Origin: a virus | Taxonomy: Duplodnaviria; Heunggongvirae; Uroviricota; Caudoviricetes | Direction: 5' to 3' (one strand) | IMG/VR virus record: IMGVR_UViG_2671180884_000016 | Location: 1-11,914 of that record | DNA length: 11,914 nucleotides | Shown: one piece after another, positions 1-11,914 of the stretch | Layout: each line of letters starts with the position of its first letter | Position numbering within the stretch: the first letter of the stretch is position 1 | The notes under the pieces: generated by a model | What the model saw: only the letters and a program-made list of their open reading frames with translations | Databases searched by the model: none | Told to the model about the DNA's origin: nothing | Position numbers and translations under genes: made by a program

Positions 1-270
1 AGAGATAAAGCCCTGCCGGTGCATCACTTTCCAGATGGCGCGAATTTTGGCGGTCACCGTACCCGGTTTTAAGGCCCGGTTAACCGGTTTCTGACGCACT
101 TTAAAACCGCGTTTTTTGAAAACATCCAGCACGCGGGATAACTCACCGGGTGACATATCCCGGCAGCTGGTTTTGCCGGTGGCTGCCAGTAGTACGAATG
201 TGTAGGTCTCATCATCCAGGGCAAGCTCGCGCTTTGCCACATGAATAGCGGATATCAGTTTCCCTCTCAT
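1..270 (-). CDS. gemA: GemA-like (Mu gp16 / DUF1018-type) protein, N-terminal 90 aa only; C-terminus lies beyond window start
   Basis: Reverse-complement translation of 1-270 gives MRGKLISAIHVAKRELALDDETYTFVLLAATGKTSCRDMSPGELSRVLDVFKKRGFKVRQKPVN..., with the I-x-x-IH-x-AK-x-x-L-x-LDD-x-TY motif recalled for Mu GemA-family proteins. ATG at 268-270 overlaps the upstream gene's TGA (ATGA). Confidence 0.6.
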   Translation of the reverse strand, partial: MRGKLISAIHVAKRELALDDETYTFVLLAATGKTSCRDMSPGELSRVLDVFKKRGFKVRQKPVNRALKPGTVTAKIRAIWKVMHRQGFIS

Positions 271-563
271 GCTGTATCAACACTCCTGCTGATATGATAG
301 ATATTACTTTCCCGATCGAGCTGAACCCGATACTCCGGAGGAATCACAAAAATATTAAAACCATCATCAGTTTTTATTCTTGAGTAGTATTCCCCCTTAT
401 GATATCTGGCAAGTGCATTAATCAGAGAAGTCGCCGCCAGCCCAATCAGGTATTTTTTATGAAAAATACTGATAACTTTCCGGCACAGCCATCGTGTAAT
501 GACGAATGCACCGAAAAACGATGTGATATATAAACACCAGAACAACTGCGAACTACTGTCCAT
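267..563 (-). CDS. hypothetical protein, 98 aa, N-terminal transmembrane helix
   Basis: ORF with strong SD (AAGGAG, 7 nt before ATG at 563). Hydrophobic segment LFWCLYITSFFGAFVITRWL. Stop overlaps the gemA-like start. Confidence 0.55.
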   Translation of the reverse strand: MDSSSQLFWCLYITSFFGAFVITRWLCRKVISIFHKKYLIGLAATSLINALARYHKGEYYSRIKTDDGFNIFVIPPEYRVQLDRESNIYHISRSVDTA

Positions 564-750
564 TATCTTTCTCCTTATTCAGTCTTCTGCGACATTCGGC
601 ACAGTCATCAGGGCTTTCAAATGTATCCGGCTCGCGATTATGAGCCAGATATAACCACCGCCTACATATACTGATATTATCGCCAGTTTTAAAAAAATGA
701 TGCTTCTTAGCCATCAGAGGGCGCGCCCATCCAGCGGGTAGACTATTCAT
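553..750 (-). CDS. hypothetical small protein, 65 aa, Cys-containing (C-x19-C-x2-C), possible zinc-binding
   Basis: ORF with SD GGAGGA 8 nt upstream of ATG at 750; overlaps neighbours by 8 and 11 nt, suggesting translational coupling. Confidence 0.45.
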   Translation of the reverse strand: MNSLPAGWARPLMAKKHHFFKTGDNISICRRWLYLAHNREPDTFESPDDCAECRRRLNKEKDNGQ

Positions 751-1117
751 TTGCTTTATCCTCCATACTGGACAAAATCATCTGTATTAATGTCGGGCGT
801 GGAGATATACGCATTTCATTAAGCGTCTGAAGGGCAGCAACGGCTGCCTGTTTATCGGTGCCTTTGGCAATTTCCGCAAGAGAATGCACAATCCATAACG
901 GACTTAACGCCACGACTGAATCCAGAATCATGTCATCCATAATAATTTCTGACACATCCCGCTTATCACATTCCTTATCCATAAAAGAAACGATTTTTTC
1001 CACATCTTCCGGTTTCATGCCTCCGGCGATAAGAAATTTGCGATACTCATAAGACGATCTTAATTCAATACTCATATTCATCTCCTGTAACTCTGACAAG
1101 GACGTGATTTTTCTCAT
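743..1117 (-). CDS. hypothetical protein, 124 aa
   Basis: ORF in the co-oriented early operon; ATG at 1115-1117 overlaps the stop of the upstream gene (ATGA). Confidence 0.5.
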   Translation of the reverse strand: MRKITSLSELQEMNMSIELRSSYEYRKFLIAGGMKPEDVEKIVSFMDKECDKRDVSEIIMDDMILDSVVALSPLWIVHSLAEIAKGTDKQAAVAALQTLNEMRISPRPTLIQMILSSMEDKANE

Positions 1118-1299
1118 TTATGTTTTCCAGTAATACGGATATATATGTCGATAAGAAGATTCATAATAAACAGGAAGAGCGACATCCTGATAAAGAACCA
1201 AATATCTGGCATCATGGACAGGTTTCCTGTAATCGCAAATATAAAACCAACCCCCAACACCGGAACGAAAATTGCGAAAAATACAAGTCTCTTTATCAT
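1114..1299 (-). CDS. small hydrophobic membrane protein, 61 aa, two predicted TM helices
   Basis: Sequence MIKRLVFFAIFVPVLGVGFIFAITG...WFFIRMSLFLFIMNLLIDIYI is dominated by two hydrophobic stretches; ATGA overlap with upstream gene at 1296-1299. Confidence 0.5.
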   Translation of the reverse strand: MIKRLVFFAIFVPVLGVGFIFAITGNLSMMPDIWFFIRMSLFLFIMNLLIDIYIRITGKHK

Positions 1300-1847
1300 G
1301 GCGTTAACTCCCGTAATACAGCGTCCTCGGCAGTCCGGCGATGGTGATAAATAAAATTCACCGTACTCTCGGATAATTCAAATTTCTCGCCTATTTCCCG
1401 GAAGGTAAGACGTCGTGGTGATTCAGCATCCCGTAATTCACGAATAAGATGAACATCATCGTCAGGTATACGGGTGAAGGGCAGCAATTCTCCGTATTTT
1501 TTCATGCTTACGCCAATATATCGCGCCCGATTGTGGACAGAATCCCGGTCTCGCCCCAGATATTCTCCTATTTGCTTACCGGTCATCGTTCTGGCATTTT
1601 TTCGGATAAATTTATCTTCATCATGTTTAAATCTTGGACGTTTGCATTTGAGCAACTCCGGGTAAGTACCGCGTAATAAAACAATCCGGTTATGTACACC
1701 CCAGAAACTTCTTTTTACCCTGACAGCAATATCCTTAACCGGGGTGGATGGATAAAGCGCAATCAGCAGCGCATCTTCTTCAGGTGTCCACGCACGGACA
1801 TGAGCAGGTGCCTGACCTTTTCGCCCCATGGGTTGTAAAATCATCAT
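1296..1847 (-). CDS. putative DNA-binding protein, 183 aa, with three helix-turn-helix-like segments
   Basis: SD AGGGGG 7 nt upstream of ATG at 1847. Segments WTPEEDALLIALY (Myb/SANT-like), TGKQIGEYLGRDRDSVHNRARYIG and LTFREIGEKFELSESTVNFIYHH (sigma-70 region 4 / LuxR-like) read as HTH motifs by eye. Confidence 0.55.
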   Translation of the reverse strand: MMILQPMGRKGQAPAHVRAWTPEEDALLIALYPSTPVKDIAVRVKRSFWGVHNRIVLLRGTYPELLKCKRPRFKHDEDKFIRKNARTMTGKQIGEYLGRDRDSVHNRARYIGVSMKKYGELLPFTRIPDDDVHLIRELRDAESPRRLTFREIGEKFELSESTVNFIYHHRRTAEDAVLRELTP

Positions 1848-1850
1848 ACA

Positions 1851-2366
1851 TCACCCCCTGACTCGCTTTTCAGCAGCATAAAACTCATCAGACAGAATTT
1901 CGGTCATTTTCTGATTTGCGGGTTTTACGCCGCACTCAAGGTAAATCACATCGTCAACGCAGAACCACTTCACAGGGCCAAACATGATTGCCGAGAAATC
2001 AATACCCAGCCAGAACAACAGTGCATCGGTTCTGGCATACGTGACGGGCGAATATTCACGCCACAGACTGTTAAGTTCGTCAGAGGCAACGCGCAGGGCT
2101 TTGGGAATACGTGATGTGCGCGGTGTGCAGCTCCAGCCATTCGACGCAGTCGGTTTTCGCCATAAGTCGCGATGAAAAGGATATTTGTCATCCATAAAGC
2201 GCAGCCCTTTAAAACAAAAGCCACTGATACCGGATACAAATACCGACCGGCACGCAACATTCAGCACGGCCTCAAGGCGTTTTGCCTCATCCTTAACTTT
2301 CTGGCAGTCCTGCTGATATTTTTGCCACGCGGCCAGCGCGGAAGGGTTTGATGTTTTAAAGAACAT
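1851..2366 (-). CDS. hypothetical protein, 171 aa
   Basis: ORF with SD GGAGGTG upstream of ATG at 2364-2366; TAATG stop/start overlap with upstream gene. Confidence 0.55.
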   Translation of the reverse strand: MFFKTSNPSALAAWQKYQQDCQKVKDEAKRLEAVLNVACRSVFVSGISGFCFKGLRFMDDKYPFHRDLWRKPTASNGWSCTPRTSRIPKALRVASDELNSLWREYSPVTYARTDALLFWLGIDFSAIMFGPVKWFCVDDVIYLECGVKPANQKMTEILSDEFYAAEKRVRG

Positions 2367-2899
2367 TACGCCACCTCCGCAGATATCCCGGCAGGCGCGG
2401 CCGTCCGGTCAACAATCAGGTAACGCAGAACGCGCGAGGTGATATTCCAGCCGCTTAAACCGCAGATAATGACACCCAGGCGTATGTCGATATACGCCAT
2501 CACAAACTGGGGCACGCCTTCTTTCATGGCCTGCTCATCAACTTCAGCCACCACATAAACGGTTTCACAGGTCAGAACGCCCTGAGCAAATTCCCACGCC
2601 ATTGACGGAATATCATGCCCCTCAATCCACGGCAGGGATTTTCTGAAGCTGCACCACTGAACATCATCAGCCGCACCTTCCTGGCTGCATTTGCGACGAA
2701 CCGGCTGCACCGGGCGGGGACGCGGAATATCATAAAAACCGTTACATTCCGTCAGCACCCCGGCATCGACCGCATCACGCAGAAAATAAACCATCGAGGA
2801 TGGCGGCATATTCATTTTTTCAGCCAGAATGCCGCAGGTCAGACGCCCGTAAATACTCAGCCAGTTTTTAACCCCTTCAAGCACTTTTGCATCAATCAT
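2366..2899 (-). CDS. hypothetical protein, 177 aa (possible N-terminal winged-helix-like region)
   Basis: ORF with SD GGAGGA 8 nt upstream of ATG at 2899; no family recognised from sequence alone. Confidence 0.55.
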   Translation of the reverse strand: MIDAKVLEGVKNWLSIYGRLTCGILAEKMNMPPSSMVYFLRDAVDAGVLTECNGFYDIPRPRPVQPVRRKCSQEGAADDVQWCSFRKSLPWIEGHDIPSMAWEFAQGVLTCETVYVVAEVDEQAMKEGVPQFVMAYIDIRLGVIICGLSGWNITSRVLRYLIVDRTAAPAGISAEVA

Positions 2900-2902
2900 G
2901 AA

Positions 2903-3445
2903 TTATTCCTCCGTCAGCGCCACATATTCAGAATGTTTAATCTCCTGGCATTCTTCAGGAATACCCCCTTTTATTTCCCTGCCATAAGCGCCTACTTTAA
3001 ACACCACGCACAGGGCATCACGGGAGAGCGACGGGGTCCACCAGGAGTCCATGTTAAACATGGAGGGGATTCTCATTACCCCCAGCTTTTCACAGAGCCA
3101 GACAAGGAAATCAGGACGCTTTCTTAACTCGCGTTCAGCGGCTTCAATCATTGCGGCAATCGCCGGTCCTTCAGGGCATGACTCATCAGGTCTGGCAATA
3201 AAGCACGGTCCGTCCCCGATAAAAGCCACATCATCGCGCTTACGCCAGCCCGCAGGCAGAGCACCAGAAAAATAAAACTCACTGATTACGTCCATGGCAA
3301 ACGGCTTTAAGCGCAATCCGGCAGCGCCTGTATTTTTCAGTAATGCCCGAAGAATACTGTTGCGTAGCGGTAAAACAGTCTGTTGATATTTGGTGAAATA
3401 TTTATTTGTCTGCACACGGTCTAATTTGAAATAAAAATATGCCAT
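2903..3445 (-). CDS. hypothetical protein, 180 aa
   Basis: ORF with SD AAGGA upstream of ATG at 3445; first gene downstream of gam in the operon. Confidence 0.55.
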   Translation of the reverse strand: MAYFYFKLDRVQTNKYFTKYQQTVLPLRNSILRALLKNTGAAGLRLKPFAMDVISEFYFSGALPAGWRKRDDVAFIGDGPCFIARPDESCPEGPAIAAMIEAAERELRKRPDFLVWLCEKLGVMRIPSMFNMDSWWTPSLSRDALCVVFKVGAYGREIKGGIPEECQEIKHSEYVALTEE

Positions 3446-3542
3446 ATATCCTGTTCCTTATTTTCAGTTTACAGGCGCAGGCAGTCCCCTGACGCGAGCG
3501 CCATACTTAAAACGATGTGATATTTAAAGATTTAATGCGGTG

Positions 3543-4073
3543 TTATTTATTCAGTCCGGCGTCCTGTTCAAAAGGCTCGACATAAAAACTTTCAGCGCCT
3601 TTATTCACCTTAATACCGGCAATGCCTTTCACTGCATCCGGCTCCGCCAGGACCGCTTCCTTGTTCACTTCCTCTTTCGTGCGGATGAATCGCTCAAGCC
3701 CCATACGGCGCAGCATTTCAATCACACCTTCCACATCACGGCTGACGCTGCATGATGGATTTCCCAGCCGCCATGACACTGTTCCGGTGGTCAGATTGGC
3801 TGTTTTGGTTTTGCCGCCGTTCGTCAGCTCATCGCGGTTGGTTTTGCACCAGTCCTGAATCCCCTTAAAAAGCACTTTGATTTCTTTTTTAAGGTTTTCA
3901 ATCTGCGGCGTATAACGGGCGGTGATTTCTGCCACTTCATCATTCATCGCCGTTTCCAGCCGCAGCGCCTCTCGCTGAATATCGCCCAGGGTACGGATAT
4001 CGCGGCTGACTTCTTCGCGGGTCTGCGGTGCAGCCTCGGCTGCGGCCTTTAATTTTGTAACACGTTTAGCCAT
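3543..4073 (-). CDS. gam: host-nuclease inhibitor protein Gam (Mu Gam / Ku-like DNA end-binding protein)
   Basis: 176 aa. Resembles the Mu Gam sequence as recalled: N-terminal MAK...LETAMNDEVAEI, central DELTNGGKTKTANLTTGTVSWR, C-terminal RFIRTKEEVNKEAVLAEPDAVKGIAGIKV...EPFEQ. Position in the early operon is appropriate. Confidence 0.8.
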   Translation of the reverse strand: MAKRVTKLKAAAEAAPQTREEVSRDIRTLGDIQREALRLETAMNDEVAEITARYTPQIENLKKEIKVLFKGIQDWCKTNRDELTNGGKTKTANLTTGTVSWRLGNPSCSVSRDVEGVIEMLRRMGLERFIRTKEEVNKEAVLAEPDAVKGIAGIKVNKGAESFYVEPFEQDAGLNK

Positions 4074-4084
4074 TTTGTTTTTCC

Positions 4085-4378
4085 TTATTGCAGTGTGCCT
4101 GATGCTTTATGCACGCGGTGGCGTTTAATGATGGCATCCGCCCCAAAAGCCTGTACAGATGCCTGAAATTCCGCTGAGAGAAACTGAATAATTTCAGGAC
4201 TGTGATACTGGAGAATACTTGCATAAACGTCACAGAGTGACGTCGGCCTGTTATTCGTATCACGTTCTGTTTTTACATCCACACCAATCTTTTCATGCAC
4301 TTCAACACAGTCATTGCCTGCCGGTTTTTCGTCATGCGAAACATGCTTAAATTCAAAAATAACGCGTACTTTGCTCAT
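4085..4378 (-). CDS. hypothetical small protein, about 97 aa; paralogue of the 4383-4655 gene (ORF track extends to 4405, internal start preferred)
   Basis: ATG at 4376-4378 is preceded by SD AGGGG and lies just after the upstream stop. N-terminus MSKVRVIFEFKHV matches MSKVVRIIFEYKEHV of the neighbour. Confidence 0.5.
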   Translation of the reverse strand: MSKVRVIFEFKHVSHDEKPAGNDCVEVHEKIGVDVKTERDTNNRPTSLCDVYASILQYHSPEIIQFLSAEFQASVQAFGADAIIKRHRVHKASGTLQ

Positions 4379-4382
4379 GGAA

Positions 4383-4655
4383 TTACCCCTGCTGATTAAA
4401 TTCATTACCTTTAATAACCCCGGAACGCATGCTCATATCTTTCATGAGCGCACTGGCTTTCATTGCCACAAGTTCAGCAAAGTCTCTGCTTTCCGCGAGC
4501 ATAACCACCCCAAAAATCATGGCGGGTCCATCACCTTTCTGCTTTATCCCGGTTGAACGTATGTCCAGACTTACCCCCATGCGCACTGTTCCATCAGCGT
4601 TTTTATGGATAACGTGCTCCTTGTATTCGAAAATAATGCGTACGACTTTACTCAT
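4383..4655 (-). CDS. hypothetical small protein, 90 aa; paralogue of the 4085-4378 gene
   Basis: ORF with SD-like GAGGACCAGAGG before ATG at 4655; ATGA overlap with upstream gene. Nucleotide similarity around both starts (aaaataaYgcgtac...ctcat). Confidence 0.5.
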   Translation of the reverse strand: MSKVVRIIFEYKEHVIHKNADGTVRMGVSLDIRSTGIKQKGDGPAMIFGVVMLAESRDFAELVAMKASALMKDMSMRSGVIKGNEFNQQG

Positions 4656-4933
4656 CCTCTGGTCCTCGTTCTGTTTGGATAACTGACCCGGCGTCTGACC
4701 TCACGGCAGAACCGAATCATGGCATTAAAGGCTTCTTCCTCCGTCACCGCTTCCGGTATCCCCGGAACCAGTAACTGCTCCTGTTCATCACGTCCATGAC
4801 GCGCCATAACCTCAATCACATGCCGTACCGTGGCAGGCTTTCCGGCAACTATCGGCAATGCACCTTCCGGCAGGACGTAACCAAACTCAATAAGACCACT
4901 CGACCACGCCCATGCAATGAGATTTTTTTTCAC
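4652..4933 (-). CDS. hypothetical protein, 93 aa, GTG start
   Basis: GTG at 4931-4933 is preceded by strong SD GGGAGGTG; no in-frame ATG nearby. Confidence 0.45.
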   Translation of the reverse strand: MKKNLIAWAWSSGLIEFGYVLPEGALPIVAGKPATVRHVIEVMARHGRDEQEQLLVPGIPEAVTEEEAFNAMIRFCREVRRRVSYPNRTRTRG

Positions 4934-4934
4934 C

Positions 4935-5189
4935 TCACACCTCCCAGTAAACCGTGCAGCCGCTGATGCGGGTGGCCTTCACACGGCGGCGCAGGCCGTT
5001 GGTCTGTATGGTGATTTCAATTTCACCGGTTCCCTGCACGTTGCCTACCGGCGGCGTGGTTTTCAGTGCAAAACGTTGCGGATAGCGCTTACTGCGTTCC
5101 AGTACCGCACCGGCAAGTTCGGTCAGACGGCGCGCGCTGTTCAGGGAGTCGAATAAATTCATTTTGTTACCGCAGGATTGCATATTCAT
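4935..5189 (-). CDS. hypothetical protein, about 84 aa (ORF track 4935-5201; internal ATG at 5189 preferred)
   Basis: The first ATG of the ORF itself forms SD GAGGTG for the ATG at 5187-5189. Confidence 0.4.
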   Translation of the reverse strand: MNMQSCGNKMNLFDSLNSARRLTELAGAVLERSKRYPQRFALKTTPPVGNVQGTGEIEITIQTNGLRRRVKATRISGCTVYWEV

Positions 5190-5201
5190 ATAACACCTCA
5201 T

Positions 5202-5423
5202 TTAGCTGACTTGTTTCGCACCAACAGAACGGCATATTCCGCTGTAAACGTCTGTCGCACCTTCGCGATCAAGTCCGGCAGATATCACCATTCGTGTGCG
5301 GTCATTAAATTCAAAAAGTAAATCGCCACATTCTTTATTTTCGGCCAGTGAAATCACCTTCACGTTATCGAAATTAACCAGGTAAAAGCGTCCGTAAATA
5401 TCAGGAATATTAAATACCGCCAT
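5202..5423 (-). CDS. hypothetical small protein, about 73 aa, immediately downstream of B (position of kil in Mu)
   Basis: ATG at 5421-5423 preceded by SD AGGTG; the ORF track's start at 5429 is a GTG two codons upstream. Follows B stop (TGA 5426-5428) after 2 nt. Confidence 0.45.
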   Translation of the reverse strand: MAVFNIPDIYGRFYLVNFDNVKVISLAENKECGDLLFEFNDRTRMVISAGLDREGATDVYSGICRSVGAKQVS

Positions 5424-5425
5424 AA

Positions 5426-6358
5426 TCACACCTGTGAGAGTAATTCAGGGTTGGTATAAACCTCTTTAAAGGCCGCATTAATATGTTTTTCTGTCAGCGC
5501 CGCGCCTTCACCGCTGGCGGTGAGCCACGCCTGGTTAAGCGTATGTGTCAGAACGCGTAACGCTCCCGGCTTTTCAGCGATAGCCTGCATGACGGCCAGC
5601 TCGGCCTCACCACTGATCCCCCACGCCCTGGCAATGGCCAGCACATCCGCCTTTTTGGCCTTGCGAAGTTGTTTTGTACGGGCAAGACGGCTGAACAGGC
5701 GCGATAAATCATCAAAGGCGCGGCGTCCACCTTTAAACAATCCGCGCGGGTTACCAATAAGCACCATCCCGATCCCCGTGGCGTCCTGAATTGCCCGGAG
5801 TTGCTCCAGACCGTCAATACCAAGATGATCCGCCTCATCCACAATCACCAGTCCACGCGTTCCCATCAGGCGACGGCGGATGGCGCGGGATAATGCCCCT
5901 TTGTTCGCGCGGGTGTAATCAATCCCCAGCGCATCGGCCAGCTCCAGCAGACACTCCGTGACGCTGGAGTGCGCGGGTGACAGGGTGATCATCCAGGTGT
6001 TTGGTTGCTCCTGGCAGTAATTACGGGCAGTGGCCGTTTTACCCACACCCGGTACGCCCACAATAACGTTAATACAGCCCATCAGACGAACCGCCTGAAA
6101 CAGTGCGCGCAGCTCCTGGACTGTCTGCGTTTCCACAAACTGCGGCGGTTCCGGCAGTGCGCTTTGTTTATTCCAGTTCTCATACCAGGAACGCAGGGAA
6201 GCAGCCACAGCAGCGTTATCGCCTTTATATTTTCCCTTACGGAAAGCCGATAATGTGCCGTCGGAAATTCCCGCCTCTCTGGCGATGGCATACTGCGTCA
6301 GTACGCCGCCATCAATAAGTTCATCAATGGTCTTGATTACATCGTTAATATCAGTCAT
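5426..6358 (-). CDS. B: Mu B-like DNA transposition protein (AAA+ ATPase target-DNA activator)
   Basis: 310 aa. N-terminal HTH-like region, Walker A GVPGVGKT, Walker B-like LVIVDEADHL; directly downstream of the transposase as in Mu. SD GAGAGG upstream. Confidence 0.85.
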   Translation of the reverse strand: MTDINDVIKTIDELIDGGVLTQYAIAREAGISDGTLSAFRKGKYKGDNAAVAASLRSWYENWNKQSALPEPPQFVETQTVQELRALFQAVRLMGCINVIVGVPGVGKTATARNYCQEQPNTWMITLSPAHSSVTECLLELADALGIDYTRANKGALSRAIRRRLMGTRGLVIVDEADHLGIDGLEQLRAIQDATGIGMVLIGNPRGLFKGGRRAFDDLSRLFSRLARTKQLRKAKKADVLAIARAWGISGEAELAVMQAIAEKPGALRVLTHTLNQAWLTASGEGAALTEKHINAAFKEVYTNPELLSQV

Positions 6359-6396
6359 ATTATTAACCTCTCATTTGATACCTTGTTTAATCAAAT

Positions 6397-6430
6397 AACC
6401 TGAGTCGCCGCTCGGGTTATTTTTTTATTT
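6397..6430 (+). terminator. hairpin plus T-tract in the A-B intergenic spacer, best formed on the plus (antisense) strand
   Basis: aacctgag / ctcgggtt stem (8 bp, one G-U) with 6-nt loop, followed by atttttttattt on the plus strand. Confidence 0.3.
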
Positions 6431-8538
6431 CAGGCCAGCGGGTCATTTTCTTTTAATTTCGCTTCCAGCAACTGCAATCCCCGCTGGAAATTACGCTCGT
6501 ATTCTTCATCAGGTTCATCGTCAGCGACCGGTTGCTGAACGGTCACCGTATTACCCACAGGGCGGTATATGTTTTCCAGCCAGGGCTCCTGCGGCTTGTG
6601 CTCCAGCACGTTGACAACCTCATCCTCGGCATCACGGATTTTTTCCTCTGCGCGTTTACGCATGCCTTTAAGGCGTTGCTGCTGTTTGTAGTATTCCGCG
6701 CTAACCGGGAAGGCTTCGCGTTTATTACCGTCCCATACCGCCTCGCAAATCACGCTGCCATCCAGGCGACGTACGGTAATTCGTTCGGCATCATGAATGT
6801 CATAGCTGATAAGCACCTTACGACCATGCTCGTCACGCAGCTCGGGCGCGTAGTAAATATTATTCAGCCAGCGTATTTCACAGCGTCTTACAGGGCGTTC
6901 CACCATCGGCCGGAACATATCCCGCAGCTCAACATCGGACAGCCATTCAATTTCCGTGTCCTCTTCCGCCAGGCGTTTTTTTCTGAACTCCGCCGGGCTG
7001 TAATGCTTGCCGTTCGGCTTCACCGGTAATTCATCGTGCGGCCGGTTGTTGTACCACTCAACACCGTCACGAATGGCATCAATCAGTTCAGACCAGGACG
7101 GTAAATCACGCATCGCTGACTGCTGCCGGGCGTTCAGCCGTTTGCCCTGTTGCAGGGCAGTAAATGCCGAGCGTAAATCGCGGTTGGTTTTGCGTAACGT
7201 CTCGCGATCTGCACCTTTCCCGAAATAGGTGCGGTATTTACGGGCTATGCGCATCGGTAATGTGCGGTTAAGCCGTTCGATAATGCCTCGTCCCTGCGGA
7301 TTACCGGCAATCCCGGTCGGGTGATTAATCCCCAGTCGCGGCAGTATCCCCACAACCTCCTTATCCAGGATGTCGGCGGTTTCCCCGGAGCCGTTATCCG
7401 AGTAATACAGAAACGGTTTGCCGTGATGGCGAATGCCGTGCTGTATGGCACCGGCTACGGCGAAAACATTTTCAGCCAGGTCAAGGCTCCAGCCCACCAC
7501 AAAGCGCGTGCCACCGTCGATAACAAAGGTCACTTCCGGTGCAAATGGCCGACCGTGAACCGGGTGTGCGCATTTCAGCTTCATGCCGTGACCGTCACCA
7601 ATCCAGACATAATTCACCGGCATTTTTGACCAGTCGCGGCGCGTGAATCCCTCAAGCTGGCGGTATTCACTGCCGGTCACCCGGCCTTTTTGTTTCACCA
7701 CTTCCGGCAGTTTCTTCATTGCGCGGCGAATGGTGTCATAAGACGGCATGATATCGAGCATATAAGGCTCATCAGCGTGCCGGTGCTGCCATTCAGCGAC
7801 AAAATCCTCGTAAGCCTCGGTCATTGGTCGGCCGTTTGACTGGCGATACTGCGCCAGAAATTCGGGCAGCCAGTTAATATCTTCGGCTTTTATTTCCTGG
7901 CGCTTACCCGGTGCCAGTAAAAGCAGGCGTTCAGCGGCGTTCTGCGCCTTGTTAAAGGCCGCAATCCAGCGTTTCAGCGTTATTTCACTCAACGCACGGC
8001 TGTTTCCCTTTTTGGCGTTCGCCGTCTCAACCATTGCCACAATGCGCTCGTCCAGTTGCGAACGTGCCAGGTTGTCAACGATAAACCGGATAGCTTTCGC
8101 GCAGCTGAAACCGGGTTGTTGCGCGACTTTCATCACTTCGCTGACGATCGCGATTCGTGCATCAGCCACCTGGCGCTGGTTTTCAGTCAGGGCATTGAGG
8201 CGTTCGACCATCAGTTGTGGTGATCCGCGATATGCCTCCACCGCATCAACCACGTCAGATGAGCGTCTGGCCTTTGTCACCACCGGAGCCGGTGATTCAT
8301 CGGCTTTTTGCGTCATCAGTTGCAGGGCATAGCGTTCGCGTACTGCCTGCTGAACAGTTAAAGGCAAAGCTCCTATTTCACACTCTAAAACTTTCCCTTT
8401 TACCCCTGGTTTTAGCCGCGTTTTCCACGCTTCCCTCTTTGCTTTTTTGTGCAGACCTGCCAAAGAACTAGGTAGGTCACTGAATGAAATCAATTCAGTC
8501 ATTGCAACCCACATATTTCCTCCGCGCACGTCGTTCAT
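6430..8538 (-). CDS. A: Mu A-like DDE transposase (N-terminal repressor-like DNA-binding domain, central rve-type catalytic core, C-terminal domain)
   Basis: 702 aa; size and position (after ner, before B) match MuA. N-terminal ...SDLPSSLAGLHKKAKREAWKTR... parallels the adjacent repressor. Start may be the internal ATG at 8514 (MWVAMTEL); either start overlaps the ner 3' end. Confidence 0.9.
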   Translation of the reverse strand: MNDVRGGNMWVAMTELISFSDLPSSLAGLHKKAKREAWKTRLKPGVKGKVLECEIGALPLTVQQAVRERYALQLMTQKADESPAPVVTKARRSSDVVDAVEAYRGSPQLMVERLNALTENQRQVADARIAIVSEVMKVAQQPGFSCAKAIRFIVDNLARSQLDERIVAMVETANAKKGNSRALSEITLKRWIAAFNKAQNAAERLLLLAPGKRQEIKAEDINWLPEFLAQYRQSNGRPMTEAYEDFVAEWQHRHADEPYMLDIMPSYDTIRRAMKKLPEVVKQKGRVTGSEYRQLEGFTRRDWSKMPVNYVWIGDGHGMKLKCAHPVHGRPFAPEVTFVIDGGTRFVVGWSLDLAENVFAVAGAIQHGIRHHGKPFLYYSDNGSGETADILDKEVVGILPRLGINHPTGIAGNPQGRGIIERLNRTLPMRIARKYRTYFGKGADRETLRKTNRDLRSAFTALQQGKRLNARQQSAMRDLPSWSELIDAIRDGVEWYNNRPHDELPVKPNGKHYSPAEFRKKRLAEEDTEIEWLSDVELRDMFRPMVERPVRRCEIRWLNNIYYAPELRDEHGRKVLISYDIHDAERITVRRLDGSVICEAVWDGNKREAFPVSAEYYKQQQRLKGMRKRAEEKIRDAEDEVVNVLEHKPQEPWLENIYRPVGNTVTVQQPVADDEPDEEYERNFQRGLQLLEAKLKENDPLA

Positions 8539-8740
8539 ATCTAGTAGGCCAAATAACCTGTGGCTCTACACCTATAGCCCTAGCAATTATCTTTTCACCT
8601 TTAGGGTAGGGAACTCGCAAAGCATTACCCAAAGTCCTAGGCTGCAAATTATTTTCCCTTGATAAACGTGACAAATTGGTATCGCGTTTTTCTAAGGCTG
8701 CCTTTATATCGGCGGAAGACCAATCTTCAATAAGACTCAC
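8495..8740 (-). CDS. ner: Ner-like DNA-binding transcriptional regulator (Mu Ner / Nlp family)
   Basis: 81 aa, (M)SLIEDWSSADIKAALEKRDTNLSRLSRENNLQPRTLGNALRVPYPKGEKIIARAIGVEPQVIWPTRY matches the conserved Ner/Nlp pattern (DWH.ADI...L...PKGE.IIA.A.G..P..IWPSRY). GTG start with SD AGGGGG 5 nt upstream. Confidence 0.8.
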   Translation of the reverse strand: MSLIEDWSSADIKAALEKRDTNLSRLSRENNLQPRTLGNALRVPYPKGEKIIARAIGVEPQVIWPTRYERRARRKYVGCND

Positions 8741-8824
8741 AATGGCCCCCTGTGTACTTTCTATGGCAAACTTTATTACTCATGTGTGCTACTCTATTGA
8801 GTTACTCACTAGTGTATGTTTGAT

Positions 8825-8853
8825 ATGTTAGATATTAACTTAGTAAATATCAA
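8825..8853 (-). promoter_or_regulatory. candidate early promoter for ner-A-B (minus strand: -35 TTGATA, 17-bp spacer, -10 TAACAT)
   Basis: Hexamers read by eye on the minus strand; about 85 nt upstream of the ner GTG. Confidence 0.25.
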
Positions 8854-8860
8854 CTGGTTA
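8848..8860. promoter_or_regulatory. IHF-like binding site within the operator region
   Basis: tatcaactggtta fits the IHF consensus WATCAANNNNTTR; Mu has an IHF site in its operator region. Confidence 0.35.
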
Positions 8861-8957
8861 ATTTCAAATTTTTAAATTTGCTCTGTATCTATTTGTTTTT
8901 TATTGAGTTATTTTTGAAATAAACCACATAAAAGATATGAACAAAAGTTAATATCAA

Positions 8958-9476
8958 ATGGAGTTTGATATGATCCTTGACCAAGAATGGATCCTTGCCA
9001 GTGACTTGTTGGGGGTTGGAGGTCTTCCTTCATCTCTGGCTGGGCTTCATAAACGAGCAAAAAATGAAGGATGGGAAAAACGTTCGGTAACTACACCTGG
9101 TATCAGAGGGAGAGCATTTGCCTACCGTTTAAGCGACTTACCTGCACATGTTGTTTCCATCATTACAGGTAGTGCAGAAATAAAACACCAGCCCCCTCAA
9201 AAGAACGGTGGCAATAGCGAGTTGCTCGAACTCATCGACACTTTGAGCCAAGAAGAGCAAGAATTAGTTATTTACACCTTGAGAAGGAAAGGGGTAGAAA
9301 AATTGCTGGAATTCTGCAATCAAGAGAATCAAGAGTTGATCGCTTTAACAGGTATTCGACGCCTGGCAGCATTGAGCCTTAATAATTTATCAGATCAAAA
9401 GGTTAGAGAGATTTTCGAGGGAGATGAAACCAAGGATCATCATTTCAATTTAACCCATAAAGAAGCCAAAGCGTAA
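8958..9476 (+). CDS. c: Mu c-type repressor (lysogeny maintenance); likely true start at ATG 8970
   Basis: 172 aa, divergent from ner. N-terminal ...GGLPSSLAGLHKRAKNEGWEKR... matches the transposase N-terminus, the known MuA/Mu-repressor relationship. GGAG SD 6 nt before the ATG at 8970. Confidence 0.75.
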   Translation: MEFDMILDQEWILASDLLGVGGLPSSLAGLHKRAKNEGWEKRSVTTPGIRGRAFAYRLSDLPAHVVSIITGSAEIKHQPPQKNGGNSELLELIDTLSQEEQELVIYTLRRKGVEKLLEFCNQENQELIALTGIRRLAALSLNNLSDQKVREIFEGDETKDHHFNLTHKEAKA

Positions 9477-9599
9477 CCCCATGAAGCCCAGGCCATGCAC
9501 TTAGCGAGCACTTTCAACTTGATTTGTGACCAGATCGATATTGATATAAACTTTTTAGCATAAAAGACATTTTAAGTACTTTTAAAAACGTCCATAAGC

Positions 9600-9775
9600 A
9601 GTATGTGCAGTATCAAATTTGTTGCCGATACCTTAATTTTATACCGGATTTTATTTAATCAGTATCAAAACTAAACAACCTCCAGAATCATCGATCACCT
9701 GTTTTATTTCAGTATCTTACAGGTGATTTCACCTCCTTTCACTAAAACCCTTGTCGGTATCAAATGATTTACCTG
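9600..9775. repeat. prophage left-end region with four GTATC(A/T)-containing repeats at about 50-bp spacing (candidate transposase end-binding sites, attL-like)
   Basis: cagtatcaaatttgttgccgatacc (about 9608), cagtatcaaaactaaacaacc (about 9660), cagtatcttacaggtgatttcacc (about 9710), cggtatcaaatgatttacc (about 9755); AT-rich, non-coding, between the c stop and the junction. Confidence 0.5.
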
Positions 9776-10022
9776 GTTACACTCTGCACTGCCGGGCGAT
9801 ATCCTGCTGTGCTGCTTCGGCGCATCGGTGGCTAATCATGCCGCCATTTACTGCGGCAACGGTGAACTGCTTCACCATCTGCCTGAACAACTGAGTAAAC
9901 GGGAGAGGTATTCCGAAAAATGGCAACGACGAACGCATTCTGTCTGGCGTCACCGCCACTGGCACGCATCTGCCTTCACGGGGATTTACAACGATTTGGC
10001 CGCCGCTTCAGCCTGTATGTGA
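9768..10022 (+). pseudogene. K: 5'-truncated remnant of lambdoid tail assembly protein K (C-terminal about 84 codons only)
   Basis: In-frame translation ...LHSALPGDILLCCFGASVANHAAIYCGNGELLHHLPEQLSKRERYSEKWQRRTHSVWRHRHWHASAFTGIYNDLAAAS matches the lambda K C-terminus as recalled. An in-frame stop at 9765-9767 lies immediately upstream, with no ATG and no N-terminal K coding sequence. Confidence 0.7.
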
Positions 10023-10600
10023 ACACGGCGGCGGAAGCCATCCGCGCCCTGTCGCTGCAGGTGCCGGGATTCCGCCGTCAGATGAACGAAGGCTGGTACC
10101 AGATACGCATTGCCGGTGAGGATACGGCACCGGAGGCGGTGTATGCCCGCCTTCACGAACCACTGGGTGAGGGAACGGTTATCCATATTGTGCCGCGACT
10201 GGCCGGAGCCGGAAAGGGCGGACTACAGATTGTGCTGGGGGCAGCTGCCATTGTGGGGTCTTTCTTCACGGCCGGAGCATCAATGGCGTTATGGGGTTCA
10301 GCCCTGGCAGCCGGTGGTTTTTCTGCCACCACGATGCTGTTTTCACTGGGTGCCAGCATGATACTGGGCGGTGTGGCCCAGATGCTGGCCCCGAAGGCAA
10401 AAACACCGGATTACCGCGCAACGGATAACGGCAGACAGAACACGTATTTTTCCTCACTGGACAACATGATTGCCCAGGGCAACCCGATGCCGGTGCCCTA
10501 CGGTGAAATGCTGGTTGGTTCACGACGTATCTCTCAGGACATCAGCACCCGTGATGAAGGCGGAGACGGAAAGGTGGTGGTTATTGGTCGACAGGGATAA
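9920..10600 (+). CDS. I: lambdoid tail assembly protein I
   Basis: 226 aa, MATTNAFCLASPPLARICLHGDLQRFGRR...GKQNTYFSSLDNM..., closely parallels lambda gpI; overlaps the K 3' end as in lambda-like tail modules. Confidence 0.9.
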   Translation: MATTNAFCLASPPLARICLHGDLQRFGRRFSLYVNTAAEAIRALSLQVPGFRRQMNEGWYQIRIAGEDTAPEAVYARLHEPLGEGTVIHIVPRLAGAGKGGLQIVLGAAAIVGSFFTAGASMALWGSALAAGGFSATTMLFSLGASMILGGVAQMLAPKAKTPDYRATDNGRQNTYFSSLDNMIAQGNPMPVPYGEMLVGSRRISQDISTRDEGGDGKVVVIGRQG

Positions 10601-10603
10601 AAC

Positions 10604-10639
10604 ATAAAAAAATCCCGCAGTGATCGCGGAGCTGCGGGG
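10604..10639 (-). terminator. rho-independent terminator-like hairpin, minus-strand orientation, just downstream of the I stop
   Basis: Stem tcccgcag / ctgcggga (8 bp) with 11-nt loop; on the minus strand the stem is followed by TTTTTTTAT (plus-strand A-run 10606-10612). Confidence 0.4.
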
Positions 10640-10812
10640 ACAGACAAATGAAGATTAATGTTAAGGAGTTGTTTTTGTTACTCGGGCAAAAAAACACTAA
10701 CGCAGCGAAATTATAAGCGCCACAGTCAGTGTGTGAAAATGTGAAGATATTCAGAATTTTTATGCCATTACCGGTTTTAACCAACAGGATTATCGGTGGG
10801 CATGAAAGAAAA

Positions 10813-10845
10813 CCCCGGTATCTGCTGATACCGGGGTTTCTGTTT
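10813..10845. terminator. bidirectional rho-independent terminator-like hairpin in the I-J spacer
   Basis: Perfect 10-bp stem ccccggtatc / gataccgggg with 4-nt loop, flanked by gaaagaaaa upstream and tttctgttt downstream (T-rich on both strands). Confidence 0.5.
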
Positions 10846-10942
10846 AGCATGGCAGAAATGTGTTTCATGCTTTTCGGGCGAAGGATATCCGACTTCTGTA
10901 CGGAATGGCAAGTGGCGGTTAATTTATTCAGGGGAAGGCTGT

Positions 10943-11914
10943 ATGGGAAAAGGTGGCGGTAAGGCACACACGCCTCGTGAGGCGAAGGATAATCTCAAAT
11001 CCACGCAGATGATGAGCGTGATTGATGCGATTGGTGAGGGACCCATTGAAGGTCCGGTGAAAGGCCTGCAGAGTATTCTGGTGAACAAAACCCCGCTGAC
11101 GGACACGGACGGTAATCCCGTGATACACGGTGTGACCGCGGTCTGGCGCGCCGGGGAGCAGGAGCAGACACCACCGGAAGGCTTTGAGTCCTCCGGAGCT
11201 GAAACTGTACTGGGTGTGGAAGTGACGAAGGCAAAACCGGTGACACGCACCATTACGTCAGCGAACATTGACCGCCTGCGGGTGACCTTCGGGGTGCAGT
11301 CACTGGTGGAGACCACGTCAAAGGGTGACCGTAATCCGTCCTCTGTCCGTCTGCTGATTCAGTTACAGCGTAACGGTAACTGGGTGACAGAAAAGGATGT
11401 CACCATTAACGGCAAGACCACCTCACAGTTCCTGGCCTCGGTGATTCTGGATAATCTGCCTCCCCGCCCCTTTAACATCCGGATGGTCAGGGAGACGGCG
11501 GACAGCACCACGGACCAGCTGCAGAACAGAACGCTGTGGTCGTCATACACCGAAATCATCGATGTGAAACAGTGCTACCCGAACACGGCCATTGTGGGGA
11601 TGCAGGTGGATGCGGAGCAGTTTGGTGGTCAGCAGATGACGGTGAACTACCATATCCGCGGTCGCATCATCCAGGTGCCGTCAAACTATGACCCGGAAAA
11701 ACGCACGTACAGTGGTATCTGGGACGGCAGTCTGAAACCGGCATACAGCAACAACCCGGCCTGGTGCCTGTGGGACATGCTGACTCACCCGCGCTACGGG
11801 ATGGGAAAACGCCTGGGGGCGGCGGATGTGGACAAGTGGGCGCTGTATGCCATCGGGCAGTACTGCGACCAGACGGTCCCGGATGGATTCGGGGGCACAG
11901 AGCCGCGGATGACC
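10943..11914 (+). CDS. J: lambdoid host specificity / central tail fibre protein J, N-terminal 324 aa; continues beyond window end
   Basis: Translation MGKGGGKAHTPREAKDNLKSTQMMSVIDAIGEGPIEGPVKGLQSILVNKTPL...PPRPFNIRM...LWSSYTEIIDVKQCYPNTAIVG...SNNPAWCLWDMLTHPRYGMGKRLGAADVDKWALY... is near-collinear with lambda gpJ; SD GGGGAAGG upstream; open to the window edge. Confidence 0.95.
   Translation, partial: MGKGGGKAHTPREAKDNLKSTQMMSVIDAIGEGPIEGPVKGLQSILVNKTPLTDTDGNPVIHGVTAVWRAGEQEQTPPEGFESSGAETVLGVEVTKAKPVTRTITSANIDRLRVTFGVQSLVETTSKGDRNPSSVRLLIQLQRNGNWVTEKDVTINGKTTSQFLASVILDNLPPRPFNIRMVRETADSTTDQLQNRTLWSSYTEIIDVKQCYPNTAIVGMQVDAEQFGGQQMTVNYHIRGRIIQVPSNYDPEKRTYSGIWDGSLKPAYSNNPAWCLWDMLTHPRYGMGKRLGAADVDKWALYAIGQYCDQTVPDGFGGTEPRMT

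Follow-up and report, generated by a model that had tools for sequence, protein, structure and literature searches.

A T5 D5-like protein with three predicted helix-turn-helix modules, encoded in the early operon of Mu-like prophages, is a candidate accessory DNA-binding regulator

The question raised by this locus is what a protein built from three helix-turn-helix (HTH) units in series does in the early operon of a Mu-like prophage. The window that we analyzed, i.e. the whole stretch of 11,914 nucleotides from IMG/VR record IMGVR_UViG_2671180884_000016, corresponds by sequence similarity to the left end and early region of such a prophage. Identity amounts to 95.7-96.4% with the ‘inserted Bacteriophage Mu-like phage’ annotated within two Stx-converting phage records, and reaches 99.4% with prophages of sequenced E. 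coli chromosomes. An earlier description made from the letters of the DNA (the sequence-only reading) had proposed that the product is a phage transcription factor, or else an anti-sigma factor or sigma mimic acting on host transcription. Our analysis points, with a probability of roughly 0.55 for the overall model, to an accessory early double-stranded DNA-binding protein or regulator for which site-specific binding is favoured over general DNA binding.

The open reading frame (ORF) is present as first described, with the same translation, and it lies on the minus strand, which corrects the earlier description (Table 1). Its ribosome-binding site is strong: the AGGGGG motif is found just upstream of the TGA stop codon of the gp12-like gene (1851-1853), which is itself 3 nt before the ATG at 1847. 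At the other end of the gene, the overlap of its stop codon with the start of the next ORF indicates translational coupling to that ORF. Given the close stop/start spacing on both sides, the gene is thus tightly embedded in a same-strand operon and translationally coupled to its neighbours. When positions 1-4200 were scanned for consensus sites, no promoter-like site emerged on the strand of the gene, and the only terminator-like site on the minus strand is located at 2804-2790, inside the gp11-like ORF. A promoter belonging to the gene itself was therefore rejected, as the promoter/terminator scan of this region is empty near the gene on its strand. The ORF is a real gene, since dN/dS between its natural alleles is 0.13-0.30, i.e. 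it is under purifying selection, and since it is intact in every E. coli genome that carries it. The carriers are 232 of 5426 complete genomes (~4%), and the match covers at least 80% of the gene in all 232. The protein is identical to the RefSeq ‘DNA-binding protein’ WP_000973021.1 (locus L002).

Table 1. Positions in the window of the three-HTH gene, its reading signals, the encoded modules and the neighbouring early genes.
Feature	Coordinates	Strand	Basis or remark
GemA (gp16), N-terminal part, cut by the window edge	1..270	minus	Pfam GemA, E 3e-17
Next ORF, 61-aa hydrophobic protein	1114-1299	minus	Start overlapped by the stop of the three-HTH gene
Three-HTH coding sequence, 183 aa, ATG start	1296..1847	minus	Stop codon 1296-1298; ORF list and translation, identity to WP_000973021.1, dN/dS, PHROG 323
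ATGA stop/start overlap of the 183-aa ORF and the next ORF	1296..1299	minus	ORF coordinates and sequence
Linker (residues 113-128) and module 3 (residues 129-183)	1299..1511	minus	Predicted helices 129-140, 149-156, 160-169 and 173-181
Repeat 2 (residues 70-112), Myb/SANT-like HTH	1512..1640	minus	Predicted helices 75-84, 90-97 and 101-110
Repeat 1 (residues 20-62), Myb/SANT-like three-helix HTH	1662..1790	minus	Predicted helices 22-31, 37-44 and 48-59 (third helix)
N-terminal arm (residues 1-19)	1791..1847	minus	Consensus M.L.PMG.PG..P.H.R.; conserved (mean 0.59), predicted unstructured; alignments A1 and A2
Mu gp12 (formerly E13) homologue	1851..2366	minus	BLASTP against Mu gp12: 54% identity, E 4e-68
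Shine-Dalgarno-like AGGGGG	1854..1859	minus	6 nt 5′ of the ATG at 1847; read from the sequence
Gp11_C protein	2366-2899	minus	
Unnamed ORF	2903-3445	minus	
Gam	3543-4073	minus	
B	5426-6358	minus	
Transposase A	6430-8538	minus	

AlphaFold2, run with a 28-sequence alignment, gives an all-helical model of the protein with a mean pLDDT of 84.7 and a pTM of 0.50. The model contains three three-helix bundles at residues 22-59, 75-110 and 129-169, the last of which is completed by a fourth helix at residues 173-181, and a poorly ordered stretch at residues 1-20 (pLDDT 51-63). All three segments that had been quoted as HTH-like from the sequence fall on HTH units of this model. Among the outcomes of the HMM and structure searches that had been recommended as a check, the HTH folds of the model and an assignment to PHROG 323 (see below) speak for the proposal, while every Pfam HTH match of the window protein falls below its curated cut-off and a Foldseek search of the whole model against the PDB returned nothing at E≤0.001. 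The latter is put down to the chain being composed of independent modules on flexible linkers, like beads on a string, in keeping with the pTM of 0.50.

Comparison of the modules with one another by hhalign shows that repeats 1 and 2 are true internal repeats (98.3%, E 1.6e-14). Module 3 is at best distantly related to module 2 (58.7%). The first two modules resemble the R2R3/SANT domains of c-Myb, WER, Cdc5 and CoREST, namely tandem three-helix repeats of ~50 residues that begin with W-T-x-E-E-D, and the spacing from W20 to F70 is of that size. The family profile matches c-Myb R2R3 colinearly over residues 18-106 (E 2.9e-6), and further matches B-Myb, Trichomonas Myb3 and Myb21, and the CRISPR-repeat-binding protein 2lvs. 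As a single sequence, however, the window protein scores only 14.7 bits against the Pfam Myb_DNA-binding gathering threshold of 24.4, while 19 of 28 homologues match this model at E<0.01 (best 6.3e-9). Thus, the Myb/SANT-like character that had been claimed for the first segment stands for the family and fails for the single sequence, and the label ‘Myb-like’ holds only at the level of the family profile. Three tryptophans are the signature of each Myb repeat; here W20 alone is conserved, the second and third tryptophan positions are aliphatic, and repeat 2 begins with F70 (alignments A1 and A2). The third, non-Myb HTH is a further difference from the Myb proteins.

The top Foldseek match in the PDB is 2lvs (probability 0.82, E 0.17, not significant), which is likewise a single chain of tandem HTH modules and is matched by the profile over residues 29-114 (E 2.6e-4); it differs in being archaeal and in having an unrelated genomic context. 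The best fold match is the DNA-binding domain (DBD) of GcrA from Caulobacter (PDB 5yiu). GcrA proteins combine this domain with a C-terminal sigma-70-interacting domain, which the three-HTH protein lacks; it also has no Pfam GcrA match, and it carries three modules rather than one.

Among characterised proteins, D5 of phage T5 is the nearest relative. The window protein matches PHROG 323, ‘transcriptional regulator, D5-like’, with its residues 2-182 on profile positions 80-256 of 319 (E 6.3e-59), and T5 D5 (translated from AY543070) matches the same profile at E 1.2e-71. When the family was aligned with D5 using hhalign (97%, E 1.1e-10, 162 columns), residues 71-252 of D5 paired with residues 17-183 of the target, so that the three HTH modules line up without any change of order; at the level of the two single sequences, BLASTP finds 22% identity (162 aa, E 7e-4). 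As judged by these profile comparisons, the protein is a member of the T5 D5-like family. Both genes are early genes that lie among replication genes. On the other hand, D5 has ~70 additional N-terminal residues forming another HTH-like unit of its own (profile positions 3-80), and neither the conserved N-terminal arm nor the KxGD linker of the three-HTH protein is present in it. According to the T5 record, D5 binds DNA, is required for DNA replication and late transcription, and takes part in shut-off.

The family extends far beyond these two proteins. A profile search of 1.84 billion representative proteins returned 14184 matches at E≤0.001, among which the full three-HTH architecture is common to proteins of ~180 aa. 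Many long proteins hold several tandem stretches of the repeat 1-2 type (up to 11 matched), and one of these is fused to a helicase. Phage proteomes in the BFVD show this architecture widely, and there it also serves as the DNA-targeting part of endonucleases.

The setting of the gene is that of a Mu early operon, as the sequence-only reading had supposed. On the minus strand the order of genes is: ner-like, A, B, small ORFs, Gam, an unnamed ORF, Gp11_C, the gp12 homologue, the three-HTH gene, four small ORFs and GemA. The three-HTH gene thus shares its strand with A, B, gam, gp11 and gp12. In the annotation of a prophage that is 99.4% identical to the window, Mor follows GemA just outside the window, so that the gene does lie upstream of gemA with mor beyond it. 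Mor and C of Mu are also small phage-encoded DNA-binding regulators from the same region of the genome, but they have no sequence relationship to the three-HTH protein, which gives no Mor match, and Mor is present separately, downstream of GemA.

In phage Mu itself, an unrelated 60-aa ORF follows gp12 at the place of the three-HTH gene, and tblastn of the three-HTH protein against phage Mu gives no match. It follows that the gene does not belong to the Mu core but is an accessory of this lineage of prophages; as Mu lacks it, the basic Mu life cycle can proceed without it. It should be noted that the downstream 61-aa ORF is not Mu gp13 (BLASTP gave no alignment); the three-HTH gene is thus no clean insertion between gp12 and gp13.

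Close homologues (33 in all) are confined to E. coli, Salmonella and Citrobacter. We classed 64 IMG/VR loci, found with alignment A1, by their neighbouring genes. About 44 of them are Mu-like, and in these the gene always comes after the gp11-like and gp12-like genes and before a variable set of small ORFs and GemA; Mu-like prophages of Salmonella have the same layout. The other ~20 are P2-like and place the gene between a Dam-type methyltransferase gene and replication gene A, often overlapping the start of A. The common denominator of the Mu-like and P2-like loci is an early operon beside replication functions, as is the case for D5 in T5. The sequence-only reading had missed the occurrence of this mobile cassette in P2-like prophages, as well as the internal repeat and the kinship with T5 D5.

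In order to locate the constrained parts of the protein, conservation was scored across 29 diverse full-length homologues. The third helices, which correspond to the recognition helices of HTH proteins, are the least conserved helices (0.46, 0.37 and 0.41 in modules 1, 2 and 3, respectively); the first helices score 0.56-0.76. Conservation is highest in helices 1 and 2 of module 3 (0.76 and 0.74, as opposed to 0.41 for its helix 3) and in the linker between repeat 2 and module 3, hereafter the R2-R3 linker (0.60). The invariant residues are W20, K117, G119 and D129. The protein has a pI of 9.9, and the net charge is +3 for repeat 1, +6 for repeat 2 and -3 for module 3.

The same pattern is seen between natural alleles. 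Two E. coli alleles, from prophages with almost identical backbones, differ at 23 of 40 positions in the third-helix regions and at 29 of 143 positions elsewhere (Fisher p 1.5e-5). dN/dS is 0.33-0.74 in the third-helix regions versus ~0.20 in the rest of the gene; since it stays below 1, the rise may reflect relaxed constraint. In one allele (L034), third helices of the two types occur together, suggesting that alleles recombine. An allele of the L014 type is 71% identical to the one in the window.

We infer that the three-HTH protein almost certainly binds DNA, and the following mechanism is proposed. The protein would be made early, because its gene is co-transcribed and translationally coupled within a Mu-type early operon. 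The chain consists of a short conserved N-terminal arm, two basic Myb/SANT-type repeats resembling the GcrA DBD, and a four-helix HTH. The two basic repeats might act as an R2R3-like reading pair, and one molecule could then place its three third helices in successive major grooves of an extended asymmetric site. Such an arrangement is known from c-Myb R2R3 and other tandem-HTH proteins, which set their recognition helices into successive major grooves. The exact DNA site would differ between alleles, because the third helices are the fastest-evolving parts; thus, specificity probably varies from allele to allele. The invariant R2-R3 linker and helices 1 and 2 of module 3 would serve as a conserved contact, either with a protein partner or with the DNA backbone. 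The conservation of these two helices and the acidic charge of the module fit a contact with protein at least as well as the reading of DNA.

As for its role, the protein may act early in development and modulate transcription and/or replication of the phage (or the host). We infer this outcome from the analogy with T5 D5 and from the fact that Mu-like and P2-like prophages consistently carry the gene among their early replication genes; the sequence specificity and the target are likewise proposals. The proposal that the gene is an additional regulator agrees in this respect with its PHROG description and with its place in the early operon; the regulatory role itself is the step that goes beyond these data. 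The repeat search found no obvious operator-like repeat array in the prophage part of the window, and this is counted against the proposed mechanism, as are the sub-threshold Pfam HTH scores and the lack of a significant Foldseek match in the PDB.

The analogy with D5 may also be followed in another direction. To our knowledge, T5 D5 has no documented sequence specificity, and the analogy therefore points equally to non-specific binding, which is likewise counted against the site-specific model. The three-HTH protein could then be a general, cooperative coating or architectural protein of double-stranded DNA with little sequence preference, which changes the state of the template for replication and for the transcription that follows, or else brings about the shut-off of host or early expression. 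Membership of the same PHROG, colinearity with D5 and the replication, late transcription and shut-off roles given to D5 in the T5 record are all in keeping with such a function, and so are the basic pI and the strong ribosome-binding site. Variable third helices would also be expected if no specific base contacts had to be kept. However, identity to D5 is only 22%, D5 has its additional N-terminal module, and D5 is essential for replication and late transcription in T5 according to its record, whereas the three-HTH protein is dispensable in Mu-type phages. Furthermore, Myb R2R3-type pairs are classically sequence-specific. We regard general coating as unlikely on balance and as the best placed of the alternatives. 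Between a site-specific regulator and a D5-like general binder, it is as a preference that we adopt the former.

A different target for the protein, namely RNA polymerase or its sigma factor, had been suggested by the comparison of its third segment with sigma-70 region 4 and LuxR. Module 3 might in this case be a mimic or competitor of sigma region 4, or the protein might tether the sigma-70 holoenzyme to (possibly methylated) DNA in the manner of GcrA. Module 3 does have the four-helix shape of sigma-70 region 4 and of the LuxR (GerE) HTH, with the HTH formed by helices 2 and 3, and there are sub-threshold Sigma70_r4 and r4_2 matches in the target. The Sigma70_r4 match amounts to 19.4 bits against a cut-off of 24.1 and spans 23 residues of the HTH core. 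However, the HTH_AsnC-type (22.4 bits against a cut-off of 27), HTH_11 and MarR_2 models all score on the same 20-30 residues, and Sigma70_r4 does no better there than they do. Among the homologues, 19-20 of 28 match each of the Myb, Sigma70_r4 and AsnC-type HTH models at E<0.01, the figure for Sigma70_r4 being 20 of 28. When a profile of module 3 alone was searched against the PDB, it retrieved generic HTH proteins only, with a designed CAP repeat at 8e-5; designed and Xre-type regulators came ahead of sigma-E region 4, which was reached at E 0.14-0.9. There is no match to sigma region 2 in the window protein (TIGR02937 scores 14 bits against a cut-off of 42.9) and none to Pfam GerE. In addition, the protein has no Pfam AsnC_trans_reg match and no C-terminal alpha/beta RAM domain, the model being all-helical.

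A specific sigma-70 region 4, LuxR or AsnC identity of module 3 was therefore rejected, since its matches are those of HTH domains in general, and the term ‘sigma-70 region 4 / LuxR-like’ is a description of shape, i.e. a four-helix HTH, rather than a family assignment. The NCBI name ‘AsnC family protein’ is a misnomer, because the protein lacks the RAM ligand-binding domain and is modelled as all-helical; what it shares with AsnC/Lrp proteins is the HTH core only. The anti-sigma or sigma-mimic function raised by the sequence-only reading accordingly finds no support in the Sigma70_r4 scores, the region 2 search or the rank of sigma-E region 4. What remains in favour of a polymerase target is that the most conserved surface comprises helices 1 and 2 of the acidic module 3 and not its third helix, that the best fold match is the GcrA DBD, and that a Dam methylase gene is found upstream in all ~20 P2-like loci. 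The P2-like loci are related to one another, however, and the Dam linkage is absent both from the Mu-like loci and from the P2-like Citrobacter phage Shae_phiSM, which carries a 35%-identical copy without a Dam neighbour; it is thus a lead only. As the GcrA C-terminal domain and a Pfam GcrA match are also lacking, targeting of RNA polymerase or sigma is improbable.

Little probability likewise attaches to a role in phage-host or inter-phage conflict, in which the protein might bind incoming or competitor DNA and so cause exclusion, might bind or decoy host DNA-based sensors, or might be what such sensors detect. This idea draws on a 2026 preprint, in which T5 D5 is an HTH DNA binder that is toxic when expressed and that triggers a type IX retron through its HTH, with escape mutations mapping to D5 (PMC13405049). 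The fast-evolving third helices would fit an arms race, and the gene is an accessory early gene that moves horizontally. However, dN/dS stays below 1, there is no linked effector gene, and the neighbours are ordinary Mu early genes. A PADLOC scan assigned no defence family to the three-HTH protein or to five neighbours, its only match for the target being to a weak homing-endonuclease model.

That match (E 0.0083) bears on the origin of the protein, which could be a free-standing remnant or domesticated copy of the DNA-targeting domain of a homing endonuclease, maintained as a selfish cassette or as a derived repressor. Repeats 1 and 2 also match the HNH-endonuclease PHROG 1891 (E 0.0046 for the target and 6.6e-6 for the Shae_phiSM homologue), the fold matches in the BFVD include endonucleases, and the distribution is patchy, with different positions in unrelated phage backbones. 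Moreover, the tblastn matches in mycobacteriophages lie within genes for HNH endonucleases, which in turn interrupt genes for methylases. (An association with DNA methylases drawn from these matches was rejected, as the repeats belong to the HNH endonuclease/methylase ORF that interrupts the methylase gene.) Against such an origin, there is no nuclease domain, the arm and the three HTH modules account for all 183 residues, the purifying selection on the gene and the intactness of all its copies point to an independent function, and the position of the gene is fixed within each phage type. An endonuclease-derived cassette is thus quite unlikely.

Very unlikely as well is a reader of replication or methylation state, whose GcrA-like repeats would read phage DNA in a given state, e.g. 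Dam-methylated or newly replicated, whose invariant module-3 surface would recruit the transcription or replication machinery, thereby linking early DNA synthesis to the stage of expression that follows in phages of the Mu-like and P2-like types, and whose fast third helices would record an arms race with host sensors of DNA mimics, e.g. type IX retrons.

Two features are open to experiment, namely the allele-specific third helices and the invariant linker with the module-3 surface. It was already known that the family exists (PHROG 323) and that the protein is annotated as DNA-binding in RefSeq; a literature search found nothing on Myb-like proteins of prophages. New here are the explicit link to D5, the anatomy of the repeats, the dismissal of the AsnC and sigma labels, the Mu-like and P2-like contexts and the pattern of conservation. 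Database names for these proteins vary and are partly wrong (‘AsnC family protein’, ‘SANT/Myb protein’, ‘DNA-binding protein’ and ‘hypothetical’), and a defensible label is ‘T5 D5-like three-HTH DNA-binding protein’. In E. coli, Salmonella and Citrobacter, Mu-like as well as P2-like prophages carry the same cassette in their early operons. Since T5 D5 is reported to trigger a retron (PMC13405049), the D5-like proteins of prophages are candidates for interplay with type IX retron defence. Finally, many of the carrier E. coli genomes listed are Shiga-toxin or O157:H7 strains; should the protein regulate host genes or the development of the prophage, it could influence how prophages are induced in Shiga-toxin strains.

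The repeat of the 183-aa protein, WTxEEDxxL...EIAxxLGRSxxSVxxRAxxLGL, also occurs in long proteins of 300-1100 aa, which form a large family and have 3-11 stretches of it in tandem. Those noted among the proteins matching the family profile are P0035, P0036, P0039, P0044 and P0078; in P0036, a ResIII/Helicase_C helicase is joined to the tandem repeats. The repeat is not covered by any one Pfam model, so its matches are spread across Myb, Sigma70_r4_2, HTH_AsnC-type and GcrA models. This scatter probably explains why database names are inconsistent, alternating between 'AsnC family' and 'SANT/Myb'.

By fold, the repeats of the 183-aa protein match GcrA best, and GcrA is a reader of methylated DNA. 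In all ~20 P2-like loci with a homologue (L057-L079), a Dam-type (MethyltransfD12) methylase is encoded 0-1.5 kb upstream and replication gene A lies downstream. The end of the methylase gene directly abuts the homologue in several of these loci. The pairing with the methylase could reflect either lineage synteny or a functional link.

Coordinates of the features discussed in the text
Feature	Sequence	Position	Remark
P2-like example (methylase neighbour)	L067	4087-4971	
P2-like example (methylase neighbour)	L007	4752-5687	
Homologue allele	L034	5001-5549	
Homologue allele	window	1296-1847	
Homologue allele	L014	6001-6552	71% identical to window allele
IS5-like ISKpn26	L014	4498-5478	one E. coli strain
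Lambdoid tail gene, 3' part (C40 peptidase/K-like ORF)	window	9828-10022	outside Mu-like prophage
Tail assembly protein I	window	9920-10600	outside Mu-like prophage; Pfam Lambda_tail_I
J, start only	window	within 9740-11914	outside Mu-like prophage, after tail assembly protein I
20-nt direct repeat, copy in ORF	window	515-534	
20-nt direct repeat, copy after gam	window	3509-3528	
36-nt inverted repeat, left-end arm	window	9697-9732	prophage left-end region
36-nt inverted repeat, inner arm	window	5348-5383	just downstream of gene B
Small early ORF	window	4085-4378	minus strand
Small early ORF	window	4383-4655	minus strand

When the three alleles listed were compared, they had a mosaic look. In the L034 protein, the third helix of repeat 2 is near that of the divergent (71%) allele, while those of repeat 1 and module 3 are of the window type. 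Such a mixture of third-helix types suggests module-by-module recombination between alleles. In L014, the ISKpn26 element sits between gemA and the small ORF downstream of the homologue, which shows that disruption is tolerated in this stretch of variable small ORFs.

In the window, the end of the Mu-like prophage is at ~9781, where the sequence reads ...GGTTACA; the prophage termini are of the TG...CA form. Lambdoid tail genes lie beyond this end; therefore, insertion of the transposable prophage has disrupted another prophage in its tail region, in agreement with the 'inserted Mu-like phage' annotation of the Stx-phage records LC727881 and LC727895.

Within the prophage, a 20-nt direct repeat, AAAACGATGTGATAT[A/T]TAAA, matches at 19/20 positions between its two copies, one in the 97-bp gap directly after the gam stop codon and the other in the 5' part of a 98-aa ORF (267-563). 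By a rough estimate, such a match is unlikely to arise by chance in 9.8 kb, and the repeat may represent a regulatory site or else a relic of a module junction. The arms of a 36-nt inverted repeat are 78% complementary, and the left-end arm contains the local palindrome CACCTGT-N17-ACAGGTG; this may be a binding element for the transposase or a host factor. Finally, the N-termini of two adjacent small early ORFs are nearly identical, MSKV(V)R(V/I)IFE(F/Y)K (12/17 identical), with little else alike; the two ORFs may have arisen by tandem duplication and then diverged, or may share a leader.

Follow-up and report, generated by a model that had tools for sequence, protein, structure and literature searches.

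The three genes at positions 1851 to 3445 of the window (the whole stretch of 11,914 nucleotides that was analysed) are the local form of the semi-essential (SE) early region downstream of gam in Mu, carried here by an E. coli Mu-like prophage. The identity and homology of their products, named P1, P2 and P3 from the gam side onwards, can be regarded as practically settled: P2 and P3 are homologous to Mu gp11 and Mu gp12, respectively, and P1 is distantly related to the DUF5420 family. This corrects the sequence-only reading, in which the three genes were taken for cargo of no recognisable family. In the loci compared, alleles are exchanged at a small hotspot, the slot that separates gam from gp11. 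The best overall explanation of this Mu-region block, to which we give slightly less than even chances, is that P1 and P3 are accessory binding proteins, which might act on a variable host factor.

Operon structure and authenticity of the genes

The block and its neighbours were organised as follows:

1296-1847, minus strand: gene for a helix-turn-helix (HTH) protein of 183 aa (context), the next translationally coupled gene after P3
1851-2366, minus strand: P3, 171 aa, Mu gp12 homologue and remote paralogue of P1
2366-2899, minus strand: P2, 177 aa, Mu gp11 homologue
2399-2632, minus strand: Gp11_C domain of P2, aa 90-167, beta-rich (Pfam PF25754)
2729-2899, minus strand: N-terminal winged-helix domain of P2, approximately aa 1-57, from a predicted model
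2903-3445, minus strand: P1, 180 aa, divergent member of the DUF5420 superfamily, exchangeable cassette in the gam-gp11 slot
3446-3542, minus strand: gam-P1 intergenic leader, with a GGCGC...GCGCC hairpin and the Shine-Dalgarno sequence of P1
3543-4073, minus strand: gam (context), directly upstream of P1 (Pfam Phage_Mu_Gam, E 1.5e-41; PHROG 491, E 3.5e-70)

Read from the sequence, the P1-P2 junction (...GGAGGAATAA ttc ATG) had a gap of 3 nt and a Shine-Dalgarno sequence GGAGGA, the P2-P3 junction (...GGAGGTGGCGTAATG) was a TAATG overlap of 1 nt, and P3 was joined to the HTH gene by TGA tgt ATG. The 3-nt gap was kept in 106 of 112 related loci and the 1-nt overlap in 139 of 145. Promoter-like sites were absent from the coding strand between positions 1200 and 4200, and terminator-like matches within the block were at shuffle level and none was convincing, the only one being a weak match that falls within the P2 gene; P1-P3 therefore belong to a long early operon. 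Judged by these signals, the block is transcribed within that operon, and its genes are translated in a coupled chain. The known regulators GemA and Mor are encoded further downstream in the same operon. The gam product is a Mu Gam-type DNA-end-binding protein, an inhibitor of host nucleases. Alignment with Mu showed that the gam-P1 leader is conserved in the gam-gp11 spacer of that phage; a structured RNA in this spacer was considered and rejected (fold no better than shuffles, z -0.2; no Rfam match). The 183-aa HTH protein matched PHROG 323 (“transcriptional regulator, D5-like”, E 6e-59) and gave weak Pfam HTH matches; RefSeq labels for it are AsnC, DNA-binding or SANT/Myb-like.

The three coupled ORFs of 180, 177 and 171 aa described by the sequence-only reading were thus confirmed by the sequence, the PHROG matches and the substitution rates, and their placement in the semi-essential early region was right. 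That these ORFs might be decaying or spurious and functionless is extremely improbable. All of them are annotated as “hypothetical protein” and P1 is deleted in some relatives, which would suit such a reading, but P1, P2 and P3 matched their PHROG families end to end (E 1e-74 to 2e-105), dN/dS among E. coli prophage alleles was 0.10-0.46, indicating purifying selection (0.28-0.38 for P1 vs. 0.00-0.18 for gam), and the three proteins were conserved at full length from E. coli to Salmonella, Shigella and Yersinia phages. The ORFs are therefore kept as coding in related phages, their coupling distances are kept across loci, P1 has a confident predicted fold, and the exact proteins were present on at least 1000 contigs; the conservation data already refute the spurious-ORF reading.

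Family membership of the three proteins

P2 was 67% identical to Mu gp11 (Mup11, NP_050615), collinear over residues 1-177, and matched PHROG 1949 (E 2e-105) and the “Phage Mu Gp11 C-terminal domain” (Gp11_C, PF25754; 135.5 bits against a cut-off of 27, E 7.9e-40), the latter over profile positions 1-78 of 78. Mu gp11 shares with P2 the position after gam, the one-base overlap with gp12 and the domain layout (176 vs. 177 aa), and was listed, with D108 gp11 and SfMu gp12, among the closest counterparts of P2. In Mu (gam 5801-6325, gp11 6424-6954, gp12 6954-7484; gp11 and gp12 overlapping by one base), gam and gp11 are separated only by a 98-nt spacer, whereas here the P1 gene sits between them. 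At the DNA level, P2 homologues were found in 318 of 5426 complete E. coli genomes.

The P2 model was of moderate confidence only (mean pLDDT 65). The pLDDT of the Gp11_C domain was mostly 78-89 in blocks of 10 residues, with a brief dip below 50 at residues 107-111, and the linker (aa 58-88) was Pro/Arg-rich, variable in the alignment and disordered in the model. The N-terminus was modelled as a three-helix bundle with a recognition helix which superposed on known winged helices; the best fold matches were Lrp/AsnC, MarR and ArsR regulators, and Z-alpha domains, SelB and APC2 scored equally well. P2 differs from these winged-helix proteins (Lrp/AsnC, MarR, ArsR, Z-alpha) in showing no membership at the sequence level (its sole Pfam HTH match had E 0.24), and its C-terminus, made of strands and short helices, is unrelated to the ligand-binding or RAM effector domains of the regulators. 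From this model, gp11 would contact nucleic acid via its winged helix.

P3 was 55% identical to Mu gp12 (Mup12, NP_050616) over residues 1-168 (171 vs. 176 aa) and matched PHROG 2314 (E 1e-85); the alignment of the P3/gp12 family contained 62 invariant columns. Relatives of P3 carry the precomputed label PF26885, and neither P3 nor Mu gp12 matched the local copy of Pfam, a copy without the PF26885 model. Mu gp12 has the same position and coupling as P3; the following gene is the 183-aa HTH gene here, and gp13 and gp14 in Mu. The statement that Mu carries much smaller genes in this region fails as well, since Mup11 and Mup12 have 176 aa each and lie directly after gam. As gp11 and gp12 are proteins without a defined function, these homologies do not assign the block to Mu proteins of defined housekeeping function.

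Mu and D108 lack P1. No Pfam match was obtained with it at E<=1, so that the gathering score of DUF5420 (PF17457, 26 bits) was not reached, and two of its relatives, P0004 and P0014 (71% and 38% identical), scored 15.6 and 15.0 bits against this cut-off of 26. P1 nevertheless aligned end to end with a true DUF5420 member of the same slot (BLASTP, E 4e-9). A profile search with the P1 family retrieved 27 representatives, and of the 26 aligned P1-family sequences, 18 matched DUF5420 (best E 9e-28). True members such as SfMu gp11 (YP_009152197) and E. coli SCU-106 WP_044810022 were 23-40% identical to P1; like P1, DUF5420 members have approximately 180-190 aa and occupy the gam-gp11 slot. Common motifs were an N-terminal YFK, PD..EG, P.F..W and a C-terminal IKHSE[YF][VI]A[LI]TEE. 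By these alignments P1 is a DUF5420 relative at the superfamily level, lying outside the Pfam threshold.

The confident predicted fold of P1 found no relative among solved structures, and its significant matches among predicted viral structures were uncharacterised phage proteins only (best TM-score 0.65-0.70). The homology searches and structure prediction proposed by the sequence-only reading accordingly gave families for all three proteins and no solved-structure relative for P1. A candidate PD-(D/E)xK nuclease motif in P1 (P86-D87 ... E168-I-K170) was discarded: the spacing was wrong and the aligned gp12 positions read PR and EIL.

Comparison of the P1 and P3 families by hhalign gave a probability of 92.2% (E 6e-7) over 158 collinear columns, against a probability of at most 0.2% (E 0.37-0.64) in the controls with reversed profiles and the unrelated gp11 profile. 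Earlier alignments had given E 8e-4 (25%) with a thinner alignment and E 0.24 at the first attempt. On this profile evidence P1 and P3 are remote paralogues in a single DUF5420/gp12 superfamily of compact alpha/beta proteins, proposed here, which would join two families annotated without function, DUF5420 and gp12/PF26885. The structural model covers P1, and a fold common to the two proteins is predicted from the profile comparison.

Gene content of the gam-gp11 slot

The order gam-gp11-gp12 was common to all related loci, and no enterobacterial Mu-type locus examined lacked gp11, whose identity from Mu to this phage was 61-70%. The gene sets at gp11 loci were P1, gp11 and P3 (50 loci), gp11 and P3 (23), P1 and gp11 (15), gp11 alone (14) and two P1-type genes in tandem (1); these counts are approximate, some contigs having been fetched twice. 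In backbones at least 92% identical in gp11, the slot held a P1 of the window type in 19 loci, an allele 24-26% identical to it in 8, and nothing in 6-7. The exchange boundaries coincided with the ends of the P1 gene, and a 14-codon remnant was left in relatives without P1. Members of the gp12 family also occurred without gp11 in Klebsiella, Vibrio, Acinetobacter and Pseudomonas phages; in non-Mu phages they were flanked by genes for LexA/CI-type repressors and by RecT/RecE-like or Bet genes.

The slot states, the presence or absence of gp12 and its placement in non-Mu phages identify the block as a dispensable module of the early operon, and P1 and P3 are probably modular, dispensable accessory genes. 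The syntenic comparison thus upheld the expectation of variable cargo for P1 and P3, which differ between related prophages, and contradicted it for gp11, which is constant. The proposal that gp11 cannot do without a DUF5420/gp12 paralogue was abandoned: with 14 loci carrying gp11 alone, gp11 is not strictly dependent on either paralogue. When P1 alleles are swapped, gp11 does not change along with them, a point against a tight, allele-specific complex of the two proteins; fusions of P1 and P2 (Rosetta-stone evidence) were not found among the fetched loci.

Mu-type prophages with the gam-gp11 slot are present in approximately 4-6% of complete E. coli genomes, including those of many Shiga-toxin-producing strains. 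The three natural slot states in otherwise near-identical prophages constitute a concrete and cheap experimental handle, though any biological pay-off of these states is speculative.

Possible functions of the block and comparison with known systems

The Mu SE region comprises 14 ORFs, mostly without an assigned function (PMC3325207), most of which have stayed functionally unassigned for decades. This region is harmful to the host; its deletion restored the recovery of lysogens and host viability after infection with the replication-defective MuBam (PMC3325207). Apart from Gp11_C, searches of Pfam, NCBIfam and PADLOC yielded no functional label for P1-P3; PADLOC, which covers defence and not anti-defence proteins, had no match for any of the three. 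Sequence and profile searches of the PDB with all three proteins and their families were empty, no homology linked P1, P2 or P3 to a host target or defence system, and nothing relevant was found in the literature on Mu gp11, Mu gp12, DUF5420, PF25754 or PF26885. The pI values of the three proteins were 7.6, 5.1 and 9.0; none was strongly acidic like a DNA mimic.

In the explanation we favour, P1 and P3 would be non-enzymatic binding proteins, expressed early in lytic growth beside Gam, which may modulate host or phage DNA transactions. Their most likely role would lie in host takeover or counter-defence, by neutralising or redirecting a variable host factor, with P1 putatively serving as an exchangeable specificity cassette. 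A specific function of this kind is plausible and compatible with the sequence data, if on balance somewhat doubtful. A more detailed version, in which the DUF5420/gp12 superfamily is a hitherto unrecognised class of structurally new early proteins disarming a variable host nuclease or defence system, the hypervariable slot is the specificity cassette and gp11 is the winged-helix DNA-binding partner, is unlikely; the system disarmed would act on incoming or replicating phage DNA, and gp11 would place the proteins on the phage DNA.

The three genes could instead encode phage-internal helpers of transposition, replication or immunity, corresponding to arm, for amplified replication of Mu, or cim, for control of immunity, two genetically defined semi-essential functions which to our knowledge have never been assigned to any ORF; their targets would be Mu DNA or the transpososome, not host defences. 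The constancy and conservation of gp11 (61-70% identity), with its predicted winged helix, fit such a role, and being highly conserved and constant, gp11 itself suits a phage-internal role better than an arms race. Adjacency to gam and the RecT/RecE or Bet neighbours of non-Mu relatives likewise point to DNA metabolism, and the region at 4.3-10 kb of Mu has both arm and cim among its listed phenotypes (PMC4553209). However, P1 and gp12 are readily lost, duplicated or exchanged among near-identical prophages, which would be unusual for partners of a conserved machine, and non-transposable phages also carry gp12 relatives; we consider this phage-internal reading rather unlikely. A transcription module, with gp11 as a winged-helix factor and P1 and P3 as co-regulators or anti-regulators of early/middle phage genes or of host genes, would agree with the regulators among the best fold matches of P2, with the adjoining coupled HTH gene and with GemA and Mor further along the operon. 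The winged helix is generic, however, as the equal scores of Z-alpha, SelB and APC2 illustrate, the C-terminus of P2 does not resemble ligand-binding/RAM domains, and Mor already accounts for the early-to-middle switch of Mu; we consider such a module improbable.

P1-P3 are not classical morons, because they have no promoter of their own. The accessory genes of the lambda PL operon (ral, sieB, kil, cIII and the ea genes) have no homology to P1-P3, and their likeness is positional only: they are likewise small, dispensable, variable genes of an early operon, located near recombination and Gam functions, and the gp12-family genes of non-Mu phages resemble them in position.

Organization and setting of the three ORFs

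On its minus strand the window carried the left end of a Mu-like prophage, with the early genes; there, three ORFs (P1, P2 and P3) followed gam:

8958-9476, plus strand: repressor with a Mu DNA-binding domain
8495-8740: ner
6430-8538: transposase A
5426-6358: B
between B and gam: several small early genes
3543-4073: gam (Pfam Phage_Mu_Gam, E 1.5e-41)
2903-3445, minus strand: P1, 180 aa
2366-2899, minus strand: P2, 177 aa
1851-2366, minus strand: P3, 171 aa
1296-1847: HTH protein of 183 aa, after P3

The coordinates and sizes of P1-P3 agreed with the sequence-only reading, as did their tight coupling: a 3-nt gap between P1 and P2 (GGAGGAATAA-ttc-ATG) and a 1-nt overlap between P2 and P3 (GGAGGTGGCGTAATG), both read from the sequence. 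P3 ran into the HTH gene as TGA-tgt-ATG. The gap was found in 106 of 112 loci and the overlap in 139 of 145. All three ORFs had end-to-end PHROG family matches (E 1e-74, 2e-105 and 1e-85 for P1, P2 and P3 respectively), and dN/dS (Nei-Gojobori, four E. coli prophage alleles) was 0.28-0.38 for P1, 0.10-0.33 for P2 and 0.15-0.46 for P3 (vs. 0.00-0.18 for gam). Because of these matches, these ratios and the kept coupling distances, P1-P3 are genuine coding sequences. They belong to a long early operon: no promoter-like site was found on the coding strand of the block, and its only terminator-like match was weak and lay inside P2.

P1 and P2 shared a reading frame, with TAA TTC alone between them (window 2899-2905), and their exact sequences fell into one 90%-identity cluster of the protein database, which might come from read-through, from a fused entry or from an artefact of the clustering; the fetched loci contained no fused P1-P2 ORF.

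E. coli strain 2018-166 was 100% identical over the same 2.9-kb stretch. Of 5426 complete E. coli genomes, 233 contained this stretch at >=90% identity, and many of these were from O157:H7 or from other strains that produce Shiga toxin. An “inserted Mu-like phage” annotated within two Stx-converting phages was 96% identical to it; LC727881 and LC727895 carry annotations of Mu-like phages inserted in Stx-converting phages. The Mu-like prophage ended at about 9781, where its minus strand began 5'-TGTAACCAGG, and lambdoid prophage DNA extended from 9782/9783 onward:

9828-10022: C-terminal remnant of tail gene K (NlpC/P60)
9920-10600: tail assembly gene I

The Mu-like phage had thus inserted into a second prophage, where it disrupted tail gene K. 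At the left edge, a homologue of GemA (Mu gp16) on the minus strand was cut by the window (1-270; phmmer E 8e-20 vs. Mu GemA), so the semi-essential early (SE) region extends past it.

Families of P1, P2 and P3

The three genes had been described as having no recognisable family, but the block belongs to known ones: gp11 (P2), gp12 (P3) and the DUF5420 superfamily (P1). P2 was 67% identical to Mup11 across all 177 residues and matched Pfam PF25754, “Phage Mu Gp11 C-terminal domain” (135.5 bits, residues 90-167); P3 was 55% identical to Mu gp12 over residues 1-168, and its relatives bore the precomputed Pfam label PF26885. P2 and P3 are thus the homologues of Mu gp11 and gp12. The gene order of Mu also matched (gam, gp11, gp12, the last two overlapping by one base), and, as Mu gp11 and gp12 have 176 aa each, the sequence-only reading that the Mu genes at this position are much smaller was wrong for two of the three. 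In SfMu (NC_027382), an unannotated ORF of 122 aa (7602-7970) was an apparently truncated gp12 homologue (HMM E 2e-54; 54% identity over residues 21-168 by tblastn); according to the SfMu paper, SfMu lacks a homologue of Mu gp12 (PMC4406740).

The structure model of P2 was moderate (mean pLDDT 65), with a predicted three-helix domain (residues 1-50), a predicted disordered Pro/Arg-rich linker, variable in the alignment (52-88), and a predicted beta-rich domain (90-167; pLDDT mostly 78-89, with a short dip at 107-111). gp11 contains a winged helix. P1, P2 and P3 were soluble, without membrane segments (pI 7.6, 5.1 and 9.0 respectively), and no solved structure related to any of them was found by sequence or profile.

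P1 had no counterpart in Mu or D108. It shared 40% identity with SfMu gp11, which carries the annotation “DUF5420 family protein”, and 37-39% with genes from some Mu-like phages of Yersinia. A Pfam search with P1 gave no match, and two of its relatives scored 15-16 bits on DUF5420, below the cut-off of 26. In strain SCU-106, a 95%-identical prophage carried a bona fide DUF5420 protein (Pfam E 1.3e-13) in the slot between gam and gp11; it aligned end-to-end with P1 (23% identity) and shared its C-terminal motif IKHSE[YF][VI]A[LI]TEE. The P1-family profile retrieved 27 relatives from 1.84 billion representative proteins, and 18 of the 26 sequences of the resulting alignment matched Pfam DUF5420. 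The SCU-106 alignment, the profile relatives and these matches show P1 to be a divergent offshoot of the DUF5420 superfamily, though a non-member by the Pfam threshold. Its AlphaFold2 model was very confident (pLDDT 93.7, pTM 0.85; beta, alpha, alpha, four strands, alpha, alpha, three strands, alpha), and Foldseek against BFVD gave five significant matches, all uncharacterised phage proteins (178-196 aa and TM-score 0.65-0.70 for the best three).

P1 and P3 had three motifs in common: an N-terminal [YF][FY]K, an LG...F..W segment and a C-terminal EI..[SD]E[FY] helix. Their profile comparisons improved with the diversity of the alignments:

Profile comparison (hhalign) of P1 and P3
Thin alignments (first run): probability 0.25%, E 0.24
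With more distant members: probability 25%, E 8e-4
Redundancy-filtered diverse sets from viral contigs: probability 92%, E 6e-7
Controls (reversed profiles and gp11 profile): probability <=0.2%, E 0.37-0.64

The best alignment had 158 collinear columns (8-188 against 2-162), establishing P1 and P3 as remote paralogues at the sequence-profile level; they would have the same fold. The SfMu authors listed SfMu ORF11 and Mu gp12 as “unique” proteins of the same region (PMC4406740), an observation that the paralogy accounts for. No catalytic motif was kept across the DUF5420/gp12 superfamily; the PD...EIK pattern of P1, considered as such a motif, was not conserved in gp12.

Variability of the gam-gp11 slot

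Gene combinations in gp11 loci with enough flanking DNA (family-HMM scan of IMG/VR; counts approximate, some contigs fetched twice)
P1 + gp11 + gp12: 50 loci
gp11 + gp12 (Mu arrangement): 23 loci
P1 + gp11: 15 loci
gp11 alone: 14 loci
Two tandem P1-type genes + gp11 + gp12: 1 locus

In one Mu-like viral contig (L040, 4001-5130), the tandem P1-family genes were divergent (182 and 201 aa). On the backbone closest to the window (gam >=93%, gp11 >=92% and gp12 >=90% identical), the slot held the window-type P1 allele in 19 distinct loci or a DUF5420 allele (24-26% identical) in 8, and was empty in 6-7. Exchange was bounded by the conserved gam-P1 spacer on one side and by the last ~20 nt of the P1 gene on the other, which code for ...TEE-stop and also serve as the gp11 ribosome-binding site. 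A near-identical prophage without P1 (L061; 2856-3000 vs. window 2900-3445) had a 14-codon remnant ORF, MKYVYIVINNVVGK, with a P1-family start and, ahead of gp11, an unchanged arrangement of stop codon and Shine-Dalgarno sequence; this looks like an internal deletion that kept translational coupling to gp11. Among complete E. coli genomes, 220 carried the P1 allele and 318 gp11 homologues. Given the combinations and slot states, P1 is truly variable and gp12 less so, while gp11 stays constant and has no strict requirement for either paralogue. The proposed variable accessory block therefore held for P1 and gp12 but not for gp11, and two of its members were same-size Mu homologues.

The spacer that follows gam (3446-3542) was conserved at the DNA level across this phage, SCU-106 and Mu, with flanking proteins only 57-68% identical. 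It contained a GGCGC...GCGCC hairpin; its fold energy was no better than that of shuffles (z -0.2), and no Rfam match was found for it. The 183-aa HTH gene, variously labelled AsnC, DNA-binding or SANT/Myb-like in RefSeq, differed far more than its neighbours among prophages that were otherwise alike (dN ~0.17 and dS 0.56-0.72 vs. strain JKHS016; neighbouring genes dS 0.07-0.25) and is another mosaic segment.

Putative function

P1 and gp12 would be small non-enzymatic binding proteins and gp11 would bind nucleic acid, the set acting on DNA transactions of the host or the phage at an early stage of lytic growth. Allele swaps while the backbone stays conserved, and a constraint on P1 that is somewhat relaxed, would be expected of proteins facing variable host factors, and for these reasons host takeover or counter-defence was tentatively placed first as the specific role. 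The main rival, a phage-internal function of gp11, gp12 and P1 such as arm or cim, agrees with the strong conservation of gp11, but P1 and gp12 are freely lost and exchanged, and we consider it rather unlikely. To our knowledge, the arm and cim phenotypes still have no assigned ORF. The region given for them is 4.3-10 kb (PMC4553209).

A purely transcriptional gp11, to which the generic winged-helix fold is the one pointer, seems improbable, and non-functional P1-P3 are excluded by the conservation data. The SE region of Mu comprises 14 ORFs, most without assigned function, and its deletion restored both the recovery of lysogens and the viability of hosts infected with a replication-defective MuBam phage (PMC3325207). 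This analysis adds the link between DUF5420 and gp12, a confident predicted P1 fold without relative among solved structures, and a small exchange hotspot; its significance is modest, and would grow if the counter-defence reading were true.

Genes of the gp12 family without gp11 were found in B3-like transposable phages of Klebsiella and Pseudomonas, and in non-transposable Klebsiella (Lastavirus), Vibrio and Acinetobacter phages. In viral contigs of ~50 kb they recurrently lay downstream of a LexA/CI-type repressor and upstream of RecT/RecE-like exonuclease genes; in Acinetobacter phage TCUAN1 the downstream neighbour was Bet. Because of these neighbours, the superfamily is regarded as an early-operon gene travelling with DNA-end and recombination functions: beside recombination genes outside Mu-like phages, and here beside gam.

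Follow-up and report, generated by a model that had tools for sequence, protein, structure and literature searches.

The window, by which we mean the whole stretch of 11,914 nucleotides that was analysed, includes the semi-essential early operon of a Mu-like transposable E. coli prophage. In the part of the window that holds the two small genes under study, here called A and B, all coding lies on the minus strand, and in the direction of coding the genes follow one another in the order MuB-like gene, 75-aa gene (p75), kil, g93, A, B and gam (Table 1). The open reading frame of gene A specifies a product of 90 aa that begins MSKVVRIIFEYKEHV..., and the frame that ends at 4085, when read from the ATG at 4378, encodes a protein of 97 aa that begins MSKVRVIFEFKHV... 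(gene B). RefSeq describes both as hypothetical proteins. Each has a mass of about 10 kDa, is without a transmembrane segment and is predicted to be soluble, the pI of B being near neutral. Rfam searches and scans for promoters, terminators and repeats found nothing relevant on the coding strand, and plus-strand open reading frames across the region (e.g., 4314-4556 and 4429-4686) were unsupported and were taken as antisense artefacts.

Table 1. Features of the early operon around genes A and B, in window coordinates.
Feature	Position	Strand	Remarks
MuB-like AAA+ transposition protein	5426..6358	-	Marker of the early operon
75-aa gene (p75)	5202-5429	-	Between the MuB-like gene and kil
kil homologue	4935..5201	-	Upstream context
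g93	4652..4933	-	93 aa; phrog_1518, labelled 'host nuclease inhibitor'
Gene A	4383..4655	-	90 aa, soluble, basic (pI 9.5), phrog_4107; extra, highly diverged family copy
Gene A codons 1-17 (MSKVVRIIFEYKEHVIH)	4605..4655	-	Common N-terminal motif; predicted first beta-strand
AGGGG Shine-Dalgarno-like motif for gene B	4386..4390	-	Within the final codons of gene A; sequence read directly
Gene B	4085..4378	-	97 aa, soluble, phrog_2230, D108 gene 7 homologue; conserved copy directly upstream of gam
Gene B codons 1-15 (MSKVRVIFEFKHVSH)	4334..4378	-	Common N-terminal motif; the B1/B2 allelic cassette has its 5' boundary here
Mu Gam-like gene	3543..4073	-	Downstream context

The original prediction, made from the sequence of the window, had placed the start of B at the ATG at 4378 and not at 4405, and this start is borne out by several lines of evidence. 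The same ATG is used in RefSeq entry WP_000049304, the full-length B homologues found start at the Met of MSKV.. or MSNK.. (except for two that are annotated with an extension of 1-2 residues), and the phrog_2230 profile begins at residue 3 of the 97-aa form of the protein. Furthermore, the AGGGG motif lies 7 nt upstream of the B ATG. The ATG at 4405 falls within the final codons of gene A, and prophages without A have no such upstream ATG. Since the ATG of gene A overlaps the stop codon of g93 (ATGA), A is probably translated by coupling to g93, and B, which follows A at a spacing of 4 nt, is probably translated from its own ribosome-binding site inside the 3' end of A, in both cases from the early transcript.

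The relationship between A and B

The two adjacent small proteins do have alike N-termini, as had been noticed from the sequence. Residues 1-17 of A and 1-15 of B are identical at 12 of 17 positions (BLASTP, E 9e-4 for a single comparison), nothing else of note being aligned, and the score of the local alignment (z 5.1) was reached by 1 of 2000 shuffles. At the level of DNA, the alignment pairs the initial 31 coding bases of A with 28 of B across one 3-nt gap (z 8.6; 0 of 3000 shuffles), and 28 of the 31 aligned bases are shared just after the ATG. The expectation that the DNA around both starts would be similar therefore holds on the coding side and fails upstream, where the 70 nt that precede the two ATGs show no similarity (z -0.5). 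On the same ground a duplicated leader between A and B was rejected. A comparison of the leader found in the E. coli CI5 prophage (see below) with the region upstream of B was marginal, its score being reached by 58 of 3000 shuffles. The N-terminal beta-strand motif M-S-K-V-x-[IV]-I-F-E-[FY] is the most conserved element of the family and is kept by A.

The original prediction also proposed a local duplication followed by divergence, and regarded a similarity confined to a few N-terminal residues as the outcome that would speak against it. In pairwise alignment the similarity is indeed so confined, for the score falls to chance level once the N-termini are removed (z about 0), and it is only the family profiles that rescue the homology. 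Single-sequence searches of 5.8 billion proteins returned, for A or B, only E. coli proteins of at least 68% identity. When the B family was used in an exhaustive profile search, proteins of 93-98 aa at 26-30% identity were recovered, and a merged profile brought in, besides the 87-aa Mu gp7 group, homologues from Salmonella, the 89-aa protein P0104 and a divergent A (P0078). Among PHROGs, A matches phrog_4107 alone (E 1e-61), which is its own narrow family, and does not match phrog_2230.

When the A family, the profile of which is shallow (Neff about 1.5), was compared with the broad B family, hhalign aligned 79 columns with a probability of 91% and E 1e-6, and the full-length score of 38.1 was not reached by any of 300 column shuffles (11.1+-2.2). 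In a body-only control, residues 1-17 of A and 1-15 of B were removed. The trimmed families still aligned collinearly over 56 columns and in the same register (hhalign, P 8e-4), with a score of 22.1 that only 1 of 600 sets of shuffled columns reached (10.1+-2.1). Because this signal survives the trimming of the N-termini, we conclude from the profile-profile evidence that A and B appear to be distant paralogs, whose very remote homology extends over most of the two proteins. Paralogy and the assignment to a family are, taken together, very probable.

Predicted structures match the pairing in part. AlphaFold2, run on shallow family alignments, gave models of low confidence (pLDDT 65 for A and 56 for B), both of which open with a long beta-hairpin of the same spans (E3-18/E24-39 in A and E4-19/E25-39 in B) and then diverge in the C-terminal half, where A has a strand plus a helix and B has two helices. 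A Foldseek search of BFVD with the model of A returned no match below E 0.28. In addition, the remoter homologues of B are more A-like, for example in the motifs V-x-V-R-S-x-G-[LI] and G-P-x-x-x-[YF]-[GA].

The collinear and significant body-only comparison argues against a chimeric origin, in which A and B would have only the first ~15 codons in common, by partial duplication, gene conversion or recombination at the 5' segment, and the body of A would be unrelated to B. So do the similar lengths of the two proteins, their equal predicted hairpin spans and the resemblance of the remoter B homologues to A. What speaks for such an origin is that pairwise similarity stops at residue 17 with the remainder at chance, that the body of A is 8% identical to B, that recombination of the B1/B2 cassette described below has its boundary in this same 5' segment, and that a natural A(1-49)/B(79-97) hybrid (P0036) exists. 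In a test for gene conversion, the number of identical residues in the common 5' segment that also have identical codons is slightly above expectation (8 of 11, with 4.8 expected; P 0.04), a marginal result that is compatible with some gene conversion or with a constraint at the level of mRNA and is not decisive. On this evidence we consider a chimeric origin unlikely.

Copy number, allelic exchange and selection

The full 571-nt A+B region was found at a coverage of at least 80% in 226 of 5426 complete E. coli genomes (about 4%), and an exact copy of the stretch (100% identity) is present in several complete E. coli chromosomes, one of them from an O157:H7 strain. The E. coli matches listed include O157:H7, O111:H8 and O91:H21 strains. 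A tblastn search with A and B against 50,697 phage records matched just two Stx phages with inserted Mu-like elements, apart from chance matches. Among 40 IMG/VR contigs and the E. coli CI5 prophage, the order of genes is mostly kil-g93-A-B-gam, some loci being without most of g93, and the A+B tandem is present in 38 of the 40 contigs. Gene B occurs without A in CI5 and in one contig (L081), and A occurs without B in none of those contigs, save one that ends within A. In the loci and proteins examined, A was seen in E. coli prophages only and always adjoining B.

Elsewhere a single member of the family lies between kil and gam (or a DUF3164 replacement of gam). This arrangement was found in Salmonella, in Citrobacter, in 3-4 further Mu-like contigs, in Mu and in D108, and kil is often followed by a g93 homologue in the single-copy loci. 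The Salmonella locus consists of kil, P0072 and DUF3164, and the locus of Citrobacter braakii and those of two further contigs consist of kil, a g93 homologue, a single B-like gene and then gam or DUF3164. The g93 homologue directly precedes the B-like gene in three loci outside this E. coli lineage. A profile search of genome contigs with a narrower alignment recovered a single Citrobacter locus. The presence of a single family member in other genera and phages supports B as the ancestral, widely conserved copy; A is an additional, strongly diverged copy of this E. coli lineage. In a Salmonella prophage and one relative (L084 and L089, 3803-4441), the protein that replaces Gam directly after the B-like gene is a 212-aa DUF3164 protein.

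Gene B exists in two classes of alleles, B1 (as in the window) and B2, which are ~60% identical to each other and reside within backbones that are 97-100% identical. Identity between B1 and B2 drops abruptly just a few codons after the start of B and is regained at its stop codon. These sharp boundaries in a conserved backbone establish that B is exchanged as an allelic cassette, with the conserved 5' codons as one of its boundaries. Comparison of alleles gave dN/dS values of 0.30 (A) and 0.35 (B), compared with 0.09-0.13 for MuB, kil, g93 and gam. Selection on A and B is therefore purifying, and it is relaxed about threefold relative to that on their neighbours. Both A and B are functional genes. 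Gene-wide positive selection was not demonstrated for either of them (dN/dS below 1).

Other parts of the region also vary among these prophages. Gene g93 is present or absent (window 4652-4933 on the minus strand; L002, 3239-3312; L011-L015; and others), and where it is deleted its last 22 codons (~66 nt) remain behind, as a 'leader' that separates kil from the gene after it. This remnant is in frame with A in the 116-aa proteins P0001 and P0013, or with B2 in CI5, to which it adds 26 aa (MKLLHGSALSSGQTP...). The hybrid P0036, a 67-aa protein of an E. coli contig, is an in-frame chimera in which window position ~4509 is joined to ~4144 on the minus strand. It is read here as the product of a deletion at a short run that the two genes have in common (TTTTGGGG, seen by eye), which would mean that the pair can collapse into one hybrid gene. 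Several alleles of A have a GTG start instead of ATG. A premature stop or a frameshift occurs in A in L018/L078 and L042/L082, and a frameshift at the start of B in L014/L071; these are either occasional pseudogenisation or sequencing errors. In a subset of the related prophages (L013, L014, L026, L028, L037, L038 and L087, 2790-3209), the 75-aa gene and kil are separated by an extra insert of ~420 bp. The insert of L087 encodes a 139-aa protein remotely homologous to Mu gp8 (E 8e-6), and Mu gp8-like genes therefore lie upstream of kil here and not downstream of it as in Mu. The 180-aa gene that follows gam (window 2903-3445, minus strand; phrog_2260) is represented by a version of 23-24% identity in several otherwise similar prophages and is another swapped cassette.

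Levels of identity bear on the age of the pair. Beyond the N-terminal motif, the identity of A to B is 8% and that of A to other-genus homologues and Mu gp7 is 11-16%, whereas B and the other-genus homologues are 22-28% identical. With its body equally far from all relatives, A did not arise by a recent duplication of B; the alternatives are an old paralog and one that has diverged very quickly. A recent in-place tandem duplication of B, with the upstream copy driven apart by strong positive, host-driven selection, would fit the adjacency of A and B on the same strand, N-termini that are closer to each other (12 of 15 aligned positions) than to those of other-genus homologues (which start MSNKVQVIFTFE), the confinement of A to the E. 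coli lineage, always beside B, and the raised dN/dS, but it is unlikely given a body of A no nearer to B than to other-genus homologues or Mu gp7, purifying selection on the extant alleles of both genes, and a junction between A and B that bears no trace of a duplicated leader (z -0.5; marginal for the CI5 leader). The duplication that had been proposed consequently stands in that A and B are paralogous by profile evidence, adjacent and co-oriented, and falls as a recent duplication whose copies diverged gradually.

The gp7 slot and the possible function of A and B

The place occupied by A and B, in the early operon, on the same strand, downstream of the MuB-like gene and kil and upstream of gam (or its DUF3164 replacement), is the same in Salmonella, Citrobacter, Mu and D108. 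Over residues 3-97, B matches profile positions 1-88 of the 89 in phrog_2230 (E 1.3e-40). The 89-aa protein P0104 fills the gp7 slot of Mu-type phages (kil, gp6, P0104, gp8, gp9, gam) and matches both phrog_2230 (E 6e-31) and the B family (E 2e-11); its relatives include gene 7 of D108, PhiR68_1, Mu_3F6 and Yersinia vB_YpM_5/6. The match between D108 gp7 and the B family spans 75 columns (hhalign, probability 98%, E 1.6e-14), and that between D108 gp7 and the A family is not significant.

Mu gp7 itself (E6/Mup07, phrog_10252) occupies the same slot, and the annotation of D108 flags no similarity to it. Mu gp7 and the 72%-identical P0086 match phrog_2230 over nearly their full length (E 0.009 and 5.6e-5, respectively), and Mu gp7 matches P0104 and D108 gp7 by hhalign (E 2-3e-4). 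The Mu gp7 family was matched to the broad B family with E 2e-3 and a score of 21.4, which 1 of 300 shuffles reached (10.6+-2.3), though this link is weak, with hhalign probabilities of 13-46%. The match of Mu gp7 to A (hhalign, E 0.03) is weaker than that to B, and BLASTP gave no match of Mu gp7 to either A or B. From these comparisons Mu gp7 appears to be a relative of the B family, a relationship that is weak but supported. Mu gp7, D108 gp7, P0104 and the other-genus homologues end in a C-terminal histidine (..TCH, ..ARH, ..VKH, ..NIH, ..SMH), which A (..NQQG) and B of E. coli (..GTLQ) do not have.

It is through Mu gp7 that a phenotype enters the family. Mu gp7 (NP_050611, Mu 4784..5047) is the 'gnarl2' (orf63) of Silas et al. 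(Nat Commun 2025; PMC12373910). When Gnarl2 was expressed in the wild E. coli strains ECOR1 and ECOR22, the O-antigen ladder shifted down and plating of T5 rose 10^5-6-fold (PMC12373910). The authors propose an interference with O-antigen biosynthesis, for a phenotype that was reported without a molecular target and is host-specific (PMC12373910). Pfam gave no match for A, B or their small neighbours and no enzymatic or DNA-binding signature, and the PHROGs matched by A and B (phrog_4107 and phrog_2230) are families of unknown function.

On remote homology and position, A and B may be Gnarl2-like host-modifying proteins, which we put forward as a tentative possibility; a transfer of the Gnarl2 function across 14-17% identity is speculative. 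In such a mechanism A and B would be non-enzymatic accessory proteins, made early after induction or infection, that bind host factors. A Gnarl2-like action would alter O-antigen/LPS and hence change phage susceptibility, and two diverged copies together with exchangeable B alleles could vary or widen the specificity for targets among E. coli hosts. The suggestion that the two genes serve a fast-evolving, host-driven function fits their dN/dS, the exchange of B cassettes and the link through Mu gp7 to Gnarl2. Overall, we regard it as reasonably likely that A and B are tandem early-operon distant paralogs of the gp7-slot family with a possible host-modifying role, the mode of expression and the envelope function being the presumptive parts of this explanation.

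The neighbourhood of the genes would also suit a role unrelated to the envelope, whether in transposition or replication, in how the host handles DNA ends, together with g93 and gam, or in anti-defence. A and B lie between g93, the 'host nuclease inhibitor' of phrog_1518, and gam; the adjacency of g93 and a B-like gene, with ATGA coupling, is conserved across genera; and the similarity to Gnarl2, a protein reported without a direct target, is remote. Searches of Pfam and PHROGs, however, matched no family related to DNA binding or nucleases, and Mu gp7 is the sole member of the family with a phenotype, so that a non-envelope role seems fairly doubtful. Returning to an action on the envelope, a broader proposal would make the gp7 slot the seat of one fast-evolving superfamily of O-antigen modulators (Mu gp7/Gnarl2, D108 gp7, A and B). 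The first 10-15 codons would serve as a recombination anchor for specificity cassettes, and the E. coli lineage would have stacked two members to act on different O-antigen or host backgrounds. As an account of the whole slot, this proposal is somewhat unlikely.

The analysis ties two 'hypothetical' proteins, which occur together in about 4% of complete E. coli genomes, to a family in which Mu gp7/Gnarl2 recently gained a phenotype, and it connects Mu gp7 with D108 gp7, the annotation of which records no mutual similarity. If A and B do remodel O-antigen, the induction of prophages in Shiga-toxin-producing strains could alter both surface antigenicity and susceptibility to other phages, and the allele series B1, B2, A, D108 gp7 and Mu gp7 would be a ready specificity panel for finding the target of Gnarl2. 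If they do not, the locus would be an ordinary variable accessory slot in a Mu-like early region.

Comparison with known systems places the pair among familiar arrangements. D108 gp7 and its relatives resemble gene B in length (89-98 aa), in the motif M-[AS]-K-V-I-F-E-F and in the core G-P-x-D-[VL]-x-A-x-I-[LIV]...[AS]-P-x-I-I, and D108 gp7 also shares with B its position in the early operon between kil and gam. However, gene 7 of D108 and Mu-type phages is single-copy and is followed by gp8 and gp9 before gam, whereas here B abuts gam and is preceded by the divergent A. Mu gp7/Gnarl2 is likewise similar in size (87 aa), carries the N-terminal motif MAKVIIEIK and occupies the same slot as D108 gp7. 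Like A and B, it is a small, non-enzymatic, fast-evolving accessory protein, but its identity to A and B is only 14-17%. The hypervariable accessory loci of phages (as in PMC12373910) also combine conserved flanks, here kil/g93 and gam (97-100% identical), with a variable slot, in which B1 or B2 (~60% identical), A present or absent and g93 present or deleted make up the variable content. Unlike in those loci, the content consists here of one protein family with two members in tandem and not of unrelated genes. A and B are therefore a tandem divergent pair in a known variable accessory slot, a modest refinement of that slot and no new kind of system.

Follow-up and report, generated by a model that had tools for sequence, protein, structure and literature searches.

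Genes flanking the control region

The analyzed stretch of DNA (11,914 nt, referred to here as the window) carries a Mu-like prophage over its first 9.8 kb, which are the left part of the element, with the early operon on the minus strand. The control region is located between a c-type immunity repressor gene on the plus strand (8970..9476, 168 aa; PF02316, E=1.5e-6) and a ner-type gene on the minus strand (8495..8740, 81 aa; PF13693 HTH_35, E=6.7e-27), which begins with a GTG start codon after AGGGGG. The ner product has an identity of 53% with Mu Ner and of 56% with D108 Ner. The minus strand further encodes a Mu-type transposase, A (6430-8514; Pfam Mu-transpos_C), and a MuB-type ATPase, B (5426-6358; Pfam Phage-MuB_C). 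These Pfam matches, together with the gene order and the strands, confirm that the region separates c from a divergent ner-A-B early operon, as proposed for a Mu-like prophage in a preliminary description of this DNA.

The N-terminal domain of the c protein is a winged helix of the Mu repressor type, and the C-terminal domain is separate from it. Solved structures that match c residues 7-59 are the DNA-binding domain of the Mu repressor (1G4D/1QPM, E=4e-5) and MuA I-alpha (1TNS). The more likely start of c is the ATG at 8970, which is preceded by GGAG at 8960-8963 and agrees with the start codon that RefSeq (PGAP) annotates in two relatives, once transferred to the window. With this start codon, the gap between ner and c measures 229 bp rather than 217 bp. 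The 217-bp spacer considered previously (8741-8957) was rightly described as AT-rich, with a G+C content of 26.7% compared to 49.7% for the window. At the start of the c coding sequence (8972-8997), GATCCTTG is found twice, 18 nt apart, with a GATC in each copy. An Rfam search of 8400-9800 returned no credible match.

Prophage context and left end

The backbone of the element is that of Sp18 (O157 Sakai) and of Mu-like phages found inserted in Stx phages. Sp18-type phages have been described as transposable Mu-like prophages that occupy variable sites (PMC7430833, PMC10132054). A megablast search of 5426 complete E. coli genomes found the c-ner region almost complete in 13, among which the immunity module occupies at least 10 different insertion sites. 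The matches in these 13 genomes stop at window positions 9781-9787 and are flanked by differing host genes; the element thus transposes, and its left end is located at 9781. The shared left end is carried by 234 of the 5426 complete E. coli genomes; beyond the 13, about 220 genomes have only the last ~90-100 bp of the end in common.

The terminus of the left end (attL, 9600..9781, minus strand) reads 5'-TGTAACCAGG from 9781 on the minus strand, as taken directly from the sequence. attL contains three copies of TTTGATAC(C/T)G and one copy of AAGATACTG, which are taken to be end-binding sites of the transposase. Measured from 9781, the 229-bp gap lies at a distance of 812-1040 bp, so that the Mu-like distance from the left end noted earlier (about 820-1030 bp) holds.

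The heptamer TTTGATA is found in attL at 9611, 9663 and 9758. Six of its seven copies in the window are located in the control region and the left end, compared to 1.9 expected; the sole other copy (6374-6380) lies in the short intergenic gap between A and B. A shared specificity of the operator motif and the left-end sites, both of which contain TTTGATA, was considered and rejected, as relatives with the same operator motif carry TATCTTGAAT or TCCCTAA end sites. Among the relatives compared over the region downstream of c that corresponds to 9600-9781 (L001 and L004-L011), the types of left-end repeat (GGTATCAAAT, TATCTTGAAT, TCCCTAA and others) assort independently of the immunity module. 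This assortment indicates a mosaic exchange between putative end-binding and operator-binding specificities.

Beyond the left end, the window (9782-11914) encodes a homolog of the lambda tail assembly protein I (Lambda_tail_I, 9920-10600). The Mu-like prophage therefore sits inside a lambdoid prophage. Such an insertion fits reports of these phages landing in other mobile elements (PMC10132054).

Proposed operator motif and its two clusters

The control region was compared with those of nine other loci, which encode repressors with 37-68% identity to the c protein described here. They stem from E. coli RM9088, Shigella sonnei, several Salmonella and two more distant contigs. This comparison with related prophages, which had been suggested as a check of the preliminary description, yields an alignment of conserved islands on a poorly conserved background. 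The islands are copies of a 12-bp motif, GTTAATATCAAA. Six good copies and a weak one are arranged in two clusters (8828-8868 and 8913-8975). When up to two mismatches are allowed, the motif is found nine times in the window, with six of these matches in 8828-8975. The operator-type repeated sites postulated for the region are thus borne out by a motif family that had been seen in part before.

Cluster I (8828..8868), the analog of Mu O2, contains S1 (8828-8839, minus strand), S2 (8843-8854, plus strand) and S3 (8857-8868, plus strand), with matrix scores of 18.3-20.7 bits. S1 and S2 together form a 27-bp palindrome. The block 8828-8870 is identical in RM9088, though the region as a whole is only about 71% identical. 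Cluster II (8913..8975), the analog of Mu O1, is composed of S4 (8913-8924, minus strand, 18.9 bits), the weak site S5 (8931-8942, minus strand, 9.5 bits), S6 (8947-8958, plus strand, 22.9 bits) and S7 (8964-8975, minus strand, 13.6 bits, matrix window 8962-8977). S6 and S7 bracket the ribosome-binding site of c, and S7 covers its start codon. In cluster II as in cluster I, the sites are syntenic in the relatives, and operator sites are found at syntenic positions in all nine of them.

The clusters are separated by an AT-rich spacer (8869..8912) that is poorly conserved in the alignment of relatives. The spacer measures 44 nt in eight comparators (E. coli, Shigella, Salmonella and L008) and 33-34 nt, i.e. 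one helical turn less, in the two most distant relatives. It accounts for nine of the 13 differences from a relative that is 97.8% identical.

For a search of the window, a weight matrix was trained on the nine relatives with the window left out. Of its six best hits in the window (11.9 kb), five are located inside 8826-8960, at 18.3-22.9 bits (8945-8960, 8855-8870, 8841-8856, 8911-8926 and 8826-8841). The best match outside the immunity module reaches 12.0 bits. Seven matches of at least 8 bits are found in the region, compared to 1.1 in shuffled sequences. The sixth of the top hits is an isolated operator-type site, AAGTTTATATCAATAT (9538..9553, minus strand, 18.2 bits), located 62 nt past the c stop codon within the variable immunity module; among the relatives, only the near-identical L002 (97.8%) has this site.

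Substitutions avoid the operator sites. RM9088 differs from the window at 66 of 229 nt, with four differences in the 60 nt of S1-S4 and S6 compared to 17.3 expected (P=2.7e-5). Similarly, none of the 13 differences from STEC299 falls within these 60 nt. Based on homology and motif arrangement, the operators are inferred to be bound by the winged-helix N-terminal domain of the repressor.

The strings quoted in the preliminary description are all present, at or within one base of the positions assigned to them, and one of the three repeats named there belongs to the operator motif. This is the inverted pair AGTTAATATC, found at 8946 and as its reverse complement at 8831, which corresponds to S6 and S1. 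The TTACTCA pair (8776 and 8802) is genuine as well, but represents half-sites of a Ner-type palindrome rather than repressor operators. The direct repeat TATTGAGTTA is present at 8795 and 8901; a functional role was rejected and its occurrence is probably due to chance, because the second of the two copies differs in the relative with 97.8% identity and is missing from one with 74%. Dinucleotide-shuffled versions of the region contain an exact direct repeat of at least 10 nt in 8.4% of cases and an exact inverted repeat of 10 nt in 39%.

Predicted early promoter and Ner-type palindrome

A predicted early promoter, Pe, is directed toward ner-A-B (8825..8853, minus strand). It is composed of a -35 element TTGATA (8853-8848), a 17-nt spacer and a -10 element TAACAT (8830-8825), with a predicted start near 8818, and lies wholly within cluster I. 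Pe is the sole sigma-70-like match in 8600-9100, and its hexamers with the 17-nt spacing are located in the same alignment column in all 10 phages. On the plus strand, no convincing, positionally conserved sigma-70 candidate for a c promoter was found among the phages compared. E. coli and Salmonella relatives have different candidates, and the versions in the window are without the final T of the -10 element.

A predicted Ner-type operator is located immediately downstream of Pe and upstream of ner (8775..8809, minus strand), where it covers about +10 to +44 relative to the Pe start predicted above. Read toward ner, the element is composed of a palindrome with an 8-bp AT-rich spacer, GTGAGTAAC-N8-GTAGCACAC (8809-8784; N8 = TCAATAGA), and a directly adjoining third half-site, ATGAGTAAT (8783-8775). 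The element is conserved in all relatives. In D108, a perfect palindrome, CCGTGAGCTAC-N8-GTAGCTCACGG (N8 = TTTATAGC; D108 996-1025, L014), which we take to be the Ner operator, occupies the same place between Pe and ner. The two palindromes share 20 of 30 positions, and the layout of the window is of the D108 type.

Closer to ner, the 5' untranslated region contains a conserved block, CTTTCTATGGCAAACT (8757..8772), which is located shortly before the ribosome-binding site of ner. It is near-invariant in all 10 phages and has variable flanks. Possibilities for this block are a second Ner site or a part of the c promoter. A sigma-54 promoter at TGGCAAAC (8764) was considered and rejected by inspection, as the spacing does not fit the -24/-12 consensus.

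Candidate IHF sites

A match to the IHF consensus alone is weak evidence for an IHF site: by chance, an exact match occurs in 37% of shuffles of the whole window and in 4.2% of shuffles of the region. The site proposed in the preliminary description, TATCAACTGGTTA (8848..8860, plus strand), does match exactly, and WATCAANNNNTTR is matched exactly nowhere else in the window. It is, however, not located between the operator clusters but inside cluster I, where it overlaps the predicted -35 element of Pe, and it is centered near -36 and reads from ner to c, opposite to the orientation in Mu. The sequence is built from the ATCAA at the 3' end of S2 and the GTTA at the 5' end of S3, so that a pair of operator repeats at a distance of 14 bp can account for the match. 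The match is exact only in the window, in RM9088 and in the S. sonnei locus. The seven other relatives have at least one mismatch, with exactly one in six of them and two, as read from the alignment, in L008.

A second IHF-like site is found in the inter-cluster spacer (8886..8898, minus strand). Its plus strand reads TATCTATTTGTTT compared to YAANNNNTTGATW, with two mismatches. In the relatives, the number of mismatches at this site is zero or one in seven and two, as read from the alignment, in two, and the site is always 29 nt away from S3. The conserved columns of the spacer, namely A8887, T8894 and G8895 (all invariant) and T8893 (90%), coincide with specified positions of the consensus. 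The center of the site is located at about -74 from the predicted Pe start, in c-to-ner orientation. The IHF sites of Mu (947-959, exact) and D108 (911-923, one mismatch) are found at about -75 in the same orientation. The spacer site is therefore preferred over 8848-8860 as the candidate Mu-type IHF site, in view of its better position and orientation, despite the weaker fit to the consensus. Judged by the Salmonella relatives, the invariant TTG of the spacer site could instead represent the -35 element of a c promoter.

Exchange of the immunity module and a putative enhancer

In Mu, the transposition enhancer overlaps O1-O3, with an IHF site between two clusters, at about 1 kb from the left end (PMC3145075). 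The operator clusters described here are located 806-953 bp from the left end, and the Mu control region is found at 930-1098. A double role of the region as enhancer, as suggested previously, receives strong comparative support from the relationship between c and A and from the joint swap of the first 54 codons of A with the operators. Residues 7-61 of c and residues 2-54 of A are 42% identical (E=3e-12) and share the near-identical stretch LPSSLAGLHK(R/K)AK. Within-phage identities of the corresponding N-termini amount to 41% in Mu and 55% in D108. The N-terminus of A also matches MuA I-alpha (1TNS, E=2e-6; 1TNT) and 1G4D. Codons 1-54 of A (8353..8514, minus strand) thus encode an I-alpha-like domain, predicted to bind the enhancer/operator, that is a paralog of the repressor N-terminus.

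The heteroimmune sibling Mu_JNE122137 (LC727895) is 96.8% identical to the window over 5179-8352, unrelated over 8353-9693 and 96.7% identical again from 9694. The break in homology at 8352/8353 corresponds to codon 54 of A. Compared to Mu_JNE122137, A is 27.8% identical over residues 1-54 and 99% over residues 55-340. The swapped block (8353-9693) comprises the first 54 codons of A, ner, the operators, c and 217 bp downstream of c. In relatives with the same operator motif, residues 1-54 of A are 65-72% identical, whatever their type of end site. Based on this co-swap of 54 codons and the identity across end types, the N-terminus of A goes with the operators rather than with the ends, as would be expected if it binds the operators in the manner of Mu. 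Judged from these comparisons, the clusters most likely double as transposition enhancer.

The repressor of Mu_JNE122137 (L003 1369-2338) has an N-terminus that is not PF02316 and shows a sub-threshold HTH_3 match only. This N-terminus has no similarity to that of its own transposase, which is PF02316. The C-terminal part of the Mu_JNE122137 repressor is 42% identical to c residues 84-154. With an unrelated N-terminus and a shared C-terminus, the repressor is modular, and the paralogy of repressor and transposase is not universal in this phage group. An identity of operator and enhancer is thus not obligatory in the group either.

Model of the immunity switch and alternative explanations

The genes, the motif copies and their conservation, the c/A paralogy and the module boundary can be read directly from the DNA; the functional steps of the model are inferred from homology and motif layout. 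The gap is likely to be the immunity switch of an Sp18-type Mu-like prophage, organized as in Mu and D108, with the operator clusters also serving as enhancer. The repressor would bind the GTTAATATCAAA copies in both clusters via its winged-helix N-terminal domain. On cluster I, it would cover the -10 element, the spacer and the -35 element of Pe and thereby switch off ner, A and B, and on cluster II it would cover the ribosome-binding site and the start codon of c, resulting in autoregulation. The 44-nt spacer is probably bent, which would allow the clusters to cooperate, and IHF bound at 8886-8898 would be the likeliest source of the bend. Upon induction, Pe would transcribe ner-A-B, and Ner would bind the palindrome 8784-8809 and damp both Pe and the expression of c. 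Residues 1-54 of A would use both clusters as enhancer (internal activation sequence), which would help the ends to synapse. Repressor and transposase would accordingly compete for the clusters.

A reading of the repeats as chance features of intergenic DNA with 27% G+C, without specific protein sites, is barely credible. It draws on the repeats named in the preliminary description, which are individually not significant and one of which is not conserved. Yet the matrix built from relatives only recovers the operator sites at more than 6 bits above the best match outside the immunity module and substitutions avoid them, which already refutes this reading; the sites are, moreover, syntenic across repressors that are 37-68% identical. 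It is also quite improbable that the region acts as operator and promoter only, with an N-terminal domain of A that binds elsewhere or is dispensable and with no use as enhancer. The sibling with its unrelated repressor and transposase N-termini speaks for such a limited role, as the two sets of sites need not coincide in Sp18-like phages. The window itself points the other way: codons 1-54 of A swap as a block with ner, the operators and c, this part of A tracks the operator motif and not the type of end site, and the stretch common to c and A argues for a common DNA target.

The role of IHF bears on two further readings. It is doubtful that 8848-8860 is a functional IHF site that lies on the Pe -35 element between S1/S2 and S3 and serves as co-repressor site or as competitor, not as a Mu-type upstream activator. 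The match is the only exact one in the window, is found in a small fraction of region shuffles, is identical in RM9088 and S. sonnei, and resembles the Mu site beyond the consensus, with TATCAAC..GTTAAT in both. The same match, however, arises automatically from the spacing of two operator repeats, is inexact in all seven other relatives, overlaps the -35 element, is oriented opposite to the sites of Mu and D108 and is centered near -36 instead of -75. Also unlikely, though compatible with the sibling phage, is a more general scheme in which the enhancer-binding domain of A would be part of an exchangeable immunity cassette, at least one such cassette combines a Mu-type N-terminus of A with a repressor that has an unrelated DNA-binding domain, operator and enhancer can accordingly be uncoupled, and IHF, through the exact consensus on the Pe -35 element between operator repeats of the window, would be a co-repressor or switch component rather than a Mu-type upstream activator. 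The Mu/D108-like switch with a double role of the clusters and a spacer IHF site thus remains the preferred reading.

The operator sequence is new; it introduces no new principle, and the present understanding of how such switches work is unchanged. The analysis provides a concrete, predicted map of the switch, with operators, early promoter, Ner site, two IHF candidates and enhancer, for a family of Mu-like prophages that moves around the genomes of Shiga-toxin-producing E. coli and inserts into Stx phages. In addition, a result known from the comparison of Mu and D108 is repeated in an independent lineage, namely that the first ~54 residues of A travel with the immunity region. This co-travel supports the generality of a competition between repressor and transposase at a shared operator-enhancer.

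Comparison with Sp18-like phages, D108 and Mu

Among the Sp18-like and Stx-inserted Mu-like phages, Mu_JNE122137 is an example with a transposase that is 93% identical overall and a left end that is 96.7% identical over 92 bp; the immunity module (8353-9693) is unrelated between the two phages.

D108 resembles the window in its short repressor (174 aa compared to 168 aa) and in the palindromic Ner operator of the GTGAG(C/T)(T/A)AC-N8 type immediately downstream of Pe. The form of Pe, TTGAT(T/A)-17-TA(C/A)(A/C)(T/A)T, and an IHF-like site at about -75 are also shared. The identity to D108 amounts to 27% for the repressor and 56% for Ner, and the repressor motif differs. The third Ner half-site and the conserved block 8757-8772 are found here but not in D108.

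The distance to Mu is larger at the sequence level than in the arrangement of the region. The identity to the Mu counterparts amounts to 32% for the N-terminal domain of the repressor (53 residues) and to 21-32% for the aligned segments of the transposase. The operator motif is GTTAATATCAAA, compared to the CTTTT(C/T)AGTAA repeats visible in Mu O1/O2. Unlike in Mu, neither an O3 equivalent nor a c promoter is placed here, and the spacer IHF-like site deviates at two positions from the consensus that the Mu site matches exactly. In both phages, c and ner-A-B are divergent and the N-terminal domains of repressor and transposase are paralogous. The control region is located about 0.8-1.0 kb from the left end, and its AT-rich spacer carries an IHF-type site (here a candidate) that is located at about -75 from the Pe start and is oriented alike. 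Similarly, two clusters of repressor sites are found at the early promoter and at the c start, with Pe in O2 and with O1 at the ribosome-binding site and start of c in Mu, and the same arrangement is present in the window.

Follow-up and report, generated by a model that had tools for sequence, protein, structure and literature searches.

The window, by which we mean the whole 11,914-nucleotide stretch analysed here (IMG/VR record IMGVR_UViG_2671180884_000016, positions 1 to 11,914), begins with an Sp18-type Mu-like prophage, of which positions 1-9781 form the left part (c-ner-A-B), and continues with tail genes of a lambda-like prophage. The early region of the Mu-like element (1..5425, minus strand, including small early ORFs) comprises homologues of Mu gp12 (1851-2366, minus strand; blastp 54%) and Mu gp11 (2366-2899, minus strand; blastp 67%), gam (3543-4073, minus strand; Pfam Phage_Mu_Gam, E=1.5e-41; blastp 57% to Mu Gam), and a kil-like gene (4935-5201, minus strand). 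On the same strand lie the genes of a MuB-like AAA+ target-capture ATPase of 310 aa (5426..6358; Pfam Phage-MuB_C, E=2.5e-25, and AAA_22; 48% to Mu B), a MuA-type transposase of 694 aa (6430..8514; Pfam Mu-transpos_C, E=1.5e-17, and HTH_Tnp_Mu_1) whose ORF is open back to 8538, and a ner-like early repressor of 81 aa (8495..8740; Pfam HTH_35, E=6.7e-27; 53% to Mu Ner). All early ORFs are intact and have the sizes found in relatives, so the visible part of the phage looks functional.

A c-type lysogeny repressor of 172 aa is encoded on the plus strand (8958..9476; Pfam HTH_Tnp_Mu_1, E=1.6e-6; 35% identical to the N-terminal domain of Mu c over 46 aa) and is transcribed toward the left end of the phage. 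Between c and ner lies an AT-rich divergent control region (8741..8957; 31% GC over 8701-9000), which from its position would contain operators and promoters. A MuA-type transposase and a MuB-type ATPase beside a divergent c/ner pair identify a Mu-like prophage, and the Pfam domains and gene order bear out the first-pass annotation of this DNA, which had read the left side as an AT-rich Mu-like end followed by c, ner, A, and B. Positions 1-9781 are 97.6-99.1% identical in nucleotide sequence to five independently inserted copies (L006, L008-L011). The identical c protein occurs in 2059 blocks of the assembly collection, each of the ten places shown being a separate chromosomal site; the exact 694-aa transposase was found on 6 contigs, and the 4 places shown lie elsewhere, none of them beside K-I-J. 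An exact-protein look-up returned no record of the 702-aa version of the transposase. The transposase is 93% identical to that of the Mu-like phage annotated inside the Stx2c phage LC727881.

Beyond the c stop codon lies the left end, or attL (9477..9781, 305 bp), bounded by the terminus that is common to independent copies. The first-pass annotation had placed the c stop about 295 bp from the junction and likened the geometry to that of Mu; the measured distance is 305 bp and that of phage Mu is 338 bp. On the minus strand of this end, TTTGATACYG occurs three times (9755-9764, 9660-9669, and 9608-9617) and once more in degenerate form near 9711-9720; a 9-bp inverted repeat is present at 9694-9702 and 9719-9727. 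TTTGATACYG is likely the motif bound by the transposase; the window holds 7 matches with at most one mismatch against 1.27 expected, and none of 200 shuffles reached 7. The GATAC cores of the left end stand at 21, 66, 116, and 168 from the terminus, and those of the right ends of three relatives (F8492, SW070917, and JNE082796) at 21, 43, and 78. The first site thus has the identical register (position 21) at both ends, the left end being read in the window and the right end in the three relatives only, which supports the assignment of the terminus.

To the right of the phage, the sequence changes in both composition and content, from 36-38% GC in the last stretch before the junction (9301-9750) to approximately 56-60% GC in the reading frame on the K side. 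Aligned against an uninterrupted K-I-J locus, as the first-pass annotation had proposed, positions 9782-11914 are 99.95% identical to the K(3')-I-gap-J sequence of Escherichia coli NCTC9112 and SW070917, in both of which K is intact (744 bp, 247 codons) and lies between L and I. The window retains the last 241 nt of K (9782..10022, plus strand), from the third base of codon 168 through the stop codon (79 codons); the break comes after nucleotide 503 of the 744 and splits codon 168. The remnant is recognizable as K by its homology to lambda K (81.8% identity over 77 aligned residues of the C-terminus) and by its position directly upstream of, and overlapping, I. A complete K ORF, with a start codon and both domains, is absent: full-length K has a Prok-JAB domain (residues 3-105) and an NlpC/P60 domain (114-224), and the remnant matches positions 51-105 of the Pfam NLPC_P60 profile only. 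With the break in codon 168 of 247, the remnant lacks the JAB domain and the front of NlpC/P60 and is, as far as its sequence tells, a dead fragment. An exact-protein look-up found no record of the 64-aa K remnant protein. The missing part of K is larger than the approximately 115 codons estimated in the first-pass annotation and amounts to approximately 167 codons (nucleotides 1-503, or 1-507 with the duplication discussed below); the smaller figure probably goes back to the annotated lambda gene of 199 codons, whose start is an internal Met.

Downstream, tail assembly gene I is intact (10019..10600, plus strand; 193 aa from GTG 10019; Pfam Lambda_tail_I; 66% to lambda I), and the 5' part of J, the tail-tip and host-recognition gene, runs off the window (10943..11914, plus strand; Pfam FNIII-A_GpJ, E=2.5e-41; 81% identical to lambda J residues 1-324). 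The identical I protein occurs in 176 blocks of the assembly collection and is flanked by K and J at each of the 10 places shown; among the 24 longest contigs that carry this I allele, a Mu-like phage is present in SW070917 only. The gap between I and J (10601-10942) is 342 bp long, with 42-45% GC, where that of lambda is about 60 bp, and the same gap is found in NCTC9112 and SW070917 without an annotated gene. Its minus strand bears a near-consensus promoter (TTCACA-16-TATAAT at 10737..10710) and, downstream of it, a hairpin with a T-run (10630..10614), a pair of signals that could specify a small RNA of approximately 90 nt; a perfect 13-bp hairpin also lies at about 10811-10840. Rfam gave no match in the whole window at the gathering threshold and no credible match in the I-J gap at E<=1.

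Between tail genes M and L, relatives of this lambdoid prophage have a full-length ompC-like porin gene (429-1592 in L002 and 5553-6716 in L005, NZ_CM129862.1, and also among L025-L034, of which L031, with the same I allele, is without it). The interval between M and L is an unusual place for a porin cargo gene.

The point at which the two prophages meet could be fixed to the base. In a base-by-base comparison, homology to K is lost between 9781 (A) and 9782 (C), and the phage terminates with ...CCTGGTTACA-3' at 9781. Ten other genomes that encode an identical c protein match the window up to 9781 and not a base beyond, each with a different flank, and in IMG/VR the same terminus is present in 14 contigs with readable flanks, which add 13 further distinct flanks. 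The terminus is also the same in E. coli O157:H7 F8492, where the phage is inserted in ypdA, in SW070917, in LC727881, and in Sp18 of strain Sakai. More than 20 independently inserted copies thereby lose flank homology at 9781, and this shared end of homology makes 9781 the true left terminus and the junction something other than a chance boundary. A fixed terminus at many unrelated sites is what characterizes an Sp18-type transposable prophage, and the flank in the window is the exact continuation of K from nucleotide 504, followed by I and J.

These positions also refine how the K frame is to be read. The first-pass annotation had the K-homologous frame beginning at about 9768-9780, with no start codon and an in-frame stop at 9765-9767. 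The stop and the missing start hold, as the frame is open from 9768 to the TGA at 10020-10022 with no start codon before GTG 9828; the boundary does not, since the junction is at 9781/9782. The in-frame TGA at 9765-9767 is inside the phage end, and K-derived sequence starts at 9782. That a Mu-like phage sits within the tail module of a lambda-like prophage was rightly recognized at first pass, K being broken in the middle of its ORF at the left end of the phage. At the level of sequence, the comparisons confirm the insertion of an Sp18-type Mu-like E. coli prophage in K of a resident lambda-like prophage.

Complete relatives indicate what should be expected at the end of the phage that lies outside the window. 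All four that were compared have a 4-bp target duplication: GTCG in SW070917, as compared with the uninterrupted L-K sequence of NCTC9112; GATG in Mu_JNE082796, annotated as a 4-bp repeat_region in GenBank LC727881; TAAA in Sp18; and TCAG in F8492, the only one in which a fifth matching base is possible. The duplications are located at 7560-7575 and 47420-47435 in L005, 3674-3677 and 43646-43649 in L020, about 471 in L023, about 10725 in L024, and 6820-6830 and 46100-46112 in L004. The 5-bp direct repeat anticipated in the first-pass annotation is thus replaced by a repeat of 4 bp, and, from the duplications in the relatives, the expected repeat in the window is CTCT, whose predicted first copy occupies 9782..9785. 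The right terminus in the relatives reads ...GCGCTATA-3' (...CTATA-3') and ends in TA rather than CA.

The explanation that we consider highly probable as a whole is that an Sp18-type phage inserted into codon 168 of K in a resident lambdoid prophage. The phage would have integrated by strand transfer catalyzed by its DDE transposase and would now reside there as a prophage. In the proposed sequence of events, the TTTGATACYG sites, of which the outermost has its core at position 21 from either terminus, would have been bound by the transposase, which would then have transferred the left 3' end (...ACA) and the right 3' end (...ATA) to target positions staggered by 4 bp. The 5' part of K (approximately 167 codons) and a second CTCT would then lie approximately 39-40 kb leftward, adjoining TATAGCGCGG. 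Under simple insertion, the second junction is expected to read ...CCCCTGTCCTCT of K followed directly by TATAGCGCGG, also written ...GGGTGCCCCTGTCCTCT followed by TATAGCGCGGCG..., with the right phage end starting TATAGCGCGGCG. Searches of the GTDB representative genomes, IMG/VR, and the JGI metagenomes gave no match to this predicted right junction, queried as ...CCCCTGTCCTCT(N0-2)TATAGCGCGG, and none to the observed left junction, and neither the 5426 complete E. coli genomes nor the phage and plasmid sets had a place that covered at least 80% of a query across the junction. Since neither junction occurs in any collection searched, it is by analogy with the many complete parallels that we infer simple insertion rather than a Mu-mediated deletion or inversion.

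Such parallels are fairly common. Of the 5426 complete E. coli genomes, 233 contain left ends of Sp18-like phages, at 284 places in all. When 60 of these left ends were sampled at even spacing, 29 touched an annotated gene, and approximately 7 of the 29 genes, as counted from the table, belong to prophages (HK97-gp10, small terminase, portal, tape measure, and DUF1367 three times); the tape-measure gene of 2015C-3108 and the portal gene of War, both in complete genomes, are annotated as truncated at the phage end. A copy with an identical transposase adjoins the plasmid genes ParB, PsiB, and PsiA (L019, GCA_036352775.1, JAZEXF010000045.1), and the phage thus also lands in plasmids.

Two parallels are particularly close to the window. 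In SW070917 (NZ_CM129862.1), the same type of lambdoid prophage is interrupted 555 bp upstream of the window site, in the order 5' part of L, right end of the phage, 39.9 kb, left end of the phage, and the rest of L with K, the insertion points being 7567/7568 and 47428/47429 and the orientation that of the window. The phage in SW070917 differs in lineage and immunity type, and there K is intact and L is without its last codons. The second parallel, LC727881, is a 92.9-kb Stx2c phage (Stx2c_JNE082796) with an annotated Mu-like phage, Mu_JNE082796, inside it: an Sp18-like phage in a lambdoid morphogenesis gene, with the same termini as in the window. The target in LC727881 is in the head/connector region and both junctions are known, whereas that of the window is K and one junction is visible. 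In closed CC119 STEC genomes, mobile elements harbour 6 of 10 Sp18-like phages, and several Stx phages carry Sp18-like insertions (Nakamura et al. 2023, PMC10132054). Given these published cases and the GenBank annotation, the phenomenon was already known; the site in K, which was not seen in the other copies compared, is a new instance of it.

The occurrence of two phage lineages 555 bp apart in the same prophage type raises the question of whether Sp18-like phages land non-randomly, with a preference for lambdoid prophages already in the host and a local hot spot between L and K in this lineage. The approximately one quarter of gene-touching left ends that hit prophage genes, and the 6 of 10 published copies in mobile elements, are compatible with such a preference. 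Given the base rates, a second insertion within approximately 1 kb would be unlikely under random insertion, with an estimated probability of roughly below 1%; the observation is post hoc, and the double insertion in L-K may reflect either a hot spot or coincidence. We regard the hot spot with its accompanying preference as an improbable reading. If it were true, insertion would be a recurrent means for a temperate phage to disable a competitor.

The same neighbourhood of sites bears on the possibility that the junction was made by an intramolecular Mu-mediated event, that is, an adjacent deletion or inversion produced by replicative transposition. The phage would first have been located elsewhere, for example, as in SW070917, in the 3' end of L; a later event would have joined its left end to codon 168 of K, with the 5' half of K deleted or displaced and the other phage end left without a matching duplication. 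Mu transposition classically yields adjacent deletions that leave the Mu end intact, and with a related phage in L of the same prophage type, deletion of exactly the 555-bp interval would give the junction in the window. The phage of SW070917 nevertheless belongs to a different lineage, with 94.9% identity in the early region (353 mismatches) and an unrelated c/ner segment, and stable lysogens normally come from simple insertion. Common descent of the two insertions was accordingly judged unlikely from the 5% divergence and the unrelated immunity regions, and a Mu-mediated origin of the junction is itself unlikely.

An origin of the junction in faulty assembly, or in a minority of cells that carried transpositionally replicating phage, is very unlikely; either would mean that the window does not show the genome's stable arrangement. 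Replicating Mu-type phages do generate many phage-host junctions in a culture, but the break in the window falls exactly at the phage terminus, with no repeat shared at the break and more than 2.1 kb of uninterrupted prophage sequence beyond it, and identical architectures are present in finished genomes. The idea of a natural hybrid phage that combines a Mu-type transposition module with lambda-type tail genes, for which the existence of Mu-like siphoviruses may be counted, was rejected as having a negligible chance of being correct, given that K is cut in the middle of a domain and has no start codon, that the Mu-like sequence ends at its canonical terminus with the tail genes outside the c end and not within the element, and that complete relatives have their own myovirus-type sheath, tube, and baseplate genes.

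Insertion of the Sp18-type phage into K would have consequences for the resident prophage. In lambda, assembly of the tail tip depends on K as well as on I, L, and J, and a lambdoid genome enlarged by approximately 40 kb cannot be packaged whole. With K split and approximately 40 kb inserted, lambda genetics would have the resident prophage disabled, able neither to build a tail tip of its own nor to be packaged as a unit, unless it is complemented by another lambdoid prophage of the host. The Mu-like phage itself may still be active. Since c is transcribed toward the phage left end, it reads outward through that end into K'-I-J, and a simple pattern scan found no terminator on the c strand; low-level read-through from c into I and J is conceivable. 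The locus provides a base-resolved example of one temperate phage disrupting another and has implications for annotation: the 64-codon ORF at 9828-10022 should be treated as a K remnant, the phage boundary should be placed at 9781, and the other end should be searched for a 4-bp, not a 5-bp, repeat.

Among known systems, phage Mu is the obvious point of reference, and the label "Mu-like" given at first pass is apt in that Mu-type genes occur in Mu order, although the element is Sp18-like and its transposase is only 21-32% identical to MuA. Phage Mu and the window have in common the c-ner-A-B-kil-gam order, a left end of approximately 300 bp, and left ends with one terminal and two internal copies of the transposase site, and both Mu and Sp18-like phages insert near-randomly. 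The spacings of L1, L2, and L3 in Mu and its layout of L1...L2-L3 at one end and R1-R2-R3 at the other are both resembled, by sequence, at the ends of the window phage and its relatives. Phage Mu makes a 5-bp duplication and has CA-3' at both ends. The end sequences of Mu are unrelated to those of the window, neither a 5-bp duplication nor CA-3' at both termini was found in the four complete relatives, and the window gave no nucleotide match to the first 9 kb of Mu at E<=1e-3. An identification as phage Mu itself (Muvirus mu) was rejected on these grounds and on the divergence of its proteins (A 21-32%, B 48%, Gam 57%, Ner 53%, and c 35% over 46 aa).

The Sp18 group, with 95-99% identity to the window in the early region and the same gene order, is the far closer match. 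The window shares 97.0% identity over 7.2 kb with Mu_JNE082796 and, in a whole-element comparison, 96.8% over 8.5 kb with the F8492 prophage, which is 39.3 kb long and reaches 98.5% over its left 3.5 kb; with Sp18 of E. coli O157:H7 Sakai, the terminal 88 bp are 96.6% identical. Sp18-like phages have been reported at variable insertion sites (PMC7430833), and Sp18 was predicted to be intact, with its DNA packaged (PMC2669165). The segment containing the c/ner immunity genes (approximately 8353-9693) matches the type found in F8492 and shares no nucleotide homology with that of Sp18, SW070917, or JNE082796, while the transposase gene and the terminal 88 bp beside it are 95-97% identical to those relatives, with homology resuming at 9694, the first base of the 9-bp inverted repeat. 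With c and ner lacking homology between flanks that match, the Sp18 group is mosaic in its immunity region and swaps immunity cassettes, and the phage in K is a member with a cassette of the F8492 type.

Follow-up and report, generated by a model that had tools for sequence, protein, structure and literature searches.

The window (the whole 11,914-nt stretch that was analysed) carries genes for a MuB-like protein, a MuA-like transposase, a Ner-like protein and a Mu c-type repressor, a cluster of short repeats beyond the repressor gene, the 3' part of one tail gene of a lambdoid prophage, and a second tail gene (Table 1). The last bases of the Mu-like element are ...CCTGGTTACA, ending at 9781, and an intact gene K aligns from 9782, with the prophage/host junction at 9781/9782. 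The region studied here, which holds the repeats, is the final 175 bp of the prophage, and the element sequence through ...GGTTACA is common to seven other insertions of the Sp18 family.

Table 1. Coordinates of features at the prophage left end and in related loci (window positions unless stated otherwise).
Feature	Position	Strand	Remarks
MuB-like AAA+ target-activator protein	5426..6358	-	Phage-MuB_C, AAA_22 (Pfam)
MuA-like DDE transposase	6430..8538	-	702-aa ORF; Mu-transpos_C and Mu Iα-type HTH (Pfam)
Iα-like domain	transposase residues 9-67
Iβ-like domain (predicted)	transposase residues about 105-208		co-varies with end motif
Iγ-like domain (predicted)	transposase residues about 218-275
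Ner-like protein	8495-8740	-	Pfam
Mu c-type repressor	8958..9476	+	Iα-like DNA-binding domain (Pfam)
Site L3 (predicted)	9608..9633	-	core TTTGATACTG at 9608-9617, 165-174 nt from end
L3 conserved proximal half	9618-9627	-	CGGCAACAAA
Site L2 (predicted)	9660..9685	-	core TTTGATACTG at 9660-9669, 113-122 nt from end
L2 terminus-proximal half	9670-9683	-	GGAGGTTGTTTAGT
L1-L2 spacer element	9694..9727 (arms 9694-9702/9719-9727)	.	perfect 9-bp inverted repeat ATCACCTGT/ACAGGTGAT; encloses degenerate 9710-9719 motif
Site L1 (predicted) and terminus	9755..9781	-	inward reading TGTAACCAGGTAAATCA-TTTGATACCG; end GGTTACA
L1 core	9755-9764	-	18-27 nt from end; terminal ...CA-3' at 9780-9781
Host flank, 3' part of interrupted lambdoid tail gene K (C40 peptidase)	9782..9919	+
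Tail assembly gene I of lambdoid prophage	9920-10600		after gene K remnant
4-bp duplication junctions	L001:3821-3824 and 43110-43113		also L003, L004, L010, L011, L012-L017

Judged by its sequence, the element belongs to the family of prophage Sp18 of E. coli O157 Sakai. From residue 81 on, its transposase is 92-100% identical to that of Sakai Sp18, and the O157:H7 strain F8492 carries the same prophage, 98% identical, in ypdA. A right-end probe matches 233 of 5426 complete E. coli genomes, and the last 88 bp of the left end likewise match 233, the two counts having been taken separately and not paired by genome. Sakai (NC_002695.2) is among the matching genomes, and the matching region is annotated there as "prophage Sp18, Mu-like phage". 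The full left end, as it stands in the window, occurs in only 13 of the 5426 genomes, the left ends diverging past the 88 bp according to immunity type.

Insertion sites of the Sp18 family are many and unrelated. In the window, tail gene K of a lambdoid prophage is broken by the Mu-like prophage (9782-10600), while other members have entered portal genes, tail-tip genes, and genes of Stx phages; insertion of one prophage into another is common in the family. E. coli SW070917 was considered as a same-site insertion and rejected, as it carries a different insertion adjoining an intact gene K. In two Sp18-type prophages, RefSeq annotates a "tRNA-OTHER" in the head-gene region (L003:26273-26352 and L004:25563-25650).

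The transposase matches the Mu-transposase C-terminal domain (PF09299, 1.5e-17), shows weak rve matches as well as retroviral integrase matches at residues 369-432, and is matched at residues 8-67 by PDB entries 1tns and 1g4d. The transposase and the repressor both contain PF02316. Overall identity to MuA is 21%, and sequence searches detected only the Iα domain and the integrase-like core, not the Iβ and Iγ domains of MuA. A structural model of moderate quality (pLDDT 71) predicts Iβ- and Iγ-like end-binding folds, the Foldseek matches for which were not significant (E 0.46 and 2.8). The start of the 702-aa open reading frame overlaps the Ner-like gene (8514-8538). RefSeq starts the relatives at M9, the F8492 copy beginning MWVAMTE with a length of 694 aa, and on the basis of that start the true transposase may have 694 aa.

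Repeated Sites at the Left End

The plus strand carries (C/T)(A/G)GTATCAAA at 9608, 9660, and 9755, with a degenerate copy at 9710. Written out, these are CAGTATCAAA at 9608-9617 and 9660-9669, CGGTATCAAA at 9755-9764, and CAGTATCTTA at 9710-9719 for the degenerate copy. The window has four exact copies of the 8-mer GTATCAAA compared to 0.49 expected, a count reached by one of 200 shuffles, and three of these fall within a 155-bp stretch of a single strand in the terminal 175 bp. Read inward from the left terminus, the three good copies present the core TTTGATACYG at the distances listed in Table 1, and are referred to here as L1, L2, and L3.

An earlier sequence-only reading had described four related motifs at roughly 50-bp intervals, and all four are located where it placed them. 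Three of these hold as predicted true sites, but the copy at 9710 is degenerate, and the regular interval did not stand: an independent repeat finder placed the three good copies in a single family, spaced 52 and 95 bp apart. A 30-nt site matrix gave the highest score in the window to L1 (34.6), followed by L3 (24.2) and L2 (14.5), with 7.6 for the next best position; the matrix was built from 16 distinct sites that include L1-L3 of the window, so that their high scores are partly circular. Taken together with the evidence on the fourth copy given below, the left end is predicted to have three genuine sites, not four. The same reading had noted a palindrome at the innermost motif. The sequence GTATC (9610-9614)...GATAC (9627-9631) does exist at L3, but only in this immunity type, and a functional role was rejected as the palindrome is absent from the other immunity types.

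The Right End and Conservation across Immunity Types

As the window holds the left end only, the right end was read in the related prophages of F8492, 380-94, 102651, and Sakai. It begins TATAGCGCGGCGATTTT and carries the core TTTGATACYG in inverted orientation at 18-27, 40-49, and 75-84 from the terminus (R1-R3). In four complete prophages of ~39 kb, TTTGATAC has eight copies, compared to ~0.5 expected per strand. Six of the eight are end sites, three of them forward at 18/113/165 on the left and three reversed at 18/40/75 on the right. The two extra copies lie in the A-B intergenic region (window 6374-6381) and in mid-genome (~20 kb into L001, L003, L004, and L010); all four prophages have kept both, a number in line with chance, and the sequences beside them are unlike those flanking the end sites.

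The region is AT-rich (GC about 0.38), and the chance-like rate of the two further copies elsewhere in the prophage might suggest that the clustering itself is a matter of chance in AT-rich intergenic DNA. We regard this as having virtually no probability, given that six of eight copies fall within the terminal 175 and 85 bp in the correct orientation, that their positions are kept to the base across unalignable DNA, and that the count in the window was so rarely reached in the shuffled sequences.

The positional conservation is best seen between immunity types. The terminal 88 bp of attL is the sole left-end block common across the 233 genomes. In 380-94, 102651, and Sakai, the repressor and Ner genes are unrelated and attL positions 88-200 are unalignable, yet the L2 and L3 cores still lie at exactly 113 and 165. 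Five left ends, drawn from at least three immunity types, have the L2 core at an identical distance though the flanking DNA is unalignable, and the L3 arrangement, CGGCRAMAMW followed by the core, is kept in Sakai, 380-94, 102651, and the Salmonella relatives. Site positions are thus identical in at least three immunity types with unalignable DNA between the sites. A change of immunity type alters the repressor and residues 1-70 of the transposase, but not the end motif; residues 1-40 are 2-18% identical between immunity types that have the same motif at the same positions.

These comparisons bear on whether the repeats are operators of the repressor or the Ner-like protein, controlling transcription out of or into the left end. 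The sites do lie just downstream of the repressor gene, and the repressor shares a DNA-binding fold with the transposase N-terminus. Against this, the same motif keeps the same positions despite unrelated repressor, Ner, and transposase Iα domains, and it also occurs at the far right end adjoining mom, where no immunity function would be expected. Since the motif is independent of immunity type, the operator reading is counted out as highly improbable. Window positions 9608-9781 are instead very probably the attL, or left transposition end, of a Mu-like transposable prophage in the Sp18 family, with three predicted sites for its own transposase.

The Spacer between L1 and L2

The degenerate motif at 9710 is tied to the other copies solely via the 8-mer TCAGTATC in the output of the repeat finder. 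It was rejected as a genuine site on four grounds: its GATAC is GATGC in strain 380-94, it lies outside the 12 best matrix scores in the window (<1.3 compared to 14.5-34.6 for L1-L3), it is without a counterpart in the sister lineage described below, and it is offset by 5 bp from the nearest sequence resembling a proximal half. The motif is enclosed by the perfect inverted repeat at 9694-9727, which has a fold z-score of -5.1. A terminator role for this repeat was rejected, as it is without a T-run and a terminator scan found none. Judged from these features, the spacer element with the fourth motif is probably not a standard transposase site, and both the fourth motif and the L3 palindrome are probably incidental. 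The inverted repeat falls inside the 88-bp block conserved across immunity types. In relatives, AGGTGA-like half-sites recur in the L1-L2 spacer.

The Mu pac signal lies inside attL between L1 and L2. The repeats, or part of the region, might accordingly serve DNA packaging, and both the position of the Mu signal and the fact that no left-end block other than the terminal 88 bp, which includes the 9-bp inverted repeat, is conserved between immunity types speak for such a role. On the other hand, the TTTGATAC cores are inverted at the two ends and L2 and L3 are outside the 88-bp block, which points to transposition and not to one-ended packaging. At most, packaging could explain the spacer that holds the fourth motif (9694-9727) and none of the three cores; as an account of the repeats we consider it very unlikely. 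The inverted repeat itself could be a packaging or host-factor site, while L1-L3 remain best read as predicted sites for the transposase.

Termini and Target-Site Duplication

Exactly four bases are shared across the element in eight of eight insertions, seven of the Sp18 type and one of the sister lineage (TCAG, GGTG, GGGG, TAAA, AGAC, TTCT, GTAA, and TTCA). The TCAG duplication was confirmed by an intact ypdA. A 5-bp duplication was rejected, as shifting the termini by one base in either direction gives five shared bases in at most one of the eight insertions. The corresponding duplications are 5 bp in Mu and 6 bp in B3 (PMC8705779; PMC3362531). Sp18-type elements terminate in CA-3' on the left (TG/CA) and in TA-3' on the right, and in the sister lineage the termini of E. 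coli VL40 are TA at both ends, with the left ends of the Salmonella relatives likewise beginning TA. For the insertion in the window, the predicted duplication is CTCT (9782-9785), with a predicted right end of ...CCTGTCCTCT/TATAGCGCGG joined at the slash.

Co-variation of the End Motif with a Transposase Segment

A transposase search of genome contigs gave two loci of a sister class, and the sample was widened by protein search and contig look-ups. The transposases of the Shigella (SFBU1023) and E. coli VL40 relatives are 72% identical to that of the window. In this sister lineage (VL40, Shigella, and Salmonella), a different core, TTCAAGATAA, lies at 18/89/141 on the left; in VL40, the sole complete sister prophage read, it is present at 18/40/75 on the right as well, and the rest of the 43-kb locus has no copy. 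The sister prophages resemble the Sp18 type in the right-end layout, the 17-nt offset from terminus to core, the 52-bp L2-L3 spacing, the 4-bp duplication, and a transposase core that is 85-95% identical. They differ in the core motif (TTCAAGATAA as opposed to TTTGATACYG), in an L1-L2 spacing of 71 bp, in having TA at both termini, and in an Iβ-like segment that is only 44-51% identical.

This last difference follows the motif. Transposase residues 111-205 partition exactly by motif class, with 71-100% and 72-78% identity within the two classes and 44-51% between them, whereas residues 206-300 are 75-97% identical whatever the motif class and the identity of residues 1-70 varies with immunity type. 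The Salmonella relatives are split between the two classes, and two of them, P0007 and P0015, have different motifs with transposases that are 97% identical in residues 206-300 and 51% in residues 111-205. The segment of about residues 111-205 (window 7924-8208, minus strand), which has a predicted Iβ-like fold, behaves as an exchangeable module that switches with the core motif. The proximal half of L1 is alike in both classes (AGGTRAWTTA).

The replacement of the motif also bears on whether the repeats are sites of a host architectural protein, namely IHF (consensus WATCAANNNNTTR), that bends the end rather than sites bound by the transposase. TATCAA lies inside every GTATCAAA and is also in the IHF consensus, and HU and IHF act at the Mu ends and the Mu operator region (PMC3820752). 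The full consensus is nevertheless absent from 9600-9781, its sole match in the window being at 8848-8860. The sister motif TTCAAGATAA is without WATCAA, and its replacement tracks the transposase segment and not the host. The exact distances from both termini and the inverted symmetry are moreover those expected of transposase sites, and the IHF reading is accordingly held to be highly unlikely. The single full match, TATCAACTGGTTA, lies in the repressor-Ner intergenic region, as does the IHF site of Mu; it is statistically weak, with 74 of 200 shuffles giving at least one match.

MuA binds the ends through its Iβ and Iγ domains (PMC3362531), and in TnsB, which is similar in structure, positions 5-19 from the end are contacted by Iγ and the linker and positions 20-30 by Iβ (PMC9371665). 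The latter agrees with a distal core at 18-27. The simplest reading, which draws on six lineages and on this analogy, is that recognition of the distal core falls to the Iβ-like segment and that of the proximal half to the conserved Iγ-like segment.

Proposed Mechanism and Comparison with Mu

A picture of how the ends may work comes from the sites and their inverted counterparts at the opposite end, from the conservation of the sites, and from their co-variation with one transposase segment of Iβ-like fold. Each of L1-L3 would be a bipartite site of about 20-24 bp, in which a weaker terminus-proximal half, of the AGGTRA type in L1 and L2 and of the CGGCAA type in L3 and R3, precedes a strongly conserved terminus-distal core, TTTGATAC(C/T)(G/A). 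On the model of Mu, monomers of the transposase would bind at L1-L3 and at the inverted R1-R3, and the two ends would be paired in a transpososome. Cleavage would then follow the terminal ...A-3', at 17 nt on the outer side of the cores of L1 and R1, and the cut ends would be joined to target DNA. We infer from the likeness to Mu that assembly follows the Mu pathway.

In Mu, read directly from AF083977, the left end has its cores (YRCGAAAR) at 19-27, 124-132, and 165-173; the right end has them at 19-27 and 41-50, and its R3 occupies 56-77 in inverted orientation. Both elements have three sites per end with the ends mutually inverted, a first core starting 18-19 nt from the terminus, R1 and R2 22 bp apart, a long spacer that parts L1 from L2 and L3, an L3 at about 165, and a left end terminating in ...CA-3'. 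They also share the repressor-ner-A-B gene order adjoining attL, a repressor gene transcribed toward the left end, an Iα-type transposase N-terminus in common with the repressor, and, according to the structural model, Iβ/Iγ-like folds. The resemblance to the multiple MuA sites of attL proposed in the sequence-only reading is therefore borne out (18/113/165 and 18/40/75 compared to 19/124/165 and 19/41 in Mu), and the opposite end, which it had suggested comparing, carries the core three times in inverted orientation in related prophages. The element boundary likewise falls at the edge of the region it had singled out.

The recognition sequence, by contrast, is different. The core TTTGATACYG has no sequence similarity to the 22-bp Mu consensus (...YRCGAAAR), and this, together with the low identity to MuA noted above, agrees with the earlier proposal of a divergent Mu-like lineage with its own end sequence. 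By these comparisons, the predicted layout is nearly that of Mu and the recognition sequence is not. R3 is direct here and 35 bp from R2, whereas in Mu it is inverted and adjacent, so the higher-order architecture may differ. The right terminus is TA-3' instead of CA-3', and the target duplication is 4 bp instead of 5.

Compared to Sakai Sp18, the right end is identical, L1 is near-identical and shares its core, and L2 and L3 have theirs at the same positions. The window element differs from Sp18 in its repressor, Ner, transposase Iα domain, and attL DNA beyond 88 bp, and in its location in lambdoid gene K, Sp18 being inserted in sorM. The TnsB elements of Tn7/CAST differ in being transposons with TnsA/C/D or a CRISPR module and not phages, and their end sites are without sequence similarity to those described here.

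Significance of the Sp18-Type Ends

End sites as such are expected for a Mu-like phage. According to the statement in the KS10 paper, which cites Morgan et al. 2002 (J Mol Biol 317:337), the number of putative transposase-binding sites is six in Mu, FluMu, Pnm1, and Sp18 (PMC2628397). As six sites are credited to Sp18 in that statement, the feature is already known in outline, and the sequence-only reading is, to the extent of that statement, a correct rediscovery. Papers on SfMu, Pseudomonas saltoviruses, "grounded prophages", and the O157 prophage pool contain nothing on Sp18 ends or on duplication length. The 4-bp duplication and the two specificity classes were not found stated in the literature searched, the scope of which excluded the primary report of Morgan et al. 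2002. Three points may be new, each in a modest way: that site positions stay exactly the same from one immunity type to another, that there are two specificity classes co-varying with the Iβ-like module, and that the duplication is 4 bp long.

The sites mark precisely where the element ends and which machinery acts in cis in a transposable prophage family found in ~4% of complete E. coli genomes, and many of the genomes that carry the family are those of Shiga-toxin producers. Knowledge of the sites allows precise annotation of prophage ends and the design of mini-elements with a specificity orthogonal to that of Mu. The two end motifs paired with two Iβ-like modules also provide a natural test of how MuA-type transposases read their ends. 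We tentatively raise the possibility that the Sp18-like prophages of Enterobacteriaceae form a mechanistically distinct Mu-like branch, with a duplication of 4 bp rather than 5 or 6, tolerance of TA-3' termini, and at least two end-specificity classes in which the Iβ-like module and the distal core of all six sites have been exchanged together (TTTGATACYG and TTCAAGATAA). If this were true, the joint exchange of motif and module might stop co-resident prophages from mobilising each other.

Follow-up and report, generated by a model that had tools for sequence, protein, structure and literature searches.

What is encoded between tail genes I and J of a lambdoid prophage, and why should hairpins resembling terminators stand inside a tail operon? 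The stretch of DNA analysed here (the window) comprises 11,914 nucleotides of the viral contig IMGVR_UViG_2671180884_000016. A preliminary description, made from the sequence alone, put the gap between the I stop and the J start at about 340 bp, and measurement bears this out at 342 bp. The most probable answer is that the I-J spacer is a moron slot of a lambdoid prophage whose left half is the small RNA gene pasB and whose right half is a separate recombination module. Confidence is high for this explanation as a whole, covering the identity of pasB, its mode of expression and the role of the right-half module.

The I-J spacer and its surroundings

The spacer extends from 10601 to 10942, between the TAA of I at 10598-10600 and the ATG of J at 10943. 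The protein-coding features in and near the tail region are as follows.

5426-6358, minus strand: MuB
6430-8538, minus strand: MuA
8958-9476, plus strand: Mu-like repressor-like ORF
10019-10600, plus strand: tail assembly gene I (Pfam Lambda_tail_I, E = 6e-9; the identical sequence in RefSeq is a tail assembly protein)
10943-11914, plus strand: 5′ part of tail tip gene J, which runs past the end of the window (Pfam FNIII-A_GpJ, E = 2.5e-41; gpJ in RefSeq)

Positions 1 to about 9781 form the left end of a Mu-like prophage, with the end near 9781 (...GGTTACA). It is inserted in tail gene K, which survives from about 9786 as its C-terminal NlpC/P60 part alone, so that I and J have lost their connection to the lambdoid late promoter.

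Of 5426 complete E. coli genomes, 1612 match a 431-bp query across the spacer, as do 51 phage records. Among the RefSeq and phage records listed, none annotates a gene between I and J, barring an occasional hypothetical ORF; a 77-aa plus-strand ORF, for example, is hypothetical in the annotation of phage ASU11. A minus-strand frame of 128 codons with a GTG start (10581-10967) covers the spacer from end to end, pasB included, and presumably arose by chance. Neither of these two ORFs nor the micro-ORF discussed below has a Pfam or PHROG match. An Rfam search of the window at E <= 1 yields nothing beyond a snoRNA match in J that is due to chance; Rfam 15 has no PasB entry, and the spacers of E2348/69 and Sakai, together with a tandem-array locus, give no Rfam match for the PasB family. 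What genome annotation has left out at this junction is a regulatory RNA gene, as the preliminary description correctly flagged.

The left half of the spacer: pasB and its promoter

The features of the left half and its border are listed here.

10606-10703, minus strand: pasB sRNA gene (annotated 83-nt form 10688-10606; promoter-predicted start about 10703, about 98 nt)
10606-10638, minus strand: Rho-independent terminator of PasB (stem 10638-10632/10620-10614, 11-nt loop, then A and U7 at 10613-10606)
10648-10716, plus strand: 22-codon micro-ORF antisense to pasB, present in the sequence and judged non-coding
10710-10737, minus strand: pasB promoter (-35 TTCACA 10737-10732, 16-nt spacer, -10 TATAAT 10715-10710)
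10737-10758: CRP-like box AAATGTGA-AGATAT-TCAGA-ATT, just upstream of the pasB -35
10757-10784, minus strand: TTGGTT-16-TAAAAA site (7/12 match, without T at -10 position 6, below the scan threshold)

The minus strand at 10688-10606 is identical at 81 of 83 positions (97.6%) to PasB (pathogenicity-associated sRNA B) of EPEC O127:H6 E2348/69 (NC_011601.1 1466343-1466261). The mismatches fall at positions 27 and 33, the former being the site of the variant PasB-2 (10.64898/2026.05.13.724894). Of the 85 bases upstream of pasB, 78 are identical to E2348/69, and since every mismatch lies beyond the CRP-like box the pasB promoter itself is the same in both. The published Northern probe AATCCCGCAGTGATCGCGGAGCT (PMC8550237) matches the plus strand exactly at 10611-10633 and is thus complementary to a minus-strand RNA. 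The PasB record in table S6 of the same study gives 83 nt, minus strand, prophage PP6, between E2348C_1436 and E2348C_1437 (PMC8550237); in the fetched E2348/69 locus these genes are I, ending at 1466255, and J, starting at 1466496. In the window as in E2348/69, pasB lies 5 nt past the I stop on the opposite strand. By sequence and position the left-half element is the already published sRNA PasB, and the minus-strand regulatory RNA that had been proposed to end at the first hairpin is thereby accounted for. As its core has been published, the locus adds no new kind of element.

In E2348/69 PasB gives a Northern band of about 83 nt and requires Hfq for stability, its level in an hfq mutant changing by log2FC -6.8 and -2.4 (PMC8550237). 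RIL-seq yielded 37 unique partners, 30 of them CDS or 5′UTR, and almost every chimeric fragment with PasB has it as RNA2 (fractions 1.0 and 0.99; PMC8550237). It is commoner in overnight static LB than in DMEM (PMC8550237). A preprint on the distribution of Pas sRNAs places PasB within a phage structural-gene operon and describes it as often the sole Pas sRNA of a genome and as common in extraintestinal isolates (10.64898/2026.05.13.724894).

The promoter TTCACA-16-TATAAT matches the consensus at 11 of 12 positions in a promoter scan and is identical in E2348/69. It predicts a start near G10703 and a transcript that begins GCGUUAGUG and, with its end in the U7 run at 10612-10606, has a length of about 98 nt. 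The annotated 5′ end at 10688, published from read coverage and an approximate band size (PMC8550237), lies 15 nt downstream of this predicted start; the difference may come from poor read coverage of the U-rich leader or from processing of the 5′ end. The RNA size of 100-150 nt given in the preliminary description thus has to be lowered to about 83 nt for the annotated form, or to about 98 nt if transcription begins at the predicted start. Its promoter, TTGGTT/TAAAAA, is present but weak (7/12), and it is not the pasB promoter because its -35 lies in the right-hand module, which is absent from the PasB-expressing E2348/69.

The first hairpin reads on the plus strand CCCGCAG (10614-10620), an 11-nt loop and CTGCGGG (10632-10638). 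A scan of 10400-11100 reports it, with the stem given as 10630-10614 and ATTTTTTTAT after it on the minus strand, as the sole terminator. Scan and fold agree with the earlier reading of a minus-strand terminator-like hairpin right after I, which is now recognised as the PasB terminator. The 7-U tract in the window equals the longest U tract given for PasB in the RIL-seq table, 7 (PMC8550237).

The copy of pasB in the window is predicted from these signals to be expressed, with transcription probably starting near 10703. Transcription from the near-consensus sigma-70 promoter at 10737-10710 would proceed toward I, opposite to the tail operon, and would stop at the Rho-independent terminator 5 nt past the I stop to give an RNA of about 83-98 nt. 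From its identity with the E2348/69 RNA, the product would be an Hfq-stabilised, trans-acting base-pairing sRNA made in the lysogen, with many core and accessory mRNA partners. During lytic growth the Q-modified late transcript would be expected to read through both hairpins of the spacer. Late transcription in phage lambda is antiterminated by Q and passes terminators. Late operons are described as frequent sites of morons that bring their own promoter and terminator (Juhala et al. 2000, cited in PMC4104026). With Q-antiterminated read-through and tolerated morons, and with a sodC-like gene found at the I-J junction of another prophage (see below), a terminator within the late tail operon is not the anomaly that it was at first taken to be.

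The CRP-like box agrees with the 22-bp consensus (TGTGA-N6-TCACA) at 14 of its 16 specified bases and is the sole match to it in the window at <= 2 mismatches, with 0.02 expected by chance; for the 16-bp core with one mismatch, 0.4 matches are expected by chance. Its centre at 10747.5 lies at about -44.5 from the predicted start at 10703, which is 3 bp off the canonical class II position (-41.5) if that start is correct, and at -59.5 to -61.5 from the annotated 5′ end at 10688. The block TGTGA-N6-TCAGA, with six different N6, occurs in 63 of 73 unique terminator-anchored sequences, a sample that is not fully independent because 60 of the 73 also hold the motif that anchored an earlier search. 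The ten sequences lacking the block comprise four sodC-linked copies without a promoter of their own and six apparently unrelated matches; all 63 unique family units with their own promoter region keep it. CRP may control pasB through 10737-10758. Spot 42 is an RNA repressed by CRP. In the same data set that describes PasB, Spot 42 was about 5-fold lower in stationary LB and PasB was higher (PMC8550237), a pattern consistent with activation by CRP and confounded by growth phase and oxygen. The preprint on Pas distribution contains no mention of a promoter, CRP, cAMP or a transcription factor (10.64898/2026.05.13.724894). A conserved CRP-like box in the promoters of the pasB family offers a handle on when PasB is made.

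Three other accounts of the left half have to be weighed against pasB as a trans-acting sRNA. The model offered at the outset, an antisense RNA of 100-150 nt from TTGGTT/TAAAAA together with a translated micro-ORF, would in effect be a type I toxin-antitoxin-like pair. Both the promoter-like motif and the 22-codon frame do exist, a GGGGA stands 7 nt upstream of the micro-ORF ATG and the peptide has a short hydrophobic stretch. The frame is not conserved: among 64 unique family sequences the start is ATG in 31, ACG or ACA in 31 and unalignable in 2, and where the ATG is present the ORF has 12-52 codons, frameshifts and unrelated C-termini. With the start missing in about half of the unique alleles, the reading frame not kept, a peptide too polar for a membrane toxin and no Pfam or PHROG family match, the 64 alleles hold no conserved, translatable hydrophobic ORF opposite the sRNA such as defines type I systems. 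As for the promoter, the match is weak at 7/12, and E2348/69 makes PasB even though it lacks this -35. Judged from the alleles, the micro-ORF is an accidental reading frame on the pasB antisense strand, and a toxin-antitoxin-like pair is extremely improbable.

That the spacer makes no functional RNA here and is a decaying remnant of a prophage with a broken tail operon is suggested by the Mu-like prophage that interrupts K about 800 bp upstream. Having its own promoter, independent of the late operon, pasB should be unaffected by that insertion; its promoter, terminator and body are intact and it is 97.6% identical to an expressed copy, which makes decay very unlikely. Somewhat less remote, and still improbable, is a mainly cis-acting PasB which, being complementary to the I-J junction of the late mRNA, would lead to cleavage, uncouple I from J in lytic growth or be titrated by the late transcript. 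The gene is indeed antisense within the late operon and ends 5 nt past the I stop. Against this, RIL-seq gives 37 trans partners with neither I nor J among the RIL-seq rows listed, and PasB is expressed in lysogens, in which the tail genes are nearly silent (BaseMean 5-15; PMC8550237). In the window the operon is severed by the Mu-like prophage, yet the pasB region is intact. The body also varies between alleles regardless of complementarity, which is automatic for an antisense gene. The preferred reading of the left half therefore remains that of a self-contained pasB gene whose product would act in trans.

Allelic diversity and the right-hand module

The pasB region (10601-10768) occurs at 5545 places in 1814 of the 5426 E. 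coli genomes, with up to 11 per genome, and this count, like that for the whole spacer (1612/5426), fits the report of PasB as widespread. The best identity per record is at least 99% in 857 records, 80-90% in 627 and 60-80% in 219. The PasB family is thus larger than the published BLAST survey with a word size of 28 captured and reaches about one in three complete E. coli genomes. An alignment was made of 22 representatives, less than 93% identical to one another, taken from 62 unique family sequences of viral contigs. The terminator stem is invariant, the loop and body are variable and the promoter is conserved, the -10 being TATAAT, AATAAT, GATAAT or TATCAT in nearly all of the 22 alleles. 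Conserved besides the -10 hexamer are the first bases GCGUUA and the motif AAUCUUC, and CUCCUU is mostly so. The CUCCUU motif (plus-strand AAGGAG, 10664-10669) may be an anti-Shine-Dalgarno-like seed.

Some prophages carry tandem arrays of 2-4 minus-strand sRNA-like units between I and J (L169 324-1232, L172 4023-4444, L185 7295-7716, L161 4419-4784 and L165 454-702). Each unit has a terminator, a variable body, a -10 and a TGTGA-N6-TCAGA block. One type of unit has another terminator, CCTCCCG...CGGGAGCG followed by TTTTTT, and gives no Rfam match. At a further locus (L134 100-1000, SFGJ01000116.1) the I-J spacer is about 855 bp long and contains, on the minus strand, a sodC-like gene for a Cu,Zn superoxide dismutase that has a hairpin of its own. 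The sodC-like gene is followed by a pasB-like body and terminator without the usual promoter or CRP box, an arrangement that may represent a 3′UTR-type sRNA.

A scan of contigs with the I protein returned 13 loci, too few for a comparison across genera. Tail I at 92-100% identity to that of E. coli prophages was found on short contigs labelled Streptomyces flavalbus, Parendozoicomonas haliclonae and Clostridiales MAG (L125, L127 and L134), which are most likely assembly contamination. In a contig labelled Geobacteraceae MAG (L129) the I match has 41% identity, the same level as in Enterobacter loci, and this label may be wrong.

Alignments with E2348/69, Sakai Sp15 and phage PhiR12_1 break at about 10769. 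The right half has the following features, the last of them hypothetical.

10769-10942: right-hand module, near-invariant, 174 bp, in place of the shorter J-side module of E2348/69 and Sakai
10810-10845: hairpin 2 (10-bp GC-rich stem 10813-10836 with A-run and T-run flanks; bidirectional-terminator-like)
10804-10911, minus strand: candidate second minus-strand unit (TTGCCA-18-TATCCT at 10911-10882, start about 10875, small stem-loop, A-rich linker, hairpin, UUUUCUUUC, end about 10804)

A count over the 5426 genomes gives 1694 places for the right-hand module, spread over 1446 of them; identity is never below 95% and reaches at least 99% in 1328 records. Strains carrying the long spacer include CFT073 (NC_004431.1, near 1364310) and 2018-166. 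A blastn search of the E. coli genomes with word size 11 showed no distant relatives below 95% identity, and sensitive blastn against 1.9 Mb of fetched prophage DNA returned only the hairpin's own reverse complement. The module also stands next to pasB alleles with an identity of only about 82%. Per-site diversity among 32 unique sequences is as follows.

10837-10942: 0.006
J 5′ end: 0.026
I 3′ end: 0.13
pasB body: 0.25

The low values in 10837-10942 and in the 5′ end of J indicate that the module travels as one block with the start of J, and their near-invariance may reflect constraint or recent spread. E2348/69, Sakai Sp15 and PhiR12_1 have a short module instead. In E2348/69 and Sakai it ends about 92-102 bp past the CRP box; its plus-strand terminator reads CAGGCA[C/T]CC-loop-GG[G/A]TGCCTG and then TTGTTTTT. 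Its hairpin has one covarying pair with both intermediates present, so covariation does not tell the strands apart.

Hairpin 2 was originally described as a perfect 10-bp, bidirectional-terminator-like structure. The stem, CCCCGGTATC/GATACCGGGG with the loop TGCT, is indeed perfect and extends to 13 bp with the flanking AAA/TTT, and folds that include it are strong against shuffled sequences (z = -6.2 on the minus strand and -5.2 on the plus strand). The terminator scan, however, flagged it on neither strand, in our reading because the A and T runs are absorbed into the stem and leave too few T in the tail window. Downstream of the stem stand UUUUCUUUC on the minus strand and UUUCUGUUU on the plus strand, the latter being UUUCUCUUU in most copies. 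No plus-strand promoter able to use the hairpin was found, either at 9/12 or better in the scan or by eye. Hairpin 2 is most likely a terminator or insulator between pasB and J; nothing in the analysis supports a regulatory role for it.

In one viral contig (u15) an IS3-family element sits in the right-hand module just upstream of hairpin 2, at about 10793, and this copy is apparently the same as a 1456-bp variant. Another (L200 3833-4124) has a precise deletion of hairpin 2 between AGAAA repeats. The module hence tolerates disruption in at least some copies.

A different role for the right half would be to encode a second minus-strand sRNA of about 70 nt (about 10875-10804) with a weak promoter of its own and hairpin 2 as its terminator, making this a two-sRNA locus. 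The minus-strand UUUUCUUUC after hairpin 2 is a better U tract than the plus-strand UUUCUGUUU, a 9/12 promoter match lies at 10911-10882 and the predicted fold resembles that of an sRNA in its stem-loop, A-rich linker and terminator (two hairpins, z = -6.2). The tandem arrays of 2-4 minus-strand units at the I-J junction of other prophages, and a near-invariant module beside a variable pasB, point the same way. The promoter is weak (TATCCT), though, in a region where chance alone would give about 0.8 such sites; the candidate lacks the CRP-like block seen upstream of every other unit, its supposed terminator went unflagged in the scan and is lost in one contig, and the invariance could equally stem from recent spread as a block with the 5′ end of J. 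A second sRNA is accordingly a tentative proposal at best. Much the same doubt applies to the broader view of the I-J junction as a dedicated cassette site for diversifying CRP-controlled, Hfq-binding sRNAs, which would share promoter, CRP box and terminator stem, differ in their bodies and stand in 1-4 tandem units, with the 174-bp module encoding a further minus-strand sRNA of about 70 nt that ends at hairpin 2. The reading preferred here is that of a single sRNA gene beside a separate recombination module, the very widespread, invariant 174 bp next to J.

Relation to known prophage sRNAs

Three Hfq CRAC peaks from EHEC O157:H7 Sakai, EcOnc22, EcOnc23 and EcOnc24, are antisense to tail genes, and their RNAs give a Northern band of about 85 nt and lose stability when Hfq is missing (Tree et al. 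2014, PMC4104026). The I-J spacers of Sp15, Sp14 and Sp11 in Sakai are 240 bp long and each contain a pasB homologue of about 80% identity.

NC_002695.2 2902691-2902930: Sakai I-J spacer (L004)
NC_002695.2 2676622-2676861: Sakai I-J spacer (L005)
NC_002695.2 2166672-2166911: Sakai I-J spacer (L006)

Taken at face value, the table coordinates of EcOnc22-24 lie about 23 nt from the J start. That table (S2) follows the older NC_002695.1 numbering. At AgvB, the one site compared (1.94 Mb), NC_002695.2 coordinates are shifted upward by 137-146 nt. When the same shift is applied to EcOnc22-24, the peaks fall on the pasB homologue (terminator 2902894-2902919). EcOnc22-24 are thus probably the homologues of pasB with about 80% identity, as judged from a shift at that one site; the link between them and PasB is not made in the cited PasB and CRAC papers. 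They resemble PasB in location (the I-J spacers of Sp15, Sp14 and Sp11), size, Hfq dependence and architecture, and differ from the element in the window in body sequence and in having a J-side module of the short type.

Other known sRNAs were considered and set aside. AgvB/AsxR, HnrS and PasA/C/D were rejected because those with a documented position sit elsewhere in prophages. HnrS (EcOnc10-12) is described as a 66-nt sRNA that is encoded among late genes in EHEC/EPEC prophages and base-pairs at the hha RBS; by that description it is 99% restricted to EHEC/EPEC, against a spacer common in other pathotypes. EcOnc33 and EcOnc54, tried as matches for hairpin 2, both lie elsewhere in Sp6. When collinearity with strain TB21-1 was used to look for a long-spacer copy in Sakai, the corresponding position fell among flagellar genes. 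RF02702 and RF02703 have no match in the window at E <= 1, and the same method finds AgvB in a Sakai control locus.

AgvB and AsxR (RF02702, RF02703) are nevertheless instructive relatives in kind. Like PasB they are Hfq-binding sRNAs of prophage morons with their own promoter and terminator, and as in the pasB family the ends are conserved and the target-specifying part is variable. They differ in lying downstream of PR′/Q rather than between I and J and in being shorter (51-60 nt), and no sponge activity is known for PasB. In its putative control by CRP pasB would be comparable to cyaR, a CRP-activated sRNA gene. Such genes have a near-consensus CRP box just upstream of the promoter, as pasB does; the centre of the pasB box lies at about -44.5 rather than -41.5. 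The closest counterpart is PasB of E2348/69 (PMC8550237; 10.64898/2026.05.13.724894), which has the same locus, strand, promoter and terminator and an exact probe match. The J-side half of that locus is about 70 bp long with a plus-strand-only terminator, whereas the window has 174 bp with a bidirectional-looking hairpin, and unlike the PasB locus of E2348/69 the copy in the window resides in a host prophage disrupted by a Mu-like element.
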